Assembly: GCF_001194135.2 (NCBI RefSeq)
Contig: NC_069003.1
Span: 19,996,049 to 20,060,048, forward strand
Reading direction: 5' to 3'
Origin: Octopus bimaculoides
Lineage: Eukaryota
DNA: 64,000 bases
Part shown: positions 1 to 64,000 of the stretch, one piece after another
Position numbering within the stretch: the stretch's first letter is position 1
How the letters are laid out: each line of letters begins with the position of its first letter
Translations under genes and position numbers: made by a program
The notes under the pieces: generated by a model
Database searches by the model: none
The model's input: only the letters and a program-made list of their open reading frames with translations
Told to the model about the DNA's origin: nothing

Positions 1-88
1 TTTCGAATGTGTCCTTTTTTTCTTTGGTTTGTTTAAAGATGGGTTCCAGAGCCTTTTTCCAGTTTTACAATTCACAGCATAAACTTAC

Positions 89-130
89 ATTTGTATGCCT
101 TAAGCTTTGAGACAAGTATATGACTAGCAG
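89..130 (-). CDS. Candidate 42-nt exon (LLVIYLSQSLRHTN)
   Basis: Acceptor TTCTTTTTCTCAATCCAG, donor GTAAGT. Confidence 0.3.
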
Positions 131-139
131 CTGGATTGA

Positions 140-400
140 GAAAAAGAACTCCTACAATGCAGGACCCCAACTGATGGATAGAGGAAGAGCTACAGCCTCT
201 AGATATAGGGGTTAGCAGTGAATATGGAAATAAGTTGTCCTGTACTAACCTCAAGCTATCCTTTTGGCAAGACATACCACCTAACAATCACTCTGTCTAG
301 AGTTACAAGTAAAGCCATAGGAAGCAGTATGGTAGATGCACAATCTCAGTGGAAGAGTATTCATAGTTAAATGCCAGTACTCACACAATGCTAGAGAGAC
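140..400 (-). mobile_element. Highly degraded CR1/L2-group RT fragment
   Basis: Decayed WH...SYG and GVPQG-region-like nucleotide patterns on the minus strand. Confidence 0.4.
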
Positions 401-1632
401 AAGACTCTGTGAGGCTGATGGCCAGAAACCATGATCACCAAATTCCTCAAGTACATTACTGCCAATACCTATAAATCTCAGCAACTATAAACATTATTAA
501 CTAATGAACGATTTTCTTTTTAATCCAAGCAAGTTCAACCATATGATGAAGGTGTGATTTGAGGGAGAACTGGTTGCTATCTCTAATGAATTGAACAACT
601 CTTTAGAGGGTCTTTCAATGAAGCAGTATTCTTATCCTGTATTTAAGGAATATTCCATACATTGTCTAGTGTGTCATTTATGCTTTTATTTTCAAGGTAG
701 GGTGCAATTTGAGGGACATTTGGCAGCTATTTCTAGCAGGTCATGCAAATTAATTAGAGACCACCTCTCAGAACAAGCCATAAGTCAACACCTCAGAACA
801 AGCCATAAGCCTTGTACTCTGGTCAGGGTTCAGAAAGTATACATAACAGGAAGGACAGCCAAAGCATGATTGTATATTTGGTTTTTCGTCCAATTGATAT
901 GAATTCAATGAAGAGGAAGCCAGAAAGTAAAAAGAAAATATTCTTCATTTTCAAGAATACACTCAATTCTTTTTCACTTTATTCATATTTTCCTTCTCCT
1001 CCTGATTTCTATAACAGTCATATTAAAAGCAGGTACATGGTACATTACAAGCCAACAAAGGAGTTGTCTCTACATGGTTGCTTAACCTGCAAGGAATAGC
1101 AACCAAATCTTACTCAAAGCACATCACCCTGTTGTCTTAAATAAGGAAGGGACACATCAGACAATATAATCTTAAACATAACCTGAAAAAAGATGGGATG
1201 GTCATAGCTGGAATGCCTTTGATTCATTGATCTACTTGATTCAGATTGACCTGGGGCTAAACAACAACAAATGATTGATTATCAGATACCATCAAAATTT
1301 CAAATTATGTGGACTGATTCTCAATATATGACACTGAAAAGTTGTTGAAGTGGTGGTTGTTGTAAGAGTCTATCTTATTTTCAGTTAGTCAAGCTCATCA
1401 ACATGGAATAACCTCAAGCCATAAAACAAATCAGAAAGCTCTATCGTCATTAGATAGGATTTGGGGAATGTCAGATGTAATTAAAGATACAACATTGGAC
1501 AGTTGTTAGTTGTTCAATGGGCTCTGGTTTGGACAAATAACTTCATTTCTAGAGAGAAGCAAGGGAAAGGGGAAACTGAGAAAGGGAGGGAGAGAGAGAG
1601 AGAGTTCTAAGAAGAAGAAAATTAAATCTTAC

Positions 1633-1677
1633 GTGTATTGTTTCGAAACAAATGAGGTCATCACAGTATTGAAAGAT
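1633..1677 (-). CDS. Candidate 45-nt exon (IFQYCDDLICFETIH)
   Basis: Acceptor AAGCAATTTGCTACAG, donor GTAAGA. Confidence 0.3.
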
Positions 1678-3669
1678 CTGTAGCAAATTGCTTAAAGCTT
1701 AAAATCATAATAATAATAAATATATAATTACATAAATAAATAACTGAAAGTACTTTACAAATTAAATAAAAACATGATCAAAGTCAAAAGACAAACACAG
1801 AAATCAAATCTTTAAAATTATCGCTATGCTAAAAAAAAAACAAAAAAAAATTATTTTAAAAAAAATGTAGCCTATCTAAATTAATCTGAAACATATGTTT
1901 TGGTTCATTTCACAAGATTCCTTACAGTGTTTTCACTTTTTTTTATATTTTATAAAGTTTTTAATACATTTTACAAGTTATTTTTTTTTTCTTTCATTTA
2001 TTGTCAAATTAAAGATCTTATTTACTTGTCATTGGGAACAAAAGTATATTCAGGTGAGAGATGGATGAAGATATGTACACACACACACAAACAAACAATC
2101 ATCACGCACACATCATCATCATTATTATCATAGTTTTAACATCCACTTTTCCATGCTTGCATGGGTCAGACAGAATTTGTTGAGCAGATTCTTTATGACT
2201 AGATGCTTTTCCTGTCATTAAACCGCACCTGTTTCCAGATTATGTAATACTTCCCCATGGCCAAACATGTTTCCACTGAATATTGGAAATGAAAGTCACC
2301 ACTTGTATGGCAGTGACACTCATTTACAACTATCACATAATGTCAAGGAAAGGAGATACAAAACACACACACACATACATGCGTTCATACGATAGGCTCA
2401 CAAAGCTTTTTTTTGGTCTCAAGCTATGGCTTAAGACACTTGCCCAAAGTTTTACAGTGGGACCAAACCTAGAATCATGTGGTTGGAAGCAAACTTTTTA
2501 CCACATTGCATGCCTGTACCCACTTTATGTATAATTATTATTTATATAATATTATAGTCTGACAGCTAATTAATGTTGATACTGAACGGTTTCATACCAG
2601 AATTAGAGAGAGAAATTTAGCAATCATTGGATATGGCTGAACAGAAAAGAATGGCCTGGGCTCTTTGCTATTGAAAATGTCACATCTAGTTTATGGGTCT
2701 GAGTTGTGAAAAACCACAACAAAATACATAGATGAAAGAACACAACTACAGGAAACAGAAGAGAAGAAAACTGGTTTTTAATTCCATTGGATTGGTATCT
2801 TTCAGTCAGATGGTGGGGAAGGAGAGTGAACTGCATGTTAGAATCCAGGCAGCAAAATTCCACCCCAGTTTTCTATTTGATTACAGGATAAGAAGGGTAA
2901 GGGTGAGGTAAAGAGGGTGAGACATGGATAAAGGTGGACAAGGGGACTGCCTGAATACACAACAATACATGAGGAAGAAACTCTGCTAATACTTAAATTC
3001 TTTTAGGAACTCTGATGATATTTCTTTTTCTGTGATTAATACTTTTCTTCCAGAGTCTTCTTGTCTTTCTCTTTTAGGTTTATCTTTTTTTAAAAATCTT
3101 CAAATGTATGGGCAAATAAGACAACATTTCCTTATACACAACTAAAACAGTCTATAAAATATTCATAACTATAATTGATTTTAACTATGACAGATATTTT
3201 CACAGGAAAGACGAAAATAATAATTGGAGTTGTTATTAATTTGTGTGTAAATTTAAACAACTTCCATATTTACCTTTCTTGCACTCATACACATCTAACA
3301 AACTATGACAAAATACAAAAGAGAAAAAAAGTGAAAATTTTGTGGAATGCCATCATATATCTTCCCTATTTTTGTTGAAATATTTCTTCCTCTGTCTTCA
3401 CAACAAAATAATATAGCCTAATTAATAAAGCCTGAATTGCTTCCTACTGATAAAATTGAAGTAAATCGAAATAGCTTTATATAAGTATTGAAGATTTAAT
3501 AGTTGAATATATATATAATAAGGACTACAGTTGAAACAAAAAGTAAAACAAAATAGAGAAGGTTCTTTCTCTATATCAGCTCATCATTATCTTTCCTCCA
3601 TAGGTATTTTTCACCTCACCTTTATTTGCCCTTGTATGGACAAATAAGACTTATAAAGGTTAAAAAAAT

Positions 3670-3890
3670 GTATGGACTATTGTCATCATATCTAGGCTAG
3701 TGCCTCTGCTGGTGCTCTTAGTCTTCTTGATGCAGTTCAAAAGCAAGTTTCAAACATTGCTGGTCCAGTTTTGGTAACCAAACTTCAGCCCTTGTCTATC
3801 ACCAAGATATTGCTTCTTTATGTTTTTCCCATAAATACTTTCATGGTTGTTGTTCAGCTGAACTTTCTTCCCTTCATTCTTCACCATTAA
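3670..3890 (+). mobile_element. CR1/L2-group LINE C-terminal fragment
   Basis: Frameshifted ASAGALSLLDAVQK...TKLQPL...KYFHGCCSAELSSL pattern. Confidence 0.65.
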
Positions 3891-4126
3891 TGTCCCCTTC
3901 TTGTATGAAATGTTTCTACTCTAGTACTTACTTCTCTCAAATTTCTGTCTCATTGAAATCTCTTCCTTATTTCCTTGGTTGATAATAATCCTAATTCTTT
4001 TATTCTTTTAAATCTTGTGTTGATCATCTTATAGTTTTTAGGACAGTTTCTCACTAGTTTTTCCCTTTTCTTCTGTAACTCCCCTCAAAAAACTAAGGCC
4101 CATTTTAAAACTGGTTACTTGCCACC

Positions 4127-4127
<1 letters not shown>

Positions 4128-4168
<41 letters not shown>

Positions 4169-4170
4169 AC

Positions 4171-4207
<37 letters not shown>
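4128..4207. repeat. (AC)n/(AT)n compound microsatellite; many others in the window (e.g. 7506, 15492, 15806, 23255, 25660, 26131, 27340, 29036, 59848)
   Basis: Direct inspection. Confidence 0.95.
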
Positions 4208-4600
4208 TATCATCATCGTTTAACGCCTGCTTTCCATGCTAGCATGGGTTGGACGATTTGACTGAGGACTGGCGAACCAGATGGCTGCACCAGGCTCCAA
4301 TCTGATCTGGCAGAGTTTCTACAGCTGGATGCCCTTTCTAACGCCAACCACTCCGAGAGAGTAGTGGGTGCTTTTACGTGCCACCGGCACAAGGGCCAGT
4401 CAGGTCGTACTGGCAACAGCCACGTTCAAGTGGTGTTTTTTATGTGCCACCTGCACAAGAGCCAGTCCAGCGGCCCTGGCAATGACCTTGCTCGAATGTT
4501 TTTTCACGTGCCACTGGCACAAGTGCCAGTAAGGTGATACTGGTAACGATCACGTTCGAATGGTGTTTTTTACGTGTCACCGGCATGGAAGCCACTCAGC
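4208..4600 (-). mobile_element. RTE 3' UTR copy (LINE end or non-autonomous derivative)
   Basis: High similarity to the reverse complement of 33700-33997. Related copies at 7336-7500, 19975-20200 and 43440-43765; shorter tail copies at about 2120, 9200, 26400, 28810, 32460, 38960, 46420, 49150 and 50110. Confidence 0.85.
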
Positions 4601-6262
4601 TGCTACATGTACATGCATTTGTTGGTACAAGTTATGTACCAATAAATTTACACAAAAACCTAGAAATACTCGATTTCATGGAGAAAGAAACTGACTTGGA
4701 TTCTCTAAATCCAATCTATTCATAGCACAGTGAAGATTTGTAAGACATTCCAAAAATTTTCCATCAGATTCTCATGTGAATAGACAACAAAACCACATAT
4801 TTACAAATGCCAGGAACTCTTAACTCAAAATGCCTTGTCACTTTATTAGCAACTGGCTTGAACTCTCTCAAGAAGAACTTAAATAAAACTCAAAGGAAAA
4901 ACATATATATTTGAAGATTAAATATAAAAAATTACTCCAGCACTTGAGCTTTGTGGTATACACTTGACAAACTGGATCTGCTATAAAAACAGTTCTCTAA
5001 TTCTACACTTTAGCAGTCCAGATCTACCAGCAGATAATATCAAAGATATTCCAATCCTGAGCATTCTGTCTTTTTTATTTTTTTATATATTGTCAATGTA
5101 ACTAAGAGCACATTATCAGTAATGTATGATTTGAAGAAAATTTGGTTGCTATTTCTGGCAGGTCAAGGAAATGCATAGTGGCTCTCTTATTGGCCCTATT
5201 AACTACGTATTTCAGTTAATTTTTAAAACAGCTAAGAATTTAGAGTAGGGTAGTTTATAAAATTTTTAAAAAATTTGACGTCATTAAGTTGGTGTTCAGA
5301 TCATAACTAAACATTTAGTTCTTAAACAAACTGTAATGGAAGGTTTTAATTTAAATACATGTTTTAAAATAGACAGTTGTGTATTGTATAATTCAAAATG
5401 GTCCCAGGTTGGTACCAATAGAATTTTAAGATATAAGATTTGTTGGACTTCATTATCCAAAATCTTCCTAATGCATCTGTGCATCAACTGTCTTAAATCA
5501 CATCTTAACATAGACAAGATATGATTTAAGATAGTTGATCAGCAGATGCATTATAGCATCAAATAAAATGCATTGCAATATTTGTTCCAGCTGTATGTGC
5601 TCTAAGTTCAAATCTCTCCAAGTCAACTTTGCTTTTCATCCTTTCAGGGTTGAAAAAATTCTGACTGATGGCCATAGTTTAGTTTAGAACATGATTAGAG
5701 AAAGATATACCCAAGGCTGGTTTTAGAGACAATTAGACAAACTTGTTCAAATTGGGCCCCATGCCAAGAGAGGGCCCTGCACACACACACACACCTGAGC
5801 AGAGGATGCTTTGATGAATTTTTAGAATATCACTGTAGCTAATGGTGGAGCCACAACCCTTCGATGTTTTTTGGCTAGAATTGGTGTACTACATGAAGCA
5901 TAAAACATTAATCTTCAGCTTTTGCAGAGTAAAGGGCCCCACTGACAATTCTCTAACTGGGCCCCACACTTCCTAGTGTGGATATACTTGATGTTTGTAG
6001 TAGATCAAGCAACTACCTAGCAGTTCCTGTTGATTTAGTTATCACATTATTGTAAACATATGGTACTTTGTCAAATATTGTTTTAGATCATCTTTTTTTC
6101 TGTTTTACATTCATCTCATCATTATCACCAAAATATGGCTGAGAACAAGATAAGACAAGACAAAGCAAAGATGAATATAATTCAATCTAAATGAGGTTGG
6201 CATAGAATTGGTTATTTAAAAGAGGTCAAATGGAAGAGAATCATAAGTTGTAGAAAACTCAC

Positions 6263-6292
6263 ATATGAAACATCAAAAAACAAAGAAATAAT
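6263..6292 (-). CDS. Candidate 30-nt exon (IISLFFDVSY)
   Basis: Acceptor TTTTTGTTTTTGCTTTAG, donor GTGAGT. Confidence 0.3.
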
Positions 6293-7502
6293 CTAAAGCA
6301 AAAACAAAAATGTAACACAAACAATGTTATAGTTATTATAAAGAAAGTATTGATTTAACATTTGCAATATTTTACTGCAAATGGAAATTAGCATAAATAC
6401 AGAAAAATCCAAATGAGACAAGTCTTTTTGCTGGACTTGTTGGTAACAAGTGTGTGTGTGTACATTTGGGGACTGTATGCATAAATGTGTGTATATGTAG
6501 ACAGCATGTGTGTGCATATGTTGATGGAGTGTGTGTGTAAATGTGAATTTATATTTGTCTACATGCAAACAAGCAATCATGTGTATGTCTCTGAGTACGC
6601 AAACAATATTCATTATGTAGCCATATGAAAGGAAAGAGATGTTTTGACAGACATCCTTTTCCTTAAAGCTATTAGTAATGTGATTTATGTAGATTCATGT
6701 GCAAGCAGTGCATGTTTCCACATACGTGTTAGTATGTATTTACATGAGAATATACATACACACTCATGTGCATATACAAATCTACATGCATACATGCGCG
6801 TGTGTGCACGCACGCACACACGCACACAGGGTAGGTCAAAAGTCATGCAATAAAACATTCGACATTGTTACTATTTGTTTTGTTTGTATATATACAAAAC
6901 ATAGTTTGCATGTTTGTGTGTGTGTGCACGCATGTTCCTTACGGATTTGAAAACTAAGTTGCCAATTTTGACATATGAGGTATCAAAAGATTCAGTAATC
7001 TTTTGGCTATCAAATAAAGTATGTTTTTTGCACAACAGCTATTTTTTTACTGCAAAACTAACCTCAAAAACGAGGTTGGGTCACACAATTTTGAGGTCTT
7101 TAGCTAAGGGAGGCAACTCTGCCTGAACAATCTTTATGTCTTAGATAAAGCATAATGAGATGTTTAAAATACATGGAGTTTTACCAGGGAGTGAAACTTT
7201 GAAGATATACTGCCAACTTTATTAGTATTGCAGCGTGGAAGGTGTTTATAAACCATTTAAAAAACACAAAAACCGTTAGATTCACTTCAACATTTAAATT
7301 TAATTTGCCAAAATATTTTCGTTGCTTTGAGACCGTAGTGTAGTGGGTGCTTTTACGTGTCACCGGCACGAAGGCCAGTCAGGCGGTACTGGCAACGGCC
7401 GCGCTCAAAATGGTGCACAGGAGCCAGTCCAGCGGCACTGGCAACGATCTCACTTGAATGTATTTACACGTGCCAGGAAGGCACTTGTGCCAGTGGCACA
7501 TG

Positions 7503-7541
<39 letters not shown>

Positions 7542-7546
7542 TAAAA

Positions 7547-7684
7547 CATGCTATTTCCAGTTTTGCAGGCCCCTAATGAGAACCCAACTCCTTCAGGCTT
7601 CTGGAATGACCAAGCCATTTGGCCATTCCAGAAGCTGAAGGAGTCGGGCTCCAATTAGGGGCCTGCAAATCTTGAAGTAGCATG
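7547..7684. other. Long imperfect hairpin (~65-bp arms, 7-nt loop)
   Basis: 7547-7612 is the reverse complement of 7620-7684 at roughly 85% identity. Confidence 0.9.
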
Positions 7685-7879
7685 GAACCAAACCAAACAG
7701 TTTTTAAATGATACATTTAACTCTTACTAAATGTGTTGAATGCCCTTTTCTTTTATTTGTCCACTCATGTATGTGTGTGTATTCTTACCCTACTTTTGTC
7801 AAATTACTAAATATTTTTGTCATAAAAGAAGTCACTGACCAATGTTCTGTAAGTGGAATTTAGTAGACTGAGTATATTA

Positions 7880-8170
7880 GGAATCAGATGTAGTGTACAA
7901 AAGAGAGAGAGATGACACTAGTTAATATGGAGATGCATGATGAATGAATAATGACAGATGGGTAAAGAAATGCTAGGGGATTTAAGTAAATGAAACTGTT
8001 GAAGAGGAAGACAAAGATAGAATAGACAGAAATGTTGAAAGCTGATTTCCGGATAGTGAAACTCACAAAGGAGATGAAAATAAACATGACAAATGGTGAA
8101 GTGGTGTGTTAGAGAGGATCCATATCCATTTAATCCATGCAAGCATGGAAAAGTAGTTGTAAAAATGAAG
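7880..8170 (+). mobile_element. Degraded RTE LINE 3' end
   Basis: Decayed MNDDRWVKKC-like sequence followed by the shared CCATGCAAGCATGGAAAAG tail. Confidence 0.55.
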
Positions 8171-11100
8171 ACCATTTGTCAAAGCATATATATATTAGTT
8201 TCCAATTTTGGTACAAAGCCAACAATTTCAGGGGAGTAGTAAGATGATTATATTGACTCCAGTGCCCAACTAGTACTTACTCAGAACATAAAGTCAGAAG
8301 AAATGCAACTTAGCAATTTTTCCAGCACAGTAATGATTCTGCCAGCTTGCCAAAGCATATATATTAGAATATCGGTTTTAGTAGCATCCCTTAATTCTTT
8401 AAGTCCTAAGATTTATTCCACTCTTTCAGTTTTTACAAGATATTTTACAATTATTATTCCACAGTTCTTCTAAACTCACTTCTTAATGAGTTCTAAATAT
8501 TAATTTATTCATCCATTCTATATCTAACTCCAAAAGTGGCAGATCATTTTGCTTTTTTTTTGCTTTTTTAATACAACATTCACACATTAGATACTCAGTT
8601 GGAACATAATTGCCAAATAAAATTTAAACAATTATATATGAATAAACTGTTTATGTCCTTTAAGAATAATTACTTTACATTAGAAACATTTCTTTTAACA
8701 TTATTACTGCAATTTTGACATTTCTTTAAAACTTGCATATTCATAAACTAGAATTTGTTTTGGTTTATTATTTTTCTTTAAATTCAATATAGCTTTCTTA
8801 TATCTTTTTTTTTTTTTTTGTTTTTCTATTCTCTGCTAACATATGTTCAAATAATTCAGATAATTCAACTATCATCCTGGAAAGAGTTTTAGAAATTGTT
8901 AGAACATATTCCATACTGATGTGGGTTGGACAAGAACAAATGAGCCAGAGAACTACATTAAGCTCTTATGTCTACTTTGGCATGGTTTCTACAGCTGGAC
9001 ACTCTTCCTAATACCTACCACTTTACAAATTATATCGGGTGCTTATTCATGATGCTGACCAAATAACTTCGAAGATAAAAAAAAAGACTCCTCAGTTGAG
9101 TGATATTGTAGTGGAGACAGAAGTGGCTTTATGCCTGGTGTTGTTGCAAGGTGAAAGTATAATAGAGAGGCAGACAAAAGAGGTGCATGTGTGAGTGTGT
9201 GTCAAGTTTTCCATGCTTGCATGGATCAGACAGAATTTGTTGAAGTAGATTTTCTACAGACAGATGCCCTTCCTGTCACTAACTACCACCTGTTTCCCAA
9301 GAAGGTAACCTTTCCCCCATGACCAGACATGGTTTTGCAGAATATTGAAAATGAATGAAACTGCATATATGACAATGAAGCTCATTTGCTACTGTTATAC
9401 ATTGTCAAACCAAGAAGGCCACCCACAAATTGTGAAATAGTAGTGATATCTATTTTGATTTAGGGAAAAAATGCTTCACAAATCAAATGGCATACGTGTA
9501 ATACATTGGTGAAATTACTATTGCTTGTTTTTAATTCCCTAACCACAAACACAAACTATGCAGATGATATCACAAAAACACAGCTGTGATTCTTACACAG
9601 TCTAAGCACATTTAATCAGACTTGCAAAGCCAGTGAGGGAGACTCTGCATGTTCACACAACCAACAAGAAACAGCAAAATCTTCCCTCAAACTGAACCCT
9701 ACCATCATAATAAAAGAATACATTGTGAAATGGATGTGGTGGTCACTGCTGAAATTACTTTTTAGCATAGGTCACCAGCTAGCAAAAATTAGTACCTGTA
9801 ATTCAATACTTATTTTTTAAAGCCTGTTACTTACTGTATTAATCTCTTTTACTAAACCACTAATTTATGGGGGACACACAGACACAAAGGCATGCACATA
9901 TGACAGGCTTCTTTCAGCTTCCATCTACTAAATCCATTCATAAGGCTTTTACTGGTCTGAGGCTTTAGTGGAAAACACTTGCCCAAGGTGCCACATAGTG
10001 GGACTGAACCTACAACCATGTAGTTGAGAAGCAAGCTCCTTACCACACAGCTATGCTTGCACCTATATGTTTTCATTTTTTCTCTATAAAAAGATACAAT
10101 GTAATTGGAGAGTGATTTAGGGTTGTATTTCTAGTAAGTCATGTGACCACACAGAGGCTCTATCTATTACTCATTGAGACTTCGTATATGCAATGTTGGT
10201 GAATGTTTAATATATATTTCTTTCTTACCATAACAATCTTGTAATGTTACTGTATTATGTGATATCAGTAAAACACCTCCAGAACAGAACACATTTATTA
10301 TATATGTACAGTTTAATTAATAAATGCCATCTTAAATCCTGCAGGAGTTGCCAATACATAAATCTTCAGCCATGTAATTTAATATATTCCACATCAACAC
10401 CAGCTTAACTGATTTGTAAGATAAATCAGATAGAACTAGTTTTCACATATATTCTAAATTTCAACAACCTCTCTCTCTTTATATATCTATATAATGTGTT
10501 ACATTAGTTTTCTCATTAATATACCCAATACTAATTTCAACATTTGCTTACCATGTTCTGCTTATTGTCTGTCAAGTTAAATGCTAACCTTTTTACTTAT
10601 TTATAAAGCAGTAGCATAGCTCATGTGTGTCCAACAAGTTAGACAATTTGAAGTGTATTCATAAGCAAAAGTCTTTCAGACAAGAATTAGGCAAAGTTGT
10701 TCAGTATTGAATAGAATACCATTTGGTATTTGTTCAGACTCTCTTTGCTCTGAGTTCAAACCCTGCCTAAGTCAACAATGCTATTCAATCTTTCAGAGTT
10801 GATAAAAAAAAAAAAAAAGAATAGTACCATTCCAGGAAGGCAAATTGGCAGGGATCTAAGAATATCACATCAAATGCTTCGCAATATTTGTTCCAACTCT
10901 TTGCATTCTGAGTTCAAATCCTGCCATGAGTGGTTGACTTAATCTGTCAGCTGCTTTAGCAATGCTACCTGGCTCTTGGGCAGGTATCTTTAGTAAAGTC
11001 CACTCTGTTGCAAGCATTTGGACCAGTCTAGTGGTTGTTAGGCTTTCAACAGAAGTCATCAACTCTGACGTGAGAACAGTATATGTTTACACCCAGAAAA

Positions 11101-11349
11101 GAGCACATTTGAAGCACTGTACTAGATAAGCCAGACTAACCTGTCACCACCCACCTCAACACAATAGCCCATTCCATTTCCCAATTATCAGTGGGCTGCA
11201 TATTCACTTATCATAGATTAACACATTCAAGGGAACAGAAGGAACATTTCATATTCAAACTTGAAACCATGGTATTGATGGGTTTAAATTAGTTTTCCTT
11301 CTACTACTACACCTCTTAGTTCACTAATCCCATTCTTATCTTTCAGCTC

Positions 11350-11414
11350 TGTCGTGCATGGGAAATGAAAAGAGGTTCACCTACCTTCCTCTCTCATCTG
11401 CACATATCTAGTAG
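11350..11414 (-). repeat. Truncated 3' LTR (~65 bp retained)
   Basis: Matches 13446-13505 with about 6 substitutions and a 5-bp indel, then joins directly to integrase sequence, so the PPT and integrase core are deleted. Confidence 0.8.
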
Positions 11415-12632
11415 AGATATGTCCCCTGCCAGTAATGTGTTACACCCACTGCTAATGGTCTCCAGTTGTGCTCTACTGAAACGTTTCCCTGCTCGGGCAC
11501 ACCAGGAGCAGGGTCGATGTATTGACACCTGTCACAGTTCCCGATCACCTTCTGGATGCTCCGTCTGGTAATGTCAGCATCAATTCTCCTGGCAACTGCA
11601 CACCGTATGCAGCCAGCCACCCTGTGATTGAGTAGTGACCTACTAACATCCCGCACATTGAGAACAGTTCTCACCGGCTGATGTTGGTACCCAGCTCCAG
11701 GATCTCATTCCTCCTACGAAACACCAACTTGCCTGTTTTGTCTCTCTGAATCTTAAGCCCCAGTGCAGCTCCTCCAGCCATTGGTTCCAGTGGCTTTGCA
11801 ATCAACCCAAATTTCTTCAAATGTCTCACAACCTCTGTGGCAGGCACTACGGTCTCATCCACTAGGATGTCATCTACATAGGAACTGGTGACCCTTCTTA
11901 TCCTATCCACCTTTCCCACGATACATGACACAATACATGGCCATTCATCTCCCGAAAGTCCAGTACTGGTCTAACTTTGCCTTTTGCTGGCTGCACCACT
12001 GCCATTTGAGGTAGCACTCTGCTCGCCACCTCCTCTTTCCATGGGATAGGGACACATTCCTTAATCCACTTCTCTACCTCTTCTTCAGACTTGCCCCTGG
12101 CTTTCCCCTTCAGGGTATGCTGGTAGCAGCTCACCTTGTTATTCAGCATCGGGGGTCCCTCTTTCCAGCGCCACTCTATTGTCCATCGCTGACCATCGAA
12201 AGCCACCCGAAAATTCCTGTCTTCAATGGTGTAAGCAGTACAGCTCCTCGCAGGGCTCTGCTCCTGCTCACATTCCTGACTTACGGCATACAATACCTCC
12301 ACAACACCAAACAAAACCACGTTTCCTCCAACACGGACACCTCTAAGGCAGTCAATTGTGTCCATCCCCATTACCATGTCGATCCTGTCTACCATGTGGT
12401 TGATCACAATCAACCAAAGCCTTAGCACTGTGCCTCACACCACTATATCAACATCACTGCTACCCTTGCATTCGATTTCGCTGCTATCAACTGCCCGAAC
12501 GCTACTCGTCCCCTTCCATTTCTTTGTCACCTTCAGGGTCACGAGAGTCGTCATGCAACCCATGTCCACGAGGGCCTTGAATGTGCTTCCTCTGACCACG
12601 ACCTCAACTACAGGCAGTGACTTCACCAACAC
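11412..12632 (-). pseudogene. pol remnant (protease, partial RT, integrase zinc finger)
   Basis: Protease-like ALVDMGC; RT KVRPVLDFREMN and SSYVDDILV; integrase CDRCQYIDPAP. No RNase H or integrase core is recognisable. Confidence 0.8.
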
Positions 12633-12639
12633 CTCTACT

Positions 12640-13400
12640 CGTTCGTGGGGGAAGTTTGAGAGGCAAAAACTTCTCCATGGCCTTTTCCTTGGTTACAATT
12701 TCGGCCAATATGCCCAGTCTTTTGCACTGGTAGCAAACCGGTCCAGGCACCACAAGGTCCCTCACCATGTGCGGTCCTTGGCATTTAAAACACCATCCTG
12801 TGAACAGCTGCCGTTGTTCCACAGCAGGCCTCTTTTTGTCCTTCACCAGCCATCGTGCAGATTTGTGGGCTTCTGCAGCCGCCATCACCACTGCCTTCTG
12901 CCTGGTGTTTTGTGTCAACATGCGGGCTTGAACAATGGGCTCGCTCATCACCATTTTGTTGCCACCTGGCATCTGTTGTAGTTGCACCAACAAATCATCG
13001 GGAAAGCCGTTCACAAAAGTCAGTCATGCTATCTTCTCAAGTCCCTCACTGGTAAGACCACACAACACATCAGCCTGCATACCTCCACAGCATATTCATC
13101 AACCTGTTCCCCTCTCCATCTGATTGTTCCTAGCTTAGCCAAAGTGGCATACTCTCCATCTGGGTAAGCTTCTCTCAAATGCTGCTCGATCTTCGCTGCA
13201 CTCAGCTGATCTTCTTCATCCATTTCGAGGTACAGTGCCAGCGCACTCCCCTCCAAATACAGGGCCATGAGGCTCACTACATCTTCGATGCCTTGTAGCC
13301 TGGCCACAACTTTGACCTTTCAAATCCAGGCTACTACATCACCTTCGCCATAGAAAGGTCTGATGACATCACTGCCGATCCTTATCTTCGCTGCCATCAT
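12640..13400 (-). pseudogene. gag remnant
   Basis: MMAAKIRIGSDVIRPFYGEGDVVAWI*KVKVVARLQGIEDVVSLMALYLEGSALALYLEM..., with zinc-knuckle-like CFKCQGPH and CYQC; stops and frameshifts present. Confidence 0.75.
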
Positions 13401-13433
13401 ATATCAAGGGGACAACGATATCTGTATACAATT

Positions 13434-13445
13434 GCCGAAATAGCT
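13434..13445 (-). promoter_or_regulatory. Atypical primer-binding site complementary to tRNA-Phe(GAA) nt 1-12
   Basis: Plus strand GCCGAAATAGCT directly abuts the LTR. This equals the first 12 nt of metazoan tRNA-Phe(GAA), GCCGAAATAGCTCAG..., as recalled. Confidence 0.7.
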
Positions 13446-13737
13446 TGTCGTGCATGGGAAAAGAGGTTTACCTATCTTCCTCTCTCGTCTTCACCTGTCT
13501 AGTAGTAGTCACTCCGGCGATCCCACCTACCCCCATCACCCAGTAAAAGCAGCTACTATCTCACCAACCCGAGAGCGAATTCCCTCACACCCATTTGCAA
13601 TGCTTCGGCCAGCCAAAAGAGGATAACCCTGTTCTGTCCCCCCAGCACTTCCCTTCTCATGTGTCTTCTTCCAGTCAGTCCCTTGACCATTGACATCATG
13701 GCCCTCTTCTTCCAGCTCATCCCACAAACTCACAACA
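13446..13737 (-). repeat. 5' LTR (292 bp)
   Basis: TG...CA ends with a 7-bp imperfect terminal inverted repeat (TGTCGTG/CACAACA); its first ~60 bp recur at 11350. Confidence 0.8.
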
Positions 13738-15489
13738 GTTCTCTCTCCTACTACTTCCTATTTCCATATAAAGCTCACACTGTCTTGTGCTCACATTGTC
13801 CCCCATCAGATGCATCCAGTTTCTCAAACATAGATCATGTCATACTTTGCTTCTTTCCTTTATTTCTCTCCTGTCATCTTTACTCTAATGATGGACTGTC
13901 TAAAGCATTGGATACTCCACTTCCCACAGCAATTCACTGTACTTTTTCCAGATAATGGTGTTCAATGCTGAGGTGCCTAATACAGAAATACAAATGATGA
14001 AGAAAGAAATAAACCAACTATTCTATCAAATAACCAGAGCTCACATTATTGATGAAGTGAATTATTATGTGAAATATGTACCATTATTTTCACAACAATG
14101 AGTTTGATGATACACAAAATTTAATACATCACTGTCTTAAATTCCTGCTTACAATTGATTTTTATCATTTATTTATAAAGTCAATAAAATAAGAATCAGT
14201 GAAACATTGAAGTTGATTCAGTTGATTGAACACTCATACCCTTACAATAACAGCTTTATACTAAGCAATGGAAATGCTTATTTTCACCTGACCTGCTGAA
14301 AATTGCAGCCAGATCTCCCTCAAATCACAACCCTATCATCTTAAATAAAAATGGATACATTCAACAAGAGAGCCTCTGATATCCTATATCAGAGAAAAGT
14401 TGGGATAGGTGTCAACAGTATCAGGAATAATGTTTTGCAGTATTCATTCCACCCTTCTGCATGCAGAGTTCAAATCCTGCAATAGTTAACTATACCTTCC
14501 ATTTTTTTCAGGGTTAATTAAGTGCTAACATTGGGGTTAATTCATCTCCCCAACTCTTTCTTGCTTCCTCCACCCCAACACAGTCTCCCCCCACTTCTCT
14601 TTCTGGGAGAAATCAGTTATGTCAGACTTGGAGAGGAATGAGCTCTGCAAGGTTTAAAAGTACAAACCAATTTGTTTTACCTTCTCCAACAACTAAGTCG
14701 ATTCCATGTCAATGAGGGTGATCATCCAACCTGCAAGAAACAGCAGTTAAATTCTCTCCTCCCCACTCCAACCAAACCCTTCTACCTCTGATAATAATAA
14801 AAGGAAATAATGAACAAAGGTCATCCCTGGTATAAAAAAAAAAAACCGATAGTGTAAACAAGAATATCTTTGCTCATTGATCAGATCAATCAGATCAGCT
14901 TTCATAGTAAACAAGAAGAGCCCATTTGATTTTCTACTCATGCTGAATTAACATTATCTCGACTTCCTTTAATAGCTGAATAGATGATAGCTCATATAAT
15001 TATGTATAACTTCAAGACAGTATAAAAACTAAATCATAAATTTTGGAAAGAACTCTTACTATTTATTTAAAAGTTATTTCATTTATACTATGTAAAACAG
15101 TTCTGTGATGTTACCATAACAAGAAAAAATAATCAAAAATACTTTTTAGAAGATATTATATGTAGGAAATATAGCAGCTGAAACTAATCAGAAAATAGAC
15201 TGATTGGAATTAGTGAAGAAAGAGACATAAAAGACAAGATTAATCATTTGATAAATTCTTAGTATTCCAGTGCATGAAAATGAGAAATTTATCAAGAAGT
15301 ATAATTGTTATATGGTATGAGAGGAGAGAACTGGTTATAAATAAAAAATAAAATAAGCTGTTTGTGTTGATGTTATTTATGTACAAAAATAAAACAAATT
15401 ACTAAGTTCAAATACAATTTATTTTTAGCTTTAGATTGTAAGAATGTAGGACAGATTATTGAATCAAGTTTCATTTATGCTAAGTCAAA

Positions 15490-15533
<44 letters not shown>

Positions 15534-15799
15534 CATACACACAAGCATAAACACATAAATTTTAAAAAGCATGCATCATAAATTAACACAGGAAAATAGC
15601 AATAAAAGGGAGAAAATACTTAGGAAAGCTTACTATTCTGTATGATATACCACCATAAAGTTTTTCTTTTTTTTTCAATTAAAAAAAAAAAACCATGTAA
15701 CTCATAAAATACAAAGTGCAGTGCCTACATGAAGTAACTCTCCTAAAACATTGCCAAGAGTTATCAACATCAAATTTCACCTTTTACCAATTTTCTACC

Positions 15800-15831
<32 letters not shown>

Positions 15832-17839
15832 ATCAGCTAACCTGCATTAATACAAATTGAACATTAACTACATTAACCTTACTTTAGTATTAGAGTTTCT
15901 AGAAGAGTTCACTCAGTTCAACTGCCGTGAGCAGTGAAGAATCTAATATGTCAGGTTCTTCTAGCCTTCATTTGAGAAAGATTGAGAATGTGTTGATGCT
16001 TGCACTGAAAGCTAATAAAATTATTTTTGATGCAGATACGACTTTCCTCAGAATCTAGATTTTTTTTTATCCTTGATCAGTATAGTAAGGACAGATGAAG
16101 CTCAGCTATAAATGGTAATCCATCTAGGAAAACACAACGCCAAACAAAAACTATGCATATTGCTCATGCCAGGCACTATATCACATATTACAAAGATTTC
16201 AGAGCAAAGGGCAGGTAAGGCTATATGCCTAAATCAGTTAGAGCAGGTATATGAGAAATTGTTCCTCTGCAGTCCTTAAATGGAATTGTAAAATTTAACT
16301 GGAGAAAACAATTATTGAAAATTTTGTACTTCCAGTTTGGTCAGACCAAGACGAAAATGATAACATCACTTGATGATAAAAGGCAAAACTGATCTCAATG
16401 GGATTTGAATTCTAAGTGTAAAGAATTGGAGCAAATACCACAAGGCATCTTTTCTGATACTAACAATTTTGCTAATACACTGTCTTTTCAATAAGGATGA
16501 TAGCTGTTTCTAAATTAGGCTTTGATCAAACATTTAGGGAAAGCAGAACAGCTGATTACATTGACTCTAGTACTTTGGTTAATCCACATTACTCCACAAG
16601 GGGCATAGGGTCAGTTTCCCTGTTTCTCTGACATATATATTCCTCCTTGGATGGGACACTGCTCTGTCACAGGATTACTCATTTTTACCAGCTGAGTGGA
16701 CTGGAACAACATGAAATGAAGCATTTTGCTCAAGCACACAAGGCATTACCCAGCCCAGGAATCTGAAACCACAATCTTACAATCATCAGTCCAACACCCT
16801 AAATACTAAGCCACTCATCTCCACTAGTACTTAACTGGCACTTTATTTTATTGACTGGTGGTGAAAGGCAACTTTAACACAAGCAAGAACTTGGAATAGA
16901 GAGAAGGAGAAGATGACTGCAAGGTATCTTATCTAATGCTCAACTAATTCTACTATCTACAGCCTTTTAAATGATAATAAAATTATTACTATTATTATTA
17001 TTAGTAGTAGTAGTATTAATAATAATCCTTTCTGCTATAGGCACAAGGCCTGAAATTTGGGGAGAGGAAGGCTGATTGATTACATTGATCCCAGTGTTCA
17101 ACTGGTATGTATTTCATTGACTCCAAAAGGATGAAAGGCAAACTTGACCTCAGCAGAATATAAACTCAGAACATAAAGGAGGACCACCATATTATTATTA
17201 ATAATAAAACAGTTTTAAAATAAATGTGATATAAATGCCTTCACATCCAGGATGTGAGTAAATACCACAAGGCATTTTTGTCTGATGCTTTAACAATTCT
17301 GCTGATCCACCATTATAAATATATTTATTTGTTATCATAAGAATTGATAAATTCCATAACACATATTACTCATAACTGCTCTGAGTTCCCACAGGATAAA
17401 CTTACAAACAGCTTAAACGCTGAAAAGTCATAAAAAAAAAACTAGATTTGCTGCTGCCCACACAGCTCTTTCAACTCAAAATTTATACTACTCTATACTA
17501 GTGAATTAGAAGCTTCTATGGGAATTCCATATCATTTCATTTATTTGTAGATATAAGTGTGACAACTTTCAATAATTTACAGTTTATTATCTATTATCTT
17601 TTATTACAATTATTTATTTGCTTTTTATATGGGATGAAGCATTTAATGATGTTTACTAAAATCTTATTACACAATGCTAATGATTAATACACAGATATTC
17701 AGTTTATATTTGACATTTAGGATTAGAAAGAGGAGGGGTGGATTATTTATCAACTGCCTAAATACTGTAGGTTTTGAAGAGACTAGTGCTGGTAGTCTGC
17801 ATAAGCATGAAAGAAGATGAGCTACTTGAGCTTATTGCT

Positions 17840-18590
17840 GTCCACATGAACCAAGAAGACTAGTGGCTGTCTACATGAGCCAAAAAAAAAAGAGGTCAGT
17901 CGCAGTCTACATGAGTCAAGGAGGCCAGTGGCTGTCTACATGAGTCAAAGAGGCCAGTGGCTGTCTACATGAATAAATCAAGGAGGCCAGCGGCTGTCTA
18001 CATGAGTCAAGGAGGCCAGTGGCTGTCTACATGAATGAGTCAAGGAGGCCAGTGGCTGTCTACATGAATCAAGGAGGCCAGTGGCTGTCTACATGAGTCA
18101 AGGAGGTCAGTGGCTGTCTACATGAATCAAGGAGGCCAGTGGCTGTCTACATGAGCAAAAAAATGAGGTCAGTGGCTGTCTACATGAGTCAAGGAGGCCA
18201 GTGGCTGTCTACATGAGTCAAAGAGGCCAGTGGCTGTCTACATGAGTCAAAGAGGCCAGTGGCTGTCTACATGAATGAATCAAGGAGGCCAGTGGCAGTC
18301 TACATGAGTCAAGGAGGCCAGTGGCTGTCTACGAGTCAAGGAGGCCAGTGGCTGTCTACATGAGTCAAGGAGGCCAGTGGCTGTCTACATGGGTCAAGGA
18401 GGCCAGTGGCTGTCTACATGCGTCAGGGAGGCCAGTGACTGTCTACATGAGTCAAGGAGGCCAGTGGCTGTCTACATGAGTCAAGGAGGTCAGTGGCTGT
18501 CTATGTGAGTCAAACAGGTCTGTGGTTATTTACATGAGCCAAGGGAGATAGTGGTCTACATGGATTTAGGAGGCTACTTGTTATCTACAT
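17840..18590. repeat. Minisatellite, 29-bp unit GAGGCCAGTGGCTGTCTACATGAGTCAAG, about 24 copies
   Basis: Head-to-tail units with +4 (ATGA) and -2 variants; degenerate at both edges. Confidence 0.95.
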
Positions 18591-19419
18591 GAGCTATGGT
18601 ATTCTGAACAAACAAAACTCATTTCAATAAAATTTAATAACTGAATCATGTTAATGTATGATGAGAAGAAAATTCTAGTGTTAAGACACCATTGTTGTAC
18701 AAAGAAAGAGCAGCAACTAGTGTAAATAGTATATCTAGGATGGTGTAATTTGATGAGGTCATTGGTTACTTTTTCTCATAGCCAGGCGACTATATAAATG
18801 CTTCCTTGTTAGCTTGTTGTTCAAGAGTTTCACAAATACATACAGCTGAGAATAATGATAATGCTGGGATTAGATGGAGTACCATTTACAGGGTGTTTCA
18901 ATAGTATTGGACCTCTCTATTTCACATAGCTTTATTTTCCAAATGCTACATAAAACAACTAACAAAAATCCATTCTAGGTTGCCTCATTATACTCAGATT
19001 AAAAATGCAAAGCTATTTTAAACATTTGGAAGGCATAAATTAATAGAAAATAATTAGAGAAAATACTTTGCTTTAAACACAGCAATAACTGAAAAGAAAG
19101 AACTAGATAAAAATTCTTTCTGATTTCTATAATGAAATACATCACTTGTAAGAAAAATATTAATTGCTTAAAAATAAAAAGCATCAAAAAAAATTTATTT
19201 CATTAACAATTCTAATTACATTACAACTGATGAGAAATTACAGTGCAACATCCTTGATCTAGCTCTCAGCTACAAAAGGTTTTAAAACAGATTCTGTAAA
19301 CCATAGCAAAGTCTTGATATTGAAGCATCAAAATAAAATAGATTTATTCTACCAGAAGTAAATTTAATTACAAATAAATAAATTGATGGCTAATTTGTTA
19401 ACATGGTGTTTGTTATCGA

Positions 19420-19537
19420 TGTCGTTTAGCTTCAAACCAGCCTTCAATTAGCAGACCTATAATCAAAAGGTATTTCACCTATGACCATCCAATCTTATTT
19501 TCAGACATAGCACATCCTAAGACCAAGTTATTCAATA

Positions 19538-19572
<35 letters not shown>

Positions 19573-19650
19573 AGCAGCGTAATTTGATGGAAATTTGACT
19601 AATATTTCGAGCAAATCAAATGACCATGTAGTTGCTTGTAATTCCATATT
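19420..19650 (+). repeat. Abundant ~200-bp dispersed repeat family D
   Basis: Motifs GATCAAAGG-ATT-CAGCCATGACCATCC and GTGTGATTTGAGGGAGATTTGGCTGCTATTTCTAG recur at about 500, 690, 1060, 5120, 14290, 19670, 21760, 30330, 31260, 37690, 51190, 51720, 53310, 62120 and 62300. Confidence 0.7.
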
Positions 19651-22519
19651 GAGCTACATGTAAGACTTGATCCAGTAGATCTAAGATCAATGAAATTCAA
19701 TTCATGATCATCCTGTCTTTTTCTAAAGCATTATCCAATGTGTCATCTCTTTTCAAAACAACAGCATGTAATTTGAGGGAGGTGTACTCATTAAATGTTT
19801 CAATAGATTGCACAACTGAGTTTGGGTCTTATACCTAAAGGGTTGTCTGGACAGTAGACCACAAAAAAGAAAAGAAAACTATACTAGTGTTCAAATGTTT
19901 CACATATTTTCAATGAATCAAGCAAAAAGAGCTGAGGAAATAAACTGCTGGTGTGTATGTAGCAGGCCCTCATCATCATCGTCGTTTAACGTTCACTTTC
20001 CATGCTAGCATGGGTTGGACGATTTGACTGAGGACTGGTGAAACCAGATGGCTACACCAGGCTCCAATCTGATTTGGCAGAGTTTCTACAGCTGGATGCC
20101 CTTCCTAATGCCAACCACTCAGAGAGTGTAGTGGGTGCTTTTTACGTGCTACCGGCACGAAGGCCAGTCAGGCGGTACTGGCAACAGCCACGCTCAAAAT
20201 GGTCAGTTCCTGTAAAAGTTGTAGAGGTGCCATCATGACATGTAGCACATTTTGGACAGTTTAAAAACTTGTAAAGCCCACCTCTCTTCAGATCAAACCA
20301 CAGCCAATTTCTTTCAGAGAATGTGGTGGGGGTGGACAGAAAAAAATTAACTCCGGTATTAAACCCTGAAAGAATGAAAAGCATAAATGGCCCCAGTAGG
20401 ATTTTAAATCTCAGTGTAGAAGGCTGGAATACCACAAAACATGTTCTCTAACGCTCTAATGACTCTGCCACCTCATCCAAATTGTCACCTTAATTAGCAA
20501 GTTAAAGAATTTAAAAGTGGAATAAATTAGTTTGTTTTTATTTTACTTTTGTTTTCTCTTTTTTTTTTTCTTGACGCTCTAATGATTCTGCCAGCTCACC
20601 ACTCTTACTAAAAGTAACAGAAGAAATCAGTTAACGAATCACATTTTCATTTTGTTGCTCTCTTAAAAGTTAGTCATAATCAATCTTAATCTTTTGACCA
20701 AACTATAAGCAACACTTTTTGGTTGGTATGTCCTGAAATATTCACAATGAATCTACAAACACTAACTAGGAAGAAAATACAATGACAAACTAGAAACCAC
20801 AAACCATCAATATCATTAATCCCAGATGAGCAAATCCTATTCTTTGACTGACATTACTAATGTTTTATATAAAGGTAATCGATCAAATGATAGATGATGA
20901 TGATGACACTAAAGCAAGAAACCATTCTTAGCTTGAAAATAAAATAAAATAAGTAAACAACTCCTATTTTCCTTTAATTCAATTTTTGCAACTAAAAACA
21001 GTTTATCTGTACTTTACATATTTTTCTAAAAGCAAATGAGAATTCTGATCTGACTTCGCTTTGCATTTACACTAATGTTTCAATTCCCAGACTGTCAATG
21101 CAAACACAAGATTAGCGAATTTGTTAAAAAGCACCACAGTGTTTCACACAAAGGAATCAATTAGTTTTACGTGTCAGTTTGAGAGGTTTAAGGACACTGG
21201 AATATGTCCAAACTATGAAAGCTCAATACATTTAATACAAGCTAAATAATAGATACCAGAATTAATACTAAATACCATTTATGTGTACATTGTATACACA
21301 CAGATAGACAGACATCCACACATACATATTGTGAGACAAACATACAACCACACACATACACTACTAACATAAATACAGAGAGACATGAACACACAGACTC
21401 ACAAACATAGCCACACATACACATTTATTGATTATGGTAGCTGGATATTTACATAAATAATTAAAAACCAATTTTTGGCCATGAAATACTACAAATATTG
21501 ACTTCATCTTAGACAATATATAACTGTATATCAAAAGTTGTGAACATAAGAGAGATAAAACATTCATTAAAACCAAAATGGATTGAAAATTTATCAAGAT
21601 ATTGTTACCAGCCCATCCTCTGTCAAACCAAGTCACAAATCAACAATAGGTCCTTTTCTTAATAGAAGCAACATCAATAACTTCATTAATCCACAAGCTA
21701 ATTAATAGGGCCTCTACATACGACCTTTTAGAAACAGCAGACAAATCACTCTTAAATCATATTCAATGGTTTTTAGAAAGGAAAAAAGACATATAAAATA
21801 ATGGTATTCAAGGTACCCCTTCAAGAGTTGGAATGGTCATAGCTGGAATGCTTTTGATCATGAATCTCTATGACCAGGTCTGATCCAAGACTGAATATCA
21901 CCACTAATAACAACAAGCTCGTTAATCCCCAAGCGCTGTACTGGGTTTCATATGATCAGAGATTAGTGTAAAAGAACCACAACCATCATACTCTACCACA
22001 GGAGTCTCCCACCACCCAGCCACAGACCAGTACTGGGTCATGGATCATTTGTGTCAGGCAACACAAAAGGAATAAATCTTTTGAGATGTATTATATATAT
22101 TACAATAGAATAATTACATTTGCATTGTATATGTAATGATTAAATTATATATTATGCACTTTATTGTGTTTTGTTATGCACTTGAGTCCCCAGTTCATGG
22201 GAAAATTGTCTTGCAGGAAACCAGTCTGGAGATTGCTGTTCCAACAGACAAGTCACTTGCCTCCATGGTGCCTCCTAACACCACCACTAGAGCAAAAAAA
22301 AAACAACATTCCCAGGCTGTTATACTGCATCTCTTATAATAAATTACCGAGGGTGTTTTAAATACACAGTACGATCCTCAACAAGAAGGAAGGCACAAAA
22401 AACAAAGTAGTGAACGAGTGTGTGATTCACACCTATATAGCCACTTGCCCTGCTATAAATAGCAGCCAAATAACCTGAAATAACACCCTAACAGGGTTGA
22501 AAATGAGGACATATTAGAT

Positions 22520-22778
22520 CACTGGTTCTCAACTGAGGTTCATATGGTCCTTGGGGTTCCATAAAAGATTTTGTTGTTAAAATTTATCTCCAATAAATTG
22601 GTTATACTTCTACAATACACAAAATATTTGAATAATTTTTTTTTATACAATTCCTAATATTTAATTATAAAAATATAACAGGAATCTTTTTAAGGAATGG
22701 CTAGGAGGGCTGATCTGAGTAAAATAGGAATCAAAGGGGTCTATAGGTGAGAAGAAAAAAATGGTTGGGAAAAAACTG
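22520..22778. mobile_element. hAT (Charlie-like) MITE
   Basis: Ends CACTGGTTCTCAAC and ...GGTTGGGAAAAAACTG; 8-bp TSD TATTAGAT/CATTAGAT; sister copy at 28420-28664. Confidence 0.75.
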
Positions 22779-23253
22779 CATTAGATAATACCAACCTAGA
22801 CAGACACAGTCACTCTTAGACAGACAAAATCATAAGGAGTGGAACATTTTGATCACAGGTTTGTTGGACCAGGATCAACTGGAGGTGGGGGCAGGGTTAA
22901 ACAACATAAACTTTCTTGATTAACACCTACTTTCATCCCCTAAACGCCACCCAGATTAAAACACTGATGCATCACAGATACATTTCCATAGTTTATTTCA
23001 TCACAGAAACTTTTATGACCCACTCATTTTCAGATTTAATCTTTCAACTTTTACTTGTTTCAGTCATTAGACTGTGACCATACTGGCACCACCTTCAAGA
23101 ATTTTTAGTCAAGTGAATCAACCCCAGTACTTATACTATTGGTCTCTTTTGCTGAACCGCTAAGTTACCAGAATGTAAACACACCAGCACCAGTTATCAG
23201 CAGATGTGGGGGACAAACACGGACTCAAAGATACACACACACAGAAATCTTGC

Positions 23254-23297
<44 letters not shown>

Positions 23298-24197
23298 GGC
23301 TCTTTTTTCAGTTTCCATCTACCAAATCCACTCACAAGGTTTTGGTTGGCCCAAGGCTATAGTAGAAGACACTTGCCCAAGGTGCCATGCAGTGGAATGA
23401 ACCTGGAACCATGTGGTCGGGAAGCAAGCTTCTTACCACACAGCTGTACCTGTGCCTAATATTTCTAATCATTACATGGTTCAAAAGCAGCCAAATTAAT
23501 AAGTCCCTTTCCCACAGAATTTCCTCACATGTATCAGAAGAATCTGCAATAACCAGCTTGTCTGAAGTCTCCTTCAGCAAGGATATGGGAAATACAACTA
23601 TTATTCAAAAGAACAATGCTTGAAACAGACTTTCAACACTTTTTTATGCTAATTCAAGAGAAGCAATGATAAAGCTTCTTCAAATATGAGGTTTTTAGTA
23701 ATTTGCTACATAGCAGAACACACATTGATATATCTACACTTCCTATTAGGTATCAAGGAGGGACAGGACCTTTTGTCAGGCTCATGTCAATTCATTCTCA
23801 GGTATTACCTATGGTTGTAGGAAGAAGTTCTTCTTGCTGACATCCAGTGTCATCTATTAACTGATCGACACACCTCTTTGCAAGTTGACCAATGTAATTT
23901 CAACCACAGGAGACCCCCTAATCATCCACATGAGAGACCCTAGTCTCAACAACATATCTGTAGAATTTAATTTAATCAACTGTAAACCCCATCAAAATGT
24001 GTAGCTTTTTGATATGTTAGAAATCATACTGACAGAATCACTACAGTATTTGACAAAATACCTTCGAAATATCAAAGCCATTTTTTGTATATTTTTGTTT
24101 TACTTTCATTTAATTTCAAAAATAAGGAAAGTATATTAAAATAATTTCCTCATTATTAGTCCATAAATTTGCATGAAAAGGTTTAATTTAGATCACT

Positions 24198-24390
24198 TTA
24201 ACTCTTTAGCATTTAAACCAGCCATATCAGGCCAAAATATTCTACCCATTTTAGATTGAAACTGGCCATTCTAAAAATAAACAGTAACATCATCAAAATC
24301 ACAAAGTTACAAGATAATATGATTAATTTTAAACAATGTAAATAAATAAGCATTACATTTGAGAGAGTATTCTGAATGTTATAAGGTTAA
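24198..24390. mobile_element. piggyBac-like MITE with TTAA TSD
   Basis: TTAA-CTCTTTAGCATT...AATGTTATAAGG-TTAA; inverted sister copy at 49686-49907; partial copies near 26560 and 27540. Confidence 0.7.
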
Positions 24391-25654
24391 AACAAGGGGT
24401 CTGTACCATATAATCAAGGGTGATTTGGGGTGGGTTAAGTACAGCTTTACATTCAGATAAAATCCTACCAAGGTTCCTGTTACCTTTCATCTTTCTGAGG
24501 TTGACAAATTAAGTGCCAGCTAAACATTAGGGTTGATGTAGTCAACTCCAACCAAAATTTCTGGCCTTATGCAGTTTTATAAATCTTTATTGTTAAGTGT
24601 AACAGAATGAATAAACCATACACAAGACGTTTTAGCCTTATAGAGTAAAAAGAAGCTTCACTAATGTCGGTGCCATGATAAAATGTACCAAGTGCACTCT
24701 GTAAATCAGTTAGTGAATAAGCAAGACAATGTTGAGTGGAGAGGACCTATTAGTCTTGACAATGACACCCTTTCTAATGCCAGTGACATGATGAAAAAGA
24801 ATCCAGTATATTCTATAAAGTGGTTTGTGTTAGGAAGGGTATAGAATCAAGTCAAAACATGAAACCTATGAGTGATATGTAATTCTCCAATTCCTTTAAG
24901 AACTGACTCAGATTGTGACTACCCATCCCTCCCATACTAGCAAGGAATGATACAGATATAAAATGATAAGTTTTTACATGATTTTTTTTTTCACTACTTT
25001 TGTAATTTTCCTAAAGAGAGGAACAGAGAGGACTCTAAAACCAACACATCTATTATCAGCCACTGTCTTACATGAACCAAATGAGGGAGCAACTATGCAT
25101 TTACTTGATCAAATCTTTATCTAACTCAAATTATACTTTAAACAGGTAAAACATTGGCTAATGTAGTCCTAGATATACAACAGTTGAGAGAAGAATGGCA
25201 CAGATGAGGGAGAACACTTTTGTTCAACCATAGGTCTGCTTTGTAAGGGAAGCACTACTATACCTAATCAATAATAACTCCAAATCTTTACAAGTCTTAA
25301 GACATCTCTACTCCTCTCACTACATTCTTAGCCCAACCTTTGGCTTACTTTTCAAGTCAATCACCAATTTTAAGCTTTTCTAAGTTATGTCTTAACTAAC
25401 TGCTTTTCACTTACATTTTCTTTTACTTCTCATGCCAATTTACCAATCTATCCATCTCGTGTATTAGCTCAGTTCACAGCACACACCTCACACTACTTCT
25501 CATTCTATCTTTATTGTCCTATCTTTTTCACATTAAACCACACAACTAGAAAATGGAATTCCCTACTTCCTCACCACCGGTACACAATGCCCGCTTTTCA
25601 TATATTCAACTCACAAGATCTCTTTCTTTCAGACATATTCCTGTACGTATGTGC

Positions 25655-25688
<34 letters not shown>

Positions 25689-26128
25689 GCGTGTGTAGAG
25701 AGAGAGATAGAATAAGAGAGTGAGAGAGAGAATGAGAGATTGAGAGAGAGAGTGAGAGAGACAGACAGACAGAAACACATGCATTCATTACCACACTTTC
25801 AGTGCTTCTAAATACTGTATCACTTCCCTAGATCTTTTTGTCTTTTTCCTAAAAACATTCTAAGATACCAAGAAATTCTAAATCTAAACAGCGTATTAGG
25901 AGAGGCTATTATATATACATATATATATTTATATATAATTTATCATATATAGAAAGTGATGGACAGATATTGTGAATATTTTGAAGCTTACAGACACATA
26001 AGTGACAGACAAAAACCTACCTCTAGGCTATAATATGTATGAATTACAAATAACATTTCTTTCCCACTTCAAACCCTGAGGACTAATAGATAGGTAGAAC
26101 TTTATTTTTCTTTTAACTCTGTATCTCT

Positions 26129-26219
<91 letters not shown>

Positions 26220-26380
26220 TGGTACAAATGTGTGATTAAGAAGTATGCTTCCCAACTGTGTGGTTTTGAGTTCAGTCCCACTGCGTAGCACCTTGGGCAA
26301 GTGTCTTCTACTGCAGCCTCAGGCCAACCAATGCTTCATGATTGGATTTGGGAGAGAGAATATGAAAGAAGCTTATCGTC
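26220..26380 (+). mobile_element. tRNA-derived SINE family A
   Basis: B box-like GAGTTCAGTCCC followed by CACCTTGGGCAAGTGTCTTCTA. Other copies at about 2380, 9900, 23290, 27390, 29490, 34060, 34750, 44340, 45810, 46600, 46775, 47490, 49360, 50330 and 60510. Confidence 0.85.
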
Positions 26381-26894
26381 TGTGTGTGTATGTATTGATA
26401 GCTAGAAGGAAGGAGAGAGGCAAGTGTTGCATCACACAAGTAATATTGTTCATTTCCAATCTTCTGACAAAATATGTCTGGACATAGAGATATAGCGCTT
26501 TGGAAACAGGTGAGGGTAAGCACCAGGAAGGGTAGCTGGCCATAGAAAATCTGCCTTCAAGATTTTAAAGATGTGATTGTTAATTTTTAGAATGACATTG
26601 TAGGGAGGTGTGAAAGGCCAGATTTGGCCGTTTTGAACATAAAATAGGTAGAATATTTGGGCCTGATATCTTCTACTTGTTTCAGTCATTAGGCTGTGGC
26701 CATGCTGGAGCACCGCCTTGAAGAATTTTTCAGTCAGATGAATCAATCTCAGGACTTACTTTTTAAGCCTCATACTTACTCTATCCGTCTCTTTTATCAA
26801 ACTAAGTTACAGGGATGTAAACACATCAACACCAGTTGTCAAGTAGTGGGGTGGGGGACAAACACAGATGCAACGATATATACATATAAATACA

Positions 26895-27191
26895 TATAAA
26901 TTAAAGGAAGAGGAAAACAAAACCAAGGCAGGACAAGCTTATTAGATCATTCAAATTATTTTAATTATTATAATGGTGCATTGAAGTAAGCAGAAGTAAA
27001 TAATACTGTCTTGCAGCTGTTTCTGGGATATCCCAGATAATGGATCAATGTGATGCTCAACGTTTCCATATACTGGGTATTCTGTCATTGGAGACAAGAT
27101 ATATATGCAGGAAATTTCTATGTGAGAAAATTTAAATGATCTGATAAGCTTATGCTGACTTGGTTTTGTTTTCCTCTTCCTTTAATTTATA
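26895..27191. mobile_element. TA-flanked MITE with ~60-bp TIRs
   Basis: TAAATTAAAGGAAGAGGAAAACAAAACCAAG at the left and its exact reverse complement at the right; similarity extends to about 60 bp. Confidence 0.75.
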
Positions 27192-27331
27192 GCTGCTAAC
27201 TCAGAAGTAGGCTATGACTCCCCAGCTCTGGCCCCCATTGTGAACATAGATCCAAGTGGCTAATCAATTGGAGCACTTACACAGCGTGCCTATTAGTTTG
27301 GATCACCAGTGGCCTAAACCTTTTCTTATTG

Positions 27332-27390
<59 letters not shown>

Positions 27391-28419
27391 TTCACACTCA
27401 CAAGGCTTTGGTTGGAGTTCAATGCTATAGTAGAAGATACTTGCCCAAGATGCCACGCAGTGGAACTGTATCTAGAACTATGTGGTTGGGAAGCAAGCTT
27501 CTTGCAATACAGCCATGCCTGCACTTATATGCCCAGTTTAAATGCTAAAGGGTTAATAAACTTGTAGATAGGCAACATTAACACTTATATGTCAATAAAC
27601 ATTGAGTTGACAGAGTTTACCAACAACTCTCAACATCATCATGAAATTCCAAACAAAAATGGCTAACAAAGGTTTCTCTAACTTCATAACCAAGTCATGA
27701 ACTTAAAAAGTAAAGAGTAATGGGAAATCAGTTTAGTGTCCAACCCACAGACAGAACAAAATGCCTACAGAAAATCAAATTCAGAAGCTATGAGCAGGTA
27801 GTCAAATACTTTATCAATTTGGTTACTGTTCTTTTTTCTTTTTGCCTGTTTTGAAGGTTTTTCTCTTTCTTTCAGATCATGCATTTTCTGATCAATAGCT
27901 GTATTGGTTATAGGTTTCCAATGAGTCAATTACTGGTTTACAACATTTCTAATAGTAAGAATGATAAGAGTGTCTGTGCAACTCATGTGAAATAAATGCC
28001 ACAAGGTAGTCTTAGGTTGATATGATGGTTTTTATCACCTATGTATATACCTTTTTACATACATTAGGAAGGAATGAAGGAAAGAAAGAAAGACACAATA
28101 TGATCAACAGTAGAGAGGTTTTCATTGAAATCACAATGTCACAGGTTTAGGAGGTCGGTTCCCCATTAACATAGCCTAAAGTTCTCAATGATAAAAGAAG
28201 CAATTACATTGAAGACCATATTTCAAATGAAATACACTGTGTTTCAATTAGTTTTGAACATAATAAAAAATTTGGAGGAATCTAATAGCTAACATTTTCA
28301 TTATCAAGCTAAAGTTCATTAAAGATTTCGTTGGTAAGATGTAGTCTTTAGCACAAAATTGGAAAGGCATGAATAGTTCAGTTTTTGGGGGAAATTTCAG
28401 TTTAAATGTTGAGTGGTTA

Positions 28420-28664
28420 CAGTGGTTCTCAACTGGAGTCCATATGGCCCTTGGGGGTTCACATAGGATTTTGTTAAAATTTATATGCAATAAATTGGTT
28501 ATACTTCAACAATACACAGAATATTTGAACTTTTTTTTTTTACACAATACCTATAATATCTCATTAAGAAAATACAATATGATTTTAAAAAATATGAATG
28601 GCTATCAGAGCCCACCTGAATGAAACAAGGGTCCATAGGTAAGAAAAATGGTTGAGAACCACTG
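28420..28664. mobile_element. hAT (Charlie-like) MITE, second copy
   Basis: Perfect 14-bp TIR CAGTGGTTCTCAAC/GTTGAGAACCACTG; interior similar to 22520-22778; TSD unclear. Confidence 0.75.
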
Positions 28665-29033
28665 GGTTAACATATAGCTGTCTTTGTGAGAGAGAGAAGG
28701 GGAGCAGAAGAAAAGCAGGTGAGGAAGTAATATAGAGGATGATGAGAGGAAAGGAGAACAGTATTTCTTATTCCTCTCATTAAAATTCTGTCATTAAAAG
28801 AAAGGTTCATTTTAACATCTATTTTCCCATGCCTGCAATGGATTAGACAGATTTTGTTGAGGCAGATTTTCTACAGTCAGATGCCCTTTCTGTTGCCAAC
28901 CCTAACCTATTTGCAACTCATTACCAGTTATGTTTTTGTAGACTAGAAACAAAGGAAACTACTTGTATGACAGTGATACTCGTTTACAACTACCGTGATG
29001 CCAAGGCAAGGAGATAATAATGCACACACACAC

Positions 29034-29082
<49 letters not shown>

Positions 29083-29355
29083 AATATATGGCAGTTTGCA
29101 ATGTTCTACCAAAAAGGAAAACAGTAATTGTAACTAAATGCAACTAGGCTGTTAGAAACACCTACATTGCTAGAAATAAGAACTAAAATGCTCTAATGCT
29201 GTTATCAAGGCACATAATAGTATACATATATACAGATAGGGACTATAATGGTCCGAAAACACTGTTCGAGAATTCCTTATACTGAATTCAGTTTCAGCAA
29301 TTTCCGTTGCCTCATTAGTAAGGACTGGCTCTACTTCAGCAGATTTCAGACTTAC

Positions 29356-29412
29356 TTCTCTGTTTGTATACATGTTTTCATCATAGAAATCTATGGATGA
29401 TTTAGCAAATCG
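29356..29412 (-). CDS. Candidate 57-nt internal exon (RFAKSSIDFYDENMYTNRE), unknown protein
   Basis: Acceptor TTTCAATTTTATGTATACACAG, donor GAA|GTAAGT; only frame 0 is open; non-repetitive sequence. Confidence 0.45.
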
Positions 29413-30599
29413 CTGTGTATACATAAAATTGAAATATACAGCAGTTTGCAATACACGCACACACAGAACAAGCTTCTCAGATTCTGAATAGCAAATCTAT
29501 TCACAAGGCTTTGATTGGCCTGGGACTATAGTAGAAGACACAAGCCCAAGGTGGTACACCATGGGACTGAACTCAAAACCATGTGGTTGAGAAGTAAACT
29601 TGTTACTACACAGTTGGGTTTGTGCCTTCTTACATAAAATTATCATAAAAGGCTTGCATTTAACTAAAAAACATTTTTTAAATGGGAACTTTTGTATTAT
29701 AAAACTAGGAAAAAGCTCAGGCAGGTTCATATCAAAAGAGACACCAAGACAATATTGCCAAGTCAACAAGATCTATAGTAATTCCAAGTTAGAATTATTA
29801 TTAAAAAGAGAATATTGATTTCATTTCTTTACTTCTAAAAGACTGAAAGTTATAGACAAGTTCTTTTACCACACCATCTCTGGTTTCCTTTCAGACAAGC
29901 AAAATAAATCAGACGAGAAAAATAAAACGTAATATAAAATGAGGTTATGTAATTTTGTTGTTTATTGATTATCTGTAATATTGCAATGAAAAGAGGTAAT
30001 AAAAGTGATGCACTTAAGACAATTGCAGTTCAAGCACTGTCATCAATGCTACTATTTTAATATACAAGAAATCTTTTCACTTGTTATCAAGTAGAACATT
30101 TACTATAAACTAACAAGTGCCATTGATAGCCTTATATGAAAATGCTTAATGAACTAAGAGGGGATGACCAAAATGACAAAAATCTAATAATGGTGATGAT
30201 GGTGGTGGAGGTGGAGGTGGTGGTGGTGACAGTGATGAAGATGTGAACTATTTAGAGAAAAAAGTAGGTGGTTGAATAAGAGTGAAAATAAGAAAGGTGT
30301 AATTAAGTAAAAAGACTAATCTGGAGAAGAGGCTGTTGTTGTCATTTAACCCTAGGTTGGCTCTGATCAAGAGGATATATGATGAAAGGCATTCCAACCA
30401 AGACTATCCTGTCTTTTTAAAAGTATCAAAGAATACAAAGTTCATTCCAGAAGGTGTAAAACTGTTTTTAGAAAAGCAATCATAACTATCCTAGATTATT
30501 GTGATTTTATTATATCAATACTATACGTCTAATAAGCTGACTTGCCAACTTTTGTTATTTCAAATTGAAGGAAACAGCTGCAAGAGTACTTTGAACACA

Positions 30600-31252
30600 C
30601 CCTACTAAACACTTTGTCGCAGCTGACTAGTTTGCAGAATGCTATCAGGATGCAAAGACAATAAAGAAACTTACTATGCAATAAAATGTTAAACTCAACA
30701 AAATCACCACAGAAACTTATGAAATACTAAAGATTGCTTGTAGATTAACTTGTAAGAACCAAGCATCCATTTTTGCTGGCACAAAAGGCCAGACAAAGCA
30801 AGTTCACTGGGAAGTTCATGATGATCCTTTTTTGAACAACAATGACATCAGCTTCATCTCCTGGGTTCTCTCTAGCCTGATGGTCAATAAAGAGTATTTT
30901 GTGAAGGTTTTGAGGGAGTTCAGGAAGAGATTTTGTTGCAAAAGGCCAGAGCACCTGCACCAGGACAATGCACCAGTCCACAATTCCATCAGAACTGTCT
31001 CTCACCCTCTCTATAGTCCAGACCTTGCTCTCTGTGACTTTTGGTTGTTCCTCAAAATGAAGAAGATGAAGAAGATGGCTGCAACATAGGTCCTGGACAC
31101 TTTCACTTTGGAAAACTCCATGAAGTTGCTGAAGTGCTACAAGTTCACTGAAGTCAGAGGATCCCACTCTGGAGGAGATTAAAGTTTTGTAATTGTTTGC
31201 AATTAAATGTATCTCCTGATAAAGTCTCAAAACTTCTGCAACGTACCTTGTA
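30600..31252 (+). mobile_element. Mariner DNA transposon remnant
   Basis: Transposase motifs HQDNAPVH and HPLYSPDLALCDFWLF; right end ...ACCTTGTA resembles a mariner TIR plus TA. Confidence 0.85.
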
Positions 31253-31959
31253 CATTATCCTATGTACACTTCCATTTTTTAAGACGGTAGAGTGTGATTT
31301 GAGATACTTGGCTTCTATCTCTACTAGATTGTCTGAAAATGTAGCAGTTCCCTCAATGGTACATAGCTGAGAAGGTTGTTGGGCTAGAGGGAAAATTTTT
31401 TTTTTTTTTTGTCCTAATCTTTTTAGTCAAAAGGGAAGGGCAGTGGTCCATTATCTTTTCTGTGGCCACCAATACTGGTGGGGGATGGCGAGAAAGGTAT
31501 TCTCAAACTGGAGATCCCCACCGCCAATTCAAATGCTTGCAATAGAGTGGACTTTACTAAAAGTACCCGAGGACCAGGTGGAAGTGCTCAACCCAATAAT
31601 GGATTAAGTCTACCAACCAAATAGGTTACAGCAATATTTGAACTCAAAATGCAAAGAGTCAAAAGAAATACAACTCATCCCATCCAATATTCTAACATTT
31701 CCATCTGTCTGCAGACTGAGGCATATTTTATTTATTGACTCTTAAAGATTAAAAGATAAAATTAACCTAAGTGGAATTTGAACTCAGAATACAAGGTGTC
31801 AGAACTGATACCGGAAGAAATACATTATTACTGATTTCTTATACAGGTACAAAGTTTCAGATGAAGGGAAACTTTTCACAATCATCATCATCATTTTAAT
31901 GTCTACTTTTCAATGCTGGCATAGGTGGGACAGAGTTTACTGAGGCAGATTCTTTACAA

Positions 31960-32420
31960 CTAGATACCCACAAGACTCAGACTGTACACAACCCTAGTGA
32001 CTTTGATTCTTCTGTATGAGTGTGAAAGCTGGACTCTTACAGCTGACATGGAGCGAAGAATCCAGGCATTTGAGCACAAGTGCTTCAGAAGGTTATTACA
32101 CAGCCTGTACACAGCACAAAATGAACAGCTTTGTCAGGCAGTAAATCAACAAATGCACTAGCAGACAGGAACAACTCCTTGTACAGGTAAAAAGACAGAA
32201 GCTTGCCTGGTACAGCTATGTATCCCACCACAACTCCCTGCCCAAAATCATACTTCAAGGCATAGTTGAGGGAGGGCGAAAGAAAAGCAGACAGAGAAAA
32301 TCCTGGTTTGACAACATCAAAGATTGGACAGGTTACAGCACAGCAAACTTGCTACGCATGACAGAGAGCAGAGACCAGTGGTAACAGCTGACTATGAATG
32401 CATCTAGAATGATGGCACCC
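31960..32420 (+). mobile_element. RTE (BovB-like) LINE C-terminal fragment
   Basis: LLYECESWTLTADMERRIQAFEHKCFRRLL and KIILQGIVEGGRKKSRQRKSWFDNIKDWTG. Confidence 0.85.
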
Positions 32421-32616
32421 CAACAACAGGCTGCATCAGTTGAAAGATTTTGACAATAACAATACTCTTCCTATCACCAATCCTCAACTGTTTCCAAGCA
32501 AGGCAATATTTCCCCATTGCCTGATGTGTTTTTGCAGAATATTGGAAATGAATTGCATCCATTTACAATAATGACACAATGTCAAGACAAGGAACAAAAA
32601 CATACACATTATTTGG

Positions 32617-32663
<47 letters not shown>

Positions 32664-32664
32664 C

Positions 32665-33161
32665 NNNNNNNNNNNNNNNNNNNNNNNNNNNNNNNNNNNN
32701 NNNNNNNNNNNNNNNNNNNNNNNNNNNNNNNNNNNNNNNNNNNNNNNNNNNNNNNNNNNNNNNNNNNNNNNNNNNNNNNNNNNNNNNNNNNNNNNNNNNN
32801 NNNNNNNNNNNNNNNNNNNNNNNNNNNNNNNNNNNNNNNNNNNNNNNNNNNNNNNNNNNNNNNNNNNNNNNNNNNNNNNNNNNNNNNNNNNNNNNNNNNN
32901 NNNNNNNNNNNNNNNNNNNNNNNNNNNNNNNNNNNNNNNNNNNNNNNNNNNNNNNNNNNNNNNNNNNNNNNNNNNNNNNNNNNNNNNNNNNNNNNNNNNN
33001 NNNNNNNNNNNNNNNNNNNNNNNNNNNNNNNNNNNNNNNNNNNNNNNNNNNNNNNNNNNNNNNNNNNNNNNNNNNNNNNNNNNNNNNNNNNNNNNNNNNN
33101 NNNNNNNNNNNNNNNNNNNNNNNNNNNNNNNNNNNNNNNNNNNNNNNNNNNNNNNNNNNNN
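32665..33161. other. Assembly gap (others: 39293-40283, 55846-55945, 57163-57770, 62578-63246)
   Basis: N runs, several flanked by (TA)n microsatellites. Confidence 1.
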
Positions 33162-33169
33162 TATATATA

Positions 33170-33199
<30 letters not shown>

Positions 33200-33200
<1 letters not shown>

Positions 33201-33997
33201 CTGCACAGACTCTATATGCATGTGTACGATCAGCCATGCTACATGACAGTGAAACATGGGCCATGACTGCTGAGGACATGTGTAAGCTCGCAAGGAATGA
33301 AGCCAGTATGCTCCGATGGATGTGTAATGTCAGTGTGCATACTCAACAGAGTGTAAGTACCTTGAGAGAAAAGTTGGACCTAAGAAACATCAGTTGTGGT
33401 GTGTAAGAGAGACGATTGCGCTAGTATGGACATTTGGCGAGAATGGATGAGGATAGCTGTGTGAAAAAGTGCCACAACCTAGCGGTTGAGGGTACCTGTG
33501 GAAGAGGTAGACCCAAGAAGACCTGGGATGAGGCAAGTGAAATTGAAATTGAACCAAATTTGATGACTGGCACCTGTGCCAGTGGAGCACTAACAGCACC
33601 ATCCGAGCAGGATCACTGCCAGAGCAGCAGTCTCGCTCCCGTGCTGGTGGCACGTAAAAAGCACCATTTGAGCGCTATTGTTTCCAGCTTTGCCTTACTG
33701 ACACATGTGCCGGTGACATGTGAACAAAACATTGGACTGACTCCTGTGCAGGTGGCACGTAAAAAATACCATTTGAGTGTGGCCGTTGCCAGTACCGTCA
33801 GACTGGCCCTCGTGCCGGTGGCACGTAAAAAGCACCCACTACACTCTCAGAGTGGTTGACGTGAGGAAGGGCATCCAGCTGTAGAAACTCTGCCGGATCA
33901 GATAGAGTCTGGTGTAGCCATCTGGTTCGCCAGTCCCCAGTCAAATCGTCCAACCCATGCTAGCATGGAAAGCGAACGTTAAATGATGATGATGATA
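33200..33997 (+). mobile_element. RTE LINE 3' end with 3' UTR and (GAT)n tail
   Basis: LYACVRSAMLHDSETWAMTAEDMCKLARNEASMLRWMC, GRGRPKKTWDE; UTR GTGGCACGTAAAAA repeats; GATGATGAT tail. Confidence 0.9.
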
Positions 33998-34949
33998 TAT
34001 ACACATACATAAACATATATATATATATACATATACATACACACATATACACACACAAAATGGGGTTGTTTTAGTTTCTATCTACCAAATCAACTCACAA
34101 GGCTTTGGTTAGCCCAGAGCTAGAAAAGACATTTGCCCAAGATACCATGCAGTAGGACTGAACTCAAAACCAAGTGGTTGGGAAGTAAACTCCTAAATCA
34201 CACGGCCATGCCTGCACCTATTCTTTTTGTTTTTTTGAAAGACATTTGTACTGGTGCAAGCAAAGAATCTCAACTTAGAATCAAAATTGAGTTATAGACA
34301 CAATTTGCCAACAATTCTCTACGTCATTACCATAAGATTCCAAACAAAAGTGGCTAATGAAGATTCTTCTTAATTTGTAACCAAGATGAGAATTTGAAAG
34401 GAAAGAGTAATGCGAAATCACTTTAGTGTACAACCCACAGATAAAACAAAATGCCTTTAGCAAATCAAATTCAGAAGCTAAGAATAGTTAGTCAAATACT
34501 TTGATCAATTTGGCCACCAATTTTTTTGTTGTTTTTTTTACATCATGCATTTTCTGATCAATAGCTGTATTGGTTATAGGTTTCCAATGAGCCAATTACT
34601 GGTTTACAACATTTCTGATGGTGAGAATGATAAGAGTGTCCGTGCAACTCATGTGGAATAAATACAAAGTAGTCTTAGTTTGGTATGATGATTTTATTGC
34701 CATGGTGTGTGCCTACCTTTTGCTCATAGAATCAGACATTCACAAGAGATTAACTGAACCAAAGCTACAATAGAAAACACTTTACCCAAAGTGCCACATA
34801 GTGGGATCAAAGCCAGTCATGCATATACCAAGCTAACTTTTGTCTTAAGAAACATAACAAAAGACTAAAATTGATTATTTACACCATAGTGTATGTGTAT
34901 ACACATACACATATACACATGTATATCTCTACATACATACACACACATA

Positions 34950-36115
34950 GACCATCATCATCATTTAACGTCCATGGTATGACCAGAGCTGGCAAGGTGG
35001 GGAGCTGCATCAGACTCCAGGCTGATTTGGCACTGCTTCTATGGCTGGATGCCCTTCCTAACACCAACTACTTTACAAAGTGTGCTAGGTGGTTTTATGT
35101 GGCACATGGGTGCTTTTACATGGTACCACATGGGCACTTTTATGTAGTGTCGCACAGGCACACTTTTACATGGCACTGCACGGTTGCTTTTACATGACAC
35201 CACACTGACACTTTTACGTGCCACTGCATGGGTGCTTTTATGTCCTGCCACACAGGCACTTTTACATGGCACCACATGGGTGTTTTTACATGCTACCACC
35301 ATGCTTTTACATGGTACACTTCTGTTACTGAGTATGGGTCTTCTTGAGTACAGCAAGGTGCTAAGTATCTCAGTCCTTTGTCATCTCGCCTGAAAGGTTC
35401 AGCTTCCTGAGGTCGTTCTTCAATACTTAACTATGTCTTCTTGAGTCTCCCGCTTCCGTGTGTCCCATCAACTTTGAGAGATAAGCACTTCTTTATGGAG
35501 CTGTCGACATCCATCCACATCACATGACCAAACCAGCACAGTCTTCTCTCTTGCATACAGCAACCAATTCCTCTTATGCCTAACTTATCTCTCAAAACAC
35601 TGGCACTCTGTCAAACATGTACACTTACATTACATATCCAGTGGAGCATACTAACCTCGTTCCTTTCTAACCTTTGCATATCCTCTGCATTCAGAGCCTG
35701 CGTCTCACTATATAGAATTGCTGTCCATATACATGCATCATACAATCTTCCTTTCACTCACAGAGAGAGAACTTTTGTAGCCAACAGAGGTAACAGCTCT
35801 CTGAATTTCCTCCTTCCTATTCTTATTCTAGCTATTACACTCTCTGTGTTTCCTCCCCCACTACTAATTTAGTCCCCTAGGTAGCAGAAATTATTTACTA
35901 TCTCTAATGAGCTACCCAGGCATTTGAGAGAATCACTTTCCCCGAGTCTCTAAAGTTTTTATAGATCCTGTACATCTTCCACATACGAAAACTATCTTCT
36001 CCGATAAACTTCCAATTAACCCACTGCACCTCTTGTACACCATATGGAGTTCCTGCCTACACCTTTCCTACAAATCAAACAGGATCACCTACCTGAGATG
36101 GGTAGGGTCCTGTCA
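34950..36115 (-). mobile_element. RTE LINE 3' fragment; UTR carries a ~22-bp degenerate tandem array (35090-35320)
   Basis: Reverse complement resembles the element at 33200-33997; CATCATCAT tail at the left end. Confidence 0.8.
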
Positions 36116-36800
36116 GTTTTACATACATACACACAAACATATATATACACACACACATATAGATACATACACATATATACACAAATGCACACACACATAT
36201 ATATATGTATAAACACAAGCACAGTGTGGAAAAAAAAACACACTTTACAGGATGACAAACATTTTAAAGTAAATGCAGGACATGCACTGGTTAAAACTAT
36301 GTGGGTAACTGAGACAAAAAAAAAAACAGTGAAAGCCACCACTACCACCTGCCTAACTTTACAAGCAGCAGCACATCAATGGCCATGTAAAATATGGGAC
36401 AAGATCTTTTTGCCACGCTTCTATATCTCTCCAAGTATGGGAACCATATACACACTTCTCTAGAAATCCTGTACCAATTTCATAAGGGATAGTCTACAAT
36501 GGTGATGCTGTGCCCGCAAAACTGGCCAATCCGCTTGTTCTATTTATTTATGTACGACAAGGTCAATAACATACAGATAATACACAAGGTGAATATGCAA
36601 AGATTGTATTAAAAATCTCTCCAACCAATGTAAGCACAGAAAAACTAAAGCTGAAGTGATTACACACACACACACACACACACATACACACACATGCATG
36701 CACAGAGATAGGAGGAAAATTGACAACAACTTCTTCCTACTCCTCCTCACACTAACTGCAAACAAGGTAAATATCACCATGGTAATGACAGGACCCATAC

Positions 36801-36845
36801 CTATCCCAACCTCAGAATGGAAACCAACAATAAAAGTGTTAACTT
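36801..36845 (-). CDS. Candidate 45-nt exon (EVNTFIVGFHSEVGI, phase 1-1)
   Basis: Long pyrimidine tract, CACAG acceptor, donor G|GTATGG; read-through gives a hydrophobic segment followed by RRSRKK. Confidence 0.2.
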   Translation of the reverse strand, partial: KLTLLLLVSILRLG

Positions 36846-39238
36846 CTGTGGGCTCATATAAAATAGAAAAATAAAACAAAATGAAACAGAAAAATGAATG
36901 TGCAACACACACACACACACAATCTAGGTTTGTTAAACTCTACTGCTTCAGGTAAAATTAGTAGCTCGTTATTTAAGCATGCAATAGTCATATATCTAAG
37001 CTATGTGATGTGAGTTAATCTAATCTTAATCCTACATGATTAAGGTAAAAACCTATAAAGATTTAAAACTGCCCAATCATGTACACTGTTTTTGCATTTA
37101 TAATTCAAAATACTTTTTATTTCTGTATTTTTTGTTGTTCTTTTGTCACAAATGTTTCGTGCTGCAGTAAAATACATAATAGAGACTATTTTATGTCACT
37201 ACTATTATTACTTTACAAAAGGAGAGAGGAGTTTTAAGCAAGTCAAGGCCATACTCCATGTTTTAGTTTTAATAAAAGCCATTTCTTTTTATGTCATTGC
37301 TGATCCCTAGGATGAGTCAACATGACAGTCTATACTTGAGTTGATCAGTCTGCTAAAAAACACAGTAAAATCACCCTTGCATCACACCCTGCATTCTTAT
37401 ACAAAAAAAAATGTAAAAAACACATTTGACTACGTAATTGATGGTAGTCTTTTGTACTTTGAGAAAAATGGCTCTGCAATTTCTTGCATGATTTGTTTAT
37501 AGTGATCAAATGTTTGTGCTGTGTTCACTCCCTCTGTCAAATCTATATCAACGTAACTTGAACAAGCACACAGTGTACACACATCAGGTGTCAAAGTGAT
37601 CACAGGGTAACATGAAATGAAGCATTTTGCTCAAGAACACAATGCACCACCCAGTCCAGAAATTTAAGGTGCGATTTCTACTTGGCCATGTGTCCTCATA
37701 TGTAATCATTGACATCCAAAAGTACAAAATGGTCGTGGTTGGAATGCCTTTGATCATTGGCCTGCTCAACCAAGACATACTTAAGGCTAAAACAACAAGG
37801 CCCTTAAGTAAAACTTGAACATGACACAATCTCATGTCTTCTCTTCTACATAATTTATGGTCTTGTGCATGTCTAAGGAATTTCTTTTTTTCTCCTTCAA
37901 CTTATCAACATAAAAGTCTTGTGAGCTAAGTGCATGATTGGATATCAAAGAACCATTTCACTTAAGTCAGTAATGTTCTTGGGAAAAGTATGAACAAATC
38001 ATTTCATAATTATGTAAGAAATCAATATTATTGTTACTATTACTATTGTTATCCTTGAAAGATCAACTTTCAACTTCTGGAATTTGATAAAAAGTTGCAG
38101 CTCTTAGATCTGGCATTTCCTGCAATCTCTCATAGTCCAAAAACTTTCATGATCTAACAGTTCCTATGATCTTGCAACTCCAGCAGTCTGACAACTCCTG
38201 TGAGTGATTCAGGTTAACCAATGCCTTAGGGCAAATCAGTCTGTTCCCTATTTTACTGCTCACTTTATTTTCTGTGCTATATTCTACATACTATGCATGT
38301 ACTTTTGACTCTCATTGCAGTCTTTTTTAACTCGACTTATTGCTATATTCTTTTACTCTTTTCCAGTGAGTTGTATTGCACCTGAGCACTGCATTCAATA
38401 AGCCCATTATTATTAAGATAGCAAGCTGCCAGAATCATTAATGCATCAGACCAAATGTTTAGAGGATATTTCTTCCAGCTCTTTGTATTTTATGCTCAAA
38501 TTTTGCCAAGCTCAACTTTGCCTTTCATCCTTTGGAGGTCAATAAAATAAGTACCAGTTGAACACTGGGATCAATTTACTCCCTTCCCTAAAAATTTGCC
38601 AAAATTTTTTTTAATGCCAAAATTAGAAAAAATTATGATTAAAATAAGTAATGAGGTTGAAATAAGTAGTGAAAAGAGTCAGTATGATCAACTAAAATAC
38701 TTGATGGCAATGCTCTAGCATGGCCACAGTCTACTGACTGAAACTAGTAGAAGAGTAAAAGAAATAAAATAGTTAACATGACAGTCACCTTGTCTATAGA
38801 AGGTTCCCACAAAACCTGAAACAATACAATGCAGATTTATATAAAAGGTTGTCAGAGGACTTGATTATCTCTAAGTAAAAATAACATGATCTAACAGTTC
38901 CTATGATCTTGCAACTCCAGCAGTCTGACAACTCCTGTGAGTGATTCAGGTTAACCAATGCCTTAGGGCAACAGGTGAGGGTTGGTGACAGGAAGGGCAT
39001 CCAATCATACAAAATTTGCCTCAAAATATTCTGTCTGACTTATGCAAGCAGGAAAAAAAGTGGACATTAAAACCATGATGGCGGTAATGATGCACAAAAA
39101 GAACTTTAATCCATTTTATTTGTGTGAAACATAACATTTATCATGTAAATTAAAGGTAAACATTAACTTTTAAACACAGGTGCCTTTCTGTGTGTGTATA
39201 TATACATATATGTATGCATATACATATATGTGTATGTG

Positions 39239-39290
<52 letters not shown>

Positions 39291-40283
39291 TANNNNNNNN
39301 NNNNNNNNNNNNNNNNNNNNNNNNNNNNNNNNNNNNNNNNNNNNNNNNNNNNNNNNNNNNNNNNNNNNNNNNNNNNNNNNNNNNNNNNNNNNNNNNNNNN
39401 NNNNNNNNNNNNNNNNNNNNNNNNNNNNNNNNNNNNNNNNNNNNNNNNNNNNNNNNNNNNNNNNNNNNNNNNNNNNNNNNNNNNNNNNNNNNNNNNNNNN
39501 NNNNNNNNNNNNNNNNNNNNNNNNNNNNNNNNNNNNNNNNNNNNNNNNNNNNNNNNNNNNNNNNNNNNNNNNNNNNNNNNNNNNNNNNNNNNNNNNNNNN
39601 NNNNNNNNNNNNNNNNNNNNNNNNNNNNNNNNNNNNNNNNNNNNNNNNNNNNNNNNNNNNNNNNNNNNNNNNNNNNNNNNNNNNNNNNNNNNNNNNNNNN
39701 NNNNNNNNNNNNNNNNNNNNNNNNNNNNNNNNNNNNNNNNNNNNNNNNNNNNNNNNNNNNNNNNNNNNNNNNNNNNNNNNNNNNNNNNNNNNNNNNNNNN
39801 NNNNNNNNNNNNNNNNNNNNNNNNNNNNNNNNNNNNNNNNNNNNNNNNNNNNNNNNNNNNNNNNNNNNNNNNNNNNNNNNNNNNNNNNNNNNNNNNNNNN
39901 NNNNNNNNNNNNNNNNNNNNNNNNNNNNNNNNNNNNNNNNNNNNNNNNNNNNNNNNNNNNNNNNNNNNNNNNNNNNNNNNNNNNNNNNNNNNNNNNNNNN
40001 NNNNNNNNNNNNNNNNNNNNNNNNNNNNNNNNNNNNNNNNNNNNNNNNNNNNNNNNNNNNNNNNNNNNNNNNNNNNNNNNNNNNNNNNNNNNNNNNNNNN
40101 NNNNNNNNNNNNNNNNNNNNNNNNNNNNNNNNNNNNNNNNNNNNNNNNNNNNNNNNNNNNNNNNNNNNNNNNNNNNNNNNNNNNNNNNNNNNNNNNNNNN
40201 NNNNNNNNNNNNNNNNNNNNNNNNNNNNNNNNNNNNNNNNNNNNNNNNNNNNNNNNNNNNNNNNNNNNNNNNNNNNNNNNNNN

Positions 40284-40525
40284 ACATATATAAATATACA
40301 TATATATAGATATACATATATATAAATATACATATATGTAAATATACATACATATAAATATACATATGAATATACATATATAAATATACATATATATAGA
40401 TATACATATATATAAATATACATATATGTAAATATACATACATATAAATATACATACATATAAATATACATACATATAAATATACATACATATAAATATA
40501 CATACATATAAATATACATATATAT
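40284..40525. repeat. Complex TA-rich minisatellite (TATACATATATAAA-like)
   Basis: Repeated ~14-bp units next to the assembly gap. Confidence 0.85.
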
Positions 40526-40539
40526 AAATATGTATATTT

Positions 40540-41955
40540 TTGATTCGAAACCAAAACTGGCATGACAGCCTTTCTATACAAGACGATGACCTCAAACGAA
40601 GTCATTTTATGTCAACCATACAAGATATATGCACCAAATATGTGCCAGAAATAAAGGCCAGCAAACATGCCAATAGAATTCCCAGAGACAGGAAAATGCT
40701 TATGAGACACAGAACAAAGATCTCAAACCAGTTGAATAGAGAACTGGAGGATAGGAAAAGGGCTAAATTAAAACTAACACTTAGAAATAAAAAACAAAAT
40801 TAAACTCTCTCATGAAAAGGAAAGAAGGAGAAGAGAGCAGTAGAAAGCATAAAAACAAACCCTAAGGCTTTCTATAGATTTGCAAAGGAGACTACCACAG
40901 CACAGTACAAAATAGGACCCCTATTCCTGCCTAATGGCTCACTGACTGCGGATCCCAAATGGATAAGTGAAGTGCTCAGTGCGCAATTCAACAGTCTTTT
41001 CAGTTCTCCTCTGAGTCACATGCAGATAAAGAACCCAGCTGATTTCTTTGACAATATCACTCAGCAGAAAAAGACTGCATCCATTACATACATTGACATT
41101 GAAAAGAAAGATTTAATAGCGGCCATAAACGAAATGAGCTCAAATTCGGCAATTGGCCCTGATGGTTTCCCAGCTGTCCTCCTAAAGTCATGTAAACAAG
41201 AATTAGCAGGACCACTCTTCCAGAGTTTCCTTGCAAGTGGTAAACGTCCCAAAAAGCTGAAGGAAGGCATCATATGTCCTATCCATAAAGGTGGAAGCAG
41301 AGCAGAGGCTGGGAACTACAGGCCCATCTCTCTGACTTCACATATTAGCAAAGTCATGGAACGAACTGTCAGAAGGAGGCTGATTGCATTCCTAGAAGAA
41401 AATGGCTTGCTAAATGAGACCCAGCATGGTTTCCGTCCAGGTAGAAGCTGCCTCACGCAGCTCTTGTAGCATTATGACTGGGTCCTGAAGCAGCTACTTG
41501 ACCATTCAAATGTTGATGTGGTATGTCACAAGCTGCAAAACCTTGGCATAGCTGATAAATTAGGAGAGTGGCTACATGACTTCCTGAATGGTAGAAGTCA
41601 TACAATTGCAGCCAATGGAGAATTATCTAGGGAAATGCAAATATTGAGCGGTGTTCCAAAAGGAACTGTCCTGGGGCCACTACTGTTCATAGTAGCCCTT
41701 CTGGACATGCCCACGGTCACTCAGACAATAAAGAATCTTGATGATATCATAAGCCTGCAGAATGACCTAAATGCAATATACAAGTGGGCAGAGCAAAATA
41801 ATATGCGGTTCAATGCTAAAAAATTTCAAGTTTTGCGCTACAAGGGCACAAGTACCCAATAACTGGCATACACAGGACCTGGAGGTACTGCAATCCCAGA
41901 ACCACAAACAGTGAGAACCTGAGCATCAGCATGTGTAGTGATGCATCATTTCACA
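40540..41955 (+). mobile_element. CR1/L2-group LINE reverse transcriptase fragment
   Basis: GPDGFP, PIHKGG, NYRPISLTSHISKVMER, QHGFRPGRSCLTQLL, SGVPKGTVLGPLLF; stops and internal deletions. Confidence 0.9.
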
Positions 41956-41964
41956 TGCACATTG

Positions 41965-42420
41965 AAAGGTAGACTATATGATGCTTGTGTGCAAACGGCT
42001 ATACTCCATGGTAGCAAGACATGGGCTCTGAATGCGGAAGACACACATTAACAGGAGGGAAATGAAGGTACTATGCTCTGTTGGTTGTGCAACATCAGTG
42101 CACATGTATGGCAAAGTATAAATGTATCAAGAGAAAAGTTGGGTATATGAGGAATCAAATGTAGCATGCAAGAGAGAAGGCTACATTGGTTTGGACATGT
42201 GATGTTTATGAAATGAGGACAGCTGCATAAAGTGCTGATCACTGAAAGTGGATGGTACCCACTGAAGAAGGAGAGCCAGGAAGACATGAGATGAAGTGGT
42301 AAAGACTGGTCTCAGGATGTTGGGCCTCACGGAGGAAATGACAACGGACTGAGATGTCTGGCGATATGAAGTTCAAGAGAAAACCCACCTGCATCAGCGA
42401 AACTGAGTTCTAGAGGTGCT
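41965..42420 (+). mobile_element. RTE LINE ORF C-terminal fragment abutting the CR1 fragment
   Basis: GRLYDACVQTAILHGSKTWAL... and RRLHWFGHV motifs. Confidence 0.8.
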
Positions 42421-42972
42421 ATGTGTCTCATCCGCACTTAACAAGAAAACTTCTCACACACTATACCAACAACAAACCATACTACGTCTCTACATCTCTT
42501 TCTCACATTTCCATTCCGTGCACTATGCTTACTTCCCACTCCCCAATCCTGTCCTCTTGGCCCTGTGCCAATGTATCATTGCTCCCCACTTGTGTTCCAC
42601 TCACATGCCCTATCTCACTGTATTATTGCTATCTGCTAGCCCCCGACCTGTGTGTTCCACCCACACATTACAAGAAAACTTTTCACTCACCCTACCCCAA
42701 GAAACCAATCTACATCTTCACATCTCTTTTGTTCCTCACATTTCATCCTTCATACATTATTGCCGAGCTCTCACTTCCCAATCCTGTCCTCACAACCCCG
42801 TTCCCCTGTATCGTTGCTATTGAGGAGCATCCCCCCTCCAACTCTGCCACCAACTCTGTATGTACTCTTTAATCACGCTTCCTTCACAATATCCTGCCAC
42901 TTATATTATAAGTGTTTGAACCTCAAGGGTATGCCCTGGCACTTTCCACCATCTATATTTCTCTCTTGCTTC

Positions 42973-43184
42973 GGCAGCGAACTGGCAGAAATGTTAGCAT
43001 GCCAGGCGAAATGCTTAGCAGTATTTTGTCTGTCTTTACATTCTGAGTTCAAATTCCACCGAGGTCAACTTTGCCTTTCATCGATTTGGGGTCGATAAAT
43101 TAAGTACCAGTTGTGTACTAGGGTCGACTTAATCGACTAGCCCCCTCCCCCAAAATTTTGGGCCTTGTGCCTAGAGTATAAAAG
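42973..43184 (+). mobile_element. tRNA-derived SINE family B, near full length with TSD
   Basis: A box TGGCAGAAATGTTAG, B box GAGTTCAAATTC, central CTTTGCCTTTCATC...GGGGTCGATAAA; TSD-like TATAT(TT)CTCTCTTGCTT on both sides. Other copies at about 5560, 8200, 10690, 14430, 16380, 17025, 20300, 38420, 48150, 50465, 54010 and 54225. Confidence 0.85.
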
Positions 43185-46100
43185 TATATCTCTCTTGCTT
43201 TAATCAACCATCCCATTTATATTCTAATCCCCGTCCCTTGTGAGTGTGCCTGACATTTTGCCACCTTCTCCTGCACTTCCCTCAGGTTGGATAACCATGT
43301 ATTTCCTTTGCGGTAGCACACCTGTTTCTGTCTTCATTCCTGATTCTCTCTCCCTCTCTCTCCAGCTGAGTAACCTTGTATTTCTTCTACAAGCAAGACA
43401 CTCATCTCTGTCTCACTATAACCTCCTCTCTTGAAAGCTTTTTTTTTTTTGTCTTGCAAGGACTTGCTGACCTTGTTAGTGCAGGTGTCATTCAAAAGCA
43501 TCCAGTCCACACAGTAAAGTGTTTGGTGTTCAGAAGGGCATCCAGCTGTAAAAACCTTGTGAAAACTGACCTTGCCTGTGCTCATGCAACGTAAAAAGTA
43601 CTAAGTCCACTCTGCTGAGTGGTTGGTGTTAGGAAGGGCATCCAGCTGTAAAGATCCTGCCAAAACTGTCACAGAAGTCTGGTGCAGGCTTCTGCCTGGC
43701 CAGCTCTTGTGAAACTGTCCCACTCATGCTTGCATGGAAGGTGGACATTGAATGATAATGATGATCTCAATCATGTTGCTTTAAACAACTGGAGACAACA
43801 GGGAGAACTTTTTTTTAGTCTTGCAGAGGACAGATTATTCCTCTAATGCTGGTGCCACATTAAAATGCACTGAATATACTCTGTAAAGTGGTTGGCTTTA
43901 GGAAAGACATCCAATCACAGAAACAATGACAAAAAGGAAATGAATGAGGATATGATCATCAAGCCTTCAATTACTCTAAATATGCACTGACCTGGACCTT
44001 GGTGGAACATCCAACCCATACCAGCATGGAAAGGAGACATAAAATGATAGTGATGATATGCTAGTGAGTGTGTGTTCTTTTATGTCTTTCAGCCATATGA
44101 CTGCTGTCAAACTGGAGCACATACATACACTCAAGAAATATTCTTTTATTAGTCAAACTGAGACATACTGGGGTTTCACCTTAAAAGGTAGTGGTACACA
44201 TATTTTCCATTAAGTTTGGTACTTATTTTTGCTACATTCTATTTTTCACACTGCAATGTTACAGAACAAACACAGACATCATTCTGTTTTCTAGTAATAG
44301 CAAACAAAGATAGACACATTCACATACAAACTTCTCAGCAGTTTCCATCAACCAATTTCACTCACAAAACAGCTTGAAGTACAGTATAGAACACTTGCCC
44401 AAGGTGCTATGCAATGGTACTGAACCCAAGACCACATTGTTGTAAAGTGAATTTCCTAACCACACAGCCATGTCTTTGCATATGAGAAATATAAGAGTGC
44501 TTAATACAAGCCAGTGGTGGACATGCAATGAATCATTTAAAGACCATGCATATCTACACCAGAATATCAATTCTATAGTTCTTGTATGAAGATAAATCAT
44601 CAATGAAATGTATAAATTACAGTGATCATGCCAGAAGATATAGAAGATGCATAAAACGATCAATACAGAATAAATAATTCTAGTCTGTGTACATACACAC
44701 ACATGCATGCTCACACAGAGTTTATATGCTAATAGCTTTCTCTCTCTCTCTACTAGTTTTTACATATTTATCTATCAAGACAGTCCACTATTTCATATTA
44801 TGTATGTTTAGTGGACTTGGACAACTAGAGAACTCACAGCTTCTCTTTCACTTTGTCTCATTACATTAAAAACTCAACTCTGTTTGGAGCACCACGGTAG
44901 GAATTTGTCTTGGCTCTCATTGAAATAATCCAAACTTATTTAACTTCTAACATTGTAGTATAGCTACCAATCACAAGAACCAAAGAGCAAAAGTCATTTT
45001 GCTTCACTTCATTTACACTGCTTAATATCTTTGAGGAAGACACGAATGCTACAATCTCATTCTTCTCCCTAAATAAATATTTTGTAGTGATCTAATGTGT
45101 TAGTAGAAAAAAGATAAAAATCAATATGCCATCTACCTAATATGAATGGCAAAGATTTGAAGAGCCTAGCAACCATACAGAGGATTTGTTTTCTCTTTTT
45201 GTTTTTCTGGTAGTATTTGCATTCTCCATTCACTCCAGGAAGGAGCACACATAAAAGTTCATTCATAAAATGAGTTTGTATGTGTAAAGGGGAATTCTGA
45301 TATTTCAAGCAGGACCCTTTCTTCATAGAAAGGACATTGATAGAAGTGTCAGAACTCTACCATTCTCACAGTACATGAACTTTTTGTGTTTTACAAATGC
45401 AATTTGAGGTTTTTGTTATTTTTACAGCTCTTATATATATATATATATATCTGAATGAGATAGTCATCATTAAACTCAATGGATAATAATACACGAACAT
45501 GGCTATGTTTAGATATAGTTTGCTTTAAATCCAACTTTCCATATGCTAACCAATTAGAGGAAAAAATAGTGAGATATATCTTTTTAAAGTTAACCTGTTG
45601 CTAATCCTTCCTTGTTTTTCAGGTAAGGGAGTTTTCATTCTACTCACTCTGAAATACAGAGCTACTGGATGATACACTGACTGAAAAATGTCAAGAAATG
45701 ATCCTATAAGTAATTCATCTCAGCACAGAATTTAAACATTCACACAGACACAAAAAAAAAGCATAAACACATACACATGGACATTCATACACACAAATAT
45801 ATATATAACTGGCTTTGTACAGTTTCCATTTACCAATGCATTCACGAGGCATTAGTTGGTCCAGAGCTATAGAAGACACTTGCCCAAGACCTACACTGAA
45901 ACTGAATGAGAAGTATCACCAGACCTCAATAGATAACAATAAGCAAGCTTGAATGCGAGCACATATCGTGGGAAGTAGGTTGGTGCAATTATATGAGATT
46001 TATGTGATAGGTATATACACAAGCAACCACTGAGTTAAATTACACAAGTAACCAATGACGTAAATTTATTTTATTGTTATTTATATATTATACTGTCACT

Positions 46101-49100
46101 TTATATATTACTCTTTGTTATGGTGTACTCATCCATTTTCCCACAAGTCACACACCCATCGTTTACTCATTTAGCATATCTGTAAACTTGTCAATTAAAT
46201 AAGATATAAATGCACCAATAAGACTCCTCCCACAATATAAACATGTTGCATGAGACACATCCATGCAATAAATATGTGCATTTGTATGTGTGTGTGTTCA
46301 CATACACACACACACATACTGTTATAAAGTACTTTATCATACACAACAAATAAGCAGTTACTTTAGAGCTCCAAACTACATTGCAAATGTATTGTAACAA
46401 TACATGCATCATATATGTCCACTTTTTGTTGAAGCAGATTTTCTATGGTTAGATAACTTCCCTGTTGCCAAACCTCACAGGTTTCCATACAACACATTAT
46501 TTCCCCATGAAAGATTGGAAATAAACAACAGTTGTATTGTGGTGACATTCATTTAAAACTATCACATGATGTCAAGACAAGGAAACGCACGTGCACACAG
46601 ACACACAAAACATGCTTCTTTCAGTTTCTGCCAACGAAATCTATGCACAAAGCTTCGATCAACCCAAGACTACGGTGGAAAACACTAACTCAAGATGCCA
46701 TCCAGTTAAACTGAACCCGAAACCATGTGATTTGTAAGGAAACTTCTCAATCACACAGGTATACCTGCAGGCACAGATATTGCTGTTTAGTTAAGAAGCA
46801 TGTTTCCCAACAGATCTCAGGTTCCGTTCCGCAGTGCAGCACCTCAGGCAAGTGTCATCTATTACAGCCTTGGAGTGACCAAAGCCTTGAGAGGGGATTT
46901 GGTAGACAGAAACTGAAAGAAGCCTGCTGAATAAAAATGTGTGTGTTTGTGCATATGCATTTGTGTGTGCCTTTATCTAAACATTGCATAATGGTTGTAA
47001 ATGAGCATCATCCTCATACAAGTGAAGTTGAGTGGAGAGACAAAAAGAAAATATACTTGAATCTACATTGCTTGATGAAATAAATTTAATATTCATGTAT
47101 ACTAACATCTGTATTTTTACATGTATTTTTGTATGTATATTCTCATATGTATGGTAAACTATATTACATGCTCTCCACTATGTATCAAGCACTATGTTTG
47201 TACAACATAGAGAGAGAAAGAGATACCAAGAAATAACACACACTTTTTGTTTCAGTCATTGGGCCATTGGACAGTGGCCATGTTAGGACACTACCTAAAA
47301 AAAAAAAAATCAAATTAATCCTAGTGCTAATTTTAAGTTTGGTACTTATTCTATCAATCTCTTTTCACCGAACCACTAAGCTACAGGGATGTGAACAATC
47401 TAACACTTGTTTTCCAGCAGTGAGAAAAAAATAGAAACCCATCTATTTACATGCATGTGCACACACGCATGCATACAGAGAAAGAATTTCACAATTTCTT
47501 TTTATCAAATTCACTCACAAGGCATTGGTTGACCAAGGTTTTCAAGACTCCTGCTAAAAGTACCATAAAGTGAGAATGGACCAAAAAAATTGGCACTTTA
47601 CAACACAAACTTTTTAACCACACAACCATACCTGAGAAAATGTCAAATAATTAAAACAGAAAAACAAAACAAAACATGTTATAACCAAAATGTTGTAACC
47701 AAAGAAAAGTAATCCAAAAAGTATTTTTTCAATGATTTGCAAATTCAAGTCAAAAAAAAAAAAAATCAAAGAAATCTTGCTTGTTTAATAAAATCTGAAA
47801 TAGTTTATGTAATGTGAAAACTGGGAAATTCGATTGCACAGTTGTCACATACAAACACTTCAAAATAAAACAAACATATCACCTTATTTACTTGTCCCCT
47901 AATTTAATACAAAATGTTTTTCTTCTAGTTTTAGCTTTGCCCTGAGTATAAATTGCACCCCAGTTTTTTCAATTAAAATCAATAGTGACTTATGTAAAAA
48001 CAGTATTTAAAACTGTTTGAAAGCCAGTAGGATGCTAATTTGAAAGAAAGGAGGGAAAACAGAAAAAAAGAAAACAACAGTTTATAATTTATGATAAATT
48101 TTGTTATTTCAGGGTTAAGACCTATTTATAAAGGCAAACCAGGAACAAGGAATTAAGTACTAGCTTCAAATTTTGGGACAAGGCCTGCAATTTCAGGGTA
48201 GGGTGTGAGTCGATTCACTGACCCAGTAATCAACTGGTACTTATTTTATTGACCTCGAAAGAATGAAAGGTAAAGTTGACCTTGGCAGAATTTGAACTCA
48301 GAACACAAAGCCAGATGAAATGCTGCAAAAGCCTGCTGTGCTAACGATTCTATCAGCTCGTTACCTTACAAGGAATCAAATATTAATCACGTCATCAGTA
48401 TATTATGAGGAAGTGTGTCTTTCACTGAAGAGGTTTAATAAAAACACAAAAGAATCTCCAAAATAGGGAAGAGCATCTACAAACAATATAGACTGATTCA
48501 GAAGAGCACTCCACACACAACCCCAAGGTACCCTGATGCACCAAAGACAAGTTAGTTCTTTTTTTTTTTTTTTCAGTTTTTACCACTAGCCTACAACCAC
48601 CTAAGCCCATTTGACTGTGCCAATTTTATCCAAACTCACCCAACATTCATAAAACTTGCTGGGGGTGCTGTACCTCCTGTGTCAAATTTAGCCTAATTCA
48701 CAAACTCTAATAAAATTTGCTGGAGAAGGGGAGGGTGCAGAACTTCCTCCTCTACCCTCACTTTCATCTTCATGCAGTATTTGAAGAAGCTGAAGGAGGT
48801 TATGTGAAAATTGAATCTAAGATGTTACGTCAACAGTTGTCAAATGACACAATGTATATTTTTAAAAGTATAATTTATGACTTCAGAAAATACATATTAA
48901 TAAGTCTTGAAAACCCTGCTATATACTCATAATTTCGTTATATGCAAATATATGACCAATACACCAAGGTAGGAAATAGTTTTCAGGATTAGCAGAACCA
49001 TTAAAGCATCCGGCAAAATGCCTTGGCATATGTATTACAACTGTTTACATTCAGAGTTTAAACTCTGTCTATTTGAGGTTTTGTGCCTATGTACGATATC

Positions 49101-49685
49101 TGTATTGTTTTTACTGAAACTGTTTGCAAAGTGCATCAGTTTATATATCATTTCAATGTCCACTTTTCCATGCTTCCGTGGGTAGATGGCATTTATTATG
49201 GTTGATTTTCTAAGACTATGACCTCCCTGTTGACAATCTTCACCTGTTTACAAGCAAACTAATATATCCCCATGGCCAGATATGTTTCCACAGAATACTG
49301 GAAATAAATAACATTGCTTGTATGATAGTGATGTTCATTTGCAATTATCATGCAACAACAGGCATGTTTGAGTTTTCGTCTACCCAATCTATTCACAAGG
49401 TTTTTGGTTGGCCTGAGGCTGCAGCAGAAGACACTAGCCCAAGATGCCATACAGTGAGATTGAACTTGAAACTATGTGCTTGGAAAGCAGACTTCTTAAC
49501 CACATACATCACAACCTCATTGGGAAGGAAAAGGGTAAGGAATTAGGGGGGGGCATTTTTTTTTCCTAGTATTCCTGTGTTTTGCACAATGAGAACAATG
49601 TTCCGAAAGAATATTTTCCCTTCCCCCCAATTTTTTTTTTTTTAAGCATTTTTCATCCCCCCTCAATTCTGCGAGTACTACAGCA

Positions 49686-49907
49686 TTAACCCCTTATCAT
49701 TCAGATTATTCTATCAAATGTAGTGCTTACTTATTCACATTGGAAATGATCATACATTATCTTGTAGCTTGAAGATTTTAACGATGTGATTGTTTATTTT
49801 CAGAATGCCATTGTAGGATAGGTGTGAAACCAGATTTGGCCAGTTTAGACATAAAACAACCAGAATATTTGGGCCAGATACAGCCAGTTTAAATGCTAAA
49901 GGGTTAA
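49686..49907. mobile_element. piggyBac-like MITE with TTAA TSD
   Basis: TTAA-CCCCTTATCATTC...AAATGCTAAAGGG-TTAA. Confidence 0.75.
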
Positions 49908-50464
49908 ACAAACACCCAACTATGAAGCTGATAAAAGTATTTGAACTCCAATCAATTATTAGAATCTCCTACTTGAGAAGATACAATCTTATCTGTACAA
50001 AAGAGGGAAAAATTAGTAATAAATAGGTAGATATATTAAGAAAGAATTAGAGTTGAATAAAGTTTTGTAGTTAACTTGACAAAACCCTTGGCAATCATCA
50101 TGTAATATCCGTTTTACCATAGATGTTACATGGATCAGACAGAATTTGTAGAGGCAAATTTTCTATGGCTGGATGCTCTTCCTATCACCAACCTTCACCT
50201 GTTTCCAGACAAGGTAATATTTCCCATGGCCAGACACAGAAGACTAGAAACAAACAACATTGCTTGTATGATTGTGATCCTCGTTTACAACCATCACATC
50301 ATGAAAAGAGTATACACACACACACACACACACAAGACACGCTTCAATTGGCCAGGAGTGAAACAAAGACACTCGCCCAAGGTTCTGCAGGGTTGGACTG
50401 GACCTGAGATCACATGGTTGAAAAAGCAAGCTCCTTAACCACACAGCCATGCTTATACTTATAA

Positions 50465-50615
50465 TAATTCTTTCTGCTATTGGAACAAGGCCTGAAATTC
50501 TGGGGGAAGGGGCAAATCGATTACATCGACCCCAGTACTCAACTGGTACTTAATTTATCAACCCCGAAAGGATGAAAGGCAAAGTCGACCTCGGCAGAAT
50601 TTGAACTCAGAACGT
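50465..50615 (-). mobile_element. SINE family B copy retaining CpGs
   Basis: Reverse complement of the 42973-43184 type; CGAAAGGATGAAAGGCAAAGTCGACCTCGGC is intact. Confidence 0.85.
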
Positions 50616-52845
50616 AATAATAACAGGATGTTATTTTGTCCTATGTCAACTCTGAACAAGTTGCTAAATTCACTCAGTATAGAAAAAAGAACTAAACAGA
50701 GTTTACCGTATAAATACTTCATGAACCAATGAGGGAACCAGTGATTAATTACGAAGACTTATTCAAACTGACTTAATTGTCGCTTTGTATTTTATAACAA
50801 TAAAACACCTCCCTCAAGGGCGATTTTTCTTTTTGACTTGCAGGACTATCAATAATCATATGGTCCCATATGATCGAATTTAGACAATTCTGAGAGGCAT
50901 AACGAAAGGATGCCTAAATATGTATGTGTGTGTTCCCCACCACCGCTTGACAACCGATGGTGGTTTGTTTACGTTCCCATAACTTAGCGGTTCGGCAAAC
51001 GTGATCGATAGAAAATGAGTACAGGCTTTTAAAAATAATGAAGGTCAATTCATTCAACTAAAACTTTTTCAAGTACGGCCCCAGTCAACTGATTTAGGGA
51101 GTCCTACGGGTTTCTATGTAATTCCTTCGTTTTATACAGAGGGTCGTTGATTATGCATTTACTCGACTTGTTTACCAATCTGTCCGTCCTTTTTCTAAGT
51201 CGGTAGGATGTACTTTGAGGGAGATTTGGCATCTATTTCTAGTAGAACGAACAACCATTGCAGACATCCATCGTTGGCCAATTAAAGTGTCAGTTAGTGA
51301 CTGTCAACTTTTTAATTAATTACACAAGTATACGAGATAAACAAATGCAATTTCTTTCGGAAATAGTGTGACTTACAGCAAGAATTTATATCTTAAGGCC
51401 AACGTGAAGTGAAAGCAGATAAATAATGTAAATTATTCTATTTTATTTCATTTTTATCTAATTCGAGGGAATGGAGTAGAGAAAGAAAGTTCAAGGGTTA
51501 CATGAAAAGCAAGCAAGTTTATCTATTCAGGATATGATAGATAAAAAGATAATGACTGGATAATGAAGAAGAAATAAAATAGAGGTAGAGTAATCAAACA
51601 TTTCTTTTTGTTGTCTAGTGCACATGTTTAAATCTTCTTCGCAGACGATATCTTGATTCACCCTCGTTCTCCGAGTCAAAGAACCAACGAGGAAGGGTTC
51701 TGACTCTACGTAATTACAACACATGCTAGAGATAGCAGCTAAATTTCCCTCAAATCACACCCTAGTCTTTAAAAAGTGATAGAGTAGATATACTAAGTTG
51801 GAAAAAAAGTATCAGACACGTGATCTTAATAAAACATTGTGCCGACAGATTGAACTTACGGTTAAACATTGAAGCCATCAGAAATAGCAGCCCAATCTCA
51901 CTCTACCGTCATAAAGTAACGGGGTAAATAAGCTAAGTCTGGAAAAAGTATTAGTTACGTTGTTTAAAAATAAAACAAGGTGACTACTCATGAGTGAGGT
52001 ACAAAAGGAATACATTGTAATAATGTAGTCCTAAATATAGTAAAAAATGCTATGGCCATGCCGGGAATGTCTAAATATCCTCGTTTTTAGAGTCCTGACT
52101 TCAAATTGATCTTTTCTTTAAATAGACCTATATGTATATACGTGTATGTATGGGATTTTTTTAGTGGGGGGGTGAGGTCTAATTAAGAATTTAAACTTCG
52201 TGAATTCATTTTTAAGGCGAATACCTAATTAATTCGATATCTTAATGTTTTAACTAATTAGTCGATTCTGACTTATTACCTGTTAATGAACTGTTGTCGC
52301 CACAAATTATTGAATGCATTCGCCTTGAAAATCATTTCACGAAACTAAAATTCGTAATTGGAAAAAGAAAATTAAACAAAAATAAAATAATAATTTAAAA
52401 TTATAGAGATTAAATGGAAAAGTAACGACCCCCCCCCCCCAAAAAAAACTCTACAAAACAAATCATTAACAAAATGTCTACATATATAGAGGGGCCGTAT
52501 TAAAAGATCAATTTGAATTTAGGGCCCTAAAAATGAAGAGACGCGAATAAACTTTCAATAAAAAGCGGGCGGAAAGTTGGGACCTTCTCGACTACAAATG
52601 GGATAATTTCTACGTAGTTGCTTAGTCCCACTAAGGATAGCGGTTAAATCTTCCTCAAACATCATACCCTACCTTAATGAAGGTGGGGAAAAACTGGAGA
52701 ACACTGTAATAATATAATCATAAATGTACCAAAAATATACGGTATGGTCACGCCAGGAACGACTTGGGTAACAAGCTTGTGCGCTGTTTAATCAGGACTG
52801 GCTTAACGTGGGGTGTAAGTGAGAAGTATCAACCGAACAACTTAC

Positions 52846-53080
52846 CTGTTGCATGAAAGAAACCCTGAATGAAGAAGACCGGAGAGGAGATGGAGGAATA
52901 AGGTTAAATTAATTAACAACTTTTTAAAATCAATTTTGTATAGAAAATAATTACGACTGTTCCCCGTTGCTCCTGCGATGACCACCTTGTTCCAGCCAAC
53001 AGTAAAAATATTTTTTAAATGTTGTCAATCAAAATTTGAAAAAAGAATATCACCGAGGTTAATTACTCAGTGACGCCATA
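52846..53080 (-). other. Candidate first or 5' UTR exon of a minus-strand transcript
   Basis: Consensus donor CAG|GTAAGT at 52846/52845 inside the CpG-retaining zone; ATGGCGTCACT motif at 53069-53079; the upstream boundary is a guess. Confidence 0.3.
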
Positions 53081-54817
53081 TGCATAAGAAAATGACAGTT
53101 GTTGAAATAAATGACAACCGACTTATGTCATGTCAATGGTTCCTTTCAGTTGTTTCCATTGTCTCGTTCTATTTTATTTATTCATTGTTAGCGGGAAAAA
53201 CCTATTAGATGGGAATCAAAACTTCGAATGTAATGTAAAAGGGAGAAAGAAAAAAAACTTCAAATCACCATATGAGATAGAGAAATATTAATAGTCAATG
53301 TTCTTATTTAATACCAAGTCAGTACTGATCTTTGATCAAAAGCATTATATCCACGACAAACCCTTTTTTATTCAGATTTAGAGTATATACATTATTCAAT
53401 TTCTTGTTGCGGTAGACCCAGGTTAGTCCAAATTGGTTAAGTCTATGATCAAAACCGTTCCAAGCACGACCACCCCATCAAGGGCATTATTCAATGTCCT
53501 TTTTTATAAGAAAGGGTGCGATTCACAATGTTTTTTTTTTTTACACTACTAACAAGAATTAAATATAAATATGTCTGCCAGTAAAGTTTCTGAGAAGTTT
53601 TGTTTTGCGACAGGTGGTTGAAGAAAAAAGAAACACACAACATATAGAACAAGCAAGTGTTAAAAAGAGGGAGGAGGTATCGTTGAAATAATATTTTAGG
53701 AATTCCATTATTAACACAATACCGTGAATGCAGTTAATAGGAACGAGGAGATTAAATGTGGGAAGACTAAAGATAAAGAGCGCGTCAGGGAAGAAGGGGG
53801 ACGAATGGAGATAGTGAATAACAGGTAAAGCAAAATAGTAAGGAAGGGGTAATAAAACGACTTAAAAAAACTCATATAAGAGGTAAATATGTTCAATAGA
53901 CCACAGACGAAAGGTATTCCCTATCGTCTTTCTTTTGTGTGTGTGTGGGGGCGGGGGGATCTGGCTACCTGTCAATCAATCCATCTATCTTTAAGGCTAA
54001 CGGTTTTTGATCCAAGCACAAATACAGTAATTTTGAAGGGAGGGGGTTAGTCAGTATCATCGACGTTAGTATTTGACTGGTACTTTATTTTATCAACCCC
54101 GAAGGGATGAAAAGCAAAGTTTACATTGCCGGGATTTGGCCTCAAGAATGTAAAGAGCTAAAACGAAAACTGCAAAGCATTTTCCCTATTTTCCAATAAT
54201 TGTACCAGACCGCAGCCTTATGTTTCAAGTTTTGGCACAAGGCCAGCAATTTTAGGGAGAAGACTCAATCGATATCATCGATCACAGTGCTCAGCTGGTA
54301 CATATTTTATCGATCTGAAAAGGATGAAACATAAAAGTCGAGCTCGAATGTAATGAGCTAGAAGAAATGTCCTCGTCGACAAAGAATAAAACAGAGGACA
54401 CTAAGTATCAATAAATCAAGTATAAAAAGACATTGGTGATAACCAAAAGTGCATGCATAGTACACAGGATAAAACAACAAAAACTGAATAGGGAACAGTA
54501 AAAGAACCATAAAAAGGAAAAGGTGCATGGGTACGTCAGGAGTAGTGTTGGCAACTTTCGGGAAACATGGGATTTAAGGATGCAGTGTCCTGACAGCTAA
54601 CAACCGACATGGATAGTTTATTCTATGCTTTCCTTTCCATATCGGATAACTCTGATAAGCACAAGGTTATAAAATCGGATTGTTGCCTAACACTCCGTTG
54701 TATTCCTAGTGCGAAACCGATTGGTAAGATCAGCCGTGATGTATATATAACACTGTACATTTCGGATTATTTATATATATAACATTCAATGTAAGTAAAA
54801 GAGTAGGTATACTATTA

Positions 54818-54990
54818 TATCGTCAAGCAATGCTGGTTATGGCATGTAACTGGTGAGAATATTACCATGGGTTTTGTGCCAGATATGGTCAGTAGACAAC
54901 ATCGATAGTTCTTCAGATATTCGGTACAAAACCAACGGTGCCATTCTGACCAATTATATGCCGTAGCCAGTAAAATATTGCTTGACTATA
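54818..54990. other. Foldback/MITE-like imperfect inverted repeat
   Basis: Arms GTCAAGCAAT..GCTGGTTATGGCAT..GGTTTTGTGCC and GGTACAAAACC..ATGCCGTAGCCAGT..ATTGCTTGAC; TA-rich flanks. Confidence 0.8.
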
Positions 54991-56815
54991 TATATATATA
55001 TATATATAAGAACACAAATGTGGTTTAAACCTCATTTGTGTTCTTTTTTATACTAACATTGCACTGAGAACCAGCTCCGAGTCGGATGTGGTATTGACAT
55101 ATCTACAGTATCCTACCAACACCCGTTACTTTCACGGTTGTTTTACTTGACTGTGAACTCTATGTTACTCTACCTAGCCATTTCTGGCATATTACGTGTT
55201 GATGTGGTTAGATTCTATTGAATCCTATAACCTGTGTGTGTGCTTCTTAAGAGGAACCCTATGAAGATTGAAAAGATTGCCAATAAGTTGCTAACTTTTT
55301 GATAAAGTTAAAATGATTATCGCCTATTTTTTTAAAATCTGTGTAACAAACACAATGACAAAGAAAGAAAAAAGTAATATGAATGCAAATTTTTATTAAG
55401 CTGTCCTTAAAATTTCATTAACATTTTAGAGCCATGTGGTAAGTTCTTTGCTATCTGTCAGCTTGAGAAGCCCTGGTGTGGAATATTTGGTTATTTCTAA
55501 AAAGATCGAGCGACACTGCAGATGTTCGTTCAAAAGACAAGAACATTGTAAGAGAAATTGGACGACATTGTGTAAGACTATCTATATGTAGGAGAAGAAA
55601 ATGAAATGGAGATGTGTTGACACGGGAAACAGACTGTCAATAAATAAAATAGAAAGAAAAATTAGGTAGAAAGGTGAAACGAGTAGATATTCAATGACAT
55701 TGAAATAGACCGTTTATACACACACACACACACATATTCATTGCAGTGCACACATGTGCATATATATATATATAAAGATATTATTGTTCATAGTAAGTGG
55801 CTTAGCATGCGTAAAAAAACCCATAACGGTCTATTTCAATGTCATNNNNNNNNNNNNNNNNNNNNNNNNNNNNNNNNNNNNNNNNNNNNNNNNNNNNNNN
55901 NNNNNNNNNNNNNNNNNNNNNNNNNNNNNNNNNNNNNNNNNNNNNCATGCATATTACACACATTCAAACGTGCAAAACTGTAGACAGCAGGACAAAAAGT
56001 TGACAGTCTACTGAATCCCATCCTGGGTTGAACAGCCGTAATTATATATATGCACACCGAATGTGTGTGTACAGAACGGAAATCAGTTCTCGTAACCCGT
56101 TCCAGTGTCTCCAAAGCGTGGGAGAGAGGAAAGCATCCTCAAACCGAAAAACTGGCTCTAAAGCTTCTAAGAGTATTGACTCCACTGAAGACAATCAAAA
56201 TGCCACCAAGTGATACAGTTAAAACAGGTAACTGGTTATGTCTACCACCCAAATCGACCATAACGGGATTTGGACCCAGAGCACAAAGAGCCGGTACAAA
56301 CACTCAAAAAGCAACAGGTCTGACATTCTTGCAGTTCCTCCGATCCACTTCTGGGCTCTTTTTTTTTTTTTTTTTGCCGGCTCCGAAAGAATGAAAGGTA
56401 AACTTGATCTTTTATCCAGCTGAATTTGAACTGAAAGCACAGAGAAGTCGGAACAAATATCGTGAACCAGGGGCGGAAACAGCCGTCGGTCAATCGGGCA
56501 CTGCCCGCGGGGCCCGCACTCTACATATTAACTCTACTAAAACACACAAAGCGGCCGGGTAAACAATTATGCCCGAGAGCCCTTAATACTCTCAGTCTGC
56601 TCATGTCGCGAACTATTCTGTCCGACGCACTAATAACTCTACCGACCACACCCGTTTGGCGCTTGTTTACCTTAATATACACACATTGTAGGCGAATAAT
56701 AAACCGCATAGTTAGGGTAATAGTTCTAACCATTAATATACACATTATATATAAAATTTAAGTTTTCTATTGAAACGTTTATTTGTACCTGGACGACGCG
56801 AAATCCTTGATCAAT

Positions 56816-56846
<31 letters not shown>

Positions 56847-56944
56847 ACTTAGGGATGGTCATATTGCCAGTTTAGCCAATAAAAACACACGCACTGTATA
56901 TTTGGTGTTAATTTGCTTCAGCTTTATATTACATTAATCTTAAT

Positions 56945-56997
56945 CTTATTTCGGCCAGAGTTCTTTCGTCACACTTCTGTGACCTCATCAGTGGTCC
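56945..56997 (-). ncRNA. Candidate minimal type I hammerhead ribozyme (Penelope-like element end)
   Basis: Minus strand GGACCA-CTGATGA-G-GTCAC-AGAAGT-GTGAC-GAAA-GAA-CTC-TGGCC: stem I, catalytic core, 5-bp stem II, very short stem III and a CUC cleavage triplet. Confidence 0.5.
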
Positions 56998-58189
56998 TTT
57001 GTTTCCTGCCTTCTTATGTGTGTCTCACCTTGCTATATATATATATATATATATAACCGAAAAAGAAGCACTCTAAAGCATGTAACAGTAATGTACCTAT
57101 ATGCAGTTAAGTATATGTCCGGTCATAGTGACCAATGATTTCGCATCCATGGGACTAAGCCCNNNNNNNNNNNNNNNNNNNNNNNNNNNNNNNNNNNNNN
57201 NNNNNNNNNNNNNNNNNNNNNNNNNNNNNNNNNNNNNNNNNNNNNNNNNNNNNNNNNNNNNNNNNNNNNNNNNNNNNNNNNNNNNNNNNNNNNNNNNNNN
57301 NNNNNNNNNNNNNNNNNNNNNNNNNNNNNNNNNNNNNNNNNNNNNNNNNNNNNNNNNNNNNNNNNNNNNNNNNNNNNNNNNNNNNNNNNNNNNNNNNNNN
57401 NNNNNNNNNNNNNNNNNNNNNNNNNNNNNNNNNNNNNNNNNNNNNNNNNNNNNNNNNNNNNNNNNNNNNNNNNNNNNNNNNNNNNNNNNNNNNNNNNNNN
57501 NNNNNNNNNNNNNNNNNNNNNNNNNNNNNNNNNNNNNNNNNNNNNNNNNNNNNNNNNNNNNNNNNNNNNNNNNNNNNNNNNNNNNNNNNNNNNNNNNNNN
57601 NNNNNNNNNNNNNNNNNNNNNNNNNNNNNNNNNNNNNNNNNNNNNNNNNNNNNNNNNNNNNNNNNNNNNNNNNNNNNNNNNNNNNNNNNNNNNNNNNNNN
57701 NNNNNNNNNNNNNNNNNNNNNNNNNNNNNNNNNNNNNNNNNNNNNNNNNNNNNNNNNNNNNNNNNNNNNTATATATATATATATATAGGTTCGAGAAAAA
57801 AATCCACACGGTGTGAAAGGCTTAAAATTGGAGTTTGAGATTTGTAGGAAATTGGAGCCACAATTAAAATAAGGATGTCAATACGTCAAGTAGCGGTGTA
57901 TTGGTCTGTTTAATGGTTAGTGGACTCTTATAGAAAAACCACTGGTCCCCGAGAATGCAACAGTACTGGTCCTTTAAGAGTTACTTACCATACCATAAAA
58001 TACGAGTATATACGGTACAATAGTACATATATATACACATACACCTGTGAGCAGAATGAAATATGTGCTTTGTGTGTAGACTCGCAAGCCCACACAGTAA
58101 ATAATGAACTGGCATTTGTAAACAAAAGATTTAATTAATCAAAAAAAAGAAGATAGTTGAGAGTGACTTCGAAGTTTGGTGTACCAACC

Positions 58190-58233
58190 GCAGCTGATGA
58201 CGGCTAATAAGTCGAAATTTCGAAGTCACTGTC
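58190..58233 (+). ncRNA. Candidate degenerate hammerhead ribozyme
   Basis: GCAG-CTGATGA-C-GGCT-AATA-AGTC-GAAA-TTTCGAA-GTC-ACTG; palindromic stem III; stem I imperfect. Confidence 0.4.
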
Positions 58234-59846
58234 AATCACTTAAAGATTTCTTAGAAACATATTTGTGAAACATGACACACACGTATAGACCTCTTTATAC
58301 GTTTAGAAAATTAGGGCTTTATTTATTTTTGTTTGATTTCACATCTTTTTAGATAACGAGTAGATATATATATATATACGCACAAATAAATTATAGTTAA
58401 TAGCAATTTTTTTAAAAAAGTAACACAGTTTTGGCTGCGTTTTTTGTGATTGTTGCATAGGAATACTAAAGTTTATGAAAACATACACATATATGTTTGT
58501 ATCTACGTATGTATGGTTTGTTTATAAACGTTCATAAAATATATCGGCAATGTTTCGCCTATCCTTCAATTCAATGTTGAATTTTCTAGATAACTTCAAA
58601 TAAAAACAAACACATTAATACGTATATATATTATTCTTTTACTTATTTCGGTCATAGGACTGCGGTGGTCATGCTGGGGCATATGTCAATTGTTATAAAG
58701 CGGTGTAAAATTGAAGTACACTCCTGAGAAAAGTCATTTGTAAACATTTAGAATCTTTGAAAGAGTGTGTGTGTGTCTATATATATAAATATAATATAAT
58801 ATATATATACACAGATGTGTGTCTAATTTTAAGGGCTACAGGTGTCTGTGTAATGTTTAACTTTAAACACGTCTTCTTAAAAGTGCGTGCAAGTTAACGT
58901 ATATTCATATAAATACAAATATATGTAATCTATGCAGAAGAAACGGTAGATATAAATATAAGGTTTTATTTATTATTTAATTTAAACATATTTAGAGCAT
59001 TTCATCAAGTGAGCGGAATTTCTAGCTGTTCACAGAGAAGCCGGACAATTGGTTATTTAACATTTTCGTTTTTCTCAAATTAAAAAAATATGTACATATA
59101 GAGCCAAACTATGACACAAAATAAACATACGTATACAAATAAAAAGACCCATATATATATATATTACAAAAAAAGCAATGAAAATAATAATTAAAAGCTT
59201 ATAAATTGGCACGGAAAACACCTTACCCCGTTCGTTGTTGTTTTTTTTAAAATATATATATTGCGATTTTTTTTCTTCTGTCCAACTAAGAGGACACCCA
59301 GCACACTGTTGACACCACCTGATGGCCTTAATTACAGGTAAGGTGATAACAGGGAAATCCACACACACACACACAGGACGAAGAAATTTTATAACTATTA
59401 TGTCTTTCTTTTATAATTTGTTATTATTATTTATACTTTTACAGTTGCTGTATATAAAATATAACGAAAGGTGGACTGTTATTATTGTTATATATATATA
59501 TATTTAATTCTTTTTTTGTTCGTTTAATTATTTTCCTCTTTCACCATGAGTGAGCATGTGTGTATGCTTGCGTACATACCATGCATATATATTTATATGT
59601 GTGTGAGTGTGTGAATTATCTATGTATTGCATATGTATTGTGTAAGTAAATAAAAGTTTGTGTGTATACTTATCTCTGTATATGTGTGTTTGTTTTGTTG
59701 GTGTTTCTGTTACCCATTCTCCCCCCTCTCTCTACTATCCTTTACCTTAATCTCAATTATCTCTTTTCGTCGCTTTTACCCCGTCACTAAGACACCCTCT
59801 TTTTTTTATATGTACATGCTTACAAAGACATAGATATGCACACACA

Positions 59847-59894
<48 letters not shown>

Positions 59895-60149
59895 TACTTA
59901 ATACTCAACCTCATTCAGTCAGCCAGCCACACACCTTGCTAATAATAATAATAATAATCCAATAATATAATCTTTTCTTTTAATTAACACTACAGTCCGC
60001 TTAATCTGGTTTGACCTGGGGTTAAACAATATTTACTATTACTACTACTACAGTTTCACTTCCTCCTACTTTCATTTTTACTTGTATCCCCCTCTATATT
60101 TCATTTATACTACTCCTCTCATAGTGAACTTCATTCAAATCTAGGTACT

Positions 60150-60320
60150 ACGTCACCTTGAACTCTGAACCCTCACTGCAAAATGGCGTCACTTCCTGAA
60201 TTGTATTCATACACTACAACCTTATTCGTAAACACATGTAACCAATAGAGGTATTCCCCGCGTTACAGAGGCATTGAACGCCTAAAAATGCTGCCGTAAC
60301 GCGAAGTTTCGTAACGCAAA
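60150..60320. promoter_or_regulatory. Promoter-like motif cluster
   Basis: YY1-like AAAATGGCG, ETS-like CACTTCCTG, two TGACG half-sites, CCAAT at 60242, three GTAACGC motifs; CpG-rich. Confidence 0.45.
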
Positions 60321-60644
60321 ATAAATTTCCCTCATACATTGTATATTTATTGATTTCCAATTATCATTGCAAATTAGGTTTCATGTTATGGAACTTCAAT
60401 TTCAAGATTGGAGACACAAAATACAATTGTATAATATTTAGAAAGATATAATTTATACATGTACGTATATATGGACTCAAAGATATTGACAAGTAAAAAA
60501 TTTCAATTAGTTTTTCACATGGTTCCGAATTCAGTCCTACTGCGTGACACTTTGGGCAAGTGTTTTCTGCTATAGCTCCGGGTGGGCCAAAGCCTTGTGA
60601 GTAGATTTGGTAGACAGAAACTGAAAGAAGCCTGTTGTGTGTAC

Positions 60645-60806
60645 TGTGTCTGGAGGAGAGTCATTCTATTTTAGTGCCTTATAATTTAAGACACTCACCG
60701 GTAAAATTTCTACTTATTTCCTTCCTTATCTTTCTAAGTGGGAATTTTACCGGTGAGTGTGTTAAATTATAAGGCACTAAAAGAGAATGACTCTCCCACA
60801 GACACA
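60645..60806. other. Foldback/MITE-like inverted repeat
   Basis: ~60-bp near-perfect arms (GGAGAGTCATTCT...CACTCACCGGTAAAAT and its reverse complement) around a pyrimidine-rich loop. Confidence 0.85.
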
Positions 60807-60894
60807 ACAGAATATGCTTCAACACACGAACTCACATAAAGAATCTTGCAAACCAAATCCAAAAACGAAATATATATATGTACGTGTGTGTGTC

Positions 60895-61095
60895 TGTTTG
60901 TGTTTGTCCCCACCACCGCTTAATAACCGGTGTTGATTTGTTTACTTCCTCGTTGTAGCAGTTCAGCAAAAATGACCGATAGAATATCTAGACGTTAAAA
61001 AGTAAAAAGTACTGGTGTCGATCTGATCGGCTAAAAATTTCTTCAAGGGGGTGCCCCAGCATAGCCGTAGTCTAATAACTGAAATAAGTGAAAGA
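60895..61095 (+). mobile_element. SINE-like family C
   Basis: TGTTTGTCCCCACCACCGCTT...GTGCCCCAGCATAGCCGTAGTCTAATAACTGAAATAAGT; copies at about 23040, 26670, 47245 (minus) and 50930 (plus). Confidence 0.7.
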
Positions 61096-61455
61096 TTAAA
61101 GATAAATGATATTAATTATTAACGAACTCATTTTCTTGTTATTACAATTCTTCCGCTGCTAAAAAACATGGTATTTTGTTGTAGTGCGTCGGTCGCTTCT
61201 TGTAATGGAAGGATGTATCGCGTAGACAAGCTGAGAGAGCCTCATCAAATTGTGGCTGGATATATTTTACCGGTTTTATTATTGTTACAATGCTTCAATT
61301 TATCAGTCGAGGCTGGCAACACAAATATAAACGAGAAAAGCGAAACATCATCCTCACCAGATTTTAAAATTCCTCTCTGTTCAAATTTGCTGCTGGGACA
61401 ATATCCTTTTCTTTCCTTTAAATTGTAATGTCTAAATACGTGTGCATGTGTTATT

Positions 61456-61492
<37 letters not shown>

Positions 61493-63577
61493 AATATATT
61501 TGTGTACTCGTACTTATATATGTATTTGTCGATACCTGTGTTATATATTTATGTTTATTCAATCTCAGTCTTACGTTTTCTTTATTCTAAGTGACTGAAT
61601 ATAGTTTCTTTGAACTTGTTATTTCTGGTTTGTTGTCGATCAGACTATCAGGTGCTGTTATACTATACCACTGGTCACAATTTGCTTTTTTGTTACATTG
61701 TTTTACCTTTCAAATGATGCCCCCCTCTGGTTGAGCAGCAGACCAGTGTGTATTTGCTATAAGCTTGTGAATTTTTAAAGTGTTTTCAGATATAAAATGA
61801 CGAAAACAACAGAAAAAAACTCATTTTAATTGTGATAGCTATTCCGAAAGTCTAATTTTTAAAATCATTGTCATTATCCAATTTATTTTATTCGTTAATT
61901 TCAGTTCCCTATGATACACTTTTTGGCATTTTTTCTTTTAATAATATCTTACATTCCTAACCCAGCTAAACATGCCTGTCTCACAAACATTGTTCAAAAA
62001 TCGATAGACTATGCACTAATACCATCATCATATTATGTCAAACTGTTTTTACGAAACCAAAATAGCTAGCTTTTATCAGTATCGATATGTTTTATTAACT
62101 GCGAGTCAGTTCCGATCAGACATGAAAGTCTTTCCTCCTATGTCACTCTTCTCGCTTATTCAGACCTAGTTTACCTAGGAAAACATTTTCTAATGTCTCC
62201 TCTGTTTTTAAGATAATTTGGTAAGAATTTGAGAGATTTTGCCGTTGTTTTTACGAAAACAAAATACCTAGCTTTCAGTAGTAATATCAAACAGATATCA
62301 AAAGCGCTTCTACGATGACTATCCTAACAGGATAATCGTATTGTCCAAAAAGTAATAAGTTCATCATTGTTATTATTACTAGTATCTAATGTGACGTTCC
62401 CGAGTTATAAACGATATGGTGTGTGATTTGAGGGACATTTTGCTGCTATGTTACGAAAGCAAAATAGCTACCTATCTCCATTATCAACAATATTTTTATT
62501 AACTGCGAGTCATACGTGTGTGAATTAGAAACATTATCCAAGACGTTTCTTCCCACTGTTATTGGTTCACCTGTCATNNNNNNNNNNNNNNNNNNNNNNN
62601 NNNNNNNNNNNNNNNNNNNNNNNNNNNNNNNNNNNNNNNNNNNNNNNNNNNNNNNNNNNNNNNNNNNNNNNNNNNNNNNNNNNNNNNNNNNNNNNNNNNN
62701 NNNNNNNNNNNNNNNNNNNNNNNNNNNNNNNNNNNNNNNNNNNNNNNNNNNNNNNNNNNNNNNNNNNNNNNNNNNNNNNNNNNNNNNNNNNNNNNNNNNN
62801 NNNNNNNNNNNNNNNNNNNNNNNNNNNNNNNNNNNNNNNNNNNNNNNNNNNNNNNNNNNNNNNNNNNNNNNNNNNNNNNNNNNNNNNNNNNNNNNNNNNN
62901 NNNNNNNNNNNNNNNNNNNNNNNNNNNNNNNNNNNNNNNNNNNNNNNNNNNNNNNNNNNNNNNNNNNNNNNNNNNNNNNNNNNNNNNNNNNNNNNNNNNN
63001 NNNNNNNNNNNNNNNNNNNNNNNNNNNNNNNNNNNNNNNNNNNNNNNNNNNNNNNNNNNNNNNNNNNNNNNNNNNNNNNNNNNNNNNNNNNNNNNNNNNN
63101 NNNNNNNNNNNNNNNNNNNNNNNNNNNNNNNNNNNNNNNNNNNNNNNNNNNNNNNNNNNNNNNNNNNNNNNNNNNNNNNNNNNNNNNNNNNNNNNNNNNN
63201 NNNNNNNNNNNNNNNNNNNNNNNNNNNNNNNNNNNNNNNNNNNNNNAAGCAGGCTATCCACATGCTAGAAATAACAGTCAAATTTAAGCTTTTTTTCTTT
63301 CAGAATCATAATCTGTATCCTTCTGCGTACTTCGCCCCAAAAAAATTCTTTAAGAAGTGAAAACTAAAGAAATGGGGGGGGGGGGTTGAAATTGCGATTT
63401 TTGCAATTTTTTTTTTTTCCGAATCGGGATCTCCATAGCCGAGAACGTGGGTTTCTGTAAAAAAAAAAATGCCATGTACGCCGACTACTTTATTTGGCAC
63501 ACATACGGTTTCGCACCACAAGGGAGGTCACTGTGTTACAATTCTAGTTATTAATGTAGGTTATCATTGTAACTTAC

Positions 63578-63619
63578 CTGACATGTGCACCCACAAGCGA
63601 AACTCATAGTAGCAACAGA
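63578..63619 (-). CDS. Candidate 42-nt exon (SVATMSFACGCTCQ or alternative frame)
   Basis: Acceptor ATTTTTATTTTGGTTGAGTTAG, donor CAG|GTAAGT. Confidence 0.25.
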
Positions 63620-64000
63620 CTAACTCAACCAAAATAAAAATATTAATCTATATTACGTTATCGAGTTCCTTCCAACAGTCAACACTAAAGATGTGTATAT
63701 GTAAGAAAATGACAAAGGAATAAACGATTATCATATGAATTTCATTAGCATAAGGCTGTTTCTGCTATAAGATGTAGTGAACTCATAGTTGATTGCCTGA
63801 GTAACACTTTATAGCTTCATCAGAGCCTCGAATATGAAGTTCCTAAGACAATCGTCTATTCCTGTGATCTCATTTTCTTATTACCAGTCTATACTCGACT
63901 AATGCTTCATTCTGAAGTATATGTATATTGTTTTCTACACCGGGTTATTAGTCTCACAATGCCTAATCAAAATATATGTGTGTATATATATAGTCCTTAG

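Follow-up and report, generated by a model that had tools for sequence, protein, structure and literature searches.

The 12-mer AGCTATTTCGGC, which abuts the 5' LTR of a retrotransposon copy in the Octopus bimaculoides genome, is probably the minus-strand primer-binding site of a compact (~4.0–4.3 kb) metazoan lineage of LTR elements, and would pair with nucleotides (nt) 1–12 of a host tRNA. For the octopus copy and for its relative in Hydra, the sequence match makes tRNA-Phe(GAA) the most likely tRNA. The evidence comes from the position of the 12-mer, from its conservation in related elements and from the way its variants are distributed over hosts.

The octopus copy lies in a stretch of 64,000 nt (64 kb, hereafter the window), where the order on the minus strand is LTR end (...CCTCTTTTCCCATGCACGACA), 12-mer (AGCTATTTCGGC) and leader (AATTGTATAC...). 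The LTR terminus, ...CATGCACGACA (CACGACA, 13452–13446 on the minus strand), is followed by the 12-mer without a spacer, and the reverse complement of the site ends in ...AGCT, not ...CCA. The initial annotation, which had described a 12-mer other than TGG immediately after ...CACGACA, had thus read this part of the minus strand correctly. The 12-mer has a single occurrence in the 64-kb window, as does the LTR end, and no paralogs of the family were found there. Features of the copy are as follows.

13446..13771, minus strand: 5' LTR of ~326 bp, with a firm 3' end at 13446 and a tentative 5' start at 13771.
13434..13445, minus strand: putative minus-strand primer-binding site AGCTATTTCGGC, complement of tRNA-Phe(GAA) nt 1–12, a block kept in relatives.
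13401..13433, minus strand: short untranslated leader of 33 nt, between the 12-mer and the gag ATG (13400–13398).
12700..13400, minus strand: gag remnant with a capsid-like N-terminal part and a CCHC zinc-knuckle region, interrupted by a stop and a frameshift.
11913..12617, minus strand: pol fragment with protease and N-terminal reverse transcriptase (residues 1–239 of the relative).
11614..11934, minus strand: pol fragment from the YVDD region of the reverse transcriptase to the thumb (residues 308–414 of the relative).
11414..11596, minus strand: pol fragment with the zinc-binding region of the integrase (residues 637–697 of the relative).
11350..11414, minus strand: 3' LTR stub, the last 65 nt, joined to the integrase fragment by an internal deletion.
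11345..11349, minus strand: possible target-site duplication GAGCT with a partner at 13772–13776, weak as a 5-mer in a search space of ~500 nt.

The last 65 nt of the 5' LTR are 87% identical to the 3' LTR stub and both end in ...CATGCACGACA, whereas the sequence past the end of the stub is unrelated flank (GAGCTGAAAG). Together with the 5-bp target duplications of relatives (see below), the stub places the LTR boundary where it had been proposed. The 5' start of the LTR at 13771 was deduced from the possible GAGCT duplication (13776–13772), and the resulting length falls within that of LTRs in relatives (202–489 bp). An LTR that reaches into AGCT (the 3' flank in the window reads GAGCT) was considered and rejected, as four relatives with clean duplications stop at CA.

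The gag and pol pieces were mapped by tblastn with the proteins of an intact relative (L002 for gag). Gag aligns at 58% identity over 13382–13071 and continues in another frame over 13065–12700; matches to RVP/Asp_protease in the protease fragment are weak. Residues 240–307 of the relative's pol are deleted in the window copy; also missing are the core of the reverse transcriptase, RNase H, the polypurine tract and the greater part of both the integrase and the 3' LTR. The window copy is therefore a dead, internally deleted relic of ~2.4 kb that has an intact 12-mer site. Old and broken as it is, this copy alone says nothing on function.

The 176-aa pol piece of the window has 509 homologues at E ≤ 0.001 (HMMER), and profile searches recovered 811 full-length pol proteins at E ≤ 1e-30 and 297 gag proteins. 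Most of the homologues in this family come from marine and other metagenomes; the named hosts are Hydra vulgaris, Petrolisthes manimaculis, Macrobrachium rosenbergii and Penaeus vannamei. A gag scan of viral contigs gave no loci, and a metagenome scan with a second gag alignment gave 4 loci. Intact relatives are compact (3967–4343 bp from LTR to LTR). Their gag, of ~250 aa, carries zinc knuckles, and their pol, of ~950 aa, has its domains ordered PR-RT-RNase H-IN; Pfam matches are to RVP, RVT_1, RNase_H/RVT_3, Integrase_H2C2, rve and zf-CCHC. Their LTR pairs (202–489 bp) are 96–100% identical, with TGT...ACA/TCA ends, and a polypurine tract (...ATCAGGGGGGAG or ATCAAGGGG) precedes the 3' LTR. 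Four intact relatives are flanked by 5-bp target duplications (ATTAC, CATAT, GAACC and TAAAC). In their LTR ends, duplications and predicted domains, the relatives are LTR retrotransposons by the general definition. The LTR pairs of the Hydra copy and of one Petrolisthes copy are 100% identical, which indicates that the 12-mer site belongs to recently active elements.

The initial annotation had considered the element in the context of Ty3/Gypsy. The domain order PR-RT-RH-IN is indeed Ty3/Gypsy-like (by Pfam, and with RNase H directly after the thumb in a structural model), but the Pfam models RT_RNaseH, RT_RNaseH_2, Retrotrans_gag and chromodomain gave no match even at E ≤ 1, and inspection of the integrase C-termini by eye revealed no GPY/F-like motif. 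BEL/Pao elements have the same PR-RT-RH-IN order, which is not diagnostic. The BEL/Pao models Peptidase_A17, DUF1758, DUF1759 and DUF5641 gave no match at E ≤ 1 either, nor did Copia-specific Pfam models including RVT_2. On these grounds the name Ty3/Gypsy would be acceptable only loosely, by domain order.

The AlphaFold (AF2) model of one pol has a mean pLDDT of 74, rising to ~90 through RT and RNase H. It places a three-helix thumb at residues 394–451 (Pfam DUF7047, 393–450), followed by an RNase H strand from residue 456, and contains no connection or tether domain between the two. Among solved structures, retroviral integrases and the MLV RT match best by sequence, and foamy-virus and HIV PR-RT match best by fold; these retroviral matches partly reflect the content of the PDB. 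Like the Odin/lokiretrovirus elements, the family occurs in cnidarians and has gag-pol without env (PMC9040795). Odin elements have a tether domain and a second RNase H, whereas the family model has no tether, and they were reported only from sea anemones, at 1–6 copies (PMC9040795), whereas the family is abundant in decapods, Hydra and plankton. Membership in Odin, or among retroviral elements with dual RNase H, was rejected, as the tether domain is missing from the AF2 model. Primer sites are not discussed in the Odin paper (PMC9040795). Troyka elements, with CG...CG ends and 3-bp duplications, were likewise rejected as a home for the family, which has TG...CA ends and 5-bp duplications. The Troyka paper does not discuss primer sites.

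Sixteen distinct related elements (17 with the window copy) were compared at the LTR boundary. In 16/16 relatives, AGCTAT[C/T]NNGG[C/T] directly follows the terminal CA of the LTR (TA in one). In the site alignment the information content is 2 bits at positions 1–6 and 10–11 and low at positions 8–9, and from position 13 on it drops to background (0.1–0.7 bit). In the four intact relatives where duplications fix the LTR ends, the 12-mer starts right after CA. The leader from the 12-mer to the gag ATG is 1–60 nt long in relatives and is not conserved; gag starts 1 nt after the 12-mer in Hydra, and 3 nt after it in Macrobrachium and Penaeus. A TGG-type site between LTR and gag was found in none of the 16 elements. 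Leaders this short without a TGG-type site leave the 12-mer as the sole candidate minus-strand primer-binding site by position. The prediction that relatives would retain the 12-mer block beside the LTR, with no TGG-type site in its place, was thus borne out in all 16. The following sites were found.

AGCTATTTCGGC: the window copy; Hydra vulgaris L027 and L025, the latter of the same family as L027 at 98.5% identity.
AGCTATTTTGGC: L024; differs from the window type by one CpG-to-TpG change.
AGCTATCTAGGC, or the same ending in GGT: Tara plankton contigs L002-5; L026; Macrobrachium; Penaeus; two Petrolisthes elements.
AGCTATCCCGGC: L001 and L006.
AGCTATCACGGC: L007 and L370/371.
AGCTATCGCGGC, or the same ending in GGT: L008, L009 and L369.

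Read in reverse complement, the site of the window and Hydra copies, AGCTATTTCGGC, gives exactly GCCGAAATAGCT, the 12 bases with which tRNA-Phe(GAA) begins. The 5' sequence of human tRNA-Phe(GAA) is printed as primer GCCGAAATAGCTCAGTTGGGAG (PMC10505166) and that of Drosophila as a 5' probe, GCTCTCCCAACTGAGCTATTTCGGC (PMC7038984); the two are identical across the first 22 nt printed by both (PMC10505166, PMC7038984). The 12/12 complementarity to nt 1–12 that had been claimed therefore agrees with printed sequences of both species. The match is bounded by tRNA nt 1 on one side and by the LTR edge on the other, and the predicted energies of the 12-bp RNA duplex are -18.7 to -23.5 kcal/mol. The papers found to contain AGCTATTTCGGC use it as a tRNA-Phe probe. 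In the window and in the eukaryotic loci of relatives ARAGORN found no tRNA genes, and an Rfam scan of the window returned only low-complexity matches to miRNA models.

One could regard such a match as a coincidence or as an inert fossil, that is, a chance match or a captured, functionless antisense piece of a tRNA gene, and the window copy by itself, a single degraded element, would allow this. By arithmetic, though, a 12-mer at one given position is expected to match the 5' end of some tRNA, among ~50 species, at 12/12 with a frequency of ~3e-6, and the block is kept in 16 elements from cnidarians to decapods, recently inserted copies included. We consider the probability of this explanation negligible.

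Across the family, the complement of the site has the constant frame GCC-NNN-A-UA-GCU, with its variation at acceptor positions 4–6. This corresponds to the layout of a tRNA, in which 1–7 are the acceptor strand, U8 and A9 follow, and 10–12 open the D stem. The predicted partner of the TTCGGC site type is metazoan tRNA-Phe to the letter. The complement of canonical tRNA-Phe is, however, present in only 3/16 elements. The other site types have two internal mismatches to canonical tRNA-Phe, and for the decapod type the predicted energy of that duplex is -10.4 kcal/mol. Fly and human tRNA-Phe both begin with GCCGAAA, whereas the complement of the decapod site reads GCCTAGA (by complementarity, the site would pair with a tRNA start GCCTAGATAGCT), so that the decapod type needs either a diverged tRNA-Phe or another tRNA.

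To place these variants, we compared them with phage and bacterial tRNAs (IMG/VR), a comparison used solely as evidence that tRNAs starting with each of the five variants do exist. Each site variant, taken as a tRNA start and extended by CAG, is the exact beginning of tRNA genes called by ARAGORN in this set, and each of the four non-TTCGGC variants with CAG opens at least one tRNA-Phe(GAA) gene. Among these genes is a eukaryote-type tRNA-Phe that starts with GCCTAGATAGCTCAGTTGGGAGAGC (L023), and GCCTAGATAGCTCAG begins a tRNA-Phe in 11/11 of the phage/bacterial tRNAs that carry it. Thr, Val, Ile and Met tRNAs begin with these 15-mers as well, and the 15-mer of metazoan tRNA-Phe starts only Thr and Met tRNAs in IMG/VR. 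As such 5' ends are common to several isotypes, the 12-mer does not reveal the isotype of the tRNA. A full-text literature search for the four other tRNA 5' sequences gave nothing useful.

These observations bear on the idea that the 12-mer is a primer-binding site, but that another host RNA acts as primer: a tRNA of another isotype, a tRNA-like SINE or Pol III transcript, or an RNA that naturally ends in ...AUAGCU. The mismatch of fly and human tRNA-Phe with four of the five site types is in line with it, as is the occurrence of the same 5' 15-mers in Thr, Val, Ile and Met tRNAs of phages and bacteria, and a natural ...AUAGCU 3' end would have the merit that no cleavage is needed. Against it, the constant part GCC...A-UA-GCU fits a tRNA from its acceptor strand through U8-A9 into the D stem. 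Two hosts that are only very distantly related both carry the TTCGGC type, with its 12/12 complementarity to tRNA-Phe, and a SINE confined to one lineage would not account for this. We know of no abundant RNA that ends in ...AUAGCU. On balance we hold this explanation to be unlikely, and nt 1–12 of a host tRNA to be the better candidate for the partner.

A partner inside the element was also sought. In Tf1 of Schizosaccharomyces pombe, an 11-nt site reportedly adjoins the LTR, and RNase H is said to cut at the end of the duplex, after nt 11. By analogy with such Tf1/sushi-type self-priming, the first 11–12 nt of the element's own transcript could fold onto the 12-mer and be cut by RNase H. The geometry and length are those of Tf1, with a site of ~11–12 nt that adjoins the LTR, and the best partner in the window LTR (GCCGGAGTGACT at 13518), which forms 8/12 Watson-Crick pairs, reaches 11/12 when G-U pairs are counted. 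By arithmetic, 8/12 is the chance level for an LTR of ~450 nt. In five intact relatives the best LTR match is 7–8/12, a value reached or exceeded in 26–98% of shuffles, and the best match across the whole element is 8–9/12, reached or exceeded in 143–200 of 200 shuffles. The complement of the variable heptamer is absent from the intact elements, and identical sites occur in elements with unrelated LTRs. Self-priming thus appears very improbable, and the absence of an intramolecular partner implies that the partner must act in trans. A better partner in the LTR or transcript of the element itself, which had been named as an outcome that would speak against a tRNA, was accordingly not found: in the window copy and the five intact elements all matches are at chance level.

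Sorted by their variable middle bases, the sites form five discrete types, and these do not match the branching of the gag tree. The window and Hydra elements carry an identical 12-mer (TTCGGC) at only 25% gag identity, and elements with unrelated LTRs carry identical sites. The CTAGGC type is found in three decapod species and in two deep clades within Petrolisthes; it is present in three clades that are 36–46% identical to one another. Conversely, the clade nearest to the window copy (50–83% identical) holds three site types. In the named hosts, the site type follows the host and not the phylogeny of the elements. Site types that track the host are as expected for a primer supplied by the host, and we regard this as the strongest argument for such a primer. 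A comparable switching between tRNAs is known for the primer sites of retroviruses.

The same distribution speaks against another job for the 12-mer, be it as a signal for packaging or dimerisation, as context for the translation start or as a binding site for integrase or Gag, with priming taking place elsewhere or by other means. The 12-mer does lie within 1–60 nt of the gag start codon, and AGCT and CTAG are short palindromes. A structural signal should, however, vary with the element tree instead of forming five types common to clades at 25–45% gag identity; moreover, the 12-mer abuts the CA of the LTR, the position required of a minus-strand primer site, the short leaders hold no alternative site, and no pairing partner exists inside the elements. 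We therefore consider such a role improbable and continue with the 12-mer as a primer-binding site.

Three outcomes that the initial annotation had named as arguments against its idea were examined, namely relatives without the 12-mer, an LTR boundary elsewhere and a better partner within the element, and all three came out in its favor. Its idea of priming by the 5' part of a tRNA stands as far as the position of the site, its conservation and the absence of a self-partner are concerned, and gains support from site types that follow the host, but its choice of tRNA-Phe in canonical form fits only 3/16 elements.

If the 12-mer does act as primer-binding site, priming could proceed as follows. 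The nucleocapsid part of Gag would unwind the acceptor and D stems, upon which nt 1–12 of the tRNA could anneal to the site. In this duplex tRNA nt 12 sits opposite the first base of the site, beside U5, and nt 13–15 (CAG) cannot pair with the LTR end ...ACA; the 3'-OH must therefore be made after nt 12. The tRNA would be cut at the end of the duplex, most likely by the RNase H of the element itself, as in Tf1, leaving a 12-nt RNA with a free 3'-OH beside U5 that reverse transcriptase could elongate into U5-R. Nt 1–12 of eukaryotic tRNA-Phe carry only m2G10, and hence no block to reverse transcriptase. During plus-strand strong-stop synthesis the 12-nt primer would be copied up to the run-off at its 5' end, which would account for the exact 12-nt length of the conserved block, and the copied primer would supply 12 bp of homology for the second strand transfer. 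Cleavage of a tRNA after nt 12, within the D stem, is not known for any nuclease. The usual 5' tRNA fragments extend to nt 14–16 or further, which makes a pre-made fragment a less likely source of the primer. That a widespread animal lineage, with hosts among cnidarians, decapods, marine plankton and metagenomes, starts reverse transcription from nt 12 of a host tRNA, with its own RNase H cutting the D stem, is a proposal that we consider evenly balanced between right and wrong.

Textbook sources of the primer are the 3' end of a tRNA, a tRNA half produced by cleavage in the anticodon arm, and the 5' end of the element itself. The proposed mode shares features with each. As in Tf1/sushi, a short site (12 nt here, 11 nt there) at the 5' LTR pairs with the 5' end of an RNA and lacks TGG, a cut at the end of the duplex would be needed for a 3'-OH, and the 5' terminus of the RNA sets the length of the site. 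In contrast to Tf1/sushi, the partner is not the element's own transcript and the site types track hosts, so that the reaction would act in trans on a host tRNA; moreover, the family lacks a chromodomain and shows no detectable sign of being a chromovirus.

Copia is said to be primed by a 5' fragment of tRNA-iMet. With copia, Ty5 and Tca2 the family would have in common that the primer is a cleaved 5' piece of a host tRNA and not a CCA end. Their sites pair around nt 25–39 of a fragment of ~39 nt (tRNA-iMet or tRNA-Arg, anticodon arm), whereas the family would pair with nt 1–12, with a putative cut in the D stem and a primer of 12 nt. The family further differs from Ty1/copia in its PR-RT-RH-IN order and in having no RVT_2 match. 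A copia-type site for the anticodon arm was rejected, since the 12-mer fits nt 1–12 of tRNA-Phe; tRNA-iMet was compared by eye. With retroviruses, Ty3/Gypsy and BEL/Pao the family would share the use of a host tRNA, a site beside U5 and a site type that switches between hosts or lineages. Compared with canonical 3'-end priming it would use the opposite end of the tRNA, a site of 12 nt and not one of 8–18 nt that starts with TGG, and an extra cleavage.

Our literature search, which covered sources other than subscription journals and Repbase Reports, returned no account of a primer site that pairs with the 5' end of a tRNA, in agreement with the earlier statement that no described lineage is known to prime in this way. 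A 2026 survey of metazoan elements searched only tRNA 3' ends (PMC13524379). Annotation tools that look only for complements of tRNA 3' ends (PMC13524379) would miss the site described here, would list these abundant, very compact elements as having no primer site, and may discard them. The motif CA followed directly by AGCTATYNNGGY would retrieve elements of this family.

If the proposal is correct, use of the tRNA 5' end would be a fourth mode of priming and a third way of using a tRNA, in effect a trans version of Tf1 self-priming. It would require a new RNA cleavage, either by RNase H acting in trans on an RNA-RNA duplex or by a host nuclease that cuts the D stem. The site type would switch as the acceptor stems of host tRNAs diverge. 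In that case, 5' fragments of host tRNAs would naturally inhibit these elements or compete with them, which parallels the known role of 3' fragments in transposon control.

Several repeat families and a second retroelement fragment were identified in the window in addition to the element, the deleted minus-strand LTR retrotransposon relic whose 5' LTR is abutted by the putative 12-nt primer-binding site.

Repeats, coding fragment and assembly gaps (window positions)
4275-4375 and 20042-20142, dispersed repeat pair
5552-5621, 10700-10769, 10858-10927 and 14414-14483, repeat family D4, four copies with the common core ...GAGTTCAAATCCTGCC...
9908-10001, 23302-23395 and 29471-29564, dispersed repeat family, three copies
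17892-18544, minisatellite of roughly 22 copies (86% matches) of the 29-nt unit GAGGCCAGTGGCTGTCTACATGAGTCAAG
22574-22677 and 28471-28574, dispersed repeat pair
~32.6-33.2 kb, 39.3-40.3 kb, 57.1-57.8 kb and 62.5-63.2 kb, assembly gaps filled with N
40972-41469, plus strand, ORF of 165 aa that includes the first part of a LINE-type, non-LTR reverse transcriptase domain (RVT_1 match, E 4e-8)

The core shared by the D4 copies looks like the T-arm/B-box portion of a tRNA-derived SINE. Three D4 copies flank the element: one approximately 1 kb upstream and two just past its 3' end. Identity within the further dispersed families (the three-copy family and the two pairs) ranges from 69 to 94%, and the minisatellite shows a 91-nt higher-order period on top of its 29-nt unit. 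Microsatellites of the (TA)n and (CA)n types border the gaps, and every sub-threshold match in an Rfam scan of the window corresponded to a miRNA model on low-complexity DNA of this kind.

In three contigs from Tara and other marine metagenomes (L003, L004, and L005) one and the same relative of the element is assembled in a permuted form, in which the end of pol is followed by a single LTR and then by the start of gag. Tandem copies, one-LTR circles or an assembly collapsed across the LTRs would each be expected to give this order. Four independent samples yielded an identical gag protein. Within the LTR of this plankton element a short ORF was called in all four contigs:

L002 (marine plankton contig) 260-568, ORF of 102 aa

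This ORF has no Pfam match and is possibly spurious. The related element of contig L001 carries an internal deletion, and its 3' LTR is reduced to the first 56 nt; a Ty1/copia-type element (Retrotran_gag_2, rve, RVT_2; L001 3116-6458) lies immediately upstream of it.

A eukaryote-type tRNA-Phe(GAA) gene was observed within a small tRNA cluster of a 134-kb 'viral' contig (IMGVR_UViG_3300046655_000646; L023 2329-2403, minus strand). Nucleotides 1-25 of this tRNA are identical to those of fly and human tRNA-Phe except for nt 4 and 6 (GCCTAGA...). The decapod-type site, the CTAGGC variant of the putative primer-binding site, would pair perfectly with the 5' end of this tRNA.
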